Part shown: positions 1 to 64,000 of the stretch, in pieces | Layout of the letters: each line of letters begins with the position of its first letter | How positions within the stretch are numbered: position 1 is the first letter of the stretch | Assembly (NCBI GenBank): GCA_050253415.1 | Contig: JBFWJC010000001.1 | Coordinates: 416,001-480,000 of the forward strand | Reading direction: 5' to 3' | Length of the DNA stretch: 64,000 nt | DNA from: Pedobacter sp. | Lineage (GTDB): Bacteria > Desulfobacterota > Desulfuromonadia > Desulfuromonadales > Syntrophotaleaceae | Made by a program: the position numbers and the translations under genes | The notes under the pieces: model-generated | Told to the model about the DNA's origin: nothing | Databases searched by the model: none | The model's input: the letters and a program-made list of their open reading frames with translations, nothing else

Positions 1-112
1 GACAAGTAAGTCGAAATAGGGTAGAAATCTCTTCATTCGGAGGCAACGAGCGAGTCCGTAGCACGATTTAAAAAAACTAATCGCGCAACGCAAAAAAAAG
101 TAAAAAAAAAGA

Positions 113-141
113 TTGACTCGGCGGAACCTTTCACGTATAAA
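113..141 (+). promoter_or_regulatory. sigma-70 promoter of the tRNA pair
   Basis: TTGACT (113-118), 17 bp, TATAAA (136-141); A-tract UP-like element upstream; tRNA starts 18 nt downstream. Confidence 0.8.
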
Positions 142-158
142 GTGGCCTCCGTAGCAAG

Positions 159-234
159 GAGCCGCTAGCTCAGTTGGTAGAGCATCTGACTTTTAATCAG
201 ATGGTCGTAGGTTCGATCCCTACGCGGCTCACCA
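159..234 (+). tRNA. tRNA-Lys (TTT)
   Basis: Acceptor GAGCCGC/GCGGCTC, anticodon arm TCTGA-CTTTTAA-TCAGA, T-loop GGTTCGATCC, encoded CCA. Confidence 0.97.
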
Positions 235-239
235 TTTAA

Positions 240-317
240 GTCCCTATCGTCTAGCCCGGCCTAGGACACCGCCCTTTCACGGCGGCGACGGGGGTTCGAA
301 TCCCCCTGGGGACGCCA
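240..317 (+). tRNA. tRNA-Glu (TTC)
   Basis: Anticodon arm CCGCC-CTTTCAC-GGCGG, GGTTCGAATCC T-arm, encoded CCA. Confidence 0.97.
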
Positions 318-323
318 AAGTCA

Positions 324-356
324 ACAGCCCCACTGCCTAATTGGCGGTGGGGCTGT
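324..356 (+). terminator. hairpin after tRNA pair
   Basis: ACAGCCCCACTGCC / GGCGGTGGGGCTGT 14-bp stem; weak U-tract. Confidence 0.6.
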
Positions 357-414
357 CTGCGTTTCAGTTCACTGATGCGTATCGGCTATGGTTCATTCTC
401 TTTGGAAGGCTCGT

Positions 415-876
415 ATGTCCGAATCCAGCCCGATAGTTGAAATTTTCAGCGATGGTGCCTGTTCCGGTAATCCTGGGCCTGGCGGTTATGGCACCCTGTT
501 GCGTTGTGGTGATCGTGTTCGCGAGTTGTCGGGATTTGAACCTGAGACCACCAACAACCGTATGGAGATGCTCGGGGCCATTGCCGGCCTTGAGGCGCTG
601 ACACGTCCCTGTCTCGTGCGTGTGACCACCGATTCCCAGTATGTCTGCAAGGGGATGACGGAGTGGATCCATGGTTGGCGTAAAAAGGGGTGGAAAAACT
701 CCAAAAAAGAGGATGTCGCCAATCGGGACCTATGGGAAAGGCTTCTGGACCTGAGTTGCAAACACCAGGTCACGTGGCAATGGGTGCGCGGTCACGCCGG
801 CCATCCGGAGAATGAACGCTGCGATGAGCTTGCCCGTCAGGCAATCGCTGATGGTTGTTGCGCTTCGCTTGGTTGA
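415..876 (+). CDS. rnhA: ribonuclease HI
   Basis: [39 protein letters not shown] motifs. Confidence 0.97.
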
Positions 877-979
877 ACTCCCTCTTCGTTAAAACTCCCA
901 CCTTGGATAAAGCTTAAAACTGTGTTATTCTTGGCAGTATTTGCTGTTGATCGGCTTCACTGCCCGAGGGAATGACCGC

Positions 980-1405
980 ATGGCTTCTGAACACATCTCC
1001 ACGCAACTGGTCGGCCCTGATGCGCTGTTGTCGCCTCTGGGATGGGATCTTGTGGCCTTGGCCTTATACGTCGGACTGGCTTGTGTCATTGTTGTCAGTC
1101 TTCTGTTGGCCGCCCGATTTTTAGGTCGTCGTACCCGTTCTCCCCTTAAAAGCCAGCCCTACGAATGCGGGGTGGAACCTACCGGCCCGACGCGGCCGGG
1201 ATTTCCGGTTCCCTTTTATCTTACTGCCATCTTTTTTGTGGTTTTCGATGTTGAAGTGGCATTCATTGCCTCCTGGGCGGTTGCTTATGACCTGTTGAGC
1301 TGGCAGGGCCTGGCGCAAATCGCTTTTTTCATCATCACCTTGCTGATTGCACTGTTCTACCTGTGGCGTCGTGGAGCTCTCGACTGGGGCCCGCAGCGCC
1401 GTTAA
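980..1405 (+). CDS. nuoA: NADH-quinone oxidoreductase subunit A
   Basis: PYECG, FVVFDVE, GALDW motifs; first in operon. Confidence 0.95.
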   Translation: MASEHISTQLVGPDALLSPLGWDLVALALYVGLACVIVVSLLLAARFLGRRTRSPLKSQPYECGVEPTGPTRPGFPVPFYLTAIFFVVFDVEVAFIASWAVAYDLLSWQGLAQIAFFIITLLIALFYLWRRGALDWGPQRR

Positions 1406-1420
1406 AGGACGCCGTAACGG

Positions 1421-3802
1421 ATGAGCGAGACAATTCCAAAAAATATCATCCTTACCACTTTGGATGATGCCATCAACTGGGGGCGAAAGAATAGCATGTG
1501 GCCGATGTTTTTCGGTCTGTCGTGCTGTTTTGTCGAGATGATGGGCAGCATGACGCCGCGTTTCGATCTGGCGCGTTTTGGTGCCGAGGTCCTGCGCGGT
1601 ACGCCGCGCGAGGCGGACCTGATGGTTATCGCAGGCACTCCATTTAAAAAAATGGCGGCCAGCATGCTGCGTGTTTACGAGGAGATGGCTAATCCCAAGT
1701 GGGTTATCGCCATGGGCAGCTGCGCCAACTCCGGTGGCATGTACGACGTTTACAGTGTCATGCAGGGGGTCAATCAGATCCTGCCGGTGGATGTCTATAT
1801 CCCCGGTTGTCCGCCGCGCCCGGAGGCCTTTATCCAGGGGTTGATGGTGCTGCAGGACAAAGTTGCCCGCAACGAGCGGCCGGCCAGATCGGTACTCAAC
1901 ATGCAGGGCGGCTGCGAAGGCACGACCGTGCCGATTCTCATCGATGGTCATAGCAAGTCCCGTGATACGCGCGGCCCGGGATACGGGCACTGCCCTATTC
2001 GCGGCACATCCCAGCAGCCCCCGGATTTCCAGGGTAGTCGCGCCGCCGGCCTCTGGACCCCGCCGCAGCCACAAATCGTCTTCCCCGATGGGACCGTACC
2101 TCTGTTGGAACAGGTCAGGCAACGTTTCGGCGAAACCGTCAAACAGGAGCAGACCGCCGATATGCCGACCCTGGTGGCCGAACCTGATCAGGTTCCGGAA
2201 CTGCTGCGGTTTCTCAAGCAGGACATCGATCAACCGTACCAGCGTCTCGAGGACTTGACTGCCGTGGATGAAACCGCGCGTAGCAGCCGTCCTTCCCACG
2301 ACCTGACTCTGGTCTACCACCTGCTGTCTTTTGAGCGTTCCGGCTATCTGCGTGTCAAGGCTCCTTTAGCCACCGCCCAGACTGAGGCGCCGTCGATCAC
2401 CGACTTGTGGCCTGCAGCCAACTGGTATGAGCGCGAGGCTTTCGACATGTTCGGTGTGCGTTTTGCCGGACACCCCAATCTGCGCCGTATTCTGATGCCG
2501 GAAGGCTGGCAGGGACACCCGCTACTCAAGTCCCACCCCGGTCGGGCTACCGACATGCCGCCTTTCACCCGGGACACCGCCACCACCATGGTGCCGCCAG
2601 AGGGCTCTCATTTTTTCAGCCGCCAGGAGAATTCCGACAACACGCTGTCTATCCTCAACCTCGGCCCCCAGCATCCAGGTACCCATGGGATTCTTCGGGT
2701 TATCCTGAAACTGGCTGGCGAGGAGATCGTCGATCTCGATTCGGAAATCGGCTACCATCACCGTGGGGCGGAAAAGATCGCCGAGCGTCAGCACTGGAAT
2801 CAGTATATCCCCTATACCGACCGCATCGACTATCTGGCCGGATCCCTGAATAATCTGGCTTATCTGCATACAGTTGAAACCCTCTGTGGTGTCGATGTGC
2901 CGCCGCGGGCCCGCTACATCCGCATTCTGCTTAGTGAACTGTTCCGTATCGCCAGTCACCTGGTATGGCTGGGTACCTTCGCCCATGACGTTGGTGCCAT
3001 GACGCCGGTATTCTATGCTTTCGACAGTCGCGAAAAGATCTTCGATATCATTGAAATGGTTACCGGCGGACGGATGCATCCCGCCTGGTTCCGTATCGGT
3101 GGCGTTCCGGAAGATCTGCCCGAAGGCTGGCGCGCAGCAGTGGATGCTTTTACCAAGGATTTCGAGGCGCGCATCGATGAGTTTGACCGTTTGTTGACCG
3201 ATGGCCCTATTTTTCGCGCCCGTACGGAAGGAATCGGTGTCGTCAGCCGGCAGCAGGCCATTGAACTCGGCTTTAGCGGACCTAACCTTCGCGCCACCGG
3301 GCTTGCCTGGGATTTGCGCAAAACCATGCCCTACGCCGGGTATGAGGAGTTTGATTTCGACGCCGTTACTGCCGAGGGAGGGGACTGTTTTGCCCGTTAC
3401 CTGGTACGTCTCGGGGAATTGCGCCAGAGCCTGCGCATCGTACGCCAGGCAGCGGAGCGCATGCCGGAAGGCCGCTGGGGCAGTAGCGACTATCGCTACG
3501 CGTTCCCCAAAAGACAGGACGGCCTGCAGGATATCGAAAGCTTGATCCACCATTTTCTGCATGTCAGCCGGGGGCCGACGGCGCCCCGCGGTGAATGCTA
3601 CCGGGCCACCGAATCGAGCAAAGGCGAATGCGGTTACTATGCCGTCAGCGACGGTGGGACCGGCGCCTATCGCCTGCGGATTCGAACACCGAGTTTCCCT
3701 CATCTGCAGGCCTTGCCCCAACTGAGTCGTGGCCGGCTGGTGGCCGACGTCATTACTATTCTCGGCTCGCTCGATTACGTGCTGGCCGATCTGGACCGCT
3801 GA
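1421..3802 (+). CDS. nuoBCD: fused NADH-quinone oxidoreductase subunit B/C/D
   Basis: NuoB GLSCCFVE...IPGCPP, Nuo[12 protein letters not shown]...GHP, Nuo[10 protein letters not shown]...DLDR in one 793-aa ORF. Confidence 0.95.
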
Positions 3803-3803
3803 G

Positions 3804-4292
3804 ATGGCGATGTTACTATCTGAAAAACAAATCACGCAGCTTAAACGCCGCGTACGGGAAACCCCCCATCCCCGGGAAATGATCCTTGATGTGCTGCATG
3901 CCATCCAGGATGCCAACGGTTGGGTCTCGGACGAGGGGGTCGAACTGGCCGCCATCATCCTGGGGCTTTCGCCGTTGCAGGTCGAAGAGGTCGCGACTTT
4001 TTACGACAAGATCTACCGTCGCCCCGTGGGCCGGAAGGTTATTCATATTTGTGATTCAATCTGTTGCTGGAGTCGCGGCAGCGAAGCCCTTATGCTGCGG
4101 TTGCAGCAGCTTCTCGGTGTCGCTGCAGGAGAAACCACGAGCGACGGCATGTTCACCCTGCTGCCGACCTGCTGCCTGGGAGCCTGTGCCGATGCGCCGG
4201 CATTGCGGATCGGTAAAACCTTGTACGGCAAGGTCGCACCCGAGCAGCTCGAAACGATATTGGACAGCGAGCGGACCGAGGTGAAACCATGA
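3804..4292 (+). CDS. nuoE: NADH-quinone oxidoreductase subunit E
   Basis: ATFY, CDSICC, CLGAC [2Fe-2S] motifs. Confidence 0.93.
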   Translation: MAMLLSEKQITQLKRRVRETPHPREMILDVLHAIQDANGWVSDEGVELAAIILGLSPLQVEEVATFYDKIYRRPVGRKVIHICDSICCWSRGSEALMLRLQQLLGVAAGETTSDGMFTLLPTCCLGACADAPALRIGKTLYGKVAPEQLETILDSERTEVKP

Positions 4293-5566
4293 GAACCTGT
4301 GAACCGCTGCTATTTAAAAACCGCCGTATCGGTGAAACGGTTTTTCTTGAAGGTTATCGCAAAACCGGTGGGTACCAGGGCCTGGAAAAAGCTCTCAGGG
4401 AGATGACTCCGGCAAGCGTGCGGGAAGAAGTTAAGGCATCAGGCCTGCGTGGACGTGGCGGGGCCGGCTTTTCAACCGGACTCAAGTGGTCGTTCTTTCC
4501 CAGTGACGACCCGGGTGAAAAATACCTGGTGTGCAACGGCGACGAAATGGAGCCGGGTACCTTCAAAGATCGTCAGCTGTTGTTGGCCGATCCGCATCAA
4601 CTGTTGGAAGGGGTGCTGATTGCCTGCTATGCTCTTGGCATCGGGACCGCGTACATCTTTTTGCGTGATGCCTATCGGCAATGTGCTGCCAATCTTGAGC
4701 ATGCCATGGACGAGGCCCGTGAGGCAGGCCTGCTGGGTGAAAATATCCTCGGCAGCGGATTCTCCTGCGAGGTGCATGTGCACCGCAGCGCCGGACGTTA
4801 CATCTGCGGCGAGGAAACCGCCTTGCTCAACAGTCTGGAGGGGTTACGACCCAACCCCCGATCCAAGCCGCCCTTCCCGGCGGTCAAAGGATTGTTCGGC
4901 AAGCCGACCGCGCTGAACAATATCGAAACTCTGGCAAATGTGCCGCATATCATTACCGGTGGAGCAGCCTGGTATAAGAGTCTGGCTTTGACGGAGAAGG
5001 GCTCCGGTACCAAACTTTACGGGTTGGCCGGTCATCTCGAAACACCCTGCTGCGTGGAGTTGCCTCTGGGCATGCCGCTGGGAGAACTGATTCGGGATTT
5101 CGGCGGTGGCGTCTGGCGGCAGCGTTCTTTCAAAGCCTGTCTTCCCGGCGGTGCTTCGACCCCTTATCTGACCGCCGAGCATCTGGACGTAGCTCTTGAT
5201 TACGAAACCCTGGAGCAGGTCGGCACACGGCTGGGAACAGGAGGTGTGGTAGTATTCGATGATCGCACCTGCATGGTGGCCGCGACCCTGAACCTGCTGC
5301 GGTTTTTTGCCCGAGAGAGCTGCGGGTGGTGCACCCCCTGTCGCGATGGCTTGCCCCTGGTATGCTGGTTGCTGGAACGTATCGAACTTGGGCAGGGCAC
5401 GCGCGAGGATATGACCATGCTGCAGGAGCAGCTGCGCTATATCAATGGACGGTCTTTCTGCGCCCTGGCCCTGGGGGCCATGGGTCCCGTGGACGGGTTG
5501 CTGCGGCATTTCGCCGAAGAGGTGGAGGATCATATTCGCCTGGGACGTTGCCCTTTGCAAGCTTAA
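4289..5566 (+). CDS. nuoF: NADH-quinone oxidoreductase subunit F
   Basis: GLRGRGGAGF, YICGEETAL, ESCGWCTPCR. Confidence 0.97.
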   Translation: MRTCEPLLFKNRRIGETVFLEGYRKTGGYQGLEKALREMTPASVREEVKASGLRGRGGAGFSTGLKWSFFPSDDPGEKYLVCNGDEMEPGTFKDRQLLLADPHQLLEGVLIACYALGIGTAYIFLRDAYRQCAANLEHAMDEAREAGLLGENILGSGFSCEVHVHRSAGRYICGEETALLNSLEGLRPNPRSKPPFPAVKGLFGKPTALNNIETLANVPHIITGGAAWYKSLALTEKGSGTKLYGLAGHLETPCCVELPLGMPLGELIRDFGGGVWRQRSFKACLPGGASTPYLTAEHLDVALDYETLEQVGTRLGTGGVVVFDDRTCMVAATLNLLRFFARESCGWCTPCRDGLPLVCWLLERIELGQGTREDMTMLQEQLRYINGRSFCALALGAMGPVDGLLRHFAEEVEDHIRLGRCPLQA

Positions 5567-5724
5567 GACTGTTTGACGATAACGCCTCGGATTTATTGGC
5601 TTGAGTTCGGGTTGAAGTGAAATGGCAATAATCGCGCTTTTCGTGTGCAGTCCGCAGTTTCCGTACTTTTTGCGGTAACTTTGGTTTTTCAGACCATCAT
5701 TCTTAATCCTTTGAGTTGTTAAGC

Positions 5725-8121
5725 ATGCCGACTTTGATTATCGACAACCAGACCGTCACCGTGCCCGAGGGAACCAATGTTCTCGAAGCGGCAAAGCGAC
5801 TTGGCATCGAGATTCCGCATTTCTGTCACCATGAGGCGCTCGGTTCCGTTGGCGCCTGCCGGTTGTGTGCCGTGGAGTTTCGTGAGGGACCGGTCAAGGG
5901 CATACAGATGTCTTGCATGATTCCGGCAAAGGACGACATGGTGGTCGATACCGGCAGTGCCAAGGTCCTCGCCTACCGCGCCCAGGTCATCGAATGGCTG
6001 ATGACCAACCATCCTCACGATTGTCCGGTTTGCGACGAAGGCGGTGAGTGCCAGTTGCAGGATATGACTGTGGCCGGCGGCCACGGTATCAGGCGGTATA
6101 CCGGACCCAAGCGCACTTACCAGAATCAGAATCTGGGGCCCTTCATTGTCCATGAAATGAACCGCTGCATTCAGTGTTACCGCTGCGTGCGAACGTATCA
6201 GGACTATTGCGGTGGCACCGATTTTGGAGTTCTCGGTTCACGCCAGAGGCTTTACTTCGGACGTTTCAGCGACGGTCCATTGGAAAGCCCCTTCGCAGGG
6301 AATCTGGTAGACGTGTGTCCGACCGGGGTGCTGACGGATAAAACCTACCGGTTCAAAAGTCGTATCTGGGATTTGCAGGAAGCACCTTCCATCTGCCCCC
6401 ACTGTTCGCTGGGCTGTGCCGTCACTCCTGGCGCCCGCTACCGGCAATTACAGCGCCGTCGGGCGCGCACCAATAACCAGACCAATGGTCACTTTATCTG
6501 TGATCGAGGGCGTTTCGGCTACGGTTATGTCAATCATCCGGACCGGCCCCGCTACCCTCAGCTCGGTCATCGGCGAGTCACTTGGCAGGAAGCCCTGGCG
6601 GCTTTGCAAAACAAGCTGCAGGAGCTCGGAGAGCTGTTTGGCCCTGGCAGTATCGGATTACTGACATCGTCGCGGGCCACTCTCGAAACCCAATTTTTGA
6701 CCAAACGGTGGGCTACAGCCCTGGGCAGTGATCAGCTTTGCTTTGAAGCGCACCCCGGCCGCGACCTGGGCGCGCGCGTGGCGGCGTCACAACGGCTCGA
6801 TCGTACCGCCAGTCTGGAAGATGTTCGCAACTGTGATCTTGCGGTACTGATCGGAGCCGATCCCCTGTCTGAAGCACCGATGCTGGCATTGGCACTACGC
6901 CAGGCCGCGCGGCGCGGCGCACGGATCGTGGTTATCGATCCGCGACCGGTAGAGCTTCCGGTGGCCTTCGAGCGGCATGCGGTCTCGGTGGATAAGCTGG
7001 GCCAGTTGTTACGGGGGTTGAGTCGGCCACAGCAAAGCGAGTTTCCCTCCAGCATGGAAGAACTGGGCGGATCACTGGCCAGCGCATTGCTGGCGGCCAA
7101 AAGTCCGCTGCTCATCGGCGGCACCGATTTGCTTGGGCCGCAAGGAACGGAAGCTATGCAGCAAGCGGCGGAAGCTTGCTCGCAACCTGAAACCCCCTGT
7201 CGGACCATGTTTCTGCTTGCTGGACCCAACAGTTTTGGCGGTGCCCTGTTAAGCGCCGAGGGACCGTGTTTCAGCAGCCTGCTGGAAGGCATGGAACAGG
7301 GGCGTATCAAAGCCCTGCTGTGTTTTGAAGCCGACCCCCTTGCGGATTACCCGGATAGAAAGCGGAGCCGCGCTGCCTTGGCGCGTCTGGATATGCTGGC
7401 GGTTTTTGACTGTTCCGCCACCGCTACGTTGCAGGAAGCGGATCTTTTCTTCCCGACAACAACCGTGGAAGAATCGGCTGGGACTTTGGTTAACAACGAA
7501 GGGCGCATGCAAACCTTCGAGCAGGTATTTTCGGCCGGGACGCCTCTTGCCGAGAGTGCCGGTGGCAGTCATCCTCCGCGCTTTTTTACCCGCGATATCC
7601 CGGGTTCCGAGCCGCAGTCGGCCTGGGGAATTCTGGGTACTCTGATGGGGCGGAGCGCTGATCTTGGTGCGTTGCGCCGTGAAATAGAAAAAACCGAAAG
7701 TCGCTTCGCCGGATTATCGTTTCTGGAAGCCAACGGCGAAGGGCGACGTATCGCTGCCCCGCGTCAGCACCCGGCGCCACTCCAAGCCACTATCGCCGGC
7801 ATTACCGGTTCCGATCAGCTGCAATTGCTGGTGACAGAAACCCTGTACGGTTCTGAATTGCTCAGCAACCTGTCATCCTGCCTGCAGGAGCCCACTCCCT
7901 CACCCTTTGTGATGTTGCATCCGCAGGATGCGACGCGGTTCAAGTTGGAAGAGGGCAAAAAGGTGCTACTCGGCACTCCGGTGGGGGATTTGACGCTGAC
8001 ATTGCGGATTGAGGGGGATATGGTTCCCGGGGTTGCCATTGTTCCGAGACTACGGGGAACCGTGCTTGACCCGCTGGTACCCGGCACCGAACCGCTGCCT
8101 TGCCGCATCGAGAAAGCCTGA
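5725..8121 (+). CDS. nuoG: NADH-quinone oxidoreductase subunit G
   Basis: GACRLC, HPHDCPVCDEGGECQLQD, RCIQCYRC, CPHCSLGC clusters. Confidence 0.96.
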   Translation: MPTLIIDNQTVTVPEGTNVLEAAKRLGIEIPHFCHHEALGSVGACRLCAVEFREGPVKGIQMSCMIPAKDDMVVDTGSAKVLAYRAQVIEWLMTNHPHDCPVCDEGGECQLQDMTVAGGHGIRRYTGPKRTYQNQNLGPFIVHEMNRCIQCYRCVRTYQDYCGGTDFGVLGSRQRLYFGRFSDGPLESPFAGNLVDVCPTGVLTDKTYRFKSRIWDLQEAPSICPHCSLGCAVTPGARYRQLQRRRARTNNQTNGHFICDRGRFGYGYVNHPDRPRYPQLGHRRVTWQEALAALQNKLQELGELFGPGSIGLLTSSRATLETQFLTKRWATALGSDQLCFEAHPGRDLGARVAASQRLDRTASLEDVRNCDLAVLIGADPLSEAPMLALALRQAARRGARIVVIDPRPVELPVAFERHAVSVDKLGQLLRGLSRPQQSEFPSSMEELGGSLASALLAAKSPLLIGGTDLLGPQGTEAMQQAAEACSQPETPCRTMFLLAGPNSFGGALLSAEGPCFSSLLEGMEQGRIKALLCFEADPLADYPDRKRSRAALARLDMLAVFDCSATATLQEADLFFPTTTVEESAGTLVNNEGRMQTFEQVFSAGTPLAESAGGSHPPRFFTRDIPGSEPQSAWGILGTLMGRSADLGALRREIEKTESRFAGLSFLEANGEGRRIAAPRQHPAPLQATIAGITGSDQLQLLVTETLYGSELLSNLSSCLQEPTPSPFVMLHPQDATRFKLEEGKKVLLGTPVGDLTLTLRIEGDMVPGVAIVPRLRGTVLDPLVPGTEPLPCRIEKA

Positions 8122-8124
8122 CCG

Positions 8125-9117
8125 ATGAATGACGTGCTGCTGACCTTCATTCTGATTGTGACCAAACTGGGACTGGTGCTGGGAACGGTACTTAGTCTGG
8201 CGGCCTATATGGTGCTGGCCGAGCGCAAAATCCTCGGACGCATGCAGATGCGCCATGGTCCCAACCGGGTCGGACCGTTCGGTCTCCTGCAGCCCCTGGC
8301 CGATCTGATTAAACTGCTCTGCAAGGAGGATCTGATCCCGGAGCGGGCCGATCGCTGGGTGTTCATGCTGGCTCCGGCTATCTCGATCATGACGGCGCTA
8401 CTGGCGTTTGCCGTCATCCCGTTTGCGGCTCCCTTGCATCTGTTCGGCCGCACCATCCCGATGGTGATCTGTGACCTGAATATCGGAGTCTTATATCTGT
8501 TTGCCCTGTCGTCCCTTGCGGTTTACGGGGTTGCCCTGGGCGGCTGGGCTTCTCAGAGCAAATACGCCCTGCTGGGCGGCTTGCGTGCCATGGCGCAGAT
8601 GATCTCCTACGAACTGGCCATGGGGTTGGCGATTGTGCCGGTAGTGATGGCTGCCAAGTCCTTTTCCCTGACCGCCATCGTTGCCGCCCAACAGCCTTGG
8701 CCTAACGCCATCAGACATCCGCTGGCTTTTTTGATATTTGTTATTGCCATCATGGCCGAATCGAAACGTACCCCTTTCGATATGCCCGAGGCCGAAAACG
8801 AATTGGTGGCCGGTTTTCATACGGAATACTCCGGCATGCGTTTCGGGATGTTTTTTGTCGGCGAATATCTCAATCTGATCGTGCTCGGCGCCATGCTGAC
8901 CGTATTGTTTCTCGGCGGCTGGCACGGTCCATTGCTGCCGTCGGTCTGTTGGTTTCTCATCAAGGTCCTTGGCGTAGCTTTCTTTTTTATCTGGGTCCGA
9001 GGCACCATGCCGCGGCTGCGCTACGACCAGCTAATGGCTTTCGGCTGGAAAATTCTGGTGCCTCTGGGTTTGCTGAATGTTCTGGTCACGGCCGTATGGC
9101 TGTTATGGCGAGGCTGA
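8125..9117 (+). CDS. nuoH: NADH-quinone oxidoreductase subunit H
   Basis: ERK...[25 protein letters not shown]. Confidence 0.97.
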
Positions 9118-9118
9118 T

Positions 9119-9649
9119 ATGAGTTTGTGGAGAGACATCCGGGGAACCATCCTGCCGTTCTGGGTAACCCTGCGCTATTTGTTCCGCCGGCCGGTGACCG
9201 TGTGTTATCCCGAGCGCAAACAGACCCCCGCGCCGCGCTACCGTGGGCGGTTGGTTCTGACCCGCGATCCGGACGGCGAAGAGCGGTGCGTCGCCTGCCA
9301 CCTGTGCAGCGCCGCCTGCCCGGTCGACTGCATTTCCATGCAGGCCGCCGAGCGAGAAGACGGCCGTCGTCATGCTGCCTGGTTCCGCATTAATTTTTCC
9401 CGCTGCATTTTTTGTGGCCTGTGTACAGAGGCTTGTCCCACCCTGGCTTTGCAGATGACAGCTGAATATGAGCTGGCAACCCGCGAGTTATTACAGGTGA
9501 TATGCGAAAAAGACGAGCTACTCATCGATGGGTGCGGCAAAAACGACCAGTATAACTTCTATCGTTTGGCCGGCATCGGCGTCGCTGCTCCGCGGGGCTC
9601 CAATCCGGGCGAGACGCCGCCGGTGGACATCAGGAGCAACCTGCCGTAA
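9119..9649 (+). CDS. nuoI: NADH-quinone oxidoreductase subunit I
   Basis: Two CxxCxxCxxxCP motifs, RYRG. Confidence 0.95.
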
Positions 9650-9774
9650 TGCGGCGTGCGGAAGGTTCATGCCTGGAGATGAAGTTTTGAGGGGCTAATA
9701 TCGCCTCCCAGGTGGTCGAAGGTCGTAAGAGGTTTCAGATTTGCACCAACCCTGATTGTATGTAAGGAAGAGAC

Positions 9775-10290
9775 ATGACCACCCTGCTTTTCTACATTCT
9801 GGCGGCAATCACCCTGTTGTCGACGATTTTGTGTCTGACGCGCAAAAATCCGGTGCATGCCGTGCTTTACCTGGTGCAAGCCCTGTTCGCTTTGGCACTG
9901 TTGTATTTTCTGCTCGGCGCACCACTGCTTGCGGCCTGGCAGATCATCCTGTATGCCGGAGCGATCATGGTCCTGTTTCTTTTCATCATCATGCTTATCG
10001 ACCCCCCGGTGGCCGAGTCCCGACTCCCCTTCCGTATCAGTCGTTGGCTACCTTCCGCGATCCTAAGCGGCCTATTGCTGGCTTGCGGCGGTGCTCTGAT
10101 TGTCATGGATCCGGCTGCGACAGCCGCTATCGTCCCTTACTGGCTGACCCCGCGGGATTTTGGCCGCACCTTGTTTGAACACTACGGCATGGCAGTGGAA
10201 ATTATTTCGTTGATTCTGCTGTTTGCAGCTGTAGGCGCCTTCCATCTCGGCCGGCGTTATCGCTCCACGACCAAGGAGGATGTTTCATGA
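9775..10290 (+). CDS. nuoJ: NADH-quinone oxidoreductase subunit J
   Basis: NPVHA, YAGAIMVLFLF; operon position. Confidence 0.94.
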   Translation: MTTLLFYILAAITLLSTILCLTRKNPVHAVLYLVQALFALALLYFLLGAPLLAAWQIILYAGAIMVLFLFIIMLIDPPVAESRLPFRISRWLPSAILSGLLLACGGALIVMDPAATAAIVPYWLTPRDFGRTLFEHYGMAVEIISLILLFAAVGAFHLGRRYRSTTKEDVS

Positions 10291-10592
10291 TCGTGCCCCT
10301 CGGCCATGTATTGATCCTGGCCGGCCTGCTGTTCGTGGCCGGGCTTGCAGGAGTGCTGCTGCGTCGCAACCTGATCATGATATTGATCGGCGTGGAGATC
10401 ATGCTTAATGCCGTCGGGCTCACTCTGGTCGGTGCTTCGGCCTATTGGCGGAATCCCGATGGTCAGCTGTTTGCCCTGTTGCTGATGGCCGTTGCGGCGG
10501 CTGAAGTAACCGTAGCCCTGGCTCTGGTTGTCTATCTGAAGCGCAGCCGCGGCACGATCGATGTCAATCGCTTTGATGGGATGCAGGGATGA
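10287..10592 (+). CDS. nuoK: NADH-quinone oxidoreductase subunit K
   Basis: RRNLI, EIMLN, AAAE. Confidence 0.95.
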   Translation: MIVPLGHVLILAGLLFVAGLAGVLLRRNLIMILIGVEIMLNAVGLTLVGASAYWRNPDGQLFALLLMAVAAAEVTVALALVVYLKRSRGTIDVNRFDGMQG

Positions 10593-12445
10593 TGGCCGAG
10601 TTGCTGTTTCTGATACCGTTACTGCCGCTGTGTGGGGCTTTGATTGTTTTGTTTGCCGGTGGGCGCATGCCCCGTCGCCTGCTGACTGGCGTGGCGATCG
10701 CTTCTGTGGCCGCTTCGGCCGCAGTGACTTTGTGGTTGTGGCCGCTGGCCGCTGACCGCACCCGGGTAACGCTGTTCACCTGGTTTGACGCCGGTTCGTT
10801 GCAGGTGCCGATGGAATTGTTATTCTCCCCGCTGGCGGCCTGTATGGCGTTGATGGTGACCGGCGTTTCGGCTCTGATCCATGTCTACGCTGCTTGCTAC
10901 CTGCATCACGAACCCGATATCCGACGCTTCTTCACCTTGTTCAACCTGTTTGTGTTCGCCATGCTGGTGATAGTTCTGGCGGATAATCTATTGCTGTTGT
11001 TTCTTGGCTGGGAAGGGGTCGGATTCTGTTCCTATGCCCTGATCGGCTTCTGGTATCGCAATCCCGTTTTTGCGGCTGCCGGGCGTAAAGCATTTCTGGT
11101 TACGCGCGCCGCAGATGTGCTGTTCGGCATTGCACTGTTGTGGTTGTTCCACCTGACCGGTACCTTATCCATTTCGGCAATAAACCTGCAGGCCGCGTCG
11201 CTACCTCCGGGTAACGTAACCTTCCTGGCCTTATTGCTGTTGGCCGGCGCCTGCGGAAAATCGGCCCAGTTGCCTTTCAGCTCCTGGCTGCCGGATGCCA
11301 TGGCCGGCCCCACCCCGGTGTCGGCCTTGATCCATGCCGCCACCATGGTTACCGCTGGCGTGTATCTGCTGTGTCGGTTATTCCCGCTGATCTCATTGTC
11401 GCCAATCGCCCTTTGCGTCATCGGGCTGGTTGGTGCCTCTACCGCTTTTTACGGCGCCACTTGTGCGCTGGTGCAGAGAGACATCAAGAAAGTCCTGGCC
11501 TATTCAACCATCAGTCAGGTCGGTTACATGTTTCTTGCGGTTGGCGCCGGTACCATTACCGGGGCCATGTTCCACCTGCTCACTCATGCCTTTTTCAAAG
11601 CCTTGCTGTTCATGGTGGCCGGTGCGGTCATCCATCTGGCTTCCGGCGAACAGGATCTGTTTCGCCTTGGCCGGCTGTCCAAGCGGTCGCCGATGCTTTT
11701 CTGGCTGTTGCTGGCCGGATCTGTGGCCCTGGCCGGGGTTCCGTTGACGGCTGGTTTCTTTTCCAAGGATGCCATTCTGGCAGCCTGCTTCGCCCGACAC
11801 ACGCTATGGTGGACAAGCCTTGGCGTCGCCGGGTTGGTAACCGCTTTCCTGACCGCTATGTATGCTTTGCGGCTAGTGTATCTGCTTGTTGCCGACCGTG
11901 AGGTTGTATCGGGGTACGGCCCCGCACCGCGAGGACTGGTTTGGCCTTTGCTGCCCTTGGGTGTACTTGCCCTGGTTGGCGGACTACTTAATCTCCCCGA
12001 AGTTTGGGGTGGACATGCAGGTTTGGGGCGCTGGCTGGCAACCCCATCAGGGTTGTCACCCTCGCACGGCCTCGAATGGGGGCTTGCTGCCGTCACATTT
12101 TTATTGGTAGCGGGGGCCTGGTTTGTTATTCGAAATCGCTACCGGGTGCCGGCTTCACCAGTACCTGAGGGACCTTGGGTAGATTTTTTCATCACAGGTT
12201 GGCAGATTGATTCGCTGATCCGCTTTGCCGTTACGGCGCCCTTTGAAAGGCTCGGCGACCTGCTGGAAAGCTCCCTTGAGCGAAGTTTTACCACGACTTG
12301 GCCCGCCGGTCTCGGTCGGCTGTGTCAGGCTACCGGGCAGAAGCTGCGTGTATTTACCTCCGGTTCTGTAAGTCTTTACCTCGCCGCCATGGCTTGGGGC
12401 ATAATCCTGCTATTGACGATATTGCTGGTTTTTTTGACTTTATGA
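10589..12445 (+). CDS. nuoL: NADH-quinone oxidoreductase subunit L
   Basis: GWEGVG, GKSAQLP, WLPDAMAGPTPVSALIHAATMV. Confidence 0.97.
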   Translation: MMAELLFLIPLLPLCGALIVLFAGGRMPRRLLTGVAIASVAASAAVTLWLWPLAADRTRVTLFTWFDAGSLQVPMELLFSPLAACMALMVTGVSALIHVYAACYLHHEPDIRRFFTLFNLFVFAMLVIVLADNLLLLFLGWEGVGFCSYALIGFWYRNPVFAAAGRKAFLVTRAADVLFGIALLWLFHLTGTLSISAINLQAASLPPGNVTFLALLLLAGACGKSAQLPFSSWLPDAMAGPTPVSALIHAATMVTAGVYLLCRLFPLISLSPIALCVIGLVGASTAFYGATCALVQRDIKKVLAYSTISQVGYMFLAVGAGTITGAMFHLLTHAFFKALLFMVAGAVIHLASGEQDLFRLGRLSKRSPMLFWLLLAGSVALAGVPLTAGFFSKDAILAACFARHTLWWTSLGVAGLVTAFLTAMYALRLVYLLVADREVVSGYGPAPRGLVWPLLPLGVLALVGGLLNLPEVWGGHAGLGRWLATPSGLSPSHGLEWGLAAVTFLLVAGAWFVIRNRYRVPASPVPEGPWVDFFITGWQIDSLIRFAVTAPFERLGDLLESSLERSFTTTWPAGLGRLCQATGQKLRVFTSGSVSLYLAAMAWGIILLLTILLVFLTL

Positions 12446-12482
12446 TGTTTATTGATCTCCCTAACATACTTGCGAGCCAAGC

Positions 12483-13958
12483 ATGAATGGTCTGTCAAAC
12501 ATACCCTGGTTGTCCGTTTTGTTTTTCCTGCCGATCGTTGGGGCGCTGGCCTCCCTGGCTTGGGGCCGACGTGTCGCCGTGGTTACGGTTTTGCTGGAAG
12601 CAACTGTCGCCCTGCTCCTGCCTATTCAGATGGAATCCCGGTTTTCTCCCTGGATCCGTTTTGAGGATTGGGCCTGGATCGAACGTTACGGCGCTCGGCT
12701 TACCCTGGGGCTTGATGGCCTTTCGCTGCTATTGGTGTGGCTGACCGTTATCCTGCTGGCGGTTGCCGTGGGTCTTTCCTGGTCACGTTATCGGCAATCC
12801 GGTTTTTACGCTTTGCTGTTGACCAGTTGTAGCGGTATCCTGGGCGTTTTTCTGGCTCAGGATCTGCTGTTGTTCTATGTCTGCTGGGAAATTATGTTGC
12901 TGCCGCTGATCCTCTGCATTGCCTTATGGGGTGGCGCCAAGCGCGTTGAGGCCGCTTTTAAGCTGCTGCTGTTCACCCTGGCTGGCAGTCTGCTGATGTT
13001 GCTGGCTCTTTTGGGATTGTTTTTACTGCATGGTCGCCAGACCGGTGACTACATCTTTGCGCTGCAGGCTTTGAGGACCACGGTTATTCCTCCCGATCTT
13101 GCCCCCTGGCTGTTTGGATGTCTGGCGCTTGCATTTCTGGTCAAAGTTCCCGTTGTACCTTTGCATGGCTGGTTGCCAGATGCTTACCAGGAAGCACCTG
13201 CCGCGGTTACTTTGCTGCTCTCTGGCGTATTGGCCAAGGCTGGCATATTCGGTTTGGTACGTGTGGCGCTGCCATTGTTTCCCGAAACCTGGCCCAGCTT
13301 TGTGCCTGTATTGGGTGTCCTGGCGTTGGTGAGTATCGGTTACGGTGGCTGGCTGGCTTTTGTGCAGAACGATCTTAAACGCCTGGTGGCGTATGTTTCC
13401 GTCGCTCACCTCGGTTTTATCGCATTGGGTGTGGCAGCCTTTAATGCCATGGCTTTGCAGGGCGCGATGCTGCAACTGTTCAATCATGGCATAACCACGG
13501 CCGCACTATTCGTTCTTGTTGCACTGGTGGAACGTCGTACCGGCAGTCGTCAATTGCCTGAGCTGGGTGGACTCTGGTCCCGCACTCCGCAGCTTGGGGC
13601 CATGCTGCTGTTTTTTTCTCTGGCCACTCTGGGCCTTCCGGGTCTGAATATTTTCACCGGTGAAATCCTCATTCTACTAGGCTCTTTCGCTGCTCATCCC
13701 TGGTGGGGTGTCGCCGGTATGTTTGGAGTTTTACTGGCGGCTTGTTATACGCTGCGCATGACGCAGGGAGTGTTGTGGGGCGTGCCCCGTGGCCCGGATA
13801 TTATGAAGGATTTGAATCGCGGTGAGACGCTCCTTTTAGCTCCGCTGGTTGGCCTGGTTTTGTGGTTCGGGCTTTATCCTCTGCCTTTTTTGAGGTTACT
13901 TCGCGGTCCCGTTGAACAACTCCTTGCCCGTCTCGTCACGACAGGGGGGCTGCCATGA
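12483..13958 (+). CDS. nuoM: NADH-quinone oxidoreductase subunit M
   Basis: KVPVVPLHGWLPDA, GLPGL; operon position. Confidence 0.95.
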   Translation: MNGLSNIPWLSVLFFLPIVGALASLAWGRRVAVVTVLLEATVALLLPIQMESRFSPWIRFEDWAWIERYGARLTLGLDGLSLLLVWLTVILLAVAVGLSWSRYRQSGFYALLLTSCSGILGVFLAQDLLLFYVCWEIMLLPLILCIALWGGAKRVEAAFKLLLFTLAGSLLMLLALLGLFLLHGRQTGDYIFALQALRTTVIPPDLAPWLFGCLALAFLVKVPVVPLHGWLPDAYQEAPAAVTLLLSGVLAKAGIFGLVRVALPLFPETWPSFVPVLGVLALVSIGYGGWLAFVQNDLKRLVAYVSVAHLGFIALGVAAFNAMALQGAMLQLFNHGITTAALFVLVALVERRTGSRQLPELGGLWSRTPQLGAMLLFFSLATLGLPGLNIFTGEILILLGSFAAHPWWGVAGMFGVLLAACYTLRMTQGVLWGVPRGPDIMKDLNRGETLLLAPLVGLVLWFGLYPLPFLRLLRGPVEQLLARLVTTGGLP

Positions 13959-15349
13959 CCTGGAACACCTTATTGGCGCTGCTGCCGTTACTGGTGCTTT
14001 TTATCGGTTCCGTGTCCGTATTGTTTGTATCGGGACGAAGAGCTCTGTTGTATGGCATTTTCTGCGCCTTGCTTGCCGCAGGACTTGCCTGGTGGCCTTG
14101 CGTCTCAGCCGTATCCGACACGCCATTAGTCTCGAGTGGACTATTTGCCCGGGGTTGCTGGACTGCATGGGCGCTGCTTGGTGCAGCGACCTGCTCTCTG
14201 TCGGAGCGTTACAGGGCAAGTCGTCGGTTTGCGCCGCAGGAATTTGCCGCGCTGGTACTGTTTTGCGTTCTTGGGATGTCGATCCTGTCGGCCAGCACCT
14301 CTTTGGTCAGCCTGTTTCTTGGTCTGGAGGCGATGACCCTGGCGTTTTATGTGCTTATTGCTTTTGATCGGGACAACCCTACCGGCGCCGAAGCCGGTCT
14401 CAAATACCTGCTGCCCGGATTTCTGGCCAGTGCTCTGCTGGCTTTTGGCATCGCACTCGTGTATGCCGCCACCGGTACTTTTTCCCTTCATGGTAATGTA
14501 TCCCTGCCGGTTACAGGGACTACCATGCATACCATTGCGATTCTGGGATGGACCCTGTTCCTTTGTGCCATCGCGTTTAAGGCATCCCTGGCGCCCTTTC
14601 ACCTGTGGACGCCCGATGTCTACCAGGGCGCGCCAGCGCCGGTGGCCGGATTGCTCGCCAGCGGGTCCAAGGGTGCGGTGTTTGCTGTGTTGCTAGCCAG
14701 TATTCCCTTAGCGCTTATCGCTCCTTTGCGACCGCTTTTGGCAGCCCTGGCGGCGTTGTCCATGCTTGCCGGAACATTTGCCGCGCTGCCTCAGACCAAT
14801 CTCAAGCGCATGTTGGCTTACTCCTCCGTGGTCCATATGGGATACATGGTGCTGGCGCTACTGACGGGACAGCAGGCAGGGCTTGAAGCCGGCTTGTTTT
14901 ACCTGCTCAGTTACGGAGCTGCAACCGTGGCCGCTTTTGGGCTGTTGGCCTCCATGTCTGACTCCAGTGGCGAACCTCAGAACTACGCCGCTTTGGAAGG
15001 GTTAGCCGGCAGGTCTCCATGGCGGGCGGCCCTGCTTACGGTTCTGCTTCTGTCGCTGGCCGGCTTCCCCCCTTTGGCTGGGTTTATGGGCAAATTCGTT
15101 CTTTTTAGCGCGGCCCTGGATGCCGGTTATGTGTGGCTGGTTGCGCTGGCCTTATTTTCTTCCTTGGTTTCCTGCTATTACTATTTGCGTCCGATTGTGC
15201 GCCTTTTCCGTTCAGGTCCCACCTCTGCACACTCCGTGGCCGCTAACGGCGGTGAGGGGGTGGTGTTTGTGCTTTGCACTATTATTATTGTGACCGCAGG
15301 AATTTACCCCGGTCCATTTTTCCGGATGATTTCCGCAATTGCGCCTTGA
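13955..15349 (+). CDS. nuoN: NADH-quinone oxidoreductase subunit N
   Basis: EAGLKY, PFHLWTPDVYQGAP, KRMLAYSS. Confidence 0.95.
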   Translation: MTWNTLLALLPLLVLFIGSVSVLFVSGRRALLYGIFCALLAAGLAWWPCVSAVSDTPLVSSGLFARGCWTAWALLGAATCSLSERYRASRRFAPQEFAALVLFCVLGMSILSASTSLVSLFLGLEAMTLAFYVLIAFDRDNPTGAEAGLKYLLPGFLASALLAFGIALVYAATGTFSLHGNVSLPVTGTTMHTIAILGWTLFLCAIAFKASLAPFHLWTPDVYQGAPAPVAGLLASGSKGAVFAVLLASIPLALIAPLRPLLAALAALSMLAGTFAALPQTNLKRMLAYSSVVHMGYMVLALLTGQQAGLEAGLFYLLSYGAATVAAFGLLASMSDSSGEPQNYAALEGLAGRSPWRAALLTVLLLSLAGFPPLAGFMGKFVLFSAALDAGYVWLVALALFSSLVSCYYYLRPIVRLFRSGPTSAHSVAANGGEGVVFVLCTIIIVTAGIYPGPFFRMISAIAP

Positions 15350-15367
15350 TCCGTCGTGCGAGGGCCC

Positions 15368-15772
15368 ATGAATATCACCGAACGCATTGCACAGTTTCTG
15401 TCGGCTGAAGGTTTTGCTGTCGCCGGCGCTTCGACCAATCGTGACAAATACGGCAACAAGGTCCTGCGTTGCTACATGCAGCATAGCAAGCGCGTTGTAC
15501 CCGTCAATCCGCATGTCTCGGCTGTGGAAGGCCTAGCCAGCGTCGCCAGTGTTTCGGATTTGCCGGGTAATATTCAAAGTCTCTCCATTATCACCCCACC
15601 CCGCATTACCGAGCAGGTTGTAGAAGAAGCCATCGCCAAAGGAATCCCTAATATCTGGATGCAGCCTGGAGCTCAAAGCGATGAAGCCATACGTCGTTGT
15701 GAGGACGCTGGCATCAACCTGATTGCTGACGGAAGCTGTCTGTTGGTGGTGCTCGGTTACCACGAAGTCTGA
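15368..15772 (+). CDS. CoA-binding domain protein (YccU-like)
   Basis: AVAGAS, KYG, PVNP, WMQPG motifs. Confidence 0.85.
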   Translation: MNITERIAQFLSAEGFAVAGASTNRDKYGNKVLRCYMQHSKRVVPVNPHVSAVEGLASVASVSDLPGNIQSLSIITPPRITEQVVEEAIAKGIPNIWMQPGAQSDEAIRRCEDAGINLIADGSCLLVVLGYHEV

Positions 15773-16193
15773 TGGGTGATAAAAACCAGTTTTCATTTTT
15801 GGAATCTGTTGGTTTTCGGTGTAAACGGCCCCATATATGATTTTGGTGCAGCGGCTTTGTTTCTGATTGTGGTGTATACTGCCACGGAGTGCTAACTTCT
15901 TTTTTTACAATTCTTTCTTGCCCTTGCGTTATGTCCTGTGATATATAGCCATGGTGCCTTAGTGAAAGTTTATAAACAGAACACAGGTTCTTCCTGTTAC
16001 TAAAATATGCTTCAACGCATATTCCTTTCACCTCTAACTATCCTTTCTCATTATTCTTTTTGAGAGTGGACGGTTTTGACCTTTTATTTCGCGTAGATTT
16101 TTGGTCATACCGCTACTTCTTTTAGGCACAGTTGATCCTTGCAATTGAACGAGTAATTCATAGTGTCTTTAAAGGTAAGACAGGATATCTGGA

Positions 16194-16391
16194 ATGCATG
16201 ATAGTGGCGAGCGCGACGTTCGTAGGCAGGTAGTCACCAATATCAGAGTGCCTAACTCCGTTTGGAAAAAACGCGTATGCGAGACCTTGCTCGATTTAAA
16301 TATAATCCCTGAACATTTTTCAGGTAAATTGGTGATCTCCTTTAAAAATGGGGGCATCAGCTACATAGAGAAGACTCAGACATTTAAATAA
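16194..16391 (+). CDS. small protein, DUF2292/YezD/OscA-like C-terminus (copy 1)
   Basis: 65 aa ending FSGKLVISFKNGGISYIEKTQTFK; paralogue at 18417 differs mostly at synonymous positions; family assignment by pattern only. Confidence 0.75.
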   Translation: MHDSGERDVRRQVVTNIRVPNSVWKKRVCETLLDLNIIPEHFSGKLVISFKNGGISYIEKTQTFK

Positions 16392-16393
16392 GT

Positions 16394-16482
16394 TGCGCTA
16401 ATTTCGACCTCTGCCTGATCAACAGACCTAACGAAACCCGCACCCAATACCAAAATCAATGGTATTGGTGCGGGTTTTTTTT
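16394..16482 (+). promoter_or_regulatory. putative antiterminator hairpin overlapping an intrinsic terminator (copy 1)
   Basis: TGCG-CTAA-TTTCG-ACC-TCTG..CAGA-CCTAA-CGAAA-CC-CGCA; terminator AAACCCGCAC-CCAATACCA/TGGTATTGG-TGCGGG followed by T8. Confidence 0.7.
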
Positions 16483-17011
16483 GTTTATTTTTTTCTACGA
16501 TCCTAAGGGAAAGAATTTTATTAATTTACGAAATCAACAACCTTGAGTTGTTGGCAACATCGGAGGTTTTATGGCTATTGTAAAATGTGCATTTTGTGGG
16601 GAAGACGCGGATAGTGAAAATTACGGAGTTAAGCAATGTTCGAAATGTGGCTTGTGGTTTTGCCATAAACACCTTGGTCAGTACAAGTCGCAATGCATAG
16701 TGTGTAAAGAATATGCTCTCAAAAATAAGTACGGGAGATGAAATTTGCAAAAGTACTTTTAAAGTAACGTACATTTAAAATTAAATTTTGGATTGATCTC
16801 AGGAGTCAATAGCGAGGGTTTCATAAAGAAGTCTTTTTATTCTGGCCTCGTGCCCTCTCTTTTTAATCCTCGCTGCCTGATTTTCGAGGCAATTATCGTT
16901 ACGTTACCGAGTGGTGTGAGTCTAATCCAACGTCGAATGCTTGGCATTTTTTGCTCCCCCCAATGGAAACGCAACTTTTTCTAAACGTATAATGATAAAG
17001 GAGTCTGAATT

Positions 17012-17431
17012 ATGAAAGTTTGCTTTCCTATATCAGAAGATTTTGGTGTGAAAAGTACTGTTTATGGACATTTCAATTCTGCCCCTTTCTTTCTTGTCGT
17101 AGATACCGATACAAAGGAAACCCTGACTATAGCTAATTGCGATCCAAAAAATCCTTTAGCAGGGTGCGATCCATTCAGTGCTCTTAAGGTTTACGATATC
17201 GATGGTATTATTGCCGGATGTATGGGAGATAGTGCTCTTCAAGCCATGAACCTCTGCGGGTTCCGGGTATATGAGGCAGAATCCGAAAATCTTATTGAAA
17301 ATATGGAACTGTTTAACCAAGAGAAGCTTCAGGAAAGCGTCGTGCAAAATAGTGCTGCCGAGGGAAGATGCTCTGATGGCGAAAGTTCTTCAGGCGAGGG
17401 TTGCGGTCACGATCATGATCACGAGCTTTGA
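17012..17431 (+). CDS. NifB/NifX-family (dinitrogenase Fe-Mo cofactor-binding domain) protein
   Basis: MKVCFP, GHFNSAPFF, MG..A motifs; Cys/His-rich tail CGHDHDHEL; AAGGAG RBS. Confidence 0.85.
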   Translation: MKVCFPISEDFGVKSTVYGHFNSAPFFLVVDTDTKETLTIANCDPKNPLAGCDPFSALKVYDIDGIIAGCMGDSALQAMNLCGFRVYEAESENLIENMELFNQEKLQESVVQNSAAEGRCSDGESSSGEGCGHDHDHEL

Positions 17432-18416
17432 CCATCAAAATTAATGCGATAGCAAAAAATCCTGCGATAGAAGAAAAAAATTCCTAAAAGTCCTGGTTAT
17501 TCCCAGGGAAGAGGGCATTCCTGGTATCTGAGAACATGAAGAAACGCGGTAATACGGTAGCTCTGGATTTAATTGGGCGGTTCGCTCTAGATGCTCTCTA
17601 GGGCGAACCCGCCGTCAATTAATGCAACCATGACTTCAGCCCAACAAGAGCTCCATACTTTCCCCCTCATCTCTCTGGGCGACAAGGAACATTATGCTCG
17701 ATGCCTTCGGTTAGTTACGGGCGCATTTGGATATGTCCTTTTTACGCTGGCAGTGACATCTGCAAAATTACTAAAAAAGGATTTAGGTATGTAAAGCCTA
17801 CTTCGCACGACCCAATTATTGAATACAGATATCAAATGTCTAATTGTTTATCTAAATCGGCTCCGCTTGCCGATTATCTGACTAGCGAAAAACGATGTAG
17901 AATCTCTACCTCGTTGTAGCGGAAACCTGTCGAGTACCATAATCACTTCAATTTACCTGTTCTTCAAATCCCGATACCGTCTGTAATGCCGTATTAACAT
18001 AAAGCTTGTTTTGAAGATTTGGTTCGCTGGGCGGAAGGAATACCCAGCTAATGTGAATATGTAAAGAGCTGTGAAAATCACCAAAAAAAGTTCGTTTACA
18101 CAAAACCATGTGTTGGAAATAGTTGTTTACGGTAACTAATAGTCTTTTTTGTCTTTTACTGTTATTTTTACCTTGCTTGTTATTATCTGCTTTGTTAAAA
18201 AGATTGCCACACTGCTTGATTCTTTGGAAAAAAACAGCGTTCGAAAGTTTTTTATTTTGAACTTCTCCCTGGATCGAAAATTTGTGAAGGGGGGATATAG
18301 CCCCAAGCAGCGGGGCGTTGGCGGATTGGCCTCTACGGACTGTTTGTGAAGTATGGAAACTGACGAACATGAAGTTTCCGCCGCAAAATTCATCGCCAAA
18401 CACGCAGGTGATAATT

Positions 18417-18650
18417 ATGCATATCCCTGAACTTTGTTATCAGGACAAACTATTGGAAGAAAAATCACGGACCCGAACACAAAAGTACTCTGGCCAGGCT
18501 GGGCCCAAAAATGTGGCTGTCTGCAAGAGATCTATAGCAACTTTTTTGGCAAATACCGAATTGATTACGCCGAACTTCTCAGGGAAACTTATTATCTCTT
18601 TTAAGGAGGGTGGCATCAGCTATATAGAAAAGGTAGAGCAAATCAAGTAA
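18417..18650 (+). CDS. small protein, DUF2292/YezD/OscA-like C-terminus (copy 2)
   Basis: Ends FSGKLIISFKEGGISYIEKVEQIK; AGGTG RBS before ATG 18417 (alternative start 18369). Confidence 0.75.
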   Translation: MHIPELCYQDKLLEEKSRTRTQKYSGQAGPKNVAVCKRSIATFLANTELITPNFSGKLIISFKEGGISYIEKVEQIK

Positions 18651-18680
18651 CTTCCCTCTACATAAAAAATAAATAGTCAC

Positions 18681-18764
18681 GCGCTTATTTCGTCCTCTGC
18701 TTAGTCAGACTTAGCGAAACCCGCATCGATTCCTGAAATTCAGGATATCAATGCGGGTTTTTTT
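18681..18764 (+). promoter_or_regulatory. putative antiterminator hairpin overlapping an intrinsic terminator (copy 2)
   Basis: GCG-CTTA-TTTCG-TCC-TCTG..CAGA-CTTAG-CGAAA-CC-CGC; terminator AAACCCGCAT..TCCTGA/TCAGGA..ATGCGGG followed by T7. Confidence 0.7.
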
Positions 18765-18782
18765 ATTATCAGAACATAAGGA

Positions 18783-19817
18783 ATGAAGAGCATGCAACAA
18801 ATCGTCCCCGTTGAACAAGCTGTAGGTAAAATTCTTTCTCATGATATCACGCGTATAGTACCCGGAGAATTCAAGGGGCGAGCCTATAAAAAAGGGCACA
18901 TGATTACAGCCGAGGATGTTCCACAGCTCAAAAAACTTGGCAAGGACCACATTTATATTCTTAACCTCGGTGATGGCCTGGTGCATGAGAATGAAGCAGC
19001 TCAACGTATTGCGAAGGCGATCAGCGGGCCGTTCCTTCATTTCGGAGAGCCGAATCAAGGTAAAATTGAATTAACCTCGGAGCTGGATGGGCTGCTTAAA
19101 ATAAACCTTAACCTATTGAATCAGCTAAATGAAATTCCGGACGTTACCATCGCAACAGTATTAACCAACCAGCCCGTGCGCGTCGGGTCGACGGTTGCCG
19201 GCACGCGCATTATCCCCCTGTATACCCAAGAAGAAAATCTTCTTCAGCTAGAAAATCTCTGCCGCCAAAATTCTGCGTTAATCACTGTAAAACCTTACCA
19301 GCACTTTCGTGTGGGATTGATTACTACTGGAACCGAAGTGTTTCTTGGGCGTATCCCAGACGGTTTCGGGCCAATAGTAAAAAGCAAATTTGAAGCATAT
19401 GGAAGTGAAGTTTGTCGCCAAGATATCGTTCCTGACGATATATCAAAAATAGCCTCTGCTATTCATGGTCAGATTGCAGAAGGTGCGCAAATGGTCATTT
19501 TGACAGGAGGAATGTCTGTTGATCCAGACGATCTTACCCCCGCTTCTATACGGGCCACAGGCGCGAAAATCGTAATCTATGGTGCCCCTACCTATCCCGG
19601 TGCCATGTTCATGTTGGCAGAATTGCATGGTGTTCCCATTATCGGCCTTCCTGGCTGCACGATGTATCACAAAGCTACAATTTTTGAACTCGTAGTTACT
19701 CGCCTGCTTGCTGGCGAAACCATTACGCGTTCGGACGTTATCGCATTGGGCCATGGAGGATTATGCGCCGGTTGCCAGGATTGCCATTACCCCAATTGCG
19801 GATTCGGCAAAAGCTGA
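18783..19817 (+). CDS. molybdopterin-binding (MoeA-like) protein
   Basis: LSHDITRI, TGGMSVDPDD, PGAM, GLPGC; C-terminal CxxCxxCxYPxCxFGK. Confidence 0.88.
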   Translation: MKSMQQIVPVEQAVGKILSHDITRIVPGEFKGRAYKKGHMITAEDVPQLKKLGKDHIYILNLGDGLVHENEAAQRIAKAISGPFLHFGEPNQGKIELTSELDGLLKINLNLLNQLNEIPDVTIATVLTNQPVRVGSTVAGTRIIPLYTQEENLLQLENLCRQNSALITVKPYQHFRVGLITTGTEVFLGRIPDGFGPIVKSKFEAYGSEVCRQDIVPDDISKIASAIHGQIAEGAQMVILTGGMSVDPDDLTPASIRATGAKIVIYGAPTYPGAMFMLAELHGVPIIGLPGCTMYHKATIFELVVTRLLAGETITRSDVIALGHGGLCAGCQDCHYPNCGFGKS

Positions 19818-19881
19818 GGTTCCGTAATACGAGAAACATCCCTTTTCTAACTGAAAACGACCAACAAGGAGGAAGACAGGA

Positions 19882-22737
19882 ATGATCAAGAAGACTCTAA
19901 ATGTCAACGGTATCGACCGTGTCCTGATCATCGATCAGGAGTCACTGCTTAGCGATGTTTTGCGCAAGCAGTTACAGCTGACAGGTACCAAGGTAGGTTG
20001 CGGTACCGGTCAATGCGGTGCTTGCAGTGTCATCGTGGATGGCAAACTGGTGCGCTCTTGCGTAACCAAGATGAAACGGATTCCGGACCTGGCCAAAATC
20101 ACTACCATCGAAGGGATCGGTTCGCCTCTCAATTTGCATCCCATTCAGAAGGCTTTTGTCAAAAACGGAGCGATCCAATGCGGGTTCTGTACTCCCGGCT
20201 TTGTTGTGTCGACCAAGCTGCTGCTTGATGAGAACCCCGATCCGACCCGTGAGGAAGTGCGTGATTGGTTTCAGAAGCATCGCAATGCCTGCCGCTGCAC
20301 CGGCTATGTCATGATCGTCGACTCGGTCATGGACGCCGCCAAGGTGCTGCGCGGTGAAATGGCGGAATCCGCCCTTGACTTTAAATTGCCGTCTGATGGC
20401 AAAGTCTACGGTACTTGTATGCCGCGTCCGACTTCGGTACCCAAGGTTTGCGGTCTGTGGGACTTCGGCGAAGACATGCGCCAGCAACTTCCGGACAATA
20501 CCTTGGAATGCGCCCTCGTGCAGGCGGAAGTAGCCCATGCCAATATCAGGGGCATCGATACCTCCGAAGCGGAAAAGATGCCCGGCGTTGTGAAAGTGGT
20601 AACGCACAAGGACATCAAAGGTAAAAACCGCATTACCGGTCTGATCACCTTCCCCACCAACAAGGGGGACGGCTGGGATCGCCCCATTCTTAACGATGAA
20701 AAGATCTTCCAGTTCGGCGACGTTCTGGCCATCGTTTGCGCCGATACCCGCGAACACGCCAAGGCGGCAGCCAAGAAGGTGGTACTCGATCTCGAGGTCC
20801 TGCCGGCTTACATGAACGCTCTCGCAGCCAAGGCCGAGGATGCCATCGAGATTCATCCCGGCACTCCGAATGTCTACTACGATTGCATTGTCAAGAAAGG
20901 CGAGGAAACCAAGCCGTATTTTGATAAAGCCGCTCACGTTATCGAAGGCAGCTACTACCTTGGCCGCCAGCCTCATATGCCCCTCGAGCCCGATGTCGGT
21001 TTTGCCTATATCGATGACGAGGATCGTGTTGTCGTGCATTCCAAGTCGATCGGCATCCATCTGCATCACGCCATGATCTGTCCGGGACTCGGCCTCGAGC
21101 CTGAAAAACTGGTCATACGGCAGAACCCTACCGGCGCTACCTTCGGTTATAAGTTCAGCCCGACCATGGAAGCTTTGGTCGCTGCCGCCACCATGGCTAC
21201 CGGCCGCCCCTGTTTCCTGGGTTACGACTGGTTTCAGCAGCAGACCTACACCGGCAAGCGTTCCCCGGCATTCTTGAATGTGCGTCTGGCCGCCGACGAG
21301 GAAGGCAATTTCCTCGCTCTGGAAACCGACTGGGATCTCGACCATGGTCCCTATTCCGAGTTTGGTGACCTGGTTACCTGCCGCCAGGCCCAGTTCACTG
21401 GGGCTGGTTACGATATCAAGCATATCCGCGGCCATGGTCGTACCGTCGCCACCAACCATGCCTGGGGCTCCGCTTTCCGCGGTTATGGCTCGCCGCAGGC
21501 GTTCTTGGCTTCGGAATCGTTGGTCGACGAACTCGCCAAGAAAATGGGTGTGGATCCCTTGGAACTTCGTTACAAGAACATTTATCGTCCCGGCGCCACC
21601 ACCCCGACCGGGCAGACACCGGAAGTTTTCTGTTTCGAAGAGATGTTCGACATTCTGCGTCCCAAATACAAGGATGCACTGGAGCGGGCAAGAACCGGTT
21701 CCACGGAAACCAAGAAGCGCGGCGTCGGCATTTCCCTCGGGATTTACGGCTGCGGCCTTGACGGCCCGGACACCTCCGGTGCCTGGGCTCAGTTGGAAGA
21801 AGATGGCAGCGTTACCATCGGTACCGCCTGGGAATGCCATGGCCAGGGCGCGGATATGGGCACGGTTGCTTTCGCGCACGAAGCCCTGCGTCCGCTTGGT
21901 CTGACCCCCGAGCAGATCCACCTGAGCATGTGCGACACATCTCTGCACCCGAATGCCGGTCCCTCCGGCGGCAGCCGCCAGAATGTCGTTTCCGGGAATG
22001 CCATCCACGCAGCCAGTGTCAATTTGCTCAATGCCATGCGCAAAAACAATGGCACCTATCGAACCTACGGAGAAATGATCGCCGAAGGGATCGATGTCAG
22101 GCATGAGGGGACCTATACCACCCCTTGCACACATATGGATCTCGATGATCAACAAGGCAATCCTTTCTGCATCTACATGTATGCCTTGTTCATGTCCGAG
22201 GTAGTCGTGGATATCACCACCGGTAAGACCGAAGTGGTTAAAATGACCTATGTTGGCGACAACGGTACCATCACCAATCGTCTGTTGGTTGACGGCCAGG
22301 TCTATGGCGGTCTGGCCCAAGGCATAGGCCTGGGTCTTAGCGAAGACTTCGAATTTATCAAAGCCCATTCGAATATGATCGGTGCCGGGTTCCCCTTCAT
22401 CAAGGACGTTCCCGATGACTTGGAGCTGATCTACGTCGAAACGCCGCGTAAAGACGGAGCTCTCGGACAAGGTGGTTGTGGCGAAGGTCCGCTGACTTCT
22501 CCGCACGTCTCCATTATTAATGCCATCGACCATGCTTGCGGGGCACGTATCCGCTCCCTTCCTGCATACCCCGAGAAGGTTCTGCAGGCATTGCAGTCCG
22601 AGAAGAAGTCTTTCGACATTGAGGATGCACTGGAAGGCGGCTGGATTTCCGACAGCGTTGATGCGGAACCGCCTACCAAGAAGAAAGCAGCCAAAAAAGC
22701 AGCCGCGACGGGTTCCCAGCCTGCAGCTGCCGAGTGA
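19882..22737 (+). CDS. mop: molybdopterin-dependent aldehyde oxidoreductase (xanthine oxidase family, MOP type, no FAD domain)
   Basis: GCGTGQCGAC, QCGFC, CRCTGY [2Fe-2S] motifs; FGYK, AFRGYG, GQG, GE motifs. Confidence 0.95.
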   Translation: MIKKTLNVNGIDRVLIIDQESLLSDVLRKQLQLTGTKVGCGTGQCGACSVIVDGKLVRSCVTKMKRIPDLAKITTIEGIGSPLNLHPIQKAFVKNGAIQCGFCTPGFVVSTKLLLDENPDPTREEVRDWFQKHRNACRCTGYVMIVDSVMDAAKVLRGEMAESALDFKLPSDGKVYGTCMPRPTSVPKVCGLWDFGEDMRQQLPDNTLECALVQAEVAHANIRGIDTSEAEKMPGVVKVVTHKDIKGKNRITGLITFPTNKGDGWDRPILNDEKIFQFGDVLAIVCADTREHAKAAAKKVVLDLEVLPAYMNALAAKAEDAIEIHPGTPNVYYDCIVKKGEETKPYFDKAAHVIEGSYYLGRQPHMPLEPDVGFAYIDDEDRVVVHSKSIGIHLHHAMICPGLGLEPEKLVIRQNPTGATFGYKFSPTMEALVAAATMATGRPCFLGYDWFQQQTYTGKRSPAFLNVRLAADEEGNFLALETDWDLDHGPYSEFGDLVTCRQAQFTGAGYDIKHIRGHGRTVATNHAWGSAFRGYGSPQAFLASESLVDELAKKMGVDPLELRYKNIYRPGATTPTGQTPEVFCFEEMFDILRPKYKDALERARTGSTETKKRGVGISLGIYGCGLDGPDTSGAWAQLEEDGSVTIGTAWECHGQGADMGTVAFAHEALRPLGLTPEQIHLSMCDTSLHPNAGPSGGSRQNVVSGNAIHAASVNLLNAMRKNNGTYRTYGEMIAEGIDVRHEGTYTTPCTHMDLDDQQGNPFCIYMYALFMSEVVVDITTGKTEVVKMTYVGDNGTITNRLLVDGQVYGGLAQGIGLGLSEDFEFIKAHSNMIGAGFPFIKDVPDDLELIYVETPRKDGALGQGGCGEGPLTSPHVSIINAIDHACGARIRSLPAYPEKVLQALQSEKKSFDIEDALEGGWISDSVDAEPPTKKKAAKKAAATGSQPAAAE

Positions 22738-22822
22738 TGTGATTAGTCTGTAATACCCCCGTCTCTGGCACCGGTTTTTTTCCGGGTGCCGGTTGCCAGA
22801 GGTGTCTTAGAGGGTGTGAGGT

Positions 22823-22866
22823 CGATGGGGAGTAGCCCAACTGTACTCCCCATCGCCTTCTTTTAT
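22823..22866 (+). terminator. hairpin / partial terminator after mop
   Basis: CGATGGGGAGTA/TACTCCCCATCG perfect 12-bp stem then CCTTCTTTTAT. Confidence 0.6.
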
Positions 22867-22920
22867 CTTAAACCAGGGGATCCTTGTTGGAGCAAGCAAT
22901 CGAAGGGGAGGAAGTACTCG

Positions 22921-25239
22921 ATGGAAAAGGAACAACGCATAGCGTGGGAGGCGCAATGTATTCAGGAAGAGCCTCCGGCGTGTTCGGCGAACTGTCCTCT
23001 CCATGTAGACGTTCGTCAGTTCATGGGGGAAATGGCCAAGGGTAACCTGGAGGAGGCCTACCGGCTTTTGACCAGGAATATGCCTTTCCCCGGAATATTG
23101 GGACGTATTTGCAACCATCCCTGTGAGACGAAATGCCGCCGGCGTGAAGTCGGCGAGGCCCTCGCCATCGGTTCTCTGGAACGGCTTTGTGTGCAACATC
23201 ACGGATCACCTGACAAGGTCAAACTCCTGCCGCGCAAAAGTAAGAATGTGGTGGTTATCGGTGGCGATGTTGCCGGTCTTGTCGCTGCTCATGATCTGCG
23301 GAAAAAAGGATTCGGTGTCACGTTGCTGGAGACCGGAACTCAACTGGGGGAAACTTTTCGTACATTCCGCGAAGATTTGCTGCCGGGTGCGGTGATCGAC
23401 GAAGAACTGGCCGTTCTGAAGGAGATGCGGGTAGAAATTCAACTAGGCGCATCCCTGGACGATGTTGAGTTCGAGCGCCTTTGCACTGAATTTGATGCCG
23501 TGTTCATTGATCGCACCTCCCCAACCTGCGCGTCCCTGAACCTAGAGAAAGATGATGCCGGCCTGATTGCCATCGATCCTGTTACCGGTGGCACCCCACG
23601 TCCGGAAGTGTTTGCCGGTGGTCAAGACGGTGATGCGCCGATCATGCTGGCCGCGGCCGGTCGCAAAGGGGCGTTGTCCATCGAGCGTTTTTTGCAGCTG
23701 GCTCATATGACCATCGGTCGGGAAAATGATGGACCCTACGAAACCAGACTTTACACCAATCTTGAAGGGATCGCTCCTCTTGACCGGGTTCGTCCCGCTA
23801 ACCCTGATGCCGGTTATTCGCTCGCCGAGGCAACACAGGAAGCGGCTCGTTGTATTCAGTGTGAGTGTATGGAGTGCGTCAAGGTCTGTCAGTACATGGC
23901 TCACTACAAGAAGTATCCGAAAAAATATATCCGCCAGTTCTTCAATAACGAAAAGGTTTTGCTCGGAGCTTCCCACAGTTCCAATCAGATGATCAACTCC
24001 TGTACAAATTGCGGGTTGTGCGCCACCGTCTGCCCCAATAACCTTTCCATGGGGGAGGTTTGTCTTGCGGGACGGCACGCCATGTTGCAGGGCAACTATA
24101 TGCCCCCCTCTGCCCACGAATTCGCCTTGCAGGATATGGCTTTCAGCACCAGTGAGGAGTTCGTACTCAGCCGTCACCAACCGGGTATGCAACAGAGCAA
24201 ATATCTCTATTTTCCAAGTTGCCAGTTGAGCGCTACCGCTCCTGCGGAGGTGGTGGAATCGTATCGTGCCCTGTGTGACAACCTCTCCGGCGGCGTCGGT
24301 ATTCTGCTCGGTTGCTGTGGGGCGCCCGCTTTCTGGTCCGGTCGCGAGACCTTGTTCCGCGAGACCCTGGACACCATTTGCCAACAATGGCAGTCCATGG
24401 GTAAACCTGAAGTAATTACCGCCTGTTGTACTTGCCAGAGCGTGTTCAAGGAGCACTTGCCCGAGATTACCGTGAAGCCTCTTTGGCAGATACTTGAGAC
24501 GGGGTCGCTGATCGACTCTGTCTGCCAGAAAGAAGCCTCCTCCGGGCGGCCCATCGCCGTGGTCGACCCCTGTGTCAGTCGCAGCGATCCGGAAACTCAG
24601 AGCGGGGTGCGCCTGATCCTCGAAAAACTTGGTTTCACCCTTGAAGAGTTGCCTCTTTCCGGCGAAATGGCAGAGTGCTGCGGTTACGGCGGGCTGGTAT
24701 TCAATGCCAACCCTAAACTTGATAACGCCATTGTGGCCCGTCGGGCCGCCGAAAGTGATAAGGACTATTTGGCGTACTGTGCCATGTGCCGAGATAAGTT
24801 CGTAAGTGCCGGAAAGCGTACCGCCCACCTTCTTGAACTGTTATTCCCATCGGTAGCCGGCAACGATCCCTGGTCGCGCGGCTGGATATCCTGGTCTGAC
24901 CGGCGTGCTAACAGGCAGCGCGTGAAGCGGGAACTGCTTGACAGCTTGGGCGAAAACAGGGAGCGTGCCATGGAGCCTTACGAAAAAATTGTTCTTTATA
25001 TCGAACCCGAACTACTTCGCATTCTTGACAATCGCCGTATTCTGGAAAGTGACCTGCGGCAGGTCGTCCTTTATGCCGAAGAGACAGGTCGACGACTGCG
25101 TCACAATCTGAGCGGCCTGTATCGCGCTAATTTTAAACTGGGCAATACCACCTTCTGGGTTGATTACGCCCCCGAAATCGAAGGTTACCGTATTCACAAT
25201 GCATACTGTCACCGTATGAACGTAACGGGGGTGAAATAA
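22921..25239 (+). CDS. Fe-S oxidoreductase: GltD-like N-terminus, 4Fe-4S dicluster and CCG domains (DVU_1558-like)
   Basis: CSANCP, GRICNHPCE, CIQCECMECVKVC, CTNCGLCATVCP, two CCG motifs; GGGGAGG RBS. Confidence 0.85.
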   Translation: MEKEQRIAWEAQCIQEEPPACSANCPLHVDVRQFMGEMAKGNLEEAYRLLTRNMPFPGILGRICNHPCETKCRRREVGEALAIGSLERLCVQHHGSPDKVKLLPRKSKNVVVIGGDVAGLVAAHDLRKKGFGVTLLETGTQLGETFRTFREDLLPGAVIDEELAVLKEMRVEIQLGASLDDVEFERLCTEFDAVFIDRTSPTCASLNLEKDDAGLIAIDPVTGGTPRPEVFAGGQDGDAPIMLAAAGRKGALSIERFLQLAHMTIGRENDGPYETRLYTNLEGIAPLDRVRPANPDAGYSLAEATQEAARCIQCECMECVKVCQYMAHYKKYPKKYIRQFFNNEKVLLGASHSSNQMINSCTNCGLCATVCPNNLSMGEVCLAGRHAMLQGNYMPPSAHEFALQDMAFSTSEEFVLSRHQPGMQQSKYLYFPSCQLSATAPAEVVESYRALCDNLSGGVGILLGCCGAPAFWSGRETLFRETLDTICQQWQSMGKPEVITACCTCQSVFKEHLPEITVKPLWQILETGSLIDSVCQKEASSGRPIAVVDPCVSRSDPETQSGVRLILEKLGFTLEELPLSGEMAECCGYGGLVFNANPKLDNAIVARRAAESDKDYLAYCAMCRDKFVSAGKRTAHLLELLFPSVAGNDPWSRGWISWSDRRANRQRVKRELLDSLGENRERAMEPYEKIVLYIEPELLRILDNRRILESDLRQVVLYAEETGRRLRHNLSGLYRANFKLGNTTFWVDYAPEIEGYRIHNAYCHRMNVTGVK

Positions 25240-25446
25240 GTGAAATTTTCCGAAGAAGAAGTCCAGAACTGGAATTGCGAGGCATGTGGCGAGGCCCTGG
25301 TCATGAGGGAGATTGAATTTTCTTATATGAAGGGTTCTTTCCATGTGGAATTGCCGGCCTGTCCCAAGTGCGCCCTGGTGTTGATTACCGAAGAACTGGC
25401 CATGGGCAAGATGGCCGAGGCGGAAAAGGCCCTTGAAGACAAATAG
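25240..25446 (+). CDS. small double-CxxC protein (DVU_1557-like)
   Basis: CEAC...CPKC, ends LEDK; abuts upstream stop. Confidence 0.8.
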   Translation: MKFSEEEVQNWNCEACGEALVMREIEFSYMKGSFHVELPACPKCALVLITEELAMGKMAEAEKALEDK

Positions 25447-26167
25447 CGCCCCAGATGCTTGTCCTCTTTCCAGGTCAAACCTGTATGAATCCGTGGATCT
25501 GCATAGAGCCACAGGCAAAACAATTCGTCCCGGCGGTCTGTCGCTGCTGGAATACGTTTTGACGTTGTATCCCTTCAAGGCCGATTCCAGGATTCTGGAT
25601 GTTGGTTGCGGCATGGGGGCGACGGTTTCTTATTTGCGTGAGAGGTATGGTTTGCGTGCCGCAGGTCTTGACCTGTCACGAAAACTGTTGGCTCAATGCA
25701 TGCCATTCTTGCCGCGGCTTCGAGCGCATGCCGAAGTTCTGCCGGTGGCCAGTTGTTGTCTGGAGGGCGTGGTGTGCGAGTGTGTGTTGTCGCTGGTCAC
25801 GGATCCGCTGAGAGCCTTGTCCGAGTTTTCTCGTGTTCTGACTCCGGGAGGTTTGATTATCCTCAGCGATATATACCGCCGTGACCCGCGAAATAACACT
25901 CAGGATCTGATAACCGATTGCTGCCTGGCCGGGGCTGTGACTCGCGAGGAAGTCCTGGAATGGTTAACAAAGGCGGGATTCAGCATTATCCTATGGGAAG
26001 ATCATTCGCGATTGCTTGCGGAATTGGCAGCAAAACTCATTTTCATCTATGGCTCGATGGCGGCCTTTTGGGGGCAATTTACTCAGGGAGACGAAGGCGA
26101 GAAGATGGAAAAGGCTGTCAAAGCCATGCGTCCTGGATATTATCTGATCGTTGCCTCAAAACCTTAA
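25433..26167 (+). CDS. class I SAM-dependent methyltransferase (DVU_1556-like)
   Basis: RPGG, LDVGCGMG, ECVLS, RVLTPGG; start uncertain. Confidence 0.88.
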   Translation: MKTNSAPDACPLSRSNLYESVDLHRATGKTIRPGGLSLLEYVLTLYPFKADSRILDVGCGMGATVSYLRERYGLRAAGLDLSRKLLAQCMPFLPRLRAHAEVLPVASCCLEGVVCECVLSLVTDPLRALSEFSRVLTPGGLIILSDIYRRDPRNNTQDLITDCCLAGAVTREEVLEWLTKAGFSIILWEDHSRLLAELAAKLIFIYGSMAAFWGQFTQGDEGEKMEKAVKAMRPGYYLIVASKP

Positions 26168-26410
26168 TTTGCGCGTTGAGGCTGTAGTAAAAGGTCAGGA
26201 TATTTCAAAAGGCGATTTTCAAGGGCACTAAACCATTGGTTTTTCCAAGAAAATGGATCTTAGGCGAGATTTAAGGGGCAACTACTTTCAACCATTGGGT
26301 TGTAGGGTTTTTCCCTGGTCTCGTTAGATTGGTAAGCGGTAGTTCCATGCCTACCGTTATGTTGTTTTTTATATAACCAAATAGTCCTGTCTAACCAAGA
26401 GGGTCACACT

Positions 26411-26857
26411 ATGAGCAATGAAATGTCTCGTATGCTGGAACTTTCCACCAAAGGTTACTTTTGCAGTCAGATCCTGCTGGCACTCGGACTCGACAATCGT
26501 GGTCAGACCAATCCTGATTTGATTCGTACCATGGCTGGCCTGGCCCATGGCGCCGGATTTGGTGGGGGCACCTGCGGAGCCCTCACCGGCGGCGCTTGCC
26601 TGCTGGCCTATTATTCCGGTAAGGGCAGTGATGAAGAGAGTCAGCATGAAGGTTTCATGTCGATGCGTAGTCAACTGGCTGAATGGTTTTCAGAATCCGT
26701 CGGAGAACAATACGGTGGTATCGATTGTGAAACGATCGTCGGCGATGGTGAAGATATGCAACTGCGGTGCGGCCAGATTGTAGGCGGCGTCTATGCCAGG
26801 GTAATGGCGTTGCTGAAGGAACACGGCATTGATGCCAAGGCAAACCCACATGAGTGA
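26411..26857 (+). CDS. C-GCAxxG-C-C family redox protein (DVU_1555-like)
   Basis: FCSQ, TCGALTGG, DC, RC pattern. Confidence 0.85.
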   Translation: MSNEMSRMLELSTKGYFCSQILLALGLDNRGQTNPDLIRTMAGLAHGAGFGGGTCGALTGGACLLAYYSGKGSDEESQHEGFMSMRSQLAEWFSESVGEQYGGIDCETIVGDGEDMQLRCGQIVGGVYARVMALLKEHGIDAKANPHE

Positions 26858-28256
26858 ACAAGAGTACACTCGCTGGATGACCGAAAGTCTTTGTCCCACC
26901 TGCCTGACCCGTGTGCCTGCCGAAAGGGTTGTCGAGGGACAAGATGTCTGGTTGGTCAAGGCCTGTCCGGAGCATGGCGAAACCCGTACCATTATGTGGC
27001 GCGGTACCCCCGATTTGCCGGGTTGGCAGCGACCGAAGATACCCTCCCGGCCGCCGGTTTGTTACACCGAACCGAACCGCGGTTGTCCCTACGATTGCGG
27101 TCTGTGTACCAATCATGGTCAGCATACCTGCTCGGCATTGTTGGAGATCACCCAACGTTGCAATATGAATTGTCCGGTATGTTTTGCCGATAGCGGTTCA
27201 GTTGCGGAGCCGGACCCCACCCTTGATGCTATTGGAAAGTGGCTCGCCTCCGTCCGTCATGCCTGCGGTGATCATATCGTCATTCAACTTTCCGGCGGGG
27301 AGCCCACCGTGCGCGAGGATCTCCCCGACATTATCCGGTTGGCGCGCAGTTACGGTTTCGGATTTGTGCAGATCAACACCAATGGGCTTCGGCTGGCAGA
27401 GGATCCCGCTTATGCATGGCAGTTGCGTGAAGCAGGATTAAGCTCGGTTTTTCTGCAATTCGATGGCACCCGCGATGCGATTTATCAAAAATTGCGTGGT
27501 CGGGATATGATGGCTGAAAAAATCCGCGCAATCGATCACTGTCTGCAAAATCACCTGGGAGTGGTGCTTGTGCCGACCCTTGTCCCCGGCATCAACCAGC
27601 AGGATATTGGGGCTATTCTGCGCTTCGGTATGGAGCGCGCGCCCGGCATTCGTGGAGTGCATTTCCAACCGATCAGTTATTTCGGCCGGTTTCCGGATAT
27701 CCCGGACAATACACAACGGCTGACCCTGCCAGAGATTATCCGGGCGATCGAACAACAGACCGATAGGCTGATGAAGGTCGAGCATTTTGCACCGCCGGGT
27801 TGTGAACACAGTCATTGCTCTTTCCACGGGAACTTCGTGTTAATGGAAAACGGAGCCGTGACCGCCATGACCAGTAAAAGTTCTTCCTGTTGCAATAAAC
27901 CGGTGGTGGCGGCCGAGGGGGCCGAGAAGTCTACGCTATTTTTAACGCGACAATGGGCTGCTCCAGAGGGGGCTCACGCGATATCGACACCGCTCCCCAC
28001 CAAAAAACCTTGTTGCGAGACATCTCAATCTCCAAGCCTGGATGAGTTTTTACAACGGATCAAGACCCACACTTTCGCGGTGTCGGGCATGGCGTTTCAG
28101 GATGTCTGGAATGTCGACCTGGAACGCACTCGGAATTGCTGTATCCATGTGGTGACCCCGGAAGGGAAGCTGGTGCCGTTCTGTTTGTACAATCTGACTT
28201 CGGCGAGTGGGCAAACCCTTCATCGTGGACATGTTCATGCAAATCTCACCCCTTGA
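26850..28256 (+). CDS. radical SAM protein (TrsS-like, Cys form)
   Basis: N-terminal CPTC/CPEHG and CPYDCGLC; CNMNCPVC; SGGEP; C-terminal CCIH...PFC. Confidence 0.9.
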   Translation: MSEQEYTRWMTESLCPTCLTRVPAERVVEGQDVWLVKACPEHGETRTIMWRGTPDLPGWQRPKIPSRPPVCYTEPNRGCPYDCGLCTNHGQHTCSALLEITQRCNMNCPVCFADSGSVAEPDPTLDAIGKWLASVRHACGDHIVIQLSGGEPTVREDLPDIIRLARSYGFGFVQINTNGLRLAEDPAYAWQLREAGLSSVFLQFDGTRDAIYQKLRGRDMMAEKIRAIDHCLQNHLGVVLVPTLVPGINQQDIGAILRFGMERAPGIRGVHFQPISYFGRFPDIPDNTQRLTLPEIIRAIEQQTDRLMKVEHFAPPGCEHSHCSFHGNFVLMENGAVTAMTSKSSSCCNKPVVAAEGAEKSTLFLTRQWAAPEGAHAISTPLPTKKPCCETSQSPSLDEFLQRIKTHTFAVSGMAFQDVWNVDLERTRNCCIHVVTPEGKLVPFCLYNLTSASGQTLHRGHVHANLTP

Positions 28257-29586
28257 TGCCTGGGTTGCGGATCAGATTGGGCTGGTTGAGAACCAGACGC
28301 TTTCGATTGAAAATCTGCGCGATTATCAACGAACACGTCTGAATGCGACTCTTGAACATGCCGTGTTTAACAGTCCCTTTTATCGTCAACGATTAGGGGC
28401 GTATCAACCCCTGGCGGCCCTGGATGACTTGAAGCAACTGCCGTTCACTACGTCTTTGGATCTGGTCAAACAAGGACTGCAGATGCTTGCCGTTTCCCAG
28501 GGGGAAATCGAGCGAATTGTTACCCTGCGCAGTTCCGGTACGACCGGACAGCCCAAACGCATCTATTTTACACGGTCGGATCTGGAGCGGACCCGGACAT
28601 TCTTTCGTTGCGGGATGTCTCAGATGCTGAAGGCGGGGGACCGGGTGCTGGTGCTTCTGCCAGGAGAGCTGCCGGATAGCGCTGGGCGTCTGCTGGCGGA
28701 TGCTCTTCAAGTAGCAGGCATCGAATCGGAGGTCTTCGGTCTGGTGACTGATCCGGGGCAGGTGGCCGCGCTGCTGGCAAGCCAATCATTTGACTGTGTG
28801 GTGGGGATTCCGACCCAGGTATTGGGGGTGGTGCGTCATCCCGCGGCGGCTGTGCCCTGTGGGCGCATCGGCAGTGTGTTTCTCACCTCCGATTACGTTC
28901 CCTCGGCCCTGGTCCAGGATATCCGCCGAATATGGAACTGCCCGGCCATCAATCACTACGGCATGACGGAACTGGGACTGACTGGCGGTGTGGAATGCCA
29001 GGCCCTGGCCGGCTATCACCTGCGGGAGCCAGATTTATATTTCGAGGTGATCGATCCTCTGTCCGGTGCGGTTTTACCAGAGGGAGATCTGGGTGAAGTG
29101 GTTGTGACCACCCTGTCCCGTACCGGTATGCCGTTGATTCGCTATCGAACCGGTGATCTTGCCCGGTTTCTTCCGGATCCCTGTCCATGTGGCAGCCGTT
29201 TGCCGCGACTGAGTAAGTTACAGGGCCGCCTGACCGGGAAAATCGATATAGGAGGGCCTTTGAAGCTCGGTATGCCCGAATTGGATGAGGCCTTGTTCAG
29301 TTTGCCAGGCCTGATCAATTTCAATGCCAATCTGGCGGTTATGGACTCCGGTTTAAATTGGTTCCAAGTTACTATCGAAACCCGCCCGGGAGTCGAACAG
29401 AAGACCCGGGTTAACGTTGACCGGCGTTTGCCGACCATTCCGGCGTTGCGGGCAGCGGTTGCTGCCGGTGGTCTGTCTCTGCGGCCAACCTCCCTGGCCA
29501 AACAACCCCTGGCGGTATCCGCAACCGCCAAACGACTCATCGAACAATCAAACAAGGAGTACGTTCATCTTGAAACAGTTAATTGA
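28237..29586 (+). CDS. PaaK-like AMP-dependent CoA ligase (DVU_1553-like)
   Basis: SSGTTGQPK, HYGMTE, PLIRYRTGD. Confidence 0.9.
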   Translation: MQISPLDAWVADQIGLVENQTLSIENLRDYQRTRLNATLEHAVFNSPFYRQRLGAYQPLAALDDLKQLPFTTSLDLVKQGLQMLAVSQGEIERIVTLRSSGTTGQPKRIYFTRSDLERTRTFFRCGMSQMLKAGDRVLVLLPGELPDSAGRLLADALQVAGIESEVFGLVTDPGQVAALLASQSFDCVVGIPTQVLGVVRHPAAAVPCGRIGSVFLTSDYVPSALVQDIRRIWNCPAINHYGMTELGLTGGVECQALAGYHLREPDLYFEVIDPLSGAVLPEGDLGEVVVTTLSRTGMPLIRYRTGDLARFLPDPCPCGSRLPRLSKLQGRLTGKIDIGGPLKLGMPELDEALFSLPGLINFNANLAVMDSGLNWFQVTIETRPGVEQKTRVNVDRRLPTIPALRAAVAAGGLSLRPTSLAKQPLAVSATAKRLIEQSNKEYVHLETVN

Positions 29587-30625
29587 AAAGCTTTGCAGTT
29601 TCCTCGATGCTGGAGAGGATATGGCCGTCGCGACCATTCTTACCCGGAGCGGTTCGGCGCCACGCACTGCCGGCACCAAGATGATTATCCGTAACAACGG
29701 CGAAATTTTCGGAACCATCGGCGGTGGCTTGGTAGAGGCCCAAGCCCAGAAAACAGCGCAGGAAATCTTCAACACGCGCCAGTCCCGTACGTTTGTTTTC
29801 GATATGACCGGTGCAAATGCCGACACCATGGACATGATCTGTGGTGGTGAAGTTGAGATCCTGTTGGAATACATTCCCGCCATTGAGGAAAATCGTACGG
29901 TATTTGATGCATGGCAGGATGCGCTGCAAACCGGTCGGCAGTGTCTGTTGGTTACCCCTTTGTCTACGGAAAAGCTTAACCAACCGGCGCAGCGATGTCT
30001 TTTGCACGCAGATGCTTCCTGTTTCGGGCCCGTGCCCTTGCCGAGGGATGTTCGGGAGGCGTTGTTGGCTGAGACTCAGTGCAGTCGTTACCCAACTATG
30101 ATGAACCTGGAGGATCGGCTGTTTTTTGTCGAGCCTAGCTATGCACCCGCAACCCTGTTTCTGTTCGGGGCAGGGCATGTTTGTCAGCCGACCGCCGCCT
30201 TGGCCACGATGGTCGGGTTCAACACCGTGGTTCTTGATGACCGCGAGGAATTTGCCAACCAGAAACGATTTCCCAAGGCGAATCAGATCGTGGTGGTTCC
30301 TACCTATGAAGATTGTATGTCACATCTGGACATCGATGATCACAGCTATTTGGTCATCATCAGTCGCGGCCACCGTCATGATCAGACCCTGTTGCGCCAG
30401 GCCGTGCAGACCGGTGCCGGATATATCGGCATGATCGGTAGTCGCGGCAAGCGGGATAAAATCTATCGCAATCTGCTGGACGAGGGAATTCCCCAGGAGA
30501 CTATCGATAAGGTTTATTCACCGATCGGTATGTCCATCAACGCGGAAACTCCCGAGGAAATCGCTGTCAGTATCGTTGGTGAATTGATCAAGGTTCGCGC
30601 CGAACTGCAGAAAACCGATGACTGA
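29570..30625 (+). CDS. xdhC: XdhC-family Moco maturation factor
   Basis: GSAPR, GTIGGG, MICGG, YIGMIGS, ETPEEIAVSI; TTG start after AAGGAG. Confidence 0.92.
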   Translation: MKQLIEKLCSFLDAGEDMAVATILTRSGSAPRTAGTKMIIRNNGEIFGTIGGGLVEAQAQKTAQEIFNTRQSRTFVFDMTGANADTMDMICGGEVEILLEYIPAIEENRTVFDAWQDALQTGRQCLLVTPLSTEKLNQPAQRCLLHADASCFGPVPLPRDVREALLAETQCSRYPTMMNLEDRLFFVEPSYAPATLFLFGAGHVCQPTAALATMVGFNTVVLDDREEFANQKRFPKANQIVVVPTYEDCMSHLDIDDHSYLVIISRGHRHDQTLLRQAVQTGAGYIGMIGSRGKRDKIYRNLLDEGIPQETIDKVYSPIGMSINAETPEEIAVSIVGELIKVRAELQKTDD

Positions 30626-31760
30626 GTCGTTTGCCGCCATCATACTTGCCGCCGGATTTTCTTCGCGCATGGGCGATTTTAAGCCGCTGCTGCATTTTGG
30701 CGAGGAGACTGCGCTGGAAAAATCGGTACAGATGTTCCGCGGAGCAGGTATTGAGCATCTGCAGGTCATCATTGGCCATCAGGCCGAGTATCTCATCCCG
30801 CTACTTGAAAAGCTTGGCGTCGCCTGGAAAGAAAATCCCCGCTATCAGGAAGGCATGTTTACTTCGGTGCAATGTGCTATGCACTCTCTGCCTGAGCAGG
30901 TTAAAGCCTTTTTCCTGATACCGGTGGATATTCCTCTGGTGCGGACTCAGACTCTGGAGACCTTGTGTCAAGCCTGGCATGCTACCGGCCAGGGGATCAT
31001 TCACCCGGTATTCTGGGGCAAACGCGGCCACCCCCCGCTGATTAGTGCGGACTATCGCGATACGATTCTGCAGAGCCATGGGGAAGGTGGCCTGAAGGCG
31101 GTATTGCTGCCGTTTAGCGAGGATATTCTGGAAATCGAGGTACCGGATGAACATTGCGTCCTCGATATGGATACTCCTCAGGATTATGCCTATCTTCAAC
31201 GTCGCTGGGAGCATTATGCGAGCCCGTCCTATCGGGAATGCGAACATATGCTGGCATACCAATTTGCTGTACCCACCCCGGTTGTTGAGCATAGTCGGCA
31301 GGTTGCCCGGGTAGCCATTACTCTGTCTGACGCGTTGGACAGGAGTCGAGTCTGCCTTGACCGGGAACTGTTGCGGGCCGCAGCCTTGCTGCACGATTGC
31401 TGCCGTGATCAAGAAAATCACGCTGCGGCTGGTGCAAAGGCTTTGTACCAACTGGGTTTCGGGCAGGTGGCCACACTGGTTGAGACGCACATGGATATTG
31501 TCCCTTCGCCAGCCAGCGTGCCGTTGCCGCAGGAGGTGTTGTATCTGGCCGATAAACTGGTTGCTGGCCAGCGGTTGGTTGGCCTGGAAGAACGCTTTGC
31601 TTCGGCATTGGGACGCTTTGCCGGACAACCGCCGGTGCTTGCAGCGGTTCAGCGGCGTCTGGCTGCAGCTACCTGTATTCGTAACAAATGCGAGAGGGTG
31701 TTAAAGCAGTCGCTTGACAAAGTGCTGGCGATGGATGTTTTGCGGACTTTGGAAGGATAA
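30618..31760 (+). CDS. MocA-like nucleotidyltransferase fused to an HD domain (DVU_1551-like)
   Basis: ILAAGFSSRMG..K, GHPP, DMDTP; H..LLHD..H..H..D. Confidence 0.88.
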   Translation: MTESFAAIILAAGFSSRMGDFKPLLHFGEETALEKSVQMFRGAGIEHLQVIIGHQAEYLIPLLEKLGVAWKENPRYQEGMFTSVQCAMHSLPEQVKAFFLIPVDIPLVRTQTLETLCQAWHATGQGIIHPVFWGKRGHPPLISADYRDTILQSHGEGGLKAVLLPFSEDILEIEVPDEHCVLDMDTPQDYAYLQRRWEHYASPSYRECEHMLAYQFAVPTPVVEHSRQVARVAITLSDALDRSRVCLDRELLRAAALLHDCCRDQENHAAAGAKALYQLGFGQVATLVETHMDIVPSPASVPLPQEVLYLADKLVAGQRLVGLEERFASALGRFAGQPPVLAAVQRRLAAATCIRNKCERVLKQSLDKVLAMDVLRTLEG

Positions 31761-31766
31761 TCCGCC

Positions 31767-32420
31767 ATGCCCACGCCAGTTTTCGACAATGATGGCTGCA
31801 CCCTTTACCTGGTACGGCACGGCGATTCCCGGCAGGATCAGGTGAAACGCTATATCGGCCAGATCGATCTGCCCCTTAATGCTGCCGGCCGGACCCAGAT
31901 AAAAGCACTGCAGAGGGAACTGGCCGGGATTGACTTTGCGCACGTCTACAGCAGTGATTTGCGTCGCTGCCTGGAAACGGCCGAAATTATTGCCCGTCCC
32001 CTTGGCAAAAGCATCCGCACGGTGCCGGGTTTACGTGAAATTGCCCTCGGGGAATGGGAAGGCCAGCCGATGGCCAGCATCCGCGAGCGTTTCCCCGAGG
32101 AATATCAGCGCCGGGGCCGGGAGCTTGTAGGATTTTCCCCTCCCGGGGGGGAGAGTTTTCGGGACCTGCAGGAGAGGGTGGTTCCTGCCTTTCTTCAAAT
32201 CATAAGTCGGGCTAGCGGTGCCGTATTGCTGGTTGCACATGCCGGGGTCAACCGGACCATTCTTTGCCACATCCTTGGTCTGCCCCTTGATGAGCTTTTT
32301 CAAGTGCCGCAGGATTTCGGCTGTTTCAATATTATCGAGCGCCGTGGCGAACAACTGACCGTGAAAACCGTTAACCAAATGGGGGGCAACCCTGAACTGT
32401 GCGCTGCCGCGTTCTTTTAA
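31767..32420 (+). CDS. histidine phosphatase (CobC/phosphoglycerate mutase-like)
   Basis: LVRHG, SSDLRR, GES, VAHAG. Confidence 0.9.
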   Translation: MPTPVFDNDGCTLYLVRHGDSRQDQVKRYIGQIDLPLNAAGRTQIKALQRELAGIDFAHVYSSDLRRCLETAEIIARPLGKSIRTVPGLREIALGEWEGQPMASIRERFPEEYQRRGRELVGFSPPGGESFRDLQERVVPAFLQIISRASGAVLLVAHAGVNRTILCHILGLPLDELFQVPQDFGCFNIIERRGEQLTVKTVNQMGGNPELCAAAFF

Positions 32421-32436
32421 GTTAGGAGATCTGCTC

Positions 32437-33243
32437 ATGAAACGTTTTGCGATCCGATTCGGTCAAACCCTGCTTGCAAGCTTACTGTTTGGGTTGTTGA
32501 TCGTGCCGCAGTTTGCCCATGCCGGTCAGCGCACCACGTTGCCGGTTTGCGCGGCAATGAGCCTCAAGGACGCCGTGACGGCTTTGAAAGATATTTACGA
32601 AACGCGCCATCCCGACATGCTGCTGGAGATTAACTTCGCTTCTTCCGGCGCTTTGCAAAAGCAGATTGAGCAGGGTGCCCCCGCAGAACTTTTTTTGTCG
32701 GCCGGGCAAAAGCAGATGGACGCCCTTGAGGCGCAGAAACTGATCGTTAAGGATAGTCGATGCGATCTGCTGGGAAACACCTTGGTGTTGATCGTGGCCA
32801 AAGAAAAGCAGCAACAGATTAAAGGCTTTGACGATCTTCAAAAGAACGCTACCACCTTCGCCATCGGCCATCCTGAATCTGTGCCGGCAGGTCGGTATGG
32901 CAAACAGACTCTGATAACCCTTGGATTGTGGGATCCGATGGAGGATCGCATGGTGCTGGCAAAAAACGTGCGTGCGGTGTTGGCTTATGTCGATTCGGGT
33001 AATGCGGATGCCGGACTGGTCTATCGTACAGATACCCTGAAACTGCAGAGTGCTGTGATCGCTGCCAGTGCGCCGGAACACAGCCATGCTCCCATTATTT
33101 ACCCTGCCGCTCTGGTGACCCATGGCAAACACCCCGAACAGGCCGGAGAATTTCTCGCATTTCTCAAAAGTGACGAGGCTGGCGAGGTTTTCGAACGATA
33201 CCGGTTTTTGCCGCTGAAAACCCAACCGCAGACCGGGAAATAG
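32437..33243 (+). CDS. modA: molybdate ABC transporter substrate-binding protein
   Basis: Signal peptide; AAMSL, ASSG.LQKQIEQGAP, VPAG.Y, NVR, VY.TD. Confidence 0.93.
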   Translation: MKRFAIRFGQTLLASLLFGLLIVPQFAHAGQRTTLPVCAAMSLKDAVTALKDIYETRHPDMLLEINFASSGALQKQIEQGAPAELFLSAGQKQMDALEAQKLIVKDSRCDLLGNTLVLIVAKEKQQQIKGFDDLQKNATTFAIGHPESVPAGRYGKQTLITLGLWDPMEDRMVLAKNVRAVLAYVDSGNADAGLVYRTDTLKLQSAVIAASAPEHSHAPIIYPAALVTHGKHPEQAGEFLAFLKSDEAGEVFERYRFLPLKTQPQTGK

Positions 33244-33350
33244 GCGGAGGGTTTACAGGTCAGGAATGGAACTGAAACAGCGATGCAAACAGATGAAAAG
33301 CGATCGGTTATGGGAAGAACAACTCAGGCTGCGCCTTACGGGGTATTGAT

Positions 33351-34052
33351 ATGAGCGGCCCTATTCTGCTTTCGTTGAAGGTGGCGCTGATCGCGGTGGC
33401 CATCGATGCGGTGCTTGCGACCCTGTTGGCCCGGTTGCTGGCGAGGCGCGAATTTCCAGGGAAAAACCTGGTCGAGTCCTTCATTATCCTGCCGATGGTA
33501 CTGCCGCCGACGGTGCTCGGTTTTGGTCTGCTGATCTTGCTCGGCAAACGTGGCTTAGTAGGCCGGTTCCTGTTGGAGAACTTCGATCTGCAGATCGTTT
33601 TTACCTGGTGGGCGGCTATTTTTGCCGCTGCAGTGGTTTCTTTTCCCCTCATGTACCAGAGTGCCAAGGCGGCTTTTGCCAGCGTCGACGTTGCCCTGGA
33701 ACAAGCCGCGCGTACTCTTGGTAGCAGCGAAAGTCGGGTTTTCCTGCGTATCACCCTGCCGTTGGCTTACCCCGGTCTGATCGCCGGACTGGTCCTGGCT
33801 TTTGCCCGTGCACTAGGCGAATTTGGCGCCACCCTGATGGTGGCCGGCAATATCCCTGGAAAGACCCAGACAATTCCCCTGGCTATCTACTTTGCGGTGG
33901 AAACCGGCGAGAACACTCTGGCGTGGAACCTCGTACTTGTCATTACCGGGCTGTCCATAACGGCGCTTTTCTGGCTCAATCTCTGGGCTCGGAAAAAACA
34001 CCAAGTTTGGCAGAAAGGAGATACGGCCAGTGCTGAACGCCTCCATCCGTAA
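33351..34052 (+). CDS. modB: molybdate ABC transporter permease
   Basis: LPMVLPPTVLG, EQAARTLG, FARALGEFGAT. Confidence 0.95.
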   Translation: MSGPILLSLKVALIAVAIDAVLATLLARLLARREFPGKNLVESFIILPMVLPPTVLGFGLLILLGKRGLVGRFLLENFDLQIVFTWWAAIFAAAVVSFPLMYQSAKAAFASVDVALEQAARTLGSSESRVFLRITLPLAYPGLIAGLVLAFARALGEFGATLMVAGNIPGKTQTIPLAIYFAVETGENTLAWNLVLVITGLSITALFWLNLWARKKHQVWQKGDTASAERLHP

Positions 34053-34791
34053 GGAACTGCCCAATTTCACCGTTGATATTGATCTGCGTTTTGACAACGG
34101 TATCCTGGTATTTTTCGGTCCGTCCGGTTCCGGCAAAAGCACCATTCTCAACTGTCTGGCTGGATTGCAGAAACCGTCGGCGGGCAGGATCCTCCTCAAC
34201 AATCGCGTGTTTTTCTGCAAGCAGCAAAGGATTAATGTCCCGGCGCGACAGCGACGTATCGGCTATGTATTTCAGGATTATGCCCTGTTTCCTCACCTGA
34301 GTGTCAAGGACAACGTTCTGTTCGGCCTGGCCCCAGGACCCGATCGCTGCAAAAAGCGACGTGGCCATCGTATGAGCGTAAGGGAAACTCTTGAAATGCT
34401 GAAGATCATGCACCTTCAGGACCGATATCCAGCCCAACTCTCCGGCGGCGAAAAACAACGTGTGGCGCTGGCCCGGGCCCTGATGATGGAACCGGATCTA
34501 CTCTTGTTGGATGAACCGCTGTCGGCCATCGATGCCCAGATCCGCCGGGAGCTGCAAATAGAATTGAAAAAAATCCAACGAACTTGGGAAATTCCATTTA
34601 TTTTGGTGACACATAGTCACAAGGAAATGGATGCGTTGGCCGACGAGGTTATTTTTCTCAAGGACGGGCAGGCTGCTGATACTGCGGACTGGACGCTACC
34701 GGCCGAAGAAACCACGGATCGGTGGGCTTGGGGCAGTTCGCCTGCTTTGCATGGTGAGGATACCCTGGTCGGTGGTCCTGTCCATATTTAG
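34030..34791 (+). CDS. modC: molybdate ABC transporter ATPase (short, no TOBE domain evident)
   Basis: GPSGSGKS, LSGGEKQR, LLLLDEP. Confidence 0.9.
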   Translation: MLNASIRKELPNFTVDIDLRFDNGILVFFGPSGSGKSTILNCLAGLQKPSAGRILLNNRVFFCKQQRINVPARQRRIGYVFQDYALFPHLSVKDNVLFGLAPGPDRCKKRRGHRMSVRETLEMLKIMHLQDRYPAQLSGGEKQRVALARALMMEPDLLLLDEPLSAIDAQIRRELQIELKKIQRTWEIPFILVTHSHKEMDALADEVIFLKDGQAADTADWTLPAEETTDRWAWGSSPALHGEDTLVGGPVHI

Positions 34792-34853
34792 ACATAAAGC
34801 CTCGATGGCCAATGCCCTTGTAAAATGAAACCCTTTGCAAAAGGAACAGTCGA

Positions 34854-35600
34854 ATGGATTTATTGAAGCAATCCCAAACTAAACTCTTCACGCTTTGTAA
34901 CGACAACCAGTGTGATATCCGCAGCATGGTAACGGTCAGGGTGCTTTCACCTGATGAGGCCATCGGCGCCACGGCCGACAAGGACTTTGTTATCAAAAAA
35001 GGCAAAGAGCGTGTTATTGAGGCCAGTTGGAATGGAGTTCAGGGGCAGGCTTTTACCGATCACCCCAACGACTGGCAGGGCAGCCTCGGCGATCTACTAG
35101 CCCTGGATTTGAGCGGAATTCCCCAGCGCGCGGTGTTTACCGCGGGATTGAACGCCGTGCTGCGGGGATTGCATCAGGCTGAGGGTACGGTTCACTGCAA
35201 GGATGACGAACCGACCCGGTGTGGTGAAGAATTTTGCCTGCAGTTGCATCAACGTTTCGGTGTGCAGCGCTTCGGGTTGATCGGTCTGCAGCCCGCTATC
35301 CTGAATGCCATGGTGGAGGCTTTTGGCTTAGTGAGAATTCGTGTGGCGGATCTCAACGAGGACAATATTGGTGAAAAACGTTGTGATGTGACGGTTTGGG
35401 ACGGGGAAAAGGATCTGGATAAACTGGTCGACTGGTGCCAGGTCGGTGTGGCCACGGGTTCCACGATTGTTAATGGGAGCATCAATGACCTGATGGAAAA
35501 ATTCGCCACCGCGGGAAAACCATTGGTGTTTTTCGGCAATACCATTTCCGGGGTAGCGTCGTTGTTGAATCTGGAACGGATTTGCCCTTACGCCCGCTAG
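34854..35600 (+). CDS. Rossmann-like domain protein (DUF364-like)
   Basis: GQAFTD, TGSTIVNGS, FFG.T motifs. Confidence 0.65.
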   Translation: MDLLKQSQTKLFTLCNDNQCDIRSMVTVRVLSPDEAIGATADKDFVIKKGKERVIEASWNGVQGQAFTDHPNDWQGSLGDLLALDLSGIPQRAVFTAGLNAVLRGLHQAEGTVHCKDDEPTRCGEEFCLQLHQRFGVQRFGLIGLQPAILNAMVEAFGLVRIRVADLNEDNIGEKRCDVTVWDGEKDLDKLVDWCQVGVATGSTIVNGSINDLMEKFATAGKPLVFFGNTISGVASLLNLERICPYAR

Positions 35601-35636
35601 GCCGGTTTCAACCTTAAAACACGGTGATCTGTATCC

Positions 35637-35906
35637 ATGATAAACGATGACGAATTTATTGCCCTGTTTAATTCACCGACACGGGTTCTGAAAGCGGAAA
35701 AAGCTTTAAGAAAAGCCGGGCTTGCCTGCCGACTGATCCCCGCGCCACGGGATGTGGCGGAAGGGTGCGCTCTGGCTTTGCGCTTTGCCGCCGCGGAACT
35801 GCCATCTATCCTATTTGAGCTGGGGCGCCAGGACCTGCTTCCACGGAGAATGTACCAAAAACATGCGGGTTTGTTTACGTCCATTCCGGTTAGCCCTGAG
35901 CCCTGA
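35637..35906 (+). CDS. DUF3343-family putative S/Se carrier
   Basis: F.S...LKAEK, LIPAPR, GCALAL. Confidence 0.8.
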   Translation: MINDDEFIALFNSPTRVLKAEKALRKAGLACRLIPAPRDVAEGCALALRFAAAELPSILFELGRQDLLPRRMYQKHAGLFTSIPVSPEP

Positions 35907-35943
35907 GAACACAATAGCCCTTTTTCAGTTATCGGAGTGGATT

Positions 35944-37092
35944 ATGGCCATTTATCTGGATAATGCCGCAACGACTTTTCCTAAACCCGAAAGCGTCTAC
36001 CGCGCCGTAGATCTTGCTTTTCGTTATCTGGGCGTCAGCCCGGGTCGCGGAAGCTACCAGCTATCCCTTGAAGCGGGTCGTCTGGTGTTGGAGGCCCGGG
36101 AAACCGTTGCCGAGTTCTTTGGTATCCGTGACGCTTCGAGGGTGGTATTTGCCGCGAATGCTACCGAAGCCATCAATATCGCCTTATTTGGATTGCTCCA
36201 GGCCGGAGATCGGGTCATTACCTCTGCCATGGAGCACAATGCCATCAGCCGCCCACTGCATGCCCTGGAGGCACGAGGTGTCGAAGTGGTAAGGGTGCCG
36301 GTCGATGCTTGCGGTCTTATCGATCCCGCTGTTATTCGTGCAACCGTACGCGAAGGTACATGCCCAACACGCATGGTGGTCCTCAGCCACTGTTCCAATG
36401 TTACCGGTGTCTTGCAACCTATCGCGGAAATAGGCAATTGGTGTCGCCGTGAGGGGATCGTGTTTATGGTCGACGCGGCCCAGAGTGCAGGTCAGGTGGC
36501 GATTGATGTTGAAGACATGGGCATTGACCTGTTGGCTGTGCCGGGCCATAAAAGCCTGTTAGGTCCGCAGGGGACAGGGGCGTTGTATGTGGCTGAGAAA
36601 CTGCTCCCGGCGCCACTGATCTGGGGAGGCACCGGTGGTAACTCCATCTCTTCGCTGATGCCGGAGGATTTGCCGGAACGTTTCGAAAGCGGCACGCTGA
36701 ATACCCCGGCCCTTGCCGGTTTGCAGGCTGGTATCGAGTTCGTACGTCAAACCGGTCTGCAAAAGATTCAGCGGCATAAAGCCGCATTATTGGATCAATT
36801 GTCAGGCGGGTTGCATGCGCTGCCTGGCGTCCGTTGTTACAACTCATCAGGTAATTGGCAGCTCGGCGGGGTATTGTCTTTTAATATAGAGGGGCGGGAT
36901 CCGGCGGAAATAGGGTTTTTGCTTGATGAGGAATATGGCATCTGTGTGCGCACCGGTCTGCATTGTGCACCCGATGCGCATCGCAGTATCGGTACCTTGC
37001 CCAGTGGCACTATTCGTGTCAGCCCCGGCCTGTTCAATACCGAAAAAGATATCGATGCCTTGCTGGTTGCCCTGAAGAAAATTATTGCTTAG
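35944..37092 (+). CDS. class V PLP enzyme, cysteine desulfurase family
   Basis: YLDNAATT, EHN, DAAQ, PGHK, ESGT, RTGLHCA. Confidence 0.92.
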   Translation: MAIYLDNAATTFPKPESVYRAVDLAFRYLGVSPGRGSYQLSLEAGRLVLEARETVAEFFGIRDASRVVFAANATEAINIALFGLLQAGDRVITSAMEHNAISRPLHALEARGVEVVRVPVDACGLIDPAVIRATVREGTCPTRMVVLSHCSNVTGVLQPIAEIGNWCRREGIVFMVDAAQSAGQVAIDVEDMGIDLLAVPGHKSLLGPQGTGALYVAEKLLPAPLIWGGTGGNSISSLMPEDLPERFESGTLNTPALAGLQAGIEFVRQTGLQKIQRHKAALLDQLSGGLHALPGVRCYNSSGNWQLGGVLSFNIEGRDPAEIGFLLDEEYGICVRTGLHCAPDAHRSIGTLPSGTIRVSPGLFNTEKDIDALLVALKKIIA

Positions 37093-37153
37093 CGGCAAAA
37101 GGCGGAGGGCCTATGGCCAGGACTGCCCGGTCGCTTTTACGGAGGATAAGCGT

Positions 37154-37951
37154 ATGCGTCTGATCACCAGGGTTCTGACAGCTATGGTGCTGTTCGGGAG
37201 TCTCGTGTTTGTCCCGCTGGCGGGACAGGCCGGTACCCGCCCCATAACTTCATTGCACATCTCTGCCGGAGTCGGTCTCAAAGATGCTCTTTTTGCACTT
37301 CAAAAAATCTATGCGCAACAACAACCTTCTGTGGCGCTTGAGTTCAATTTTGCGGCTTCGGGGTTTTTGCGCAAACAGATTGAGCAGGGAGCGCCTGTCG
37401 ATATGTTTTTGGCGCCGGGTCAGCAGCATGTGCAGGCGTTGCTGGATGGCGGGTTCACCGATTCGCGGCACTGTTGTGCTCTTTTGGGCAACGATTTGGT
37501 GCTCATCGTTGCCAGGGAAAAGCAGTATGATATTAAAGGGTTTTCTGATTTGGTCGAACACGCAAAGAGTTTTACCGTCGGATTGCCGGATATGGTCCCG
37601 GCTGGTACCTACGCTCGCCAGACCCTTGCCTCTCTAGGCTTGTGGGATCAGCTTGAACCACGGATGGTGTATGGCAAGAGTGTGCGCCAGGTGTTGGCTT
37701 ATGTCGAATCAGGCAACGCCGATGCAGGAATGGTTTTTGCCTCCGATGGCTCGCTGCTGAACAGTGCGGTGGTGGCCGCTGTGGCACCACCTGACAGCCA
37801 TGCTTCCATTGTGTTCTCGATGGCGGGGATGCTTGCCAGTCCTCATCCCCGTGCGCTGCGGGAATTTATGGCGTTTTTGCAAGGTGAAGAAGCTGCCGGC
37901 ATTTTTAGGCGATACGGATTTACTCCGCTATACCCCGTGCCAGGGCAATGA
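37154..37951 (+). CDS. modA: second ModA-like oxyanion-binding protein
   Basis: Paralogue of 32437 (QIEQGAP, VPAG.Y, GNADAG); GGAGGA RBS. Confidence 0.85.
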   Translation: MRLITRVLTAMVLFGSLVFVPLAGQAGTRPITSLHISAGVGLKDALFALQKIYAQQQPSVALEFNFAASGFLRKQIEQGAPVDMFLAPGQQHVQALLDGGFTDSRHCCALLGNDLVLIVAREKQYDIKGFSDLVEHAKSFTVGLPDMVPAGTYARQTLASLGLWDQLEPRMVYGKSVRQVLAYVESGNADAGMVFASDGSLLNSAVVAAVAPPDSHASIVFSMAGMLASPHPRALREFMAFLQGEEAAGIFRRYGFTPLYPVPGQ

Positions 37952-38003
37952 TGCCTTGATGTAAAGTGGTCGGCTGATCCCCGGTATTTCCGGCTTTTCT
38001 GGT

Positions 38004-38399
38004 TCAGGGCAGGTCTGGAAAGGGGCTGACAATCTGCCAGGAAGCGTTGCGGTATGCCCATTCCAGGCGGACCTTGAGAGTTTTCAGGGTGTTGGAGGGT
38101 AGGCGGTAATAATCGATGCTTGACCAGGAAACCGCAAGTTCCTGTTGCAGCCCTTCAAATTCTATCCTCTCCGGACGGACCTCCAGCACGCGGATGTCAC
38201 CTCGTTCGGGGAATTTATCCTGAAAATCCTGCAAATACTCGCTATCCATGAAACTGGCGGCACTGCGATAGTCCTGCCATATCAGGCGTAATGCGAATTC
38301 CTGGTTACTGTCACCAAAGGAATCGGCAGGTTTTGGCTTGAGGGCCGGTGAGCAGGACGCTATACACAACACCAGCAAAAGCAGGTATACTCTTTTCAT
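38004..38399 (-). CDS. hypothetical lipoprotein
   Basis: MKRVYLLLLVLCIASC lipobox-like signal; GGGGG RBS. Confidence 0.7.
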   Translation of the reverse strand: MKRVYLLLLVLCIASCSPALKPKPADSFGDSNQEFALRLIWQDYRSAASFMDSEYLQDFQDKFPERGDIRVLEVRPERIEFEGLQQELAVSWSSIDYYRLPSNTLKTLKVRLEWAYRNASWQIVSPFPDLP

Positions 38400-38463
38400 A
38401 TTTATATTTCCCCCGTTTGGGCTATTTTCCAATAATTCTTACCCAGAGAAGCCAATTGTTATC

Positions 38464-38718
38464 ATGAAGAAAATCGAGATCTATACCAAAAGCCATTGTT
38501 CCTATTGCCATCGTGCCAAAGAATTGCTGCACCAAAAGGGTGTCCGTTTCATTGAGTACGATGTCACTGAAGATTCGGGCAAGGAACAGGAGATGCGCGA
38601 GCGTTCCGGGCGGATGACGGTACCGGAAATTTTCATCGATGATGCCCTGGTGGGAGGGTGTGACAACCTGTTCGCCCTCGAGCAGCAGGGGTCTTTGGAT
38701 CGTATGCTGGAAGATTGA
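38464..38718 (+). CDS. grxC: glutaredoxin 3
   Basis: CSYC active site, TVPEIFI, GGCD. Confidence 0.88.
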   Translation: MKKIEIYTKSHCSYCHRAKELLHQKGVRFIEYDVTEDSGKEQEMRERSGRMTVPEIFIDDALVGGCDNLFALEQQGSLDRMLED

Positions 38719-38720
38719 TC

Positions 38721-40547
38721 TCAGCGGCGTATGGCACCGATCAATTCGACCGCAATCTCCACCTTGCCAAACGGCGGCATGAGGTAAAAACCATCCACTC
38801 TGCCCCGACCGGCTTCGATCAACTCCCGGGCGATGTCCATCCCCCGGCGAACTCCTTCCTCGCCTTGCGTGCCGTGCATGCGTTTGCGTACGTCCTCCGG
38901 CAACAGGATGCCGGGCACTTCGTTATGCAGAAATTCGGCATTGCGTTCACTGACCAGCGGCAGGATCCCGACCAGAACCGGGATTCCCACGTCTTGCAGA
39001 CAATCGAGCATGGTGTCGAGGATAGTCGCTGAGTAGATCGGCTGGGTCTGGACGAATTGGGCGCCGGCCGCGATTTTCTTGGTTAAGCGTCGCAGTTGAC
39101 CGCGCATATCCGCAACATTGGGATTGAAAGCTGCGCCGGCCTGAAACTGCGTTGCGCCACCGAGGTCGCCACCCACCAGGGTGTGTCCGTTGTTCAGAGC
39201 GCTGAGCAGTTCCAGTAGTCCGATGGAATTGAGGTCAAACACGCTGCTGGCACCGGCTTCCCCACCCACCGCAACAGGATCGCCGGTTACCGCCAGTACA
39301 TTGCGCAGACCGAGCAGGTGGGCTCCCAGCAGCTCCGAATGCAGTCCGATCAAATTGCGATCACGGCCGGTGACATGGATGATGGTTTCGATGCCGATTT
39401 CGTCCTGAATGCGTTTGGCCAGGGCGATATTGCCCATGCGGATGCGGGCCAGGGGATTTTCCGCCAGGCTGATGGCATCCGCTCCGGCTTCTGCAAGGCG
39501 GCGGGAGCCGGCGAGTACCTTAGCGCAATCGAGGCCTCGCGGGGGATCGAGTTCCACCGTGATGATGGGACGCTTGCCCCATGCTGACAAAAATCCCCCC
39601 TGTAGCGGAACGGCCACGGTTTGGGGTGGCGGTTCTGCGGGGGCACGCAGTGCGACACGGGTTGCCGGTTTGAGATCGGATACCGCCGCGGCCAGCGCAC
39701 GTATATGTTCGGGTGTGGTGCCGCAACACCCGCCAACCAGGCAGGCTCCCGCCTCAACCATTTCCCGACCGCGGGCGGCAAAATATTCCGGGGTCGCCAG
39801 GTAAATATAACGGCCATCGACATACTCGGGGAAACCGCTGTTGGCGAATCCGGACAGGGGCCGGTCTGTGTGTGATGCCATGGTGCGCAACACTTCCAGC
39901 ACATCCTTGGGGCCGGATCCGCAGTTGGCTCCGACTATTGTCGCACCGGATGCGGCAAGACGTCTGGCCGCCTCGGCCGCGGCAACTCCTTCGCGGGTCC
40001 TGCCGCCTTCGAAAAAGGCCATCTGGGCCACCACCGGCAACCCGATCTGGCTGGCCACGGCGACGGCCAGTTCCAATTCTTCAAGGCTGGCAAACGTTTC
40101 CAGCAGCAGCAGGTCAGCGCCGCCTTCGGCCAAGCCTTCCATCTGTTCCCGAAACAGGCTGCGTCGTTCCTCGGCGTCGAGGTCGGCGGTTTCCCCAGGA
40201 ATGCGACCCAAAGGTCCGATGGCGCCAGCCACGAGTGCATCATAACCCGCCGCTTCTCGGGCCAGTCGCGCCCCGATGGCATTGACCTGATGAACCTGTG
40301 CTTCCAGTCCCACGGCAGCCAGACGCAAGCGGTTGGCTGCAAAGGTGTTGGTTTCCAGCAGTTGCGCACCGGCGTCAAGATAGTCCCGGTGCACCTGTCG
40401 TACGATGTCGGGTTGTTGCAGGTTCAGAACCTCGAAACAGGCGGCCAGAGGGACACCGCGGTTATAGAGCAGGGTACCCATGGCTCCATCACCCACGATG
40501 ACACCATGTTCCAAACGTTCTAAAAGACCCTTTTCAGCGCGCTTCAT
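38721..40547 (-). CDS. bifunctional homocysteine S-methyltransferase / methylenetetrahydrofolate reductase (YitJ-like)
   Basis: DGAMGT, GANC, GGCCGTTP; VELDPP, TGDP, NEVPG. Confidence 0.93.
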   Translation of the reverse strand: MKRAEKGLLERLEHGVIVGDGAMGTLLYNRGVPLAACFEVLNLQQPDIVRQVHRDYLDAGAQLLETNTFAANRLRLAAVGLEAQVHQVNAIGARLAREAAGYDALVAGAIGPLGRIPGETADLDAEERRSLFREQMEGLAEGGADLLLLETFASLEELELAVAVASQIGLPVVAQMAFFEGGRTREGVAAAEAARRLAASGATIVGANCGSGPKDVLEVLRTMASHTDRPLSGFANSGFPEYVDGRYIYLATPEYFAARGREMVEAGACLVGGCCGTTPEHIRALAAAVSDLKPATRVALRAPAEPPPQTVAVPLQGGFLSAWGKRPIITVELDPPRGLDCAKVLAGSRRLAEAGADAISLAENPLARIRMGNIALAKRIQDEIGIETIIHVTGRDRNLIGLHSELLGAHLLGLRNVLAVTGDPVAVGGEAGASSVFDLNSIGLLELLSALNNGHTLVGGDLGGATQFQAGAAFNPNVADMRGQLRRLTKKIAAGAQFVQTQPIYSATILDTMLDCLQDVGIPVLVGILPLVSERNAEFLHNEVPGILLPEDVRKRMHGTQGEEGVRRGMDIARELIEAGRGRVDGFYLMPPFGKVEIAVELIGAIRR

Positions 40548-41137
40548 GGTCTGGCTCCATACATCTCGCCCGACGGTAGCTGTCCGGTGCGTTGCAGAAA
40601 TTGGCGGAGAATGGCACCCGTCAACCCCCAGATCTCATAGGCATCCACGTTGAAAAAGCACACCGGATAAAGTCGTCCGAGGTGTTCCCAGCTTTCCGTA
40701 TGGTAGATGCGGGGATCGCACAACCGTTCCACCGGTATCTCGATGACTTCGGCGATTTCCTGGTGATTGACGGTAAAAGGATAACCGGCAGGGATGGTGC
40801 CGACGTAGGGCACAACATGAAAACCGTACACGGAAATAAAGTCATCCAAGCGTCCTAAAACCGTTACATCCTCGACTTTAACCCCCATCTCCTCTTCGGT
40901 TTCACGAAGCGCCGTGGCACAGCGGTCGGCGTCGTCGGGATGCGCCCGGCCGCCTGGAAAGGCTATTTCTCCAGCGTGATGGGGCAGATGTTCGGTACGC
41001 CGGGTAAACAGGATCGTGTCGATGCCGTCTTTAGGATAAATCAGCAGCAAGACCGCTGCCGGTTTGAGAACTCCGCGTTCGATACGACGGCAGGCATGTT
41101 GCGCCAGGTCCTGTCGGACCTGTTGGGGGTCCAGCAT
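40544..41137 (-). CDS. Nudix CoA pyrophosphatase
   Basis: AAVL, H.GEIAFPGG, ALRETEEEMG, IWGLT. Confidence 0.9.
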   Translation of the reverse strand: MLDPQQVRQDLAQHACRRIERGVLKPAAVLLLIYPKDGIDTILFTRRTEHLPHHAGEIAFPGGRAHPDDADRCATALRETEEEMGVKVEDVTVLGRLDDFISVYGFHVVPYVGTIPAGYPFTVNHQEIAEVIEIPVERLCDPRIYHTESWEHLGRLYPVCFFNVDAYEIWGLTGAILRQFLQRTGQLPSGEMYGARP

Positions 41138-41802
41138 TATTGGCCCTCTGCGGCTGCGCGTGCTTTAAGTGCGGCAATCGTGGCACCGTAGTTGTCGGTA
41201 CCGTAAACGGCACTGCCGGCAACCATGACTTCTGCACCTGCGGCGGCGATACGGGCAATATTATCCAGTTTGACACCGCCGTCCACCTCCAGTTCCACCG
41301 ACAGTCCACGTCGGTCGATCTCTTTGCGCAATGCCTCGATTTTCGGTAAGCAGGCAGGGATGAACTGCTGACCACCAAAGCCGGGATTGACGGACATGAT
41401 CAGTACCAGGTCCAGGTCGTCCAGAATCATATCCAGGCAGTTGATCGGTGTCGCGGGGTTAAGCGACACACCGGCCTTTTTACCCAGGCTGTGAATCAGT
41501 TGTACGGTACGGTGCAGATGGGGAACGGCCTCGTAATGTACGGTGATGATATCCGCACCGGCGTTGGCGAAATCGGCAATATACCTATCGGGATTTTCGA
41601 TCATCAAATGCACGTCAAGGGGCAGCGTGGTCACGCGGCGGGCGGCTTCCACGACCAAAGGGCCGATGGTGATATTGGGCACGAAATGACCGTCCATGAC
41701 ATCAATATGCACGTAATCGGCACCGCCGGTCTCGATGGCGATGATTTCGTCGCCCAGGCGGGAAAAATCAGCGGACAGAATGGATGGGGCGATCTTGATC
41801 AT
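41137..41802 (-). CDS. rpe: ribulose-phosphate 3-epimerase
   Basis: APSILSADF, HIDVMDGHFVPN, MSVNPGFGGQ, VDGG. Confidence 0.98.
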   Translation of the reverse strand: MIKIAPSILSADFSRLGDEIIAIETGGADYVHIDVMDGHFVPNITIGPLVVEAARRVTTLPLDVHLMIENPDRYIADFANAGADIITVHYEAVPHLHRTVQLIHSLGKKAGVSLNPATPINCLDMILDDLDLVLIMSVNPGFGGQQFIPACLPKIEALRKEIDRRGLSVELEVDGGVKLDNIARIAAAGAEVMVAGSAVYGTDNYGATIAALKARAAAEGQ

Positions 41803-41856
41803 GCTACTCTCCGTATCGAGGGAAGGTAAAAGTTAGACGAGCATTCGCCGCCTGGC

Positions 41857-43212
41857 TCACGAGCGTTTCTGAAAAGCTACCGCAAAAAAGGCATCCATGC
41901 CACCATGAAGATGCGGCAGGGTACGCAGAGCTCCAGCGTTGTCGAACAGTTCGCGCCATCCGTCAGGCATTTCGTCACGCAGATCGAGGCGTTCAAAATC
42001 AGGATGCTCGCTCAGAAAAGCTCGGATGACGCCGTCGGTTTCTTCGGTGCTGAAGGTGCACAGAGAGTAAACCAGACGGCCACCGGGGCGTAACAGCGGG
42101 GCTACGTTATGCAAAATAGTCCGCTGCAGCCGCGCCATCTGTTTCAGGTCGCCGGGTTTGCGCCGCCAGCGAATTTCCGGGTTACGCCGCAAGACACCAA
42201 GCCCGCTGCACGGTGCATCGACCAGGATGCGATCGAAACTTTCCGGCTTGAGAAAGTTGGGAGCACGGGTCAGGTCCCAAGCACGCCCTTCGATCCCCTG
42301 ACAGCCGAGGCGGGCTGCTCCGCTGGTGATCAACTCTACCCGTTGGGGGTGCAGGTCAAGGGCGACAATCTGGGCTTGATTACCCGCGAGAGCAGTTATG
42401 TGGGTGGTTTTCCCCCCAGGCGCTGCACAGGTATCGAGGATACGATCGCCGGGTTGAGGGGCCAGTAAGTGGCTTATCAGCATGCTGGCTTCATCCTGTA
42501 ATTGAAACAGGCCTTCAGCATGGCCGCTCAAGTGACGCGTTACGCCCTGGTTGATGCGTATCCCTTCGGGGGCAAAGTGGGTCGGTTCCGCCGTGCATTC
42601 GCAATCGTTGAGGATCTCGAGCAAAGCGTCGCGTTGAATTTTCAGTTCGTTGGTGCGTATGAAATACGGTGCCGGATGAAGCATGGCTTCTGCCAGGTCG
42701 CAGGCTTGATCAAGACCGAAATCGTCCAGCCACTGTTTTGCAAGCCAGTGAGGCAGGGAAAGCACATGCTCCAGATAGGCCAGCGGTTGCTCTTCGCGCT
42801 GGGGCCAGGGCAGCTGCGATAGCTGGCGAACCAGAGTACGCAGAATGCCGTTGATAAACCCTGTCGCTCGTTGCAGGCCGAGCCGCTTAGCCAATTCCAC
42901 GGTCTCAAAAACTGCTGCATGGGCCGGGATGCGGTCAAGCTGCAACAACTGGTAGCCGCCAACCCGAAGCAGGTTCAGCACCGCAGGTTCAACTTTGGCC
43001 AGGGGTTTGCTGCAAAGCTGCTGGAGGGCATAGTCGAGACGTCCGCGGTAGCGCAATACACCATAAACAAGTTCGGTTACCAGGGCGCGATCCCGAATAT
43101 CCATGCCGGGCAGGCTTTCCAGCGCACCATCCAGCGCCAGATCGGCAAAGGCACCGTTTTGCACCCTGTCGAGAATTTCGTAAGCAATAGTGCGGGGATC
43201 CTGTTCGATCAC
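41857..43212 (-). CDS. rsmB: 16S rRNA m5C967 methyltransferase
   Basis: NusB-like N-terminus, QDEAS, CAAPGGKT, DAPCSG. Confidence 0.95.
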   Translation of the reverse strand: MIEQDPRTIAYEILDRVQNGAFADLALDGALESLPGMDIRDRALVTELVYGVLRYRGRLDYALQQLCSKPLAKVEPAVLNLLRVGGYQLLQLDRIPAHAAVFETVELAKRLGLQRATGFINGILRTLVRQLSQLPWPQREEQPLAYLEHVLSLPHWLAKQWLDDFGLDQACDLAEAMLHPAPYFIRTNELKIQRDALLEILNDCECTAEPTHFAPEGIRINQGVTRHLSGHAEGLFQLQDEASMLISHLLAPQPGDRILDTCAAPGGKTTHITALAGNQAQIVALDLHPQRVELITSGAARLGCQGIEGRAWDLTRAPNFLKPESFDRILVDAPCSGLGVLRRNPEIRWRRKPGDLKQMARLQRTILHNVAPLLRPGGRLVYSLCTFSTEETDGVIRAFLSEHPDFERLDLRDEMPDGWRELFDNAGALRTLPHLHGGMDAFFAVAFQKRS

Positions 43213-43238
43213 AAATACATCCTCGTCCGATAGCGGAC

Positions 43239-43272
43239 AAAAGGCGGGGGCATGATCTTACATGCCCCCGCC
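43239..43272 (-). terminator. intrinsic terminator after htpX
   Basis: GGCGGGGGCATG/CATGCCCCCGCC stem, T4 on minus strand. Confidence 0.75.
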
Positions 43273-43297
43273 GGAAAATAGAGTCTGAATTCTGGTG

Positions 43298-44137
43298 CTA
43301 AAGCACGGTCATATTCTCAAGGCGCCGGATGCGTTCCTCAACCGGGGGATGCGTCGAAAAGAGGGATTTTATCCCGCCGCCGCGCAAGGGGTTGACGATG
43401 AACATATGCGCTGTTGCTTCGTTGACTTTCGGCATGGGCAGGCGGCTGTTGGCCATTTCGAGTTTACGCAGTGCATTTGCCAGATGATGGCCATTTCCAC
43501 ATAGCATGGCGCCGCCGCGGTCAGCAGCGTACTCCCGCGAACGGGATATGGCCATCTGTACCAGCATGGCGGCCAGCGGAGCGAATATGATCAGCAACAG
43601 CAATCCTAAAGGGTTGCCGTCATCATCGTCCCGGCCTCTAAAACCGCCGAACAACGCAGCCCATTGGGCCATATGCGCCATGTAGGAAATAGCCCCGGCG
43701 ATGGTCGCGGCAATCGATCCGATAAGGATATCGCGATGGCGCACATGGCTCATTTCATGGGCCATAACCCCCATCAGTTCTTCCTGCGTGAGAATCTGCA
43801 AAATGCCTTCCGTGGCTGCTACTGCGGCATGTTGGGGATTGCGGCCGGTGGCAAAAGCGTTTGGGGTCGGTTGCGGCAGAATATAAACCTTTGGCATAGG
43901 CAGGGAATTGCGCAGACACAACTGTTGCACCACGCTGAACAGCGGGCCGCTGGTGACTTCGCGGCCGCGGTACATGGCAATGACGATTTTATCGGAGAAC
44001 CAGTAAGAACCAAGGTTCATGACCGCGGCCATCACCAGGGCAAACAGAGCGCCGCCGCGCCCCCCCATCATTCCGCCAGCCCACACCAGCAACAGGGTGA
44101 GCACGGTCATCAGCATTACCGTCCTCAGTATATTCAT
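43298..44137 (-). CDS. htpX: zinc metalloprotease HtpX
   Basis: PNAFATG, HEMSH, SRSREY.AD, FSTHPP. Confidence 0.97.
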
Positions 44138-44366
44138 GGTACACCTCGCTTGATGACGTTTTATTTTTGTATCTTACTCAAATTAATTTGAGTCGCTAAA
44201 CACCGGCGTCCCGCTACGGCGTCGTTTTATGCGCCGCCCGAAATAACTACGGGATCGAAATCGCCATAAGGACCGGTATCGAAAAGGGGTGCAATGCAGG
44301 CACGAGGCGAAAATGTGCGATCCCGGTTTCGATTAGCTGAAGCGTAAGACAGAATCACAAGCTGTA

Positions 44367-45191
44367 TTATTTACTCACTACATAGGCATCCAGCGCTCGC
44401 CGCACAGCATCGAGATCGATGCGTGTATTGAAGCAGGGCCCTTCCGGGCGGGTATTGAACACACCGATGACCGGCAAGGGGTAGGCGTCCCGAATACCGG
44501 AGGTCAGGTCGCGTTCGCAGGCCACTGCCACCACCAGTCGGGGACGTTTTTCCATGAGCAGTTTGCGGGCCAGGGTTCCGCCGGTGGCGACAGCCAAGGT
44601 TACCCCCCGCTGTTTGGCCAGTTCCGCCAGATCGCCGATGTCGCAGCGACCGCAGCGGGCACATTTTTCAACGTCGCCGGTGACCTTGATGGCGCAGTCA
44701 AAAAGTTGCAGGCAATGCGGCAGCAGGATCATGGTCTTGTCGGCCGGGACCCGTAGGTTGCGTGAGCGCACCAGCTGATTATTGAGATTGATAAAGGAAC
44801 GCTGCAGTGCATCACGATCCAGACGCATAAGTGTGCCGATGACGATGACCGCTGGCATCAGATACTTGATCACTATGCCGCGTAGGCGTGGAAAGATGAA
44901 CAAGTCGCGCCCGCTGATCAGGGTTAGTGCGAGGAGTCCCAGCCCACCAAGTACTACGGTTACCAGGATCAGCATGGCCAGTCCGAACCAGTAGGGTAAA
45001 CGGGGATGGATGGAGGATAGGCCGACACTCGGCAGCCACCAGATCACAAACGCGCCAACAGCAAAAAGCCCTCCCACCAGTGCCAGCAATATCAGGAACG
45101 GGCGCTGCTGCGTGATTGTGTTTTGATCGGCCTTATCACAGGCGTCGCCACATGCTTTGCGACAGTTCTTGTTCTCAACCTTGCATGCCAT
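44367..45191 (-). CDS. DUF116-family membrane protein
   Basis: LPHCLQ, CARCGRC, AVACERDL, PCFNT. Confidence 0.8.
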   Translation of the reverse strand: MACKVENKNCRKACGDACDKADQNTITQQRPFLILLALVGGLFAVGAFVIWWLPSVGLSSIHPRLPYWFGLAMLILVTVVLGGLGLLALTLISGRDLFIFPRLRGIVIKYLMPAVIVIGTLMRLDRDALQRSFINLNNQLVRSRNLRVPADKTMILLPHCLQLFDCAIKVTGDVEKCARCGRCDIGDLAELAKQRGVTLAVATGGTLARKLLMEKRPRLVVAVACERDLTSGIRDAYPLPVIGVFNTRPEGPCFNTRIDLDAVRRALDAYVVSK

Positions 45192-45192
45192 G

Positions 45193-46140
45193 TCAGTCCC
45201 CCAGGCGTGCACCGGCCGATAGGCTGGTACCTCGCAAAAAATCACCAGCCGGCAGTTTTTTCTTGCCGGCTAACTGCAATTCTCGCACTCGCAGTACGCC
45301 TTGACCACAGGCAATACAGACGCCATCAGCATCGGCTGACAGAACGGTGCCCGGCTCTGCGGCAAGGCCTTCTTCAGCCAAAGTCCGCCCAAGCTTGAGC
45401 ACCTGTCCGTTCCACAGAGTGAACGCGCCAGGCCAGGGGCTTAATCCCCGCACAAGGTTATGAATAGCCTTGGCGGAACAACGCCAGTCGATGCGACCAT
45501 CCTCTTTTTTCATCATGGAGGCATAGCTGCTCTGGGCATCTTCCTGTGGTTCCGGTCTCAGAGTCCCGTCGCACAGTCGCAGCAGGGTTTCCTCCATGGC
45601 TTCGCGCCCGAGCAGCGACAGGCGATCATGCAATTCGCCCGCGGTTTCTTCGTCGCCGATTTCCGTGGCTCGCTTTATGAGCATGTCGCCGGTGTCGAGC
45701 CCGACATCCATGAGCATGGTGGTCACGCCTGTAACCTGTTCGCCATCCACTACCGCCTTATTGATCGGTGCGGCGCCACGGTAGCGCGGCAGCAGTGAAG
45801 CATGCACATTGATGCAGCCGTATCGGGGGATTTCAAGTACGCTCTTGGGTAGAATCTGGCCATAGGCAACCACCACGATGAGGTCGGGTTGCAGTTTTCG
45901 CAGCTGCTCTACCGCTAACGGATCGCGCAATTTTTCCGGTTGGAAAATGGGAATATCGTATTTGAGGGCCAGTTCCTTAACCGGTGGCGGTGCCAGTTGC
46001 TTGCCGCGACCTCGCGGGCGATCCGGTTGGGTGAAAACGCCGCAAAGATTAACGCCGGCTTCGATCAGGCCTTGAAATGTGGGCAGAGCGAATTCCGGCG
46101 TCCCCATGAAAACGGTGCGTATAGTGGAGGGATCGATCAC
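45193..46140 (-). CDS. fmt: methionyl-tRNA formyltransferase
   Basis: FMGTPEF, NVHASLLPRYRGAAPI. Confidence 0.97.
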   Translation of the reverse strand: MIDPSTIRTVFMGTPEFALPTFQGLIEAGVNLCGVFTQPDRPRGRGKQLAPPPVKELALKYDIPIFQPEKLRDPLAVEQLRKLQPDLIVVVAYGQILPKSVLEIPRYGCINVHASLLPRYRGAAPINKAVVDGEQVTGVTTMLMDVGLDTGDMLIKRATEIGDEETAGELHDRLSLLGREAMEETLLRLCDGTLRPEPQEDAQSSYASMMKKEDGRIDWRCSAKAIHNLVRGLSPWPGAFTLWNGQVLKLGRTLAEEGLAAEPGTVLSADADGVCIACGQGVLRVRELQLAGKKKLPAGDFLRGTSLSAGARLGD

Positions 46141-46652
46141 AACTCCTGCTCCTGTTGCTTCTGGATCTTCTGGTATTTTTTGCGGAAGATGCCTTTTTTC
46201 AGGGGAGAAAGGTGGTCCACGAACAGAATGCCGGACAAATGGTCGATTTCATGCTGGAAAGCGATGGCCAGGAGTCCGGTAGCTTCACGCTCCACCTGTT
46301 GTCCTTCCAGATTCAGATAACGAACCGTAACCTTGGCGCTACGCGCAATGCTTGTGTAGTATCCGGGGACCGACAGGCACCCTTCCTCTTCAAAGCTTTC
46401 GCCTTCACGTGCGATGATTTCCGGATTGACAGCGACGATCAGTTCCGATGCGTCTTTCGGTGCGCAATCAAGAACGATAAGGTTTTTGCTCACGCCCACC
46501 TGGGGCGCAGCCAAGCCTACCCCCGGTGCGGCATACATGGTCTCTGCCATGTCTGCTGCAAGGGTCTTGATTTCTTCGGAGATGTTGGCAATCGGCTCGG
46601 CTTTTTTTTGCAGTACCGGGTCGGGATAGTGCTTTATAGATAAAATAGCCAT
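46137..46652 (-). CDS. def: peptide deformylase
   Basis: GVGLAAPQ, EGCLS, QHEIDH. Confidence 0.98.
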   Translation of the reverse strand: MAILSIKHYPDPVLQKKAEPIANISEEIKTLAADMAETMYAAPGVGLAAPQVGVSKNLIVLDCAPKDASELIVAVNPEIIAREGESFEEEGCLSVPGYYTSIARSAKVTVRYLNLEGQQVEREATGLLAIAFQHEIDHLSGILFVDHLSPLKKGIFRKKYQKIQKQQEQEL

Positions 46653-46732
46653 GATATTAACCTGTTACAAAGAAAAAATGCATAAGTGAATTTCGGAATA
46701 CTTCTCATGATAATGGGAGGTTGCGCGCAAAG

Positions 46733-47629
46733 TCAACTGTCATGGCTGCCGCTACCTGCTGCGTTTAAGGCCTTCTGCATGGCAACGGCCATGCTGGCAG
46801 GACTCTCTGCTATCATTACGCCACTGTCTCGCAAGGCTGAGATCTTGTCCTCGGCTCGTCCGGCGCCGCCGGAGACGATGGCTCCTGCATGGCCCATGCG
46901 CTTGCCGGGCGGTGCCGTCATTCCTGCAATGTAAGCGGCTACCGGTTTACGCATATGTTGGCGGATCCATGCCGCAGCTTGCTCTTCGGCGGTGCCGCCT
47001 ATCTCTCCGATGAGAAATACACCCTTCGTATCCGGGTCGTCGTTAAATAAGCTGAGAACATCGATAAAGGAGGTGCCGATAATAGGATCGCCTCCGATTC
47101 CAACACAGGTAGATTGTCCTAGACCGGCATCAGTGAGTTGCTGTACTGCCTCATAGGTGAGGGTGCCGCTACGGGAGACCACGCCGATCGATCCCGGGCG
47201 ATGAATCTCTCCCGGCAGAATGCCGATTTTGCACTGTCCAGGTGTGATCAAGCCGGGGCAATTGGGCCCAATCAGGCGCATGGAACTGTCCGCCAAGGCT
47301 CGGTTAACCAGCACCATGTCGCGAACCGGAACGCCTTCGGTGATGCATACAGCCAAACGAATCCCGGCCTCGCTGGCTTCCAGAATCGCTTCGGCGGCGC
47401 CCGGAGGCGGCACAAAAATCATCGAAACATCTGCCTGGCAGGTTTCAACCGCCTCGGCAACCGTGTCGAATACCGGGATGCCGTCAACGTGCATGCCACC
47501 CTTGCCGGGTGTCACGCCGGCGACAATCTGGCTGCCGTAATCACGGCATAGCAGGCCGTGTCGGCGTCCCGAACTGCCGGTCAACCCTTGCACCACGATG
47601 CGCGAACGGCGATCAATCAGAATAGCCAT
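46733..47629 (-). CDS. sucD: succinyl-CoA synthetase alpha subunit
   Basis: [22 protein letters not shown]. Confidence 0.96.
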
Positions 47630-47640
47630 TTTTCATTCCT

Positions 47641-48810
47641 TTAAGCGCTTGGGGCCAGTAGTTGCACAATGGCGTTGGCTGCGGCAGCCAGTCCATCCTG
47701 CCAGACGATATTCAGATCTGCCTGTTCCTCCAGCAGTTTCCGGCCTTCCTCCCGTCGTGCCCCGGCCATGCGTACCACAATGGGTATTTGGCTGTCGGTT
47801 TCTTTGGCCGCGGCGATGAGGCTCTCGGCAATAAGGTCGCAGCGCATGATGCCGCCGAAGATGTTCACAAGAATCCCTGAAACGTTAGGATCTTCCAGCA
47901 AGATGCGGAAGGCTTGCACCACTTTGTCCCGGTCTGCACCGCCCCCCACATCGAGAAAGTTTGCCGGTTGACCGCCACACTCGGTGAGCATGTCGAGAGT
48001 GGCCATGGCCAGACCTGCACCATTGACCAGGCAACCGATACGCCCATCCATTTTTATATAGGCGATGTCTGAACGTGCTGCCCGTACCTCCAGGGGATCG
48101 TACTGGCTGTCATCCTTCAAGCCAGCGAGATCCCGCTGACGATACAAGGCACTGTCGTCGATGGAAACTTTGGCGTCCATGGCCATTAACCGAGCATCCC
48201 CCGTAACGACCAGCGGATTGATCTCCAGCAATGACGCATCTTTTTCCAGTAAACAACGGTATAGTGCCAATATCAGTTCTACGGCTGCATCCGCCAGATG
48301 GCCTTCAAGTCCAAGGAAGCGGGCTATGCCCCGGGCATGAAAAGCGCGCAGGCCGACTAGGGGGTCAATGGTCAGGCGTCGCACGCGCTCCGGCATCTGG
48401 CGCGCGGTCTGTTCGATGTCCACCCCCCCCTCGGCGGAGGCAATGAGGCAGTAGCACCCTGTACTTCGGTCGAGGGTTAAGGATAGATACAGTTCTCGGG
48501 CCACTGGGACGATCTCTTCCACCAGCAGACTGTTCACCGGCAAGCCCTGCTCACCGGACTGTGCCGTTACCAGTCGTCGGTGTAATAAACCTCGAGCTAT
48601 CTCTCGGGCCTGTTCGACAGTGTGTGCGAGGGCAACGCCACCAGCTTTGCCACGACCCCCGGCGTAAATCTGGGCCTTGAGTACGCATGCGCCCCCAAAG
48701 GATGCCGCGGCCTGACCGGCTTCGTCGATTGAACAGGCAATCTGCCCGCGCGGTATAACGATGCCGTATTGGGCAAAAAGAGCCTTGGCCTGATATTCGT
48801 GAAGCTTCAT
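47641..48810 (-). CDS. sucC: succinyl-CoA synthetase beta subunit
   Basis: MKLHEYQAK, GGRGKAGG, NGAGLAM, NIFGGI. Confidence 0.96.
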   Translation of the reverse strand: MKLHEYQAKALFAQYGIVIPRGQIACSIDEAGQAAASFGGACVLKAQIYAGGRGKAGGVALAHTVEQAREIARGLLHRRLVTAQSGEQGLPVNSLLVEEIVPVARELYLSLTLDRSTGCYCLIASAEGGVDIEQTARQMPERVRRLTIDPLVGLRAFHARGIARFLGLEGHLADAAVELILALYRCLLEKDASLLEINPLVVTGDARLMAMDAKVSIDDSALYRQRDLAGLKDDSQYDPLEVRAARSDIAYIKMDGRIGCLVNGAGLAMATLDMLTECGGQPANFLDVGGGADRDKVVQAFRILLEDPNVSGILVNIFGGIMRCDLIAESLIAAAKETDSQIPIVVRMAGARREEGRKLLEEQADLNIVWQDGLAAAANAIVQLLAPSA

Positions 48811-48889
48811 TGGCAGCTGATCCCCGTTTTGTTGAACGACTTGATGCGATCACCTGTGACCCGGTATCGATTGAGCCAACGCCTGCAGG

Positions 48890-49537
48890 TTATTTTTGGG
48901 ATTTGTTCCAGTCGGACAGGAACCGCTCAATCCCGACATCCGTCAGCGGGTGCTTGGTTAATTGCATGATGACACTGAAAGGTATAGTGCAGATGTGAGC
49001 GCCGACCAGTCCGGCTTTAAGCACATGCAAGGGGCTGCGCACCGATGCCACGATGATTTCCGTATCGAATCCGTAATTTTCAAAAATGGTCAGGATCTCA
49101 TCAACGCCTTGCATGCCGTCATGGCCGACATCATCCAGGCGGCCGACAAACGGTGAGACATAAGCCGCCCCGGCCTTGGCGGCCAGCAGTGCCTGCAGGG
49201 GGGAAAAGATCAGGGTCATATTGACGCGTACGCCGTCCTTGGCTAAAACGCGGGTTGCCTTGAGCCCTTCGCCGGTCATGGGCACCTTGATGACGATATT
49301 AGTGGGATGGTATTGGAGCAATTCCCGCGCTTCGGCAATCATTCCTTCCGCGTCGGTTGCAACGACTTCTGCGGAAATGGGGCCATCGACCAAAGCGACG
49401 ATATCTTTCAATACATCGTTGAATTTGCGGCCGGATTTAGCTACCAGGGAAGGGTTGGTTGTAACGCCATCGACTAGCCCCATTTCATGCGCTGCTCTAA
49501 TTTCTTCAACGTCGGCAGTATCGATAAAAAATTTCAT
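48890..49537 (-). CDS. tal: transaldolase (short FSA/Tal type)
   Basis: [12 protein letters not shown] and SPFVGR (Glu/Phe pair of transaldolase rather than Gln/Tyr of FSA). Confidence 0.9.
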
Positions 49538-49603
49538 GCGAATCTCCTTCCGCCATAAGCGGTGAAAAGTACAGGCAATCAAAAAAAGTGTTTGCTACCT
49601 GAA

Positions 49604-49864
49604 CTATGAGCGATCTTTGGAATTTCCGAAACTTTTCAGGCATTCTTCAGAGCAGAAATAGTAGGTCTTTCCTTTTACTGCTTTTTTGAGGGCAAGGCTG
49701 CGAGGCACGAATATACCACACTGAGGGTCGCGAACCATGGGTTCTCCCTCTGGGCTTTTTTCCGGCGGTGGTTGGTGGGCGCGGCCCTTAAACAATCCTG
49801 AAATTGCTGTAACGATGTAATAACATAGCAGGAAAAGAAAAAACAGCCACAGTAAACGCATCAT
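49604..49864 (-). CDS. small membrane-anchored YHS/TRASH-domain protein
   Basis: N-terminal TM helix, DPQCG, YYFCSEEC. Confidence 0.75.
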   Translation of the reverse strand: MMRLLWLFFLFLLCYYIVTAISGLFKGRAHQPPPEKSPEGEPMVRDPQCGIFVPRSLALKKAVKGKTYYFCSEECLKSFGNSKDRS

Positions 49865-49871
49865 ATTAAAG

Positions 49872-50387
49872 TCACCAGTTGTCGGGTAGGCGGTGAACGC
49901 CCGATGTGGAGGGTAGTCGGGTCAGCATTTCGCGCACCGTTTTCTGATTTAGAGGGTGGATAAAGTCGGGCGCGACATCCATCAAGGGGATAAGCACAAA
50001 GGCGCGTTGGTGTAAGCGCGGATGGGGTATCATTAACTCTTGTTTTTGAGAAATACTGTTGTCATAAAACAGCAGATCGATATCGAGAGACCGGGAACCC
50101 CAGCGTACCTTTCGGCATCGTCCGAATTGTTGTTCTACCTCAAGGGCGAATTCAAGCAATCGGCTGGCCGTCAGCGTTGTTTGCACCTCTAGGACAGCAT
50201 TCAGATAGGGCGGCTGATCTTCAGGTCCGCCGACCGGTTCGGTCTCGTAAATAGCTGAGGCACGAACGATGCAAATCTCCGGATGAGAATGCAATGCTTG
50301 TCGAGCGTTCCTGAGATATTCAATGCGGTCGCCAAGATTGGAACCCAGCCCCAGGAATGCAGTAAACGGTTTGTGTTTATCATTCAT
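49872..50387 (-). CDS. folK: 2-amino-4-hydroxy-6-hydroxymethyldihydropteridine diphosphokinase
   Basis: LGLGSNLG, RSLDIDLL, IPHPRL. Confidence 0.95.
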   Translation of the reverse strand: MNDKHKPFTAFLGLGSNLGDRIEYLRNARQALHSHPEICIVRASAIYETEPVGGPEDQPPYLNAVLEVQTTLTASRLLEFALEVEQQFGRCRKVRWGSRSLDIDLLFYDNSISQKQELMIPHPRLHQRAFVLIPLMDVAPDFIHPLNQKTVREMLTRLPSTSGVHRLPDNW

Positions 50388-50456
50388 AGACAAGTATTTA
50401 AACACAGGCCTTTGAGGTGAGTCAATCCAACGACCATCCGTTGTGCTATGTGTCCA

Positions 50457-50498
50457 AAATAAAAAACGGTCGGGATCTCTCCCGACCGTTTTTTATTT
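50457..50498 (-). terminator. intrinsic terminator after adh (symmetrical)
   Basis: AAATAAAAAACGGTCGGGA/TCCCGACCGTTTTTTATTT. Confidence 0.9.
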
Positions 50499-50566
50499 GA
50501 ATCTTGCTCGTCGATTGACGGGATGGTCGAATCTGCAACCATCCGGAAAACCGGTTCGGGCAGTTA

Positions 50567-51739
50567 TTACATGGCTGCTTTGTAGATGCCGATAACCTGG
50601 TCCAGCGTAGCCGAACGGGGGTTGGTCAGCATGCAGGCGTCTTTCTGAGCATTGCCAGCCATAACAGCGAGGTCTTCTTCTTTAACATTCAGCTCGGTCA
50701 GGCCGGCCGGGATGCCAATGGAAGCGGACAGTTCGCGGATGGCTTCGATACCGGCAGCAGCAGCTTCGGTAACGCTCATGCCGTCGGTATTAACGCCCAT
50801 GAAGTCGGCGATGTCAGCGAAACGATCCGGGCAAGCGATCAGGTTGTAGTCGCAAACGGCCGGCAGCAGGATGGCGTTGCAAACACCGTGGGGCAGGTTG
50901 TAGAAGCCGCCCAGCTGGTGAGCCATGGCGTGTACGTAGCCCAGGGAGGCGTTGTTGAATGCCATACCAGCGAGGTACTGCGCGTAGCACATGGCGTCGC
51001 GAGCTTCGATGTTGGCGCCCATGGCAACGGCAGGACGCAGCCACTGAGCGATCAGGCGCATGGCTTTTTCAGCGCAAGCGTCGGTGATCGGAGTAGCGAT
51101 GGTGGAAACATAAGCTTCAACGGCGTGGGTCAGAGCGTCCATACCGGTAGCGGCGGTCAGTGCGGGGGGCTTGCCGAGCATCAGGATGGGATCGTCAACG
51201 GCGATCAGCGGGGTGCAGCGCCAGTCAACGATAGCCATCTTAACATGGGTCTCGGAGTTGGTGATGATGCAGAAACGGGTCATTTCGGAAGCGGTGCCCG
51301 CGGTGGTGTTGATGGCAACCAGGGGAGTCATGGGCACGGTGCTCTTGTTGACGCCTTCGTAGTCGCGGATGTTGCCGCCGCCGGCGGTAACCAGGCCAAT
51401 GCCTTTAGCGCAGTCATGGGAAGATCCGCCACCCAGGGATACGATGAAGTCACAGCCTTCGGCTTCGTAGACTTTTACGCCGTCATGAACGTTGGTGTCA
51501 GTCGGGTTAGGTTCAGCACCGGGATAGATGACAACATCAACGCCGGCATCTTTAACGTAGCCAGCGATTTTGTCAGCAACACCCATTTTCATCAGACCGG
51601 CATCGGTAACGAGAAGAGCTTTCTTAGCGCCGAGTTCTTTGGCCTTAGGGCCAACTTCTTTGGCACAACCAGGACCCATAAGGGTAACGCTGGGAATGAA
51701 AAAGCCGTACGTGGTTTCTGCGAGGTTGACAATTGGCAT
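50567..51739 (-). CDS. iron-containing alcohol dehydrogenase (DhaT/YiaY-like)
   Basis: GGGSSHDCAK, GMDALTHA, HAMAHQ, PHG; AGGAGG RBS. Confidence 0.96.
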   Translation of the reverse strand: MPIVNLAETTYGFFIPSVTLMGPGCAKEVGPKAKELGAKKALLVTDAGLMKMGVADKIAGYVKDAGVDVVIYPGAEPNPTDTNVHDGVKVYEAEGCDFIVSLGGGSSHDCAKGIGLVTAGGGNIRDYEGVNKSTVPMTPLVAINTTAGTASEMTRFCIITNSETHVKMAIVDWRCTPLIAVDDPILMLGKPPALTAATGMDALTHAVEAYVSTIATPITDACAEKAMRLIAQWLRPAVAMGANIEARDAMCYAQYLAGMAFNNASLGYVHAMAHQLGGFYNLPHGVCNAILLPAVCDYNLIACPDRFADIADFMGVNTDGMSVTEAAAAGIEAIRELSASIGIPAGLTELNVKEEDLAVMAGNAQKDACMLTNPRSATLDQVIGIYKAAM

Positions 51740-52445
51740 GATTAATCCTCCTAGATTGAGCGTTGATGGAAATCCCACACAACTAAAACACTGCCCGAGA
51801 TAATTACTACAATGAAAAATACAAATCAAACCATTTTTTTAAAATAGTGTTTCCGTATACTGTAACTTTGGAAATGTTAAGTGTCTGTATTTATGCGTAT
51901 TGTGTATACGAATTTTAGGTATACTTTTGAAAGCAACGATAAATCAATATTGTATAGGATTTATAACAAGACGTAGCATGACATAAATGTGCCGTATACG
52001 AAAGCATGTCAGATAATAGAAAAATGGTTGTTTTAGAAAAAATGTCCATTGGTGCCAAAATTCTTTAGTAATTGAGGTGCTAGAAAAGTGGTTTTTAAAG
52101 CAACTTTATAGTTATAGACAAAACATGTTTTTTTAAAGAATCTTAAAATCCAGAAATGCGTCTATCTTTTCTGGTATAAAAATAAAATGTCCACCACAAA
52201 AACACTTGCATTATGGGCAATGCGACATCTAAGACTTAAACGGTGATTCTCTTGCTCTGTGAACATCTTTTAGGTATGTAATCGTAAACGGCAAAACAGA
52301 ACATCGTTAGGATGTATTGTGTTTATACCAAGTGTTGCACCCGTGGGGTCGATATTCCTGATTTTGGTGTTAGGAAGAAGGTCTTCCCGTTAGAAATTTT
52401 CTTTAGTTTTTAAAGGTAAGCCTGCAACAAGTCGATGTTTTACAC

Positions 52446-52475
52446 AAAAAAAGCCGGCTCAGAGGCCGGCTTTTT
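52446..52475 (-). terminator. intrinsic terminator after ThiF gene
   Basis: AAAAAAAGCCGGC/GCCGGCTTTTT. Confidence 0.85.
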
Positions 52476-52501
52476 ATATTTGAGTTCTTTAAAAAAGAAG
52501 T

Positions 52502-53320
52502 TCAACACTCGATTTCGACAAACTCCATATCGAGAAGGTCGATGGACAAACAGCGCCGGCGCATGGGAGTGCCTTGGTTTAATAGAACTTTGCATACTTC
52601 GGATACTTCAAGGCTGGCTACGACTGCGGGTGTAAAAGACGGATTGCCAAGGTGTTTTTCGAGCCCACTCTCCTGAGAGTTGTGAGAGAAGAACTTCTGC
52701 AGGGTTTGCTCTCCGGGAAACTGTGTCATCAGGTATCCGTACCAGCCGGCAATCGCTCCATGCACCAGGGGGATGTTTAATTCCTGGCAGATTTCAGCGA
52801 GTTCCAATCGTACGGAGATGCTGTCAAGGGCGTCCGCTGCAACATGGCACCCCTCAAGGATCTGTTTTCCGTTTTCTAGCCCAAACGCCAGCCCCACCGG
52901 CAATAGTTCTACCGCTGGATTGACCCGGTCTACTCTTCGGGCGGCGGCCGCTACTTTTCTGATACCCAGAAACTCAGGGGTCGCCAGGAGTTGGCGATTC
53001 ATGTTGTGTTCTTCAAAAACATCGGGGTCTACGGCAACAATGGTTCCGACTCCCAGTCGTGCCAACTCCTCAATGATGTAGCCCCCAAGACCACCGCATC
53101 CGATAACGGCAACTTTGCTGTTATACAGTTTGAGCTGGTCATCCAAGCAGAACATGTTGCGGTTGCGTTGGTATCGTGCCGGGAGTAAGCCATTTTCCAG
53201 AGCCACGCCTTCAACTTCGCGGACGCTGACTTTGAACCGGTTGGCGGCAGACAGTTGATCTGCCCATAGCAGCAGGTCGCCCTTTGCTCGCTCTTTGAGC
53301 CATGTCAGGAGGTCTGGCAT
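52502..53320 (-). CDS. HesA/MoeB/ThiF-family adenylyltransferase
   Basis: RYQRN, GCGGLG, NMNRQ, DALD. Confidence 0.9.
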   Translation of the reverse strand: MPDLLTWLKERAKGDLLLWADQLSAANRFKVSVREVEGVALENGLLPARYQRNRNMFCLDDQLKLYNSKVAVIGCGGLGGYIIEELARLGVGTIVAVDPDVFEEHNMNRQLLATPEFLGIRKVAAAARRVDRVNPAVELLPVGLAFGLENGKQILEGCHVAADALDSISVRLELAEICQELNIPLVHGAIAGWYGYLMTQFPGEQTLQKFFSHNSQESGLEKHLGNPSFTPAVVASLEVSEVCKVLLNQGTPMRRRCLSIDLLDMEFVEIEC

Positions 53321-53321
53321 G

Positions 53322-53546
53322 TCAACCTCCGCCTACTTTTGGGAACAGGGAAATCGTTACGCCGGTGTGGAGCACCTGATCGGCTGTAACATGGCGTCCA
53401 TCGATCATGGCGACGCCAAGTTCCGGTTCATCTATCTCAAGTTGTTTCAGTACGTCGGCGATGGTGCTGTTCTCTAGAATTTCGCGTTTTGCCACCTTAA
53501 AGCGATTTTGTCTGAATCCTGCAAAAAGCTTTATGAAAATGGTCAT
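53322..53546 (-). CDS. MoaD/ThiS-family sulfur carrier
   Basis: IKLFA, C-terminal FPKVGGG. Confidence 0.92.
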   Translation of the reverse strand: MTIFIKLFAGFRQNRFKVAKREILENSTIADVLKQLEIDEPELGVAMIDGRHVTADQVLHTGVTISLFPKVGGG

Positions 53547-53648
53547 TTCATTTTCCCTCTCATTTGCGAAAACAGTTCATTCCATTGGTTTCCAACACGG
53601 CATTTGCCTGTCCTTCAGCGTGGATGTCTGCGCGTAAATCCGTACAAG

Positions 53649-53677
53649 AATCTACCTCTCCAGTCTGTAATATGCAA
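53649..53677 (-). promoter_or_regulatory. sigma-70 promoter candidate for moaD-thiF
   Basis: Minus strand TTGCAT, 17 bp, TAGATT, downstream of the aor terminator. Confidence 0.55.
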
Positions 53678-53753
53678 GTAAAACTCGCACCTTTGGTGTA
53701 GTCAGGGATCTGATCGATGGTGTCTGTCTGTAAACGGAGTGACTCTCGTATCG

Positions 53754-53785
53754 AAAAACAGGGCATCCCTATACGGATGCCCTGT
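53754..53785 (-). terminator. intrinsic terminator after aor
   Basis: ACAGGGCATCC/GGATGCCCTGT stem, T-tract on minus strand. Confidence 0.8.
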
Positions 53786-53808
53786 AGGATGGGATTTGTT
53801 TGCCGGGT

Positions 53809-55539
53809 TTAGAAATTCCAGAATTCATCGATTTCTTCATCGGTGAAGTCCCAAACGACATTATGTGGCGGAATTGGTTCGTAATTGAAAAACTCCGGCA
53901 ATCTGTCATCTGCGGGGCCGAAACCGGCAGCCGTATTGAAATCGTGTTCCACCTTGAGGATGGTTTTGCCAAGTTCGGTCACGTCGTCCGCAGTAAGGTT
54001 TATGCCGTATGTGGCATTCAGCAGGTCGATCAGGGCGGTAAACGATTCGGGGATATCTAGTGCCGGGAATGCGATGAATACGCACATGCCGGTGCTGTCG
54101 ACGGCAGCTGTGGCGATTTGCAGGTTGCGTGATAATTCAACCTGGCCGACCTTTGTTAACGGATCGATGTATCCGCCCACCTTAAGAATGTTGGTGGCAA
54201 TGGTGTAGCCCGCGGTATGGTCGGCGCCCATGGTCGATGTTGCGTAGGTGATGCCGATCCCTTTTACCGAGCGAGGATCGTAGGCGGGGATCCCCTGGTT
54301 TTTGACCACCGGTACGCGAATCAAGCCATAAGCTCTGCCGACAGAGCCGGTCCCGTTGCCGAGAATACGGCCCAGCGGGGTTCCCTTGCCGATTTCATCG
54401 CGCAAAACGCGCTGGCATTCTTTGCCGTCGCCCCATGGGATGACCCCTGCTTCCATGGCGGTTGCAAGCAATACGGCCCCCTCGATGGAATCGATACCGA
54501 TGTCATCCATCAGGTGGTCACACAGGGCGATATCGTCCAGATCTTCGATCAAGGCGTTGGCGCCAAGCCCCCAGATGGTTTCGTATTCAAAGCCTGAGGT
54601 TATGTACGCGCCTGTTCCGTCCACATAGACTTGGGAGCATTGAATGATGCAGCCGGCGTGGCAGCCATGTTTATGCTTGCCGCCGCGGGAAACGATCGTT
54701 TCGTGCATGGTTTCGCCACTGATTTTTTCGTGGTGATCGCATTGCCCGTAACGGAAGTTTTTGGTGGGGAGTCCGCCAGCTTCGTTGAGGATGTTGATGA
54801 GGATGTTGGTTCCATAGATAGGCAAGCCTTCGCCGCTTACAGGATGATCAAGCAGAGATTTGGCGAAGATTTTTGCAGCGGCACGGAATTTATCCGGATC
54901 TGCAATGGGTACTTTGCCGGCTCCGGTGTCGTCGATGGTAATGCATTTGATTTTTTTGGAACCCATGACAGCACCAAGTCCTCCACGCCCATGGCTTCGG
55001 ATTTTCTGGTCTGGATCCTTGACCGAGATGTTGGCAGCCGCCATGCGCAATTCCCCGGGGACGCCTATTGACAAAACGCCGATTTTAGGTCCAAACGCGT
55101 TTATCATTTCATCAATGACGGCAAAATTCTGTTTTCCTGCGAGATCATCAGCCGGCTCAAAGGAAACGCCATCCAGTGTGACGTGAAGCCTGTACCATTT
55201 ATCTTCGGTAGGAACCCCCTCGATGATGATTGCTTTTATGTCCATGCGCGCCAGCTGTTGTGCAGCAGTTCCGCCGGCATTGCTTTCCTTTATGGTCCCC
55301 GTCAGGGGGCTTTTGGCGCCAGCAGAAAGTCGCCCGGATTGCGCTGCCGGGGTGCCGGTAAGTAGACCGGGGGCGAATACCAGTTTGTTGTTGGGACCAA
55401 GGGGGTGGCAACGGGGCGGCACTTCTGCTGCCACGATCGTGGAGGTTAGCCCTCGGCCACCAAGTCCTGCCCACTGTTCTGGGACGGTTTCGACTTTGGA
55501 TGTTAATTCCGACATGTTGATGCGAAGGATCTTGTTCAT
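53809..55539 (-). CDS. aor: aldehyde:ferredoxin oxidoreductase (tungsten AOR family)
   Basis: LGGRG, KSPLTG, ESNAGG, GRGGLGAVMGSK, CHAGCIIQC, EYET, YDPR. Confidence 0.95.
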   Translation of the reverse strand: MNKILRINMSELTSKVETVPEQWAGLGGRGLTSTIVAAEVPPRCHPLGPNNKLVFAPGLLTGTPAAQSGRLSAGAKSPLTGTIKESNAGGTAAQQLARMDIKAIIIEGVPTEDKWYRLHVTLDGVSFEPADDLAGKQNFAVIDEMINAFGPKIGVLSIGVPGELRMAAANISVKDPDQKIRSHGRGGLGAVMGSKKIKCITIDDTGAGKVPIADPDKFRAAAKIFAKSLLDHPVSGEGLPIYGTNILINILNEAGGLPTKNFRYGQCDHHEKISGETMHETIVSRGGKHKHGCHAGCIIQCSQVYVDGTGAYITSGFEYETIWGLGANALIEDLDDIALCDHLMDDIGIDSIEGAVLLATAMEAGVIPWGDGKECQRVLRDEIGKGTPLGRILGNGTGSVGRAYGLIRVPVVKNQGIPAYDPRSVKGIGITYATSTMGADHTAGYTIATNILKVGGYIDPLTKVGQVELSRNLQIATAAVDSTGMCVFIAFPALDIPESFTALIDLLNATYGINLTADDVTELGKTILKVEHDFNTAAGFGPADDRLPEFFNYEPIPPHNVVWDFTDEEIDEFWNF

Positions 55540-55697
55540 GATGGTTTTCCTTCCAATTTGTTGGTTTGATGCACAAGGTTGATTTACATCCTTTCAAACA
55601 CAAACCCCATAATCGGACATTCTATTGTTTGAATGTCTGATGGCAGAAAAACTTCCAAACCCTCCGTGGTATCGAAAGAAAAGATATCAATAGTTCA

Positions 55698-55727
55698 ATT
55701 ATAGCTTAAAGGTGTTGTCTCGCACAA
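55698..55727 (-). promoter_or_regulatory. sigma-70 promoter candidate for aor
   Basis: Minus strand TTGTGC, 18 bp, TATAAT. Confidence 0.45.
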
Positions 55728-55762
55728 AAAAAGGAGCAAAAGAGAGATCCTCTGTTGCTCCT
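55726..55762 (-). terminator. intrinsic terminator after the adh pair
   Basis: AGGAGCAA..AGAG/CTCT..TTGCTCCT, T7 on minus strand. Confidence 0.8.
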
Positions 55763-55838
55763 GAAAACCGTTGTTGGCAGTACACGTTTAGCAAGATCGC
55801 GCCCGCCTTGGGCGGGCGCGAAAAGGGTTGAGCTTGAA

Positions 55839-57011
55839 TTACATGGCAGCCTTGAAGATGCCGATGACCTGGTCCAGCGTAGCAGTACGCGGGTTGGTCA
55901 GCTGGCAAGCGTCTTTCTTGGCGTTTTCTGCCATGACTTTGAAGTCTTCTTCTTTAACATTCAGGTCGGCAAGGCCGGCCGGGATGCCGATGGAAGCGGA
56001 CAGCTCGCGGATGGCTTCGATGCCGGCAGCGGCTGCTTCGGTAACGCTCAAGCCCTCGGTGGGCACGCCCATGAACTTGGCGATGTCAGCGAAACGATCC
56101 GGGCAGGCGATCATGTTGAAGTCGCAAACGGCGGGCAACAGGATGGCGTTACAAACACCGTGGGGCAGGTTGTAGAAGCCGCCCAGCTGGTGAGCCATGG
56201 AGTGAACGTAACCCAGGGAGGCGTTGTTGAAGGCCATGCCGGCCAGGTACTGGGCGTAGCACATTGCGTCGCGAGCTGCGATGTTGGAGCCCAGAGCAAC
56301 GGCAGGACGCAGCCAGTCGGCGATCAGACGGATGGCTTTTTCGGCGCAAGCGTCGGTGATCGGGGTGGCGATGGTGGAAACATAAGCCTCAACGGCGTGG
56401 GTCAGAGCGTCCATGCCGGTAGCGGCGGTCAGTGCGGGGGGCTTGCCCAGCATCAGGATGGGATCGTCAATGGCTACGATCGGAGTAACGCGCCAGTCAA
56501 CGATAGCCATCTTAACATGGGTGTCGGTGTTGGTGATGATGCAGAAACGGGTCATTTCGGACGCGGTACCTGCGGTGGTGTTGATGGCGATGAGAGGAGT
56601 CAAAGGCACGGTGCTCTTGTTGACGCCTTCGTAATCGCGGATGTTACCGCCGCCGGCACATACCAGGCCTATGCCCTTGGCACAGTCATGGGAGGAACCG
56701 CCGCCCAGAGAAACGATAAAGTCGCAACCGTTGTCTACGAACACTTTTTGCCCAGCGGCAACGTTTTGGTCGGTCGGGTTAGGCTCGGCGCCGGGGAAGA
56801 TAACAACTTCAACGCCAGCACCTTTGAGGTATCCGGCGATGGTTTCGGAAACGCCCATCTTGTGAAGGCCTGCGTCGGTCACGATCATTGCTTTTTTAGC
56901 GCCCAGTTCCTTAGCCTTGGGGCCGACTTCTTTAGCACAACCGGGGCCCATAAGGGTAACGCTGGGGATGAAGAAACCGTAAGTAGCATCTGCGAGATTT
57001 ACAACGGGCAT
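55839..57011 (-). CDS. iron-containing alcohol dehydrogenase (tandem copy, downstream)
   Basis: Fe-ADH motifs; identical to 57172-58344. Confidence 0.96.
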   Translation of the reverse strand: MPVVNLADATYGFFIPSVTLMGPGCAKEVGPKAKELGAKKAMIVTDAGLHKMGVSETIAGYLKGAGVEVVIFPGAEPNPTDQNVAAGQKVFVDNGCDFIVSLGGGSSHDCAKGIGLVCAGGGNIRDYEGVNKSTVPLTPLIAINTTAGTASEMTRFCIITNTDTHVKMAIVDWRVTPIVAIDDPILMLGKPPALTAATGMDALTHAVEAYVSTIATPITDACAEKAIRLIADWLRPAVALGSNIAARDAMCYAQYLAGMAFNNASLGYVHSMAHQLGGFYNLPHGVCNAILLPAVCDFNMIACPDRFADIAKFMGVPTEGLSVTEAAAAGIEAIRELSASIGIPAGLADLNVKEEDFKVMAENAKKDACQLTNPRTATLDQVIGIFKAAM

Positions 57012-57171
57012 AATGAATCCTCCTCATAAGATGAGTTTTTCGTGAAAGCCAAACTGCCTTCACATACAAATAGAAAATACCGCTTGAAAATCTTCCTAAC
57101 CTAGATATGCCAACTAACTGGTTTTGCTTTCGCGCCCGCCTTGGGCGGGCGCGAAAAGGGTTGAGCTTGAA

Positions 57172-58344
57172 TTACATGGCAGCCTTGAAGATGCCGATGA
57201 CCTGGTCCAGCGTAGCAGTACGCGGGTTGGTCAGCTGGCAAGCGTCTTTCTTGGCGTTTTCTGCCATGACTTTGAAGTCTTCTTCTTTAACATTCAGGTC
57301 GGCAAGGCCGGCCGGGATGCCGATGGAAGCGGACAGCTCGCGGATGGCTTCGATGCCGGCAGCGGCTGCTTCGGTAACGCTCAAGCCCTCGGTGGGCACG
57401 CCCATGAACTTGGCGATGTCAGCGAAACGATCCGGGCAGGCGATCATGTTGAAGTCGCAAACGGCGGGCAACAGGATGGCGTTACAAACACCGTGGGGCA
57501 GGTTGTAGAAGCCGCCCAGCTGGTGAGCCATGGAGTGAACGTAACCCAGGGAGGCGTTGTTGAAGGCCATGCCGGCCAGGTACTGGGCGTAGCACATTGC
57601 GTCGCGAGCTGCGATGTTGGAGCCCAGAGCAACGGCAGGACGCAGCCAGTCGGCGATCAGACGGATGGCTTTTTCGGCGCAAGCGTCGGTGATCGGGGTG
57701 GCGATGGTGGAAACATAAGCCTCAACGGCGTGGGTCAGAGCGTCCATGCCGGTAGCGGCGGTCAGTGCGGGGGGCTTGCCCAGCATCAGGATGGGATCGT
57801 CAATGGCTACGATCGGAGTAACGCGCCAGTCAACGATAGCCATCTTAACATGGGTGTCGGTGTTGGTGATGATGCAGAAACGGGTCATTTCGGACGCGGT
57901 ACCTGCGGTGGTGTTGATGGCGATGAGAGGAGTCAAAGGCACGGTGCTCTTGTTGACGCCTTCGTAATCGCGGATGTTACCGCCGCCGGCACATACCAGG
58001 CCTATGCCCTTGGCACAGTCATGGGAGGAACCGCCGCCCAGAGAAACGATAAAGTCGCAACCGTTGTCTACGAACACTTTTTGCCCAGCGGCAACGTTTT
58101 GGTCGGTCGGGTTAGGCTCGGCGCCGGGGAAGATAACAACTTCAACGCCAGCACCTTTGAGGTATCCGGCGATGGTTTCGGAAACGCCCATCTTGTGAAG
58201 GCCTGCGTCGGTCACGATCATTGCTTTTTTAGCGCCCAGTTCCTTAGCCTTGGGGCCGACTTCTTTAGCACAACCGGGGCCCATAAGGGTAACGCTGGGG
58301 ATGAAGAAACCGTAAGTAGCATCTGCGAGATTTACAACGGGCAT
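57172..58344 (-). CDS. iron-containing alcohol dehydrogenase (tandem copy, upstream)
   Basis: Fe-ADH motifs; GAGGAGG RBS. Confidence 0.96.
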   Translation of the reverse strand: MPVVNLADATYGFFIPSVTLMGPGCAKEVGPKAKELGAKKAMIVTDAGLHKMGVSETIAGYLKGAGVEVVIFPGAEPNPTDQNVAAGQKVFVDNGCDFIVSLGGGSSHDCAKGIGLVCAGGGNIRDYEGVNKSTVPLTPLIAINTTAGTASEMTRFCIITNTDTHVKMAIVDWRVTPIVAIDDPILMLGKPPALTAATGMDALTHAVEAYVSTIATPITDACAEKAIRLIADWLRPAVALGSNIAARDAMCYAQYLAGMAFNNASLGYVHSMAHQLGGFYNLPHGVCNAILLPAVCDFNMIACPDRFADIAKFMGVPTEGLSVTEAAAAGIEAIRELSASIGIPAGLADLNVKEEDFKVMAENAKKDACQLTNPRTATLDQVIGIFKAAM

Positions 58345-58590
58345 AATGAATCCTCCTCATAAGATGAGTTTTTCGTGAAAGCCAAACTGCCTTCACATGC
58401 AAATAGAAAAACCGCTTGAAAATCTTCCTAACCTTAACAACCGACTAGCTGAGCTTGCTTGAAAAACAATACCGTCTCGACGGCTCACCTCCTACTACTT
58501 GAACGTGTTGAGTCTTTAGCCTAAAGATAGCAGGTGTTTACGATTTAGCAAAACACCGTTCTTGATTTTTGAGGTGTAGGCATGTGTTTT

Positions 58591-58606
58591 AGCAATTAGG
58601 GTGCCA
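58591..58606 (-). promoter_or_regulatory. sigma-54 (-24/-12) promoter of the adh pair
   Basis: Minus strand TGGCAC-CCTAA-TTGCT, matches consensus TGGCAC-N5-TTGCW. Confidence 0.85.
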
Positions 58607-59547
58607 GTAGTGTTTACGAGGCGACTTTCAAAAACCAAACGCTGTACTTTTTTGTCTTGTCGGATGTCGTGGGTCGCGCTGGATACGGCACCTTTGACCT
58701 AAAGAATTTTTCCGCAAAAACAAAACATGGTTCGTCTGTGTGTCTCGGGCTTGTGTTTAGTGTGTTGGTTGTCGGTGTTGGGTGGCTCACCTGGGTGTTC
58801 CATGTTGGATTGCTATAGTCCATGTCGGCACTCAATGTTCCAGATTGTTACATTGGCTGGTTTTACGTTGTTGCCATGCCCCGGAGCTCTGCCGACATCG
58901 GGCCTGCTTTCACGGGGCTGCGGTTGCTTTATAGTTGAAAAATTATTGGCATTATTCTAACTTACAAGTTCATGCTTGATTTCGAGGATGGCTTAAATCC
59001 GAGAGTTTCGTTCTGCTGCTGATCTCAGTGAAACGCGTGTTGATTATTTAATTGAAAAAGAGCCAAGCCTTCGAACGGTGTTATTTCAGAGATGTACCTT
59101 GTGGCGCAAGCGGCTGCCATTTGACGGTTTCCCCATCCCGGTTTCCTTAAAGGTTATCTGTCTGGTTTGGATTTCAGGATGAAGAGAGTATCGCAACTCA
59201 GGTGGTTTTTCCTTTCTAACGAAAAGATTTCATCTGGATGCTCAAAAACGGCGTGCATCGTGGTGTTTCGTCCAAAAACAAGGTGTTTTTGAATCTCGAA
59301 AATCAGTGTACCAGAGTTTTTTGTTCTTGCAGGGCTTTGAGAAAAAATTAAGTGTAATACAGCGTTTTATAATAAATCCTGGCGGTTTGACTCATGTTTT
59401 ACAAAAATGCGATTTGAATGTCTTTGGTGAGGCGGCGTTCCTACTCGCGACCCTTAGTGAAGCCGTTACATTCAATGCATTGGACTTTGTTTTAATTGAT
59501 TAGGAATTTCCCAGGAGACATCTACGCCTGAAGGAGGCCAATACACT

Positions 59548-60765
59548 ATGCCGAGCTTTTTGGAAGCCAGAAATCAGATTCTTGCCAATGTTCCTTTGCT
59601 TGGCCAGGAACGCGTTCTGATAACCGATGCTGTAGGACGTATTCTGGCTGAGGATATAACCGCATCCTGGGACATGCCTCGCTGGACCAACTCAGCAATG
59701 GATGGATACGCAGTTCGCAGCCAGGACTGCATGCAGCCTGCACGTTTGGAAATTGTCGATTTCATTGCTGCTGGAGGCGCTTCGGATAAAGCGGTTGTGC
59801 CTGGTGTTGCCATTAAAATCATGACCGGTGCCCCGCTTCCGGAAGGTTCCGATGCTGTCGTTCCCGTCGAAGAAGCTACCGCGGATGGGACTTTTGTGCA
59901 GATACTAAAGGCGGTCAAGCCTGGAGCCCATATCCGAAATAGAGGAGAGGATGTTCTCAAAGGGGAATGCATCGTACCGCGCGGGACGCTTCTTCGCCCA
60001 GCTGAAATAGGCATGCTGGCGTCGTACGGGAAAGCCTTTTTGCCGGTCTATCGCAAACCGCGTGTCGCTATCTTGTCCACTGGTGACGAGTTGGTGGAAT
60101 TGGGCGAGCCGCTGCCGGAAAACCGCATTATAAATAGTAATTCCCTGGCGTTGGTGGCTGCCTTGAAAGAAATAGGTGCAGAGCCCGTTATTCTCGGCAT
60201 AGCTCTGGACAATCGTGCCAGTCATATTGAAAAAATAAGCGAAGGCCTGAAAGCCGATGTTTTAATAACCTCAGCCGGGGTCTCCACCGGTGATCGGGAT
60301 TTCGTGCGTGCGGTCCTCGAAGATCTTGGGGCCAAGCCTGTATTCTGGAAAGTCGATATCAAACCCGGTCGCCCCACCACTTTTGCCATGAAGGACGGCA
60401 AGCCGATCTTTTCGCTGCCGGGCAATCCGGTGTCGACCATGGTGACGTTTGAGGAACTGGTCAAACCCGGACTGTTGAAAATGATGGGGCATACCCGCGT
60501 CATTAAGCAGGAAGTGGAGGCCGTCCTGGAGACCGACCTGACAAAAAAACGGCTTGGGGTGCTTAATTTTCAAAGGGTGAATATTACCATTCGCGATGGT
60601 CAATACTTTGCCAGTTGCTCCGGAGATCAGAATACCGGCATACTCAAAACCATGGTTCGGGCCGATGCTCTTGCTCTGTTGCCGGAAGACAAAGATGTTT
60701 TCATGGCGGGTGAGAGGGTTAAAGTCCATATACTCGGCCCGCATGTCACCATGCAAGAAGGCTGA
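59548..60765 (+). CDS. moeA: molybdopterin molybdo/tungstotransferase MoeA
   Basis: SAMDGYA, IMTGAP, STGDEL, KPG.P, LPGNPVS. Confidence 0.96.
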   Translation: MPSFLEARNQILANVPLLGQERVLITDAVGRILAEDITASWDMPRWTNSAMDGYAVRSQDCMQPARLEIVDFIAAGGASDKAVVPGVAIKIMTGAPLPEGSDAVVPVEEATADGTFVQILKAVKPGAHIRNRGEDVLKGECIVPRGTLLRPAEIGMLASYGKAFLPVYRKPRVAILSTGDELVELGEPLPENRIINSNSLALVAALKEIGAEPVILGIALDNRASHIEKISEGLKADVLITSAGVSTGDRDFVRAVLEDLGAKPVFWKVDIKPGRPTTFAMKDGKPIFSLPGNPVSTMVTFEELVKPGLLKMMGHTRVIKQEVEAVLETDLTKKRLGVLNFQRVNITIRDGQYFASCSGDQNTGILKTMVRADALALLPEDKDVFMAGERVKVHILGPHVTMQEG

Positions 60766-60875
60766 TTCGTCGCCGTATTCGCGTGGAAAGTGTTTTTTTC
60801 TTCGCAAGGCCTTATTTTGGGGGGCTTTCGCTGTCATATCAGACAACAGTGAAAAGGCCCGATGGAAAGTTTCTT

Positions 60876-60903
60876 TTGACTCCAACTGCTGAATTATTAT
60901 ACT
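60876..60903 (+). promoter_or_regulatory. sigma-70 promoter candidate for ercA-like/kinase operon
   Basis: TTGACT, 16 bp, TATACT. Confidence 0.5.
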
Positions 60904-61174
60904 GTAAACGTTATGTTTTCGTGTTGGTTGACAATGACAACCTGCACAAACTTACTGCCGTACAAAAAAGTCCGCGGCGTAGGCGTTTCCAGTAACTCGG
61001 CAATGCCAAGGCGTATGGTCCCTCTGTGTGGGTATTCTGTCTTTCATTCCGAACCATTTATTGCTGCCTTTGCAGTCCCCAGATGCATCACGGAATAGAT
61101 CGACATGGCTAGTCGCATAAAGGATCGGGATGCCGATCGGATAAGTGATGACCCCTTTATGTAAGGGAGATCCC

Positions 61175-62326
61175 GTGAGTATTCGGAAATTCGTCACACC
61201 GGAAATCATTTTTGGGCAGGGTGCTCTCAGCCAGATAGGTGAAAGTGCTGCCCGCAGTGGTGCGTCCAAAGTATTTGTGGTCACAGACCAGGGACTCATA
61301 GACGCCGGGTGGGTGGATAAGTCCCTTTATTATTTACGTAATGCAGGCCTGGAATACGAAATTTTTTCCGCTATTTCTTCCAATCCGAAAGATTTTGAGG
61401 TTGCGGAAGGGGTAGCGCACTATCTTCGCTCCGGATGCGACGCCCTGGTGGCGGTGGGAGGTGGCAGCCCGGCCGATACGGCCAAGGCCATTGCCACCCT
61501 GGCTACCAACGGGGGAGAGCTGCAGGATTATGAAGGGGTGAATAAGATTCGTCATCCTCTGCCGCCCATGGTGATTGTTCCGAGTACAGCCGGTACCGGG
61601 TCCGAGGTCAGCCAATTCGCTATTATCGTCGATCACCAGCGGCGTTTGAAAATGTCCATCATCTCCAAGTCGCTGATTCCCGATATTGCCATTATCGATC
61701 CCGAATTGCTTAACACCAAATCCGCACGGCTCACTGCCGCTACCGGCATGGATGCCCTGTCCCATGCCATCGAGGCGTATGTCTCCCTGGCTGCGACACC
61801 ACTTACCGACATTCATGCTCTCAATGCCATTCGGTTGATATTCGGCAATTTGAAGAAGTCGGTATACGATCGGCAGGACGCCATCGCCAATGACAATATG
61901 GCCATGGCCAGCTTGAATGCCGGTATCGCTTTTTCCAACGCCATTCTGGGTGCCGGCCATGCCATGACCCACCAGATCGATGGTTTGTTGGATACCCACC
62001 ATGGCGAAACCAATGCCACCTTGTTACCGCATGTCATGCAATTCAATCTCCCCGTTTGTCGGGAAAAGTTCACAGCCATCGCCCGCCAGATAGAGCTCTG
62101 CTCCTCTGAAGCTAAGCGGAACGACGACCTGGCCGAGCAGGCCATTGAGGCGGTCAGTGCGCTTACCAAGGATATCGGTCTGAACAAAAGCTTGTCCGAG
62201 GTTGGTCTGAAGAGGGAAAACATCAAGACCCTTAGCCAGAACGCACTCAACGATGCCTGTCTGGTGACCAATCCCCGTAATGCGACCATGGAAGATATCG
62301 AGAAGTTATTTCTCAAAGCGTTTTAG
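61175..62326 (+). CDS. Fe-ADH-like regulatory protein (ErcA-like)
   Basis: RKFVTPEIIFG, GGGS, DALSH, HAMTH, HHG; GTG start after AGGGAGA; adjacent to a sensor kinase. Confidence 0.85.
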   Translation: MSIRKFVTPEIIFGQGALSQIGESAARSGASKVFVVTDQGLIDAGWVDKSLYYLRNAGLEYEIFSAISSNPKDFEVAEGVAHYLRSGCDALVAVGGGSPADTAKAIATLATNGGELQDYEGVNKIRHPLPPMVIVPSTAGTGSEVSQFAIIVDHQRRLKMSIISKSLIPDIAIIDPELLNTKSARLTAATGMDALSHAIEAYVSLAATPLTDIHALNAIRLIFGNLKKSVYDRQDAIANDNMAMASLNAGIAFSNAILGAGHAMTHQIDGLLDTHHGETNATLLPHVMQFNLPVCREKFTAIARQIELCSSEAKRNDDLAEQAIEAVSALTKDIGLNKSLSEVGLKRENIKTLSQNALNDACLVTNPRNATMEDIEKLFLKAF

Positions 62327-62395
62327 TATAAGAATCCTCCATGATCACCCGTATCTCTTGCCGTGTGTAAATACACTCTATTAATGGCCTGAAAC

Positions 62396-64000
62396 ATGTT
62401 TGACAAAAAATCGCTGATTGAGAATCTCACGGGGGTTAATTCCTCGAAGCTGAATTATTACGTTGAGCTCAAGAAGCGGAATGCGGAAATTCTCAAGCAG
62501 AACAGTCGGCTCGAGATCCTCCATCAGCTTTCCAGGGACATCAATCTGGAAATGTCGACCGAAGACATGATCGAGCGGGCCTATCGGCAATTGCATCATG
62601 CGTTGCCCTGCGATTTTCTGGCCCTGGCGATGTTTCGTGACGATACCCTGAGTATGCGCGCGGTCATGCCGTTGAAGCCGTCGCGACTGCCGACCATTTC
62701 TCCCGATTCGTTTGTCTGGGATGCTGTCGAGTCGGGGCAGGCCTGCGTGCTTGAACCGGTGGATGTTACGGATCCTTTTTTTGAGGCCTACCCGGAACTG
62801 GCCAGGGATCTGCGGTGCATGGCTATTGCGCCACTGTACAAACGGGCCGCGGTGCACGGCCTGCTGCTGGTGGGAAGTACCCAGAAGCATGCCTATGCCA
62901 GGGAAGAACTCGGTTTCCTGCAGCACCTGGCGGACCATTTGACCATCAGTATCCAGAACTCCCGTCTTTACAAGGAAGTCTCCAGGGCCCAGCAAGGCTG
63001 GGAGGCTACCTTCAAGGCCGTTACCGACCCCATTTTGTTGCTCGATCTGGATTACAATATCCTGCTGGACAATGGGCGGCAGATGCCGGAGATGTCTTCA
63101 GAACATTGCAATTACCAGGGGATGAAATGCTATACGCGCCTATATGGTCGCGATGTGCCCTGTGAAGAGTGTCCCATGGCAACCCTGCTGAAGGATCCCA
63201 AGCCGGTCTTCAAACGTCTTGAAACCGATACCGGTTTGGTATTGGATCTGTTCTACTACCCGGTGCTGGACGAAAATCGCCGACTGACCGCCATTACCCA
63301 TATCATCAAGGATGTCACCCAGAAGACCAACATGGAGGCCAAGCTGCTCCATTCGGCACGGCTGGCGGCAATTGGAGAAATGGCGGCCGGAGTGGCCCAT
63401 GAACTCAATAGTCCCATGACCGTTATTATCGGCACGGCGCAACTTATCCACCGGGAATTTGAAGATCAGAAGGAGATCCGCGAACCGCTGGAAGATATCG
63501 TCAATTGCGGCTTGCGCTGTAAACGTATCATTCAGAACCTTTTGACCTTTTCCCGTCAGGATCACCTGCCGATGGCGGAAACCGATCTCAATGAAGAGAT
63601 CGAAAGAGTGCTGCACCTGATTTATTACCAGATCGACCGGAATCAGATCACGATTCGCAAGAATCTCGACGCAAATCTGCCTCTCACCAAAGCCAACGGT
63701 CGTCAAATTCAGCAGGTTTTGACCAATTTGCTGATCAATGCCAGGGATGCCGTGGCCGGGGTCGACCGCGAGAGGATTATTGAGGTAAACTCCCGTTCAG
63801 AAAAGATTAACGATGGACAGTGGATCGTTATCTCTGTTAAAGACAACGGCATAGGTATTCCTGCCAAAAATCTGCAGCGGGTTTTTACGCCGTTTTATAC
63901 CAGTAAGGAAGAAACCAAAGGTACCGGCCTGGGGCTTTCGGTAAGCCTTGGTATTGCCGAAGCGCACGGGGGCTCCCTGGAAGTAGAAAGTACCTACGGC
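62396..64000 (+). CDS. GAF/PAS sensor histidine kinase, NtrB-like (truncated by window end; absent from ORF track)
   Basis: Manual translation MFDKKSLIENLTGVNSSKLNYYVEL...GEMAAGVAHELNSP...NLLINARDA...DNGIGI...FYTSK...GTGLGL. Confidence 0.93.
   Translation, partial: MFDKKSLIENLTGVNSSKLNYYVELKKRNAEILKQNSRLEILHQLSRDINLEMSTEDMIERAYRQLHHALPCDFLALAMFRDDTLSMRAVMPLKPSRLPTISPDSFVWDAVESGQACVLEPVDVTDPFFEAYPELARDLRCMAIAPLYKRAAVHGLLLVGSTQKHAYAREELGFLQHLADHLTISIQNSRLYKEVSRAQQGWEATFKAVTDPILLLDLDYNILLDNGRQMPEMSSEHCNYQGMKCYTRLYGRDVPCEECPMATLLKDPKPVFKRLETDTGLVLDLFYYPVLDENRRLTAITHIIKDVTQKTNMEAKLLHSARLAAIGEMAAGVAHELNSPMTVIIGTAQLIHREFEDQKEIREPLEDIVNCGLRCKRIIQNLLTFSRQDHLPMAETDLNEEIERVLHLIYYQIDRNQITIRKNLDANLPLTKANGRQIQQVLTNLLINARDAVAGVDRERIIEVNSRSEKINDGQWIVISVKDNGIGIPAKNLQRVFTPFYTSKEETKGTGLGLSVSLGIAEAHGGSLEVESTYG

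Follow-up and report, generated by a model that had tools for sequence, protein, structure and literature searches.

A module consisting of a small ORF, an RNA motif, and a terminator is present twice within the window (the whole stretch of 64,000 nucleotides analyzed here), and this arrangement raises the question of whether the small protein regulates transcription through the RNA that follows its gene. The initial annotation had proposed an undescribed attenuation system, in which the small protein, or its translation, acts on the adjacent RNA to control read-through into the downstream genes.

Organization of the locus

The duplication was confirmed by a repeat search of the window, which gave direct repeats of 78 nt with 71% identity (positions 16317-16394 and 18576-18653) and of 59 nt with 75% identity (16423-16481 and 18706-18764). 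The module region is AT-rich, with a GC content of 0.38-0.44 versus 0.54-0.60 in the flanks, and all of the features described below are located on the plus strand. ORF A (16194-16391), encoding a small protein of 65 aa (type A; net charge +4, pI 9.7), is followed by the first RNA motif copy (16394-16441) and by an intrinsic terminator found by folding (AAACCCGCACC...GGUGCGGGUUUUUUUU; 16434-16482), whose 5′ arm is the 3′ tail of the motif. The first gene downstream of this attenuator, taken from the ORF list, is a 56-aa Cys-rich, zinc-ribbon-like ORF (16571-16741), for which only weak zinc-finger matches were obtained; an ORF of the same size occupies the equivalent position in three relatives. 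The next gene encodes a protein with a Nitro_FeMo-Co (NifX/NifB-like) domain (17012-17431; PF02579, E = 1.2e-10), and a NifX-like gene was found again 3′ of the type A gene and its RNA motif in relatives.

ORF B (18417-18650; type B, 77 aa, net charge +4) was assigned an ATG start behind AGGTGA, the longest frame beginning at a TTG at position 18318. It is followed by the second RNA motif copy (18680-18724) and a terminator found by folding (18717-18764). The first gene downstream of this second attenuator encodes a MoCF_biosynth (molybdopterin-binding) domain protein (18783-19817; PF00994, E = 1.8e-25), and behind it lies the gene of a Mop-type molybdopterin aldehyde oxidoreductase (19882-22737; NF045668, 1615.6 bits, cut-off 1100). 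The locus constitutes one molybdenum-related transcription unit, or two, in the order ModE-boxed promoter, A, RNA with terminator, zinc-ribbon gene, NifX-like gene, B, RNA with terminator, molybdopterin-binding-domain gene, and aldehyde oxidoreductase gene.

The repeated RNA is Moco-II and overlaps a terminator

Both RNA copies matched the Rfam model RF01713 (Moco-II) over positions 1-46 of 46, with scores of 43.1 bits for copy 1 and 45.9 bits for copy 2 (gathering score 35). Judged by these matches, the repeated RNA, part of the system proposed as undescribed in the initial annotation, is an already catalogued one (Weinberg 2010). In the available part of that paper (PMC2864571), Moco-II is classed as cis-regulatory with terminators ('Y TT' in the table), and the same part mentions no upstream small ORF, ModE box, or protein partner. 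As far as this part of the source goes, the RNA of the window does not differ from the one described there, with the full-model match, the terminators, and the molybdopterin-binding-domain gene downstream all alike; in the window, the aldehyde oxidoreductase gene follows as well.

The distance from the stop codon to the conserved GCGC of the RNA is 4 nt in copy 1 and 31 nt in copy 2, and both RNAs lead into hairpins followed by 7-8 T residues. RNAfold was used for these hairpins because a simple terminator scanner misses both of them (loops > 8 nt). Moco-II can form an irregular hairpin composed of P0 (GCG:CGC), P1 (UUUCG:CGAAA), and a covarying P2. When the RNA and the terminator were co-folded, the energies were −30.1 and −30.5 kcal/mol (z of −5.3 and −4.9), whereas the minimum-energy fold obtained with the 3′ arm of the terminator omitted was P0+P1+P2, at −7.9 and −9.6 kcal/mol. 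The full-length RNA adopts the terminator fold, at about −30 kcal/mol (the median terminator was about −22 kcal/mol). The CGAAACCCGC bases are used both in the Moco-II fold and in the terminator 5′ arm, so that the two structures compete for them, the hairpin being the less stable one.

A strict terminator was found in 61 of the 73 distinct Moco-II copies, and in 53 of these 61 its 5′ arm begins at the CCCGC within the motif. As this conserved 3′ tail doubles as the 5′ arm of the terminator, the fold of Moco-II amounts to a weak antiterminator, and by default the attenuator terminates transcription. The folding and the 53 copies bear out the proposal that the module is a transcription attenuator with a conserved internal-loop hairpin overlapping the terminator 5′ arm. 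The Moco-II pairing (P1 and P2 with the internal loop) was present in 94% of the alignment cells for the 73 distinct copies. Covariation supports three pairs of P2, with 22, 6, and 8 double changes, but none of P0 and P1, which hardly vary. We put forward the P0 helix, pairable in 98% of the cells with zero covariation, as a proposal.

The same type of overlap is known from BglG/SacY-LicT regulation, in which the RAT hairpin, with its internal loop, shares bases with the 5′ arm of a more stable terminator and gives read-through when stabilized. Moco-II shares this hairpin/terminator overlap with the RAT, whereas the RNA sequence and the regulon differ.

The small ORFs encode a family of basic proteins

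ORFs A and B share the C-terminus FSGKL(V/I)ISFK(N/E)GGISYIEK..K-stop. Of the final 27 codons, 10 are the same in both ORFs, 9 differ synonymously, and 8 differ non-synonymously, and the differences per codon position are 9/3/15. This distribution indicates that the ORFs are real coding sequences under purifying selection, in agreement with the earlier view of them as genuine selected genes. Conservation at the protein C-terminus, as first described, was also observed, but it is not limited to that end: the homology spans approximately 40 residues (helix plus hairpin) with 40% identity (alignment A1).

At E ≤ 0.01, 71 homologues of type A were obtained, all named ones of which are called 'hypothetical protein', and free-standing homologues also exist. 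Neither Pfam nor NCBIfam holds a family for type A; a Pfam scan of 16 members gave no family at E ≤ 0.1 beyond chance-level matches, and no usable family match for the small proteins came from a PHROGs scan or a PDB sequence search. The net charge was +2 to +6 in all 16 members. No description of the small-protein family or of a tie to Moco-II was found in a literature search. Membership of the BglG/SacY family was rejected because the small proteins carry no CAT or PRD domains (Pfam, 16 members), and identity with a molbindin/TOBE fragment was dropped after zero TOBE matches in any scan. The minus-strand ORFs downstream in one locus (L059), which gave no match in the Pfam scan, were likewise dropped.

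An AF2 model of type A (mean pLDDT 80) contains a helix at residues 23-34 and a beta hairpin at residues 44-62, with pLDDT above 90 across residues 31-60. A Foldseek search of this model against the PDB matched no known RNA-binding protein (best E = 1.3). The homodimer model scored 0.48, compared with 0.00 for the best of three controls; in a rough benchmark with own alignment used, this score was attained by 20 of 30 proteins solved as one-chain pairs and by 1 of 23 single-chain proteins. Contacts agreed by at least 82% between homodimer runs, with a partner pLDDT of at least 63. The ORFs form an unannotated family of basic proteins, predicted from these models to dimerize.

The nearest recognizable family was DUF2292/YezD (PF10055), which is alike in size and in layout, with a helix and then a beta hairpin terminating in ..G.(V/I)..(I/V)(D/E)K.EK... 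The hhalign match to DUF2292 was weak (E = 0.016 with A1 and 0.0046 with A4), involving the same, collinear segments of 31-33 columns. None of the 16 members reached the cut-off of the PF10055 model (22 bits), the whole host genome gave no match to it at E ≤ 10, and 3 of 69 distant relatives reached 17-19 bits. DUF2292 genes differ from the small genes in that they occur at other loci, in sulfate clusters, and their products are less basic. Weak leads from the ESM Atlas were viral hypothetical clusters (0.81-0.84) and, at 0.76, one in which 27% of the members bear DUF2292.

Association of the small protein with Moco-II

The distribution of the protein and the RNA was examined in an order sample and a class sample of 151 genomes each. 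Over both samples, the protein was present in 18 of 18 Moco-II genomes and no genome carried just one partner, counts in which related genomes are not independent. In the order sample, the protein was present in each of the 12 genomes with Moco-II, and six genomes of the window's own family had neither partner. In the class sample, Moco-II occurred in 11 genomes and strong protein matches (E ≤ 3e-19) in exactly the same 11, and the carriers were patchily distributed over three families (4 of 7 genomes in f1 with the window's genome excluded, 3 of 39 in f28, and 3 of 26 in f29). Because the gene and the RNA are physically linked and can be jointly gained or lost, such perfect co-occurrence is possible without a functional tie.

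Small-gene copies lay within 80 nt upstream of a same-strand Moco-II in 22 of 24 cases, and type B orthologues preceded the Moco-II leading the MoCF/AOR genes in every one of the 12 order-sample genomes with Moco-II. The expectation that homologous ORFs would be followed by the RNA motif held in 23 of the 26 assessable loci of other species, where Moco-II was 3-330 nt downstream. In seven gene copies the nearest same-strand Moco-II was 262-1000 nt downstream; the gap was 0.7-1 kb in five of these seven (G035, G179, G193, G205, and G219), and the one in G035 holds a NifX-like gene. No Moco-II was present in the downstream stretch read for one further copy (G195:C111), and the sole match at E ≤ 0.001 on that contig was 14 kb upstream. 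About half of the Moco-II copies have no adjoining small ORF, including a tandem pair elsewhere in the host genome, which lies beside a divergent XRE/PBP-type regulator gene; a factor would therefore have to act in trans. Furthermore, four genomes have the orthologous oxidoreductase and lack both the RNA and a strong protein match, so that presence of the protein goes with the RNA, not with the oxidoreductase. These distributions strongly suggest that the protein acts on Moco-II RNA, and the link between the two appears to be new.

The spacing between gene and RNA also bears on whether control is exerted by translating the small ORF, with its product serving as a leader or arrest peptide or the ribosome acting by occlusion. 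A ribosome at the stop codon would then sit over the 5′ portion of Moco-II and tip the balance between hairpin and terminator, as would suit the type A genes of the window's family, whose stop codon is 3-14 nt before the motif, and the peak of A/B conservation at the C-terminus. However, the ORF ends 5′ of the RNA, at 29-80 nt for type B and 40-330 nt for Geobacteraceae type A loci; many copies of Moco-II lack an upstream ORF; and the product is predicted to fold and dimerize and has free-standing homologues. With spacings from 3 to about 330 nt, control through translation, the other option of the initial annotation, is highly improbable.

Homologues of intermediate similarity in G024 and G067 were not accompanied by a canonical Moco-II (best E = 0.94). 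By eye, a divergent Moco-II-like hairpin, a candidate, was seen behind the first G024 ORF.

A second small-protein family is linked to another RNA

A second family of small proteins was homologous to that of the window (hhalign probability 97.5, E = 7.6e-12). Its gene lies 33-252 nt upstream of a distinct RNA (model R1) in all 17 copies, including 8 that had not gone into building the RNA model, and the family was present in 16 of 16 strong R1 genomes. R1 is an uncatalogued hairpin-terminator RNA with a hairpin-versus-terminator overlap as in Moco-II. Five genomes carry both systems, with each protein adjoining its own RNA. The genes downstream of R1 (subtilase, glycosyltransferase, PEP-CTERM, and alkaline phosphatase) are not molybdenum-related, which indicates a regulatory rather than a metal-handling role for the proteins.

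These results also concern the question of whether another factor binds Moco-II, such as the NifX-like protein, the zinc-ribbon protein, or the XRE/PBP-type regulator, with the small protein as a conserved neighbor. The recurrence of NifX-like genes in the same loci and the regulator gene beside the tandem pair would be explained, but the small-protein pattern repeats in the second family with R1, whose examined downstream genes have no NifX-like or zinc-ribbon domain. We regard this explanation as quite unlikely.

A more serious alternative is that Moco-II is a true metabolite or ion riboswitch for a Mo/W cofactor species or an oxyanion. The protein would then be a bystander making no contact with the RNA, for example a cofactor or oxyanion handler encoded ahead of the checkpoint and made whenever the promoter fires. 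This possibility is consistent with a regulon centered on Mo/W enzymes and cofactor genes, with the tandem copies, which are also found for some riboswitches, with the available part of PMC2864571, in which Moco-II is cis-regulatory and its 'switch' status is left open, and with the sulfate-uptake and assimilation clusters of DUF2292, which hint at an oxyanion theme. However, a single hairpin of 46 nt is small for a cofactor aptamer, the homologous family is likewise tied to R1 outside molybdenum metabolism, and the protein follows the RNA instead of the oxidoreductase. In addition, regulon members are normally downstream of such an element and the small gene is upstream, and the DUF2292 link is weak. 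A riboswitch with a bystander protein is doubtful, but as the main rival reading it retains appreciable weight.

A ModE-type box upstream of ORF A

A promoter-like sequence, TTGCCC-N18-TATATA (15918-15949, plus strand), is present 267 nt upstream of ORF A and is overlapped by a ModE-type box, CGTTATGTCCTGTGATATATAGC (15927-15949, plus strand). The box is the single match in the window, and none of 100 shuffles matched. With the inverted repeat CG.TAT(A/G)T..-N-..ATATA.CG at a promoter, it is a candidate operator site, and it resembles the ModE consensus and the modDABC site of G. sulfurreducens given in Table 6 of the available part of PMC545781. Of 28 loci, 26 had a similar box at most 450 nt 5′ of the orthologous ORF, as against 12 matches in the other 142 kb of these loci. 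The host genome encodes a ModE homologue scoring 97.3 bits, just under the cut-off of 98.5. We infer the direction of ModE control solely from the position of the box.

Possible antitermination by the small proteins

The reading we favor, at about an even chance, is that the small protein serves as the antiterminator of Moco-II. These basic proteins, probably in the form of symmetric dimers, would bind and stabilize the Moco-II fold, and the stabilized fold would permit RNA polymerase to read through past the terminator. They would do so in trans, at this locus and at the other Moco-II sites of the genome. Since a ModE-type box precedes gene A, the protein would pass the molybdate signal of ModE on to the entire Moco-II regulon, to which Mo/W enzymes, genes for cofactor handling, and a TonB-dependent uptake operon belong. 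A ligand of the protein's own may or may not be required.

A wider reading, which we offer tentatively as somewhat short of an even chance, is that Moco-II is the binding site, and not a riboswitch, of a new antitermination family of dimeric helix-plus-hairpin proteins of 50-90 aa. The cognate pairs would have diversified into Moco-II, with the ModE molybdate relay and the Mo/W regulon, and R1, with secreted or surface proteins in Geobacter relatives, and DUF2292 proteins would possibly be kin. Each pair, in this reading, would keep one RNA copy directly behind the regulator gene.

In the hut operon of Bacillus subtilis (HutP) and in pyr (PyrR), the regulator gene comes first in the operon and is followed by a terminator under control of the regulator's RNA binding; pyr has three attenuators spread along the single operon. 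The window is similar to both in the layout of regulator gene and then terminator, and to pyr in having several attenuators per operon. The small proteins, with only 57-90 residues in the window's family, have no similarity to HutP or PyrR in sequence or fold.

As a cis-regulatory RNA, Moco-II has remained an orphan since 2010, and a strictly co-occurring conserved small protein encoded just 5′ of it is a concrete candidate partner. If the proposed role is correct, Moco-II would move from 'riboswitch candidate' to 'protein-binding antiterminator', and the proteins would make up a new family of minimal regulators that bind RNA, with cognate RNAs of at least two classes. An explanation would also be at hand of how, in Geobacter and Syntrophotalea, organisms relevant to bioremediation and syntrophy, the molybdate status that ModE senses could get to operons lacking a ModE box, and functionally unannotated tiny genes would prove able to supply what 'orphan' RNA motifs are missing. 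Antitermination work in Geobacter has reportedly dealt with GnfR/ANTAR. The available part of a 2024 ncRNA survey mentions neither the Moco-II nor the R1 motif.

The Moco riboswitch (RF01055), on which Regulski et al. are said to have worked in 2008, is like Moco-II a cis-acting leader of Mo/W cofactor genes, but it is far larger and unrelated, and it is absent at the Moco-II sites of the window. One copy of RF01055 was found upstream of a small ORF of the second family (locus L101).

Two small ORFs and their protein family

ORF A (16194-16391, 65 aa) and ORF B (18417-18650, 77 aa from an ATG preceded by an AGGTGA Shine-Dalgarno sequence; longest open frame from 18318) both ended in FSGKL(V/I)ISFK(N/E)GGISYIEK..K-stop. 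Direct repeats of 78 nt (71% identity) and 59 nt (75%) were found between the two modules at the DNA level, and the GC content of the region was 0.38-0.44, compared with 0.54-0.60 in the flanks. The last 27 codons comprised 10 identical, 9 synonymous and 8 non-synonymous pairs, and the differences at the three codon positions numbered 9/3/15; the similarity is therefore maintained at the protein level. These results confirmed the duplicated small-ORF module in AT-rich DNA described in the initial annotation. The shared C-terminus was likewise borne out, but its claim that protein conservation stops there was not, since protein alignment revealed homology across ~40 residues with 40% identity.

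The small proteins matched nothing in Pfam, NCBIfam, PHROG, PDB sequences or Foldseek. There were 71 close homologues, and those with a name in their source, such as Pcar_3168 of Syntrophotalea carbinolica, were called 'hypothetical protein'; only 82 profile matches at E ≤ 0.001 were obtained among 1.84 billion cluster representatives. Each of 16 aligned members was basic, with a net charge of +2 to +6. AF2 predicted, with a mean pLDDT of 80, a helix at residues 23-34 and a beta hairpin at 44-62. The homodimer model scored 0.48, and the highest-scoring of three controls reached 0.00. A score of this size was attained by 20 of 30 proteins whose solved structures are pairs of one chain and by 1 of 23 whose structures are single chains; these counts are rough because a custom alignment was used. 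Contact agreement between runs was at least 82% and pLDDT at least 63. In the modelled dimer, strand 42-53 would pair about a two-fold axis, with the helix completing the interface.

Structure of the Moco-II attenuator

The RNA of the cassette, which the initial annotation put forward as a candidate undescribed attenuation system, is already known: both copies (16394-16441, 43.1 bits; 18680-18724, 45.9 bits) covered the full model of Moco-II (RF01713) and exceeded the Rfam gathering score of 35. Moco-II was first described by Weinberg et al. 2010 (PMC2864571), where the main-text table gives it as cis-regulatory and its riboswitch status is left open. In the supplementary table rows for Moco-II, 'Y TT' denotes transcription terminators (8 hits), and neither these rows nor the Stockholm alignments for Moco-II mention an upstream ORF.

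Among 73 distinct Moco-II sequences, helix P2 contained three covarying pairs (22, 6 and 8 double changes) and P1 was almost invariant. Helix P0 (GCG:CGC), which joins the conserved 5' and 3' tails, was pairable in 98% of cells with no variation seen, and is unproven because its pairing bases never vary. A strict hairpin plus U-tract terminator followed in 61 of the 73 sequences, and its 5' arm began at the motif-ending CCCGC in 53 of these 61. The other 12 were four first members of tandem pairs, four with interrupted U-tracts, one at a locus end and three without an obvious terminator. When the terminator 3' arm was removed, the window RNAs folded into P0, P1 and P2 (-7.9 and -9.6 kcal/mol); at full length they folded into the terminator (about -30 kcal/mol), which consumed P0 and part of P1. 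We infer that the conserved Moco-II fold is a weak antiterminator, and that whatever stabilises it would give read-through. The main rival to a role of the small protein in this step would make Moco-II a true riboswitch, with the protein as an accessory, a real possibility that we rate well short of even. Binding of Moco-II by another factor appears improbable.

Co-occurrence of the small protein and Moco-II

In the order sample of 151 genomes, Moco-II was present in 12, all of which matched the protein profile; the profile also matched two genomes with weak tandem homologues and no Moco-II (best E 0.94), and six genomes of the window's family had neither. The class sample comprised 151 genomes of 90% completeness or more; in it, protein matches at E ≤ 3e-19 occurred in exactly the 11 genomes that carried Moco-II. 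All the co-occurrence and position counts given here overstate independence because gene and RNA are chromosomally linked and the genomes are related. The genomes with both were scattered over three families (4 of 7 in f1, leaving aside the window's own genome, 3 of 39 in f28 and 3 of 26 in f29). Four genomes with an orthologous oxidoreductase (>1600 bits) had neither Moco-II nor a strong protein match.

In the 12 order-sample genomes, 22 of 24 gene copies stopped no more than 80 nt upstream of a same-strand Moco-II; the others lay 262 nt and 755 nt off, the latter with a NifX-like gene between. The gene was 0.7-1.0 kb upstream in four of the six genomes added by the class sample. One copy (G195:C111) had no Moco-II in the downstream stretch read, and the sole match on its contig at E ≤ 0.001 was 14 kb upstream. 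In other species, 28 loci mostly from Geobacteraceae, 26 were long enough to assess. Moco-II above the gathering score lay 3-330 nt past the stop in 23, so that the RNA motif follows homologous ORFs elsewhere, a check named in the initial annotation; one further locus matched by regular expression only, and two had Moco-II elsewhere in the flank.

Of four Moco-II copies in the window's genome, two are those of the window and the other two form a tandem pair on the same contig (G000:C1:20260-20379) without a small ORF in front. Control coupled to translation of the small ORF is very unlikely, because ORF-to-RNA spacing is variable and Moco-II copies without an ORF exist.

In the tandem pair, a terminator stood behind the second Moco-II only. 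It was followed by an operon for a methyltransferase, a TonB-dependent receptor and a periplasmic-binding protein, a type also seen behind Moco-II in other genomes, and the divergent gene resembled by eye a regulator with XRE-HTH and substrate-binding domains. A third, truncated small-ORF copy in L058 (G070:C1:2352716-2352903; open frame of 37 aa, profile positions 31-63 only) was still 45 nt ahead of the Moco-II preceding a second aldehyde oxidoreductase. Two tandem intermediate homologues were present in L059 (G024:C1:3574000-3580500) and in G067, genomes with no canonical Moco-II. In L059, the first was followed by a hairpin and terminator resembling by eye a diverged Moco-II (UUUCCA..UGGAAAGACCCGC), and the second by a small Cys-rich ORF.

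A ModE-type box upstream of ORF A and the genes behind Moco-II

A ModE-type box, CGTTATGTCCTGTGATATATAGC, occurred once in the window, at 15927-15949; it overlaps a promoter-like -10 element and lies 267 nt ahead of ORF A. Of 28 loci, 26 had a like box in the 450 nt preceding the type A ORF, compared with 12 matches in the other 142 kb. The box is similar to the ModE consensus and to the modDABC site of G. sulfurreducens given in PMC545781 (text and Table 6). The window's genome encodes a ModE homologue (97.3 bits; cut-off 98.5).

On sequence grounds, we give about even chances to the small proteins being trans-acting antiterminators. The protein would stabilise the Moco-II fold in trans and cause antitermination, and gene A, behind its ModE-type box, would convey molybdate status to the genes under Moco-II control. 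A search of PubMed Central, less ~1.7 million articles and with most subscription journals outside its scope, found nothing about this small-protein family, the strictness of its tie to Moco-II, the ModE box before its gene or the parallel system described below.

In 12 genomes, the genes behind Moco-II encoded a MoCF_biosynth-domain protein with a Mop-type aldehyde oxidoreductase, a TylF-type methyltransferase with a Nitro_FeMo-Co (NifX-like) protein, a methyltransferase with a TonB-dependent receptor and a Peripla_BP_2 protein, NAD-type formate dehydrogenase subunits, or an MFS transporter with MobB. In three Moco-II-controlled formate dehydrogenase operons (L036, L048 and L055, three genomes), the NuoG-like/molybdopterin subunit ORF was exactly 352 aa long and stopped shortly after entering the molybdopterin domain, which may reflect an in-frame selenocysteine codon. 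The first gene past attenuator 1 was a 56-aa Cys-rich (zinc-ribbon-like) ORF (16571-16741), and a same-sized ORF stood at the matching place in three relatives; it could be placed in no family.

A second protein family paired with a different RNA

The small-protein profile also caught a second family (..EFTGH(V/I)KINFSQGGIGRIEKFEEIL..; signature ..FTGHVKINFSQGGIGRIEKFEEIL..), homologous to the first by hhalign (probability 97.5, E 7.6e-12). Behind each member was a different conserved hairpin, R1 (GGUACYUUGCYGACC-stem-CCRGAAAGCCCG; L102-L110, for example L103:820-913 and L109:4990-5070), which matched no Rfam family. It showed four covarying pairs in nine sequences and ran into a strong terminator that took over its 3' strand, as with Moco-II. 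The R1 covariance model gave 47 hits in 17 of 151 class genomes (16 strong, 1 marginal). The family-2 profile matched all 16 strong R1 genomes (G156, G165, G170, G179, G181, G191-G193, G195, G197, G204, G205, G209, G217, G218 and G221) plus two with intermediate forms. Leaving out the latter two, R1 lay 33-252 nt downstream of all 17 strong family-2 copies, eight of which were independent of R1 model building. The two systems coexisted in five genomes, where each protein gene adjoined its own RNA. Such cognate pairing favours a regulatory function for these proteins.

R1 occurred one to five times per genome, ahead of secreted or surface-protein, alkaline phosphatase and Mrp-type genes. The downstream genes were not molybdenum-related: they encoded subtilase, glycosyltransferase, PEP-CTERM and lamin-tail proteins, alkaline phosphatase, Mrp-type antiporter subunits and PBP_like_2 proteins. 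In L101, a canonical Moco riboswitch (RF01055, 63 bits; 879-996, minus strand) was upstream of the family-2 ORF and R1 behind it, so that a single small gene has a different leader RNA on either side. About 280-330 nt past the family-2 ORF, L107-L109 had another conserved stretch in common (..AAAGCCAAAAC.CGGG.AACCGGGUGACGGAAAGCC..), which on visual inspection is reminiscent of GEMM-type cyclic-dinucleotide riboswitches.

DUF2292 (YezD, PF10055) resembled the small protein in collinear but weak hhalign alignments (E 0.016 and 0.0046). Its Pfam model did not match the small proteins, and three of 69 distant relatives reached 17-19 bits. In the ESM Atlas, most neighbours of the window's protein were viral clusters, and members of the wider family may therefore be found in phages too; in L111 (G182:C87), a homologue adjoined a phage SU10-type portal gene. 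Behind the DUF2292 gene in 5 of 12 loci with 120 nt downstream read (L120, L121, L124, L126 and L131), a short motif, GCUGACC..A(C/A)YGGAGGCC, was seen by eye with a terminator; Rfam had no family at this motif, and these DUF2292 genes sit in sulfate-uptake/cysteine-synthase/sulfite-reductase clusters.
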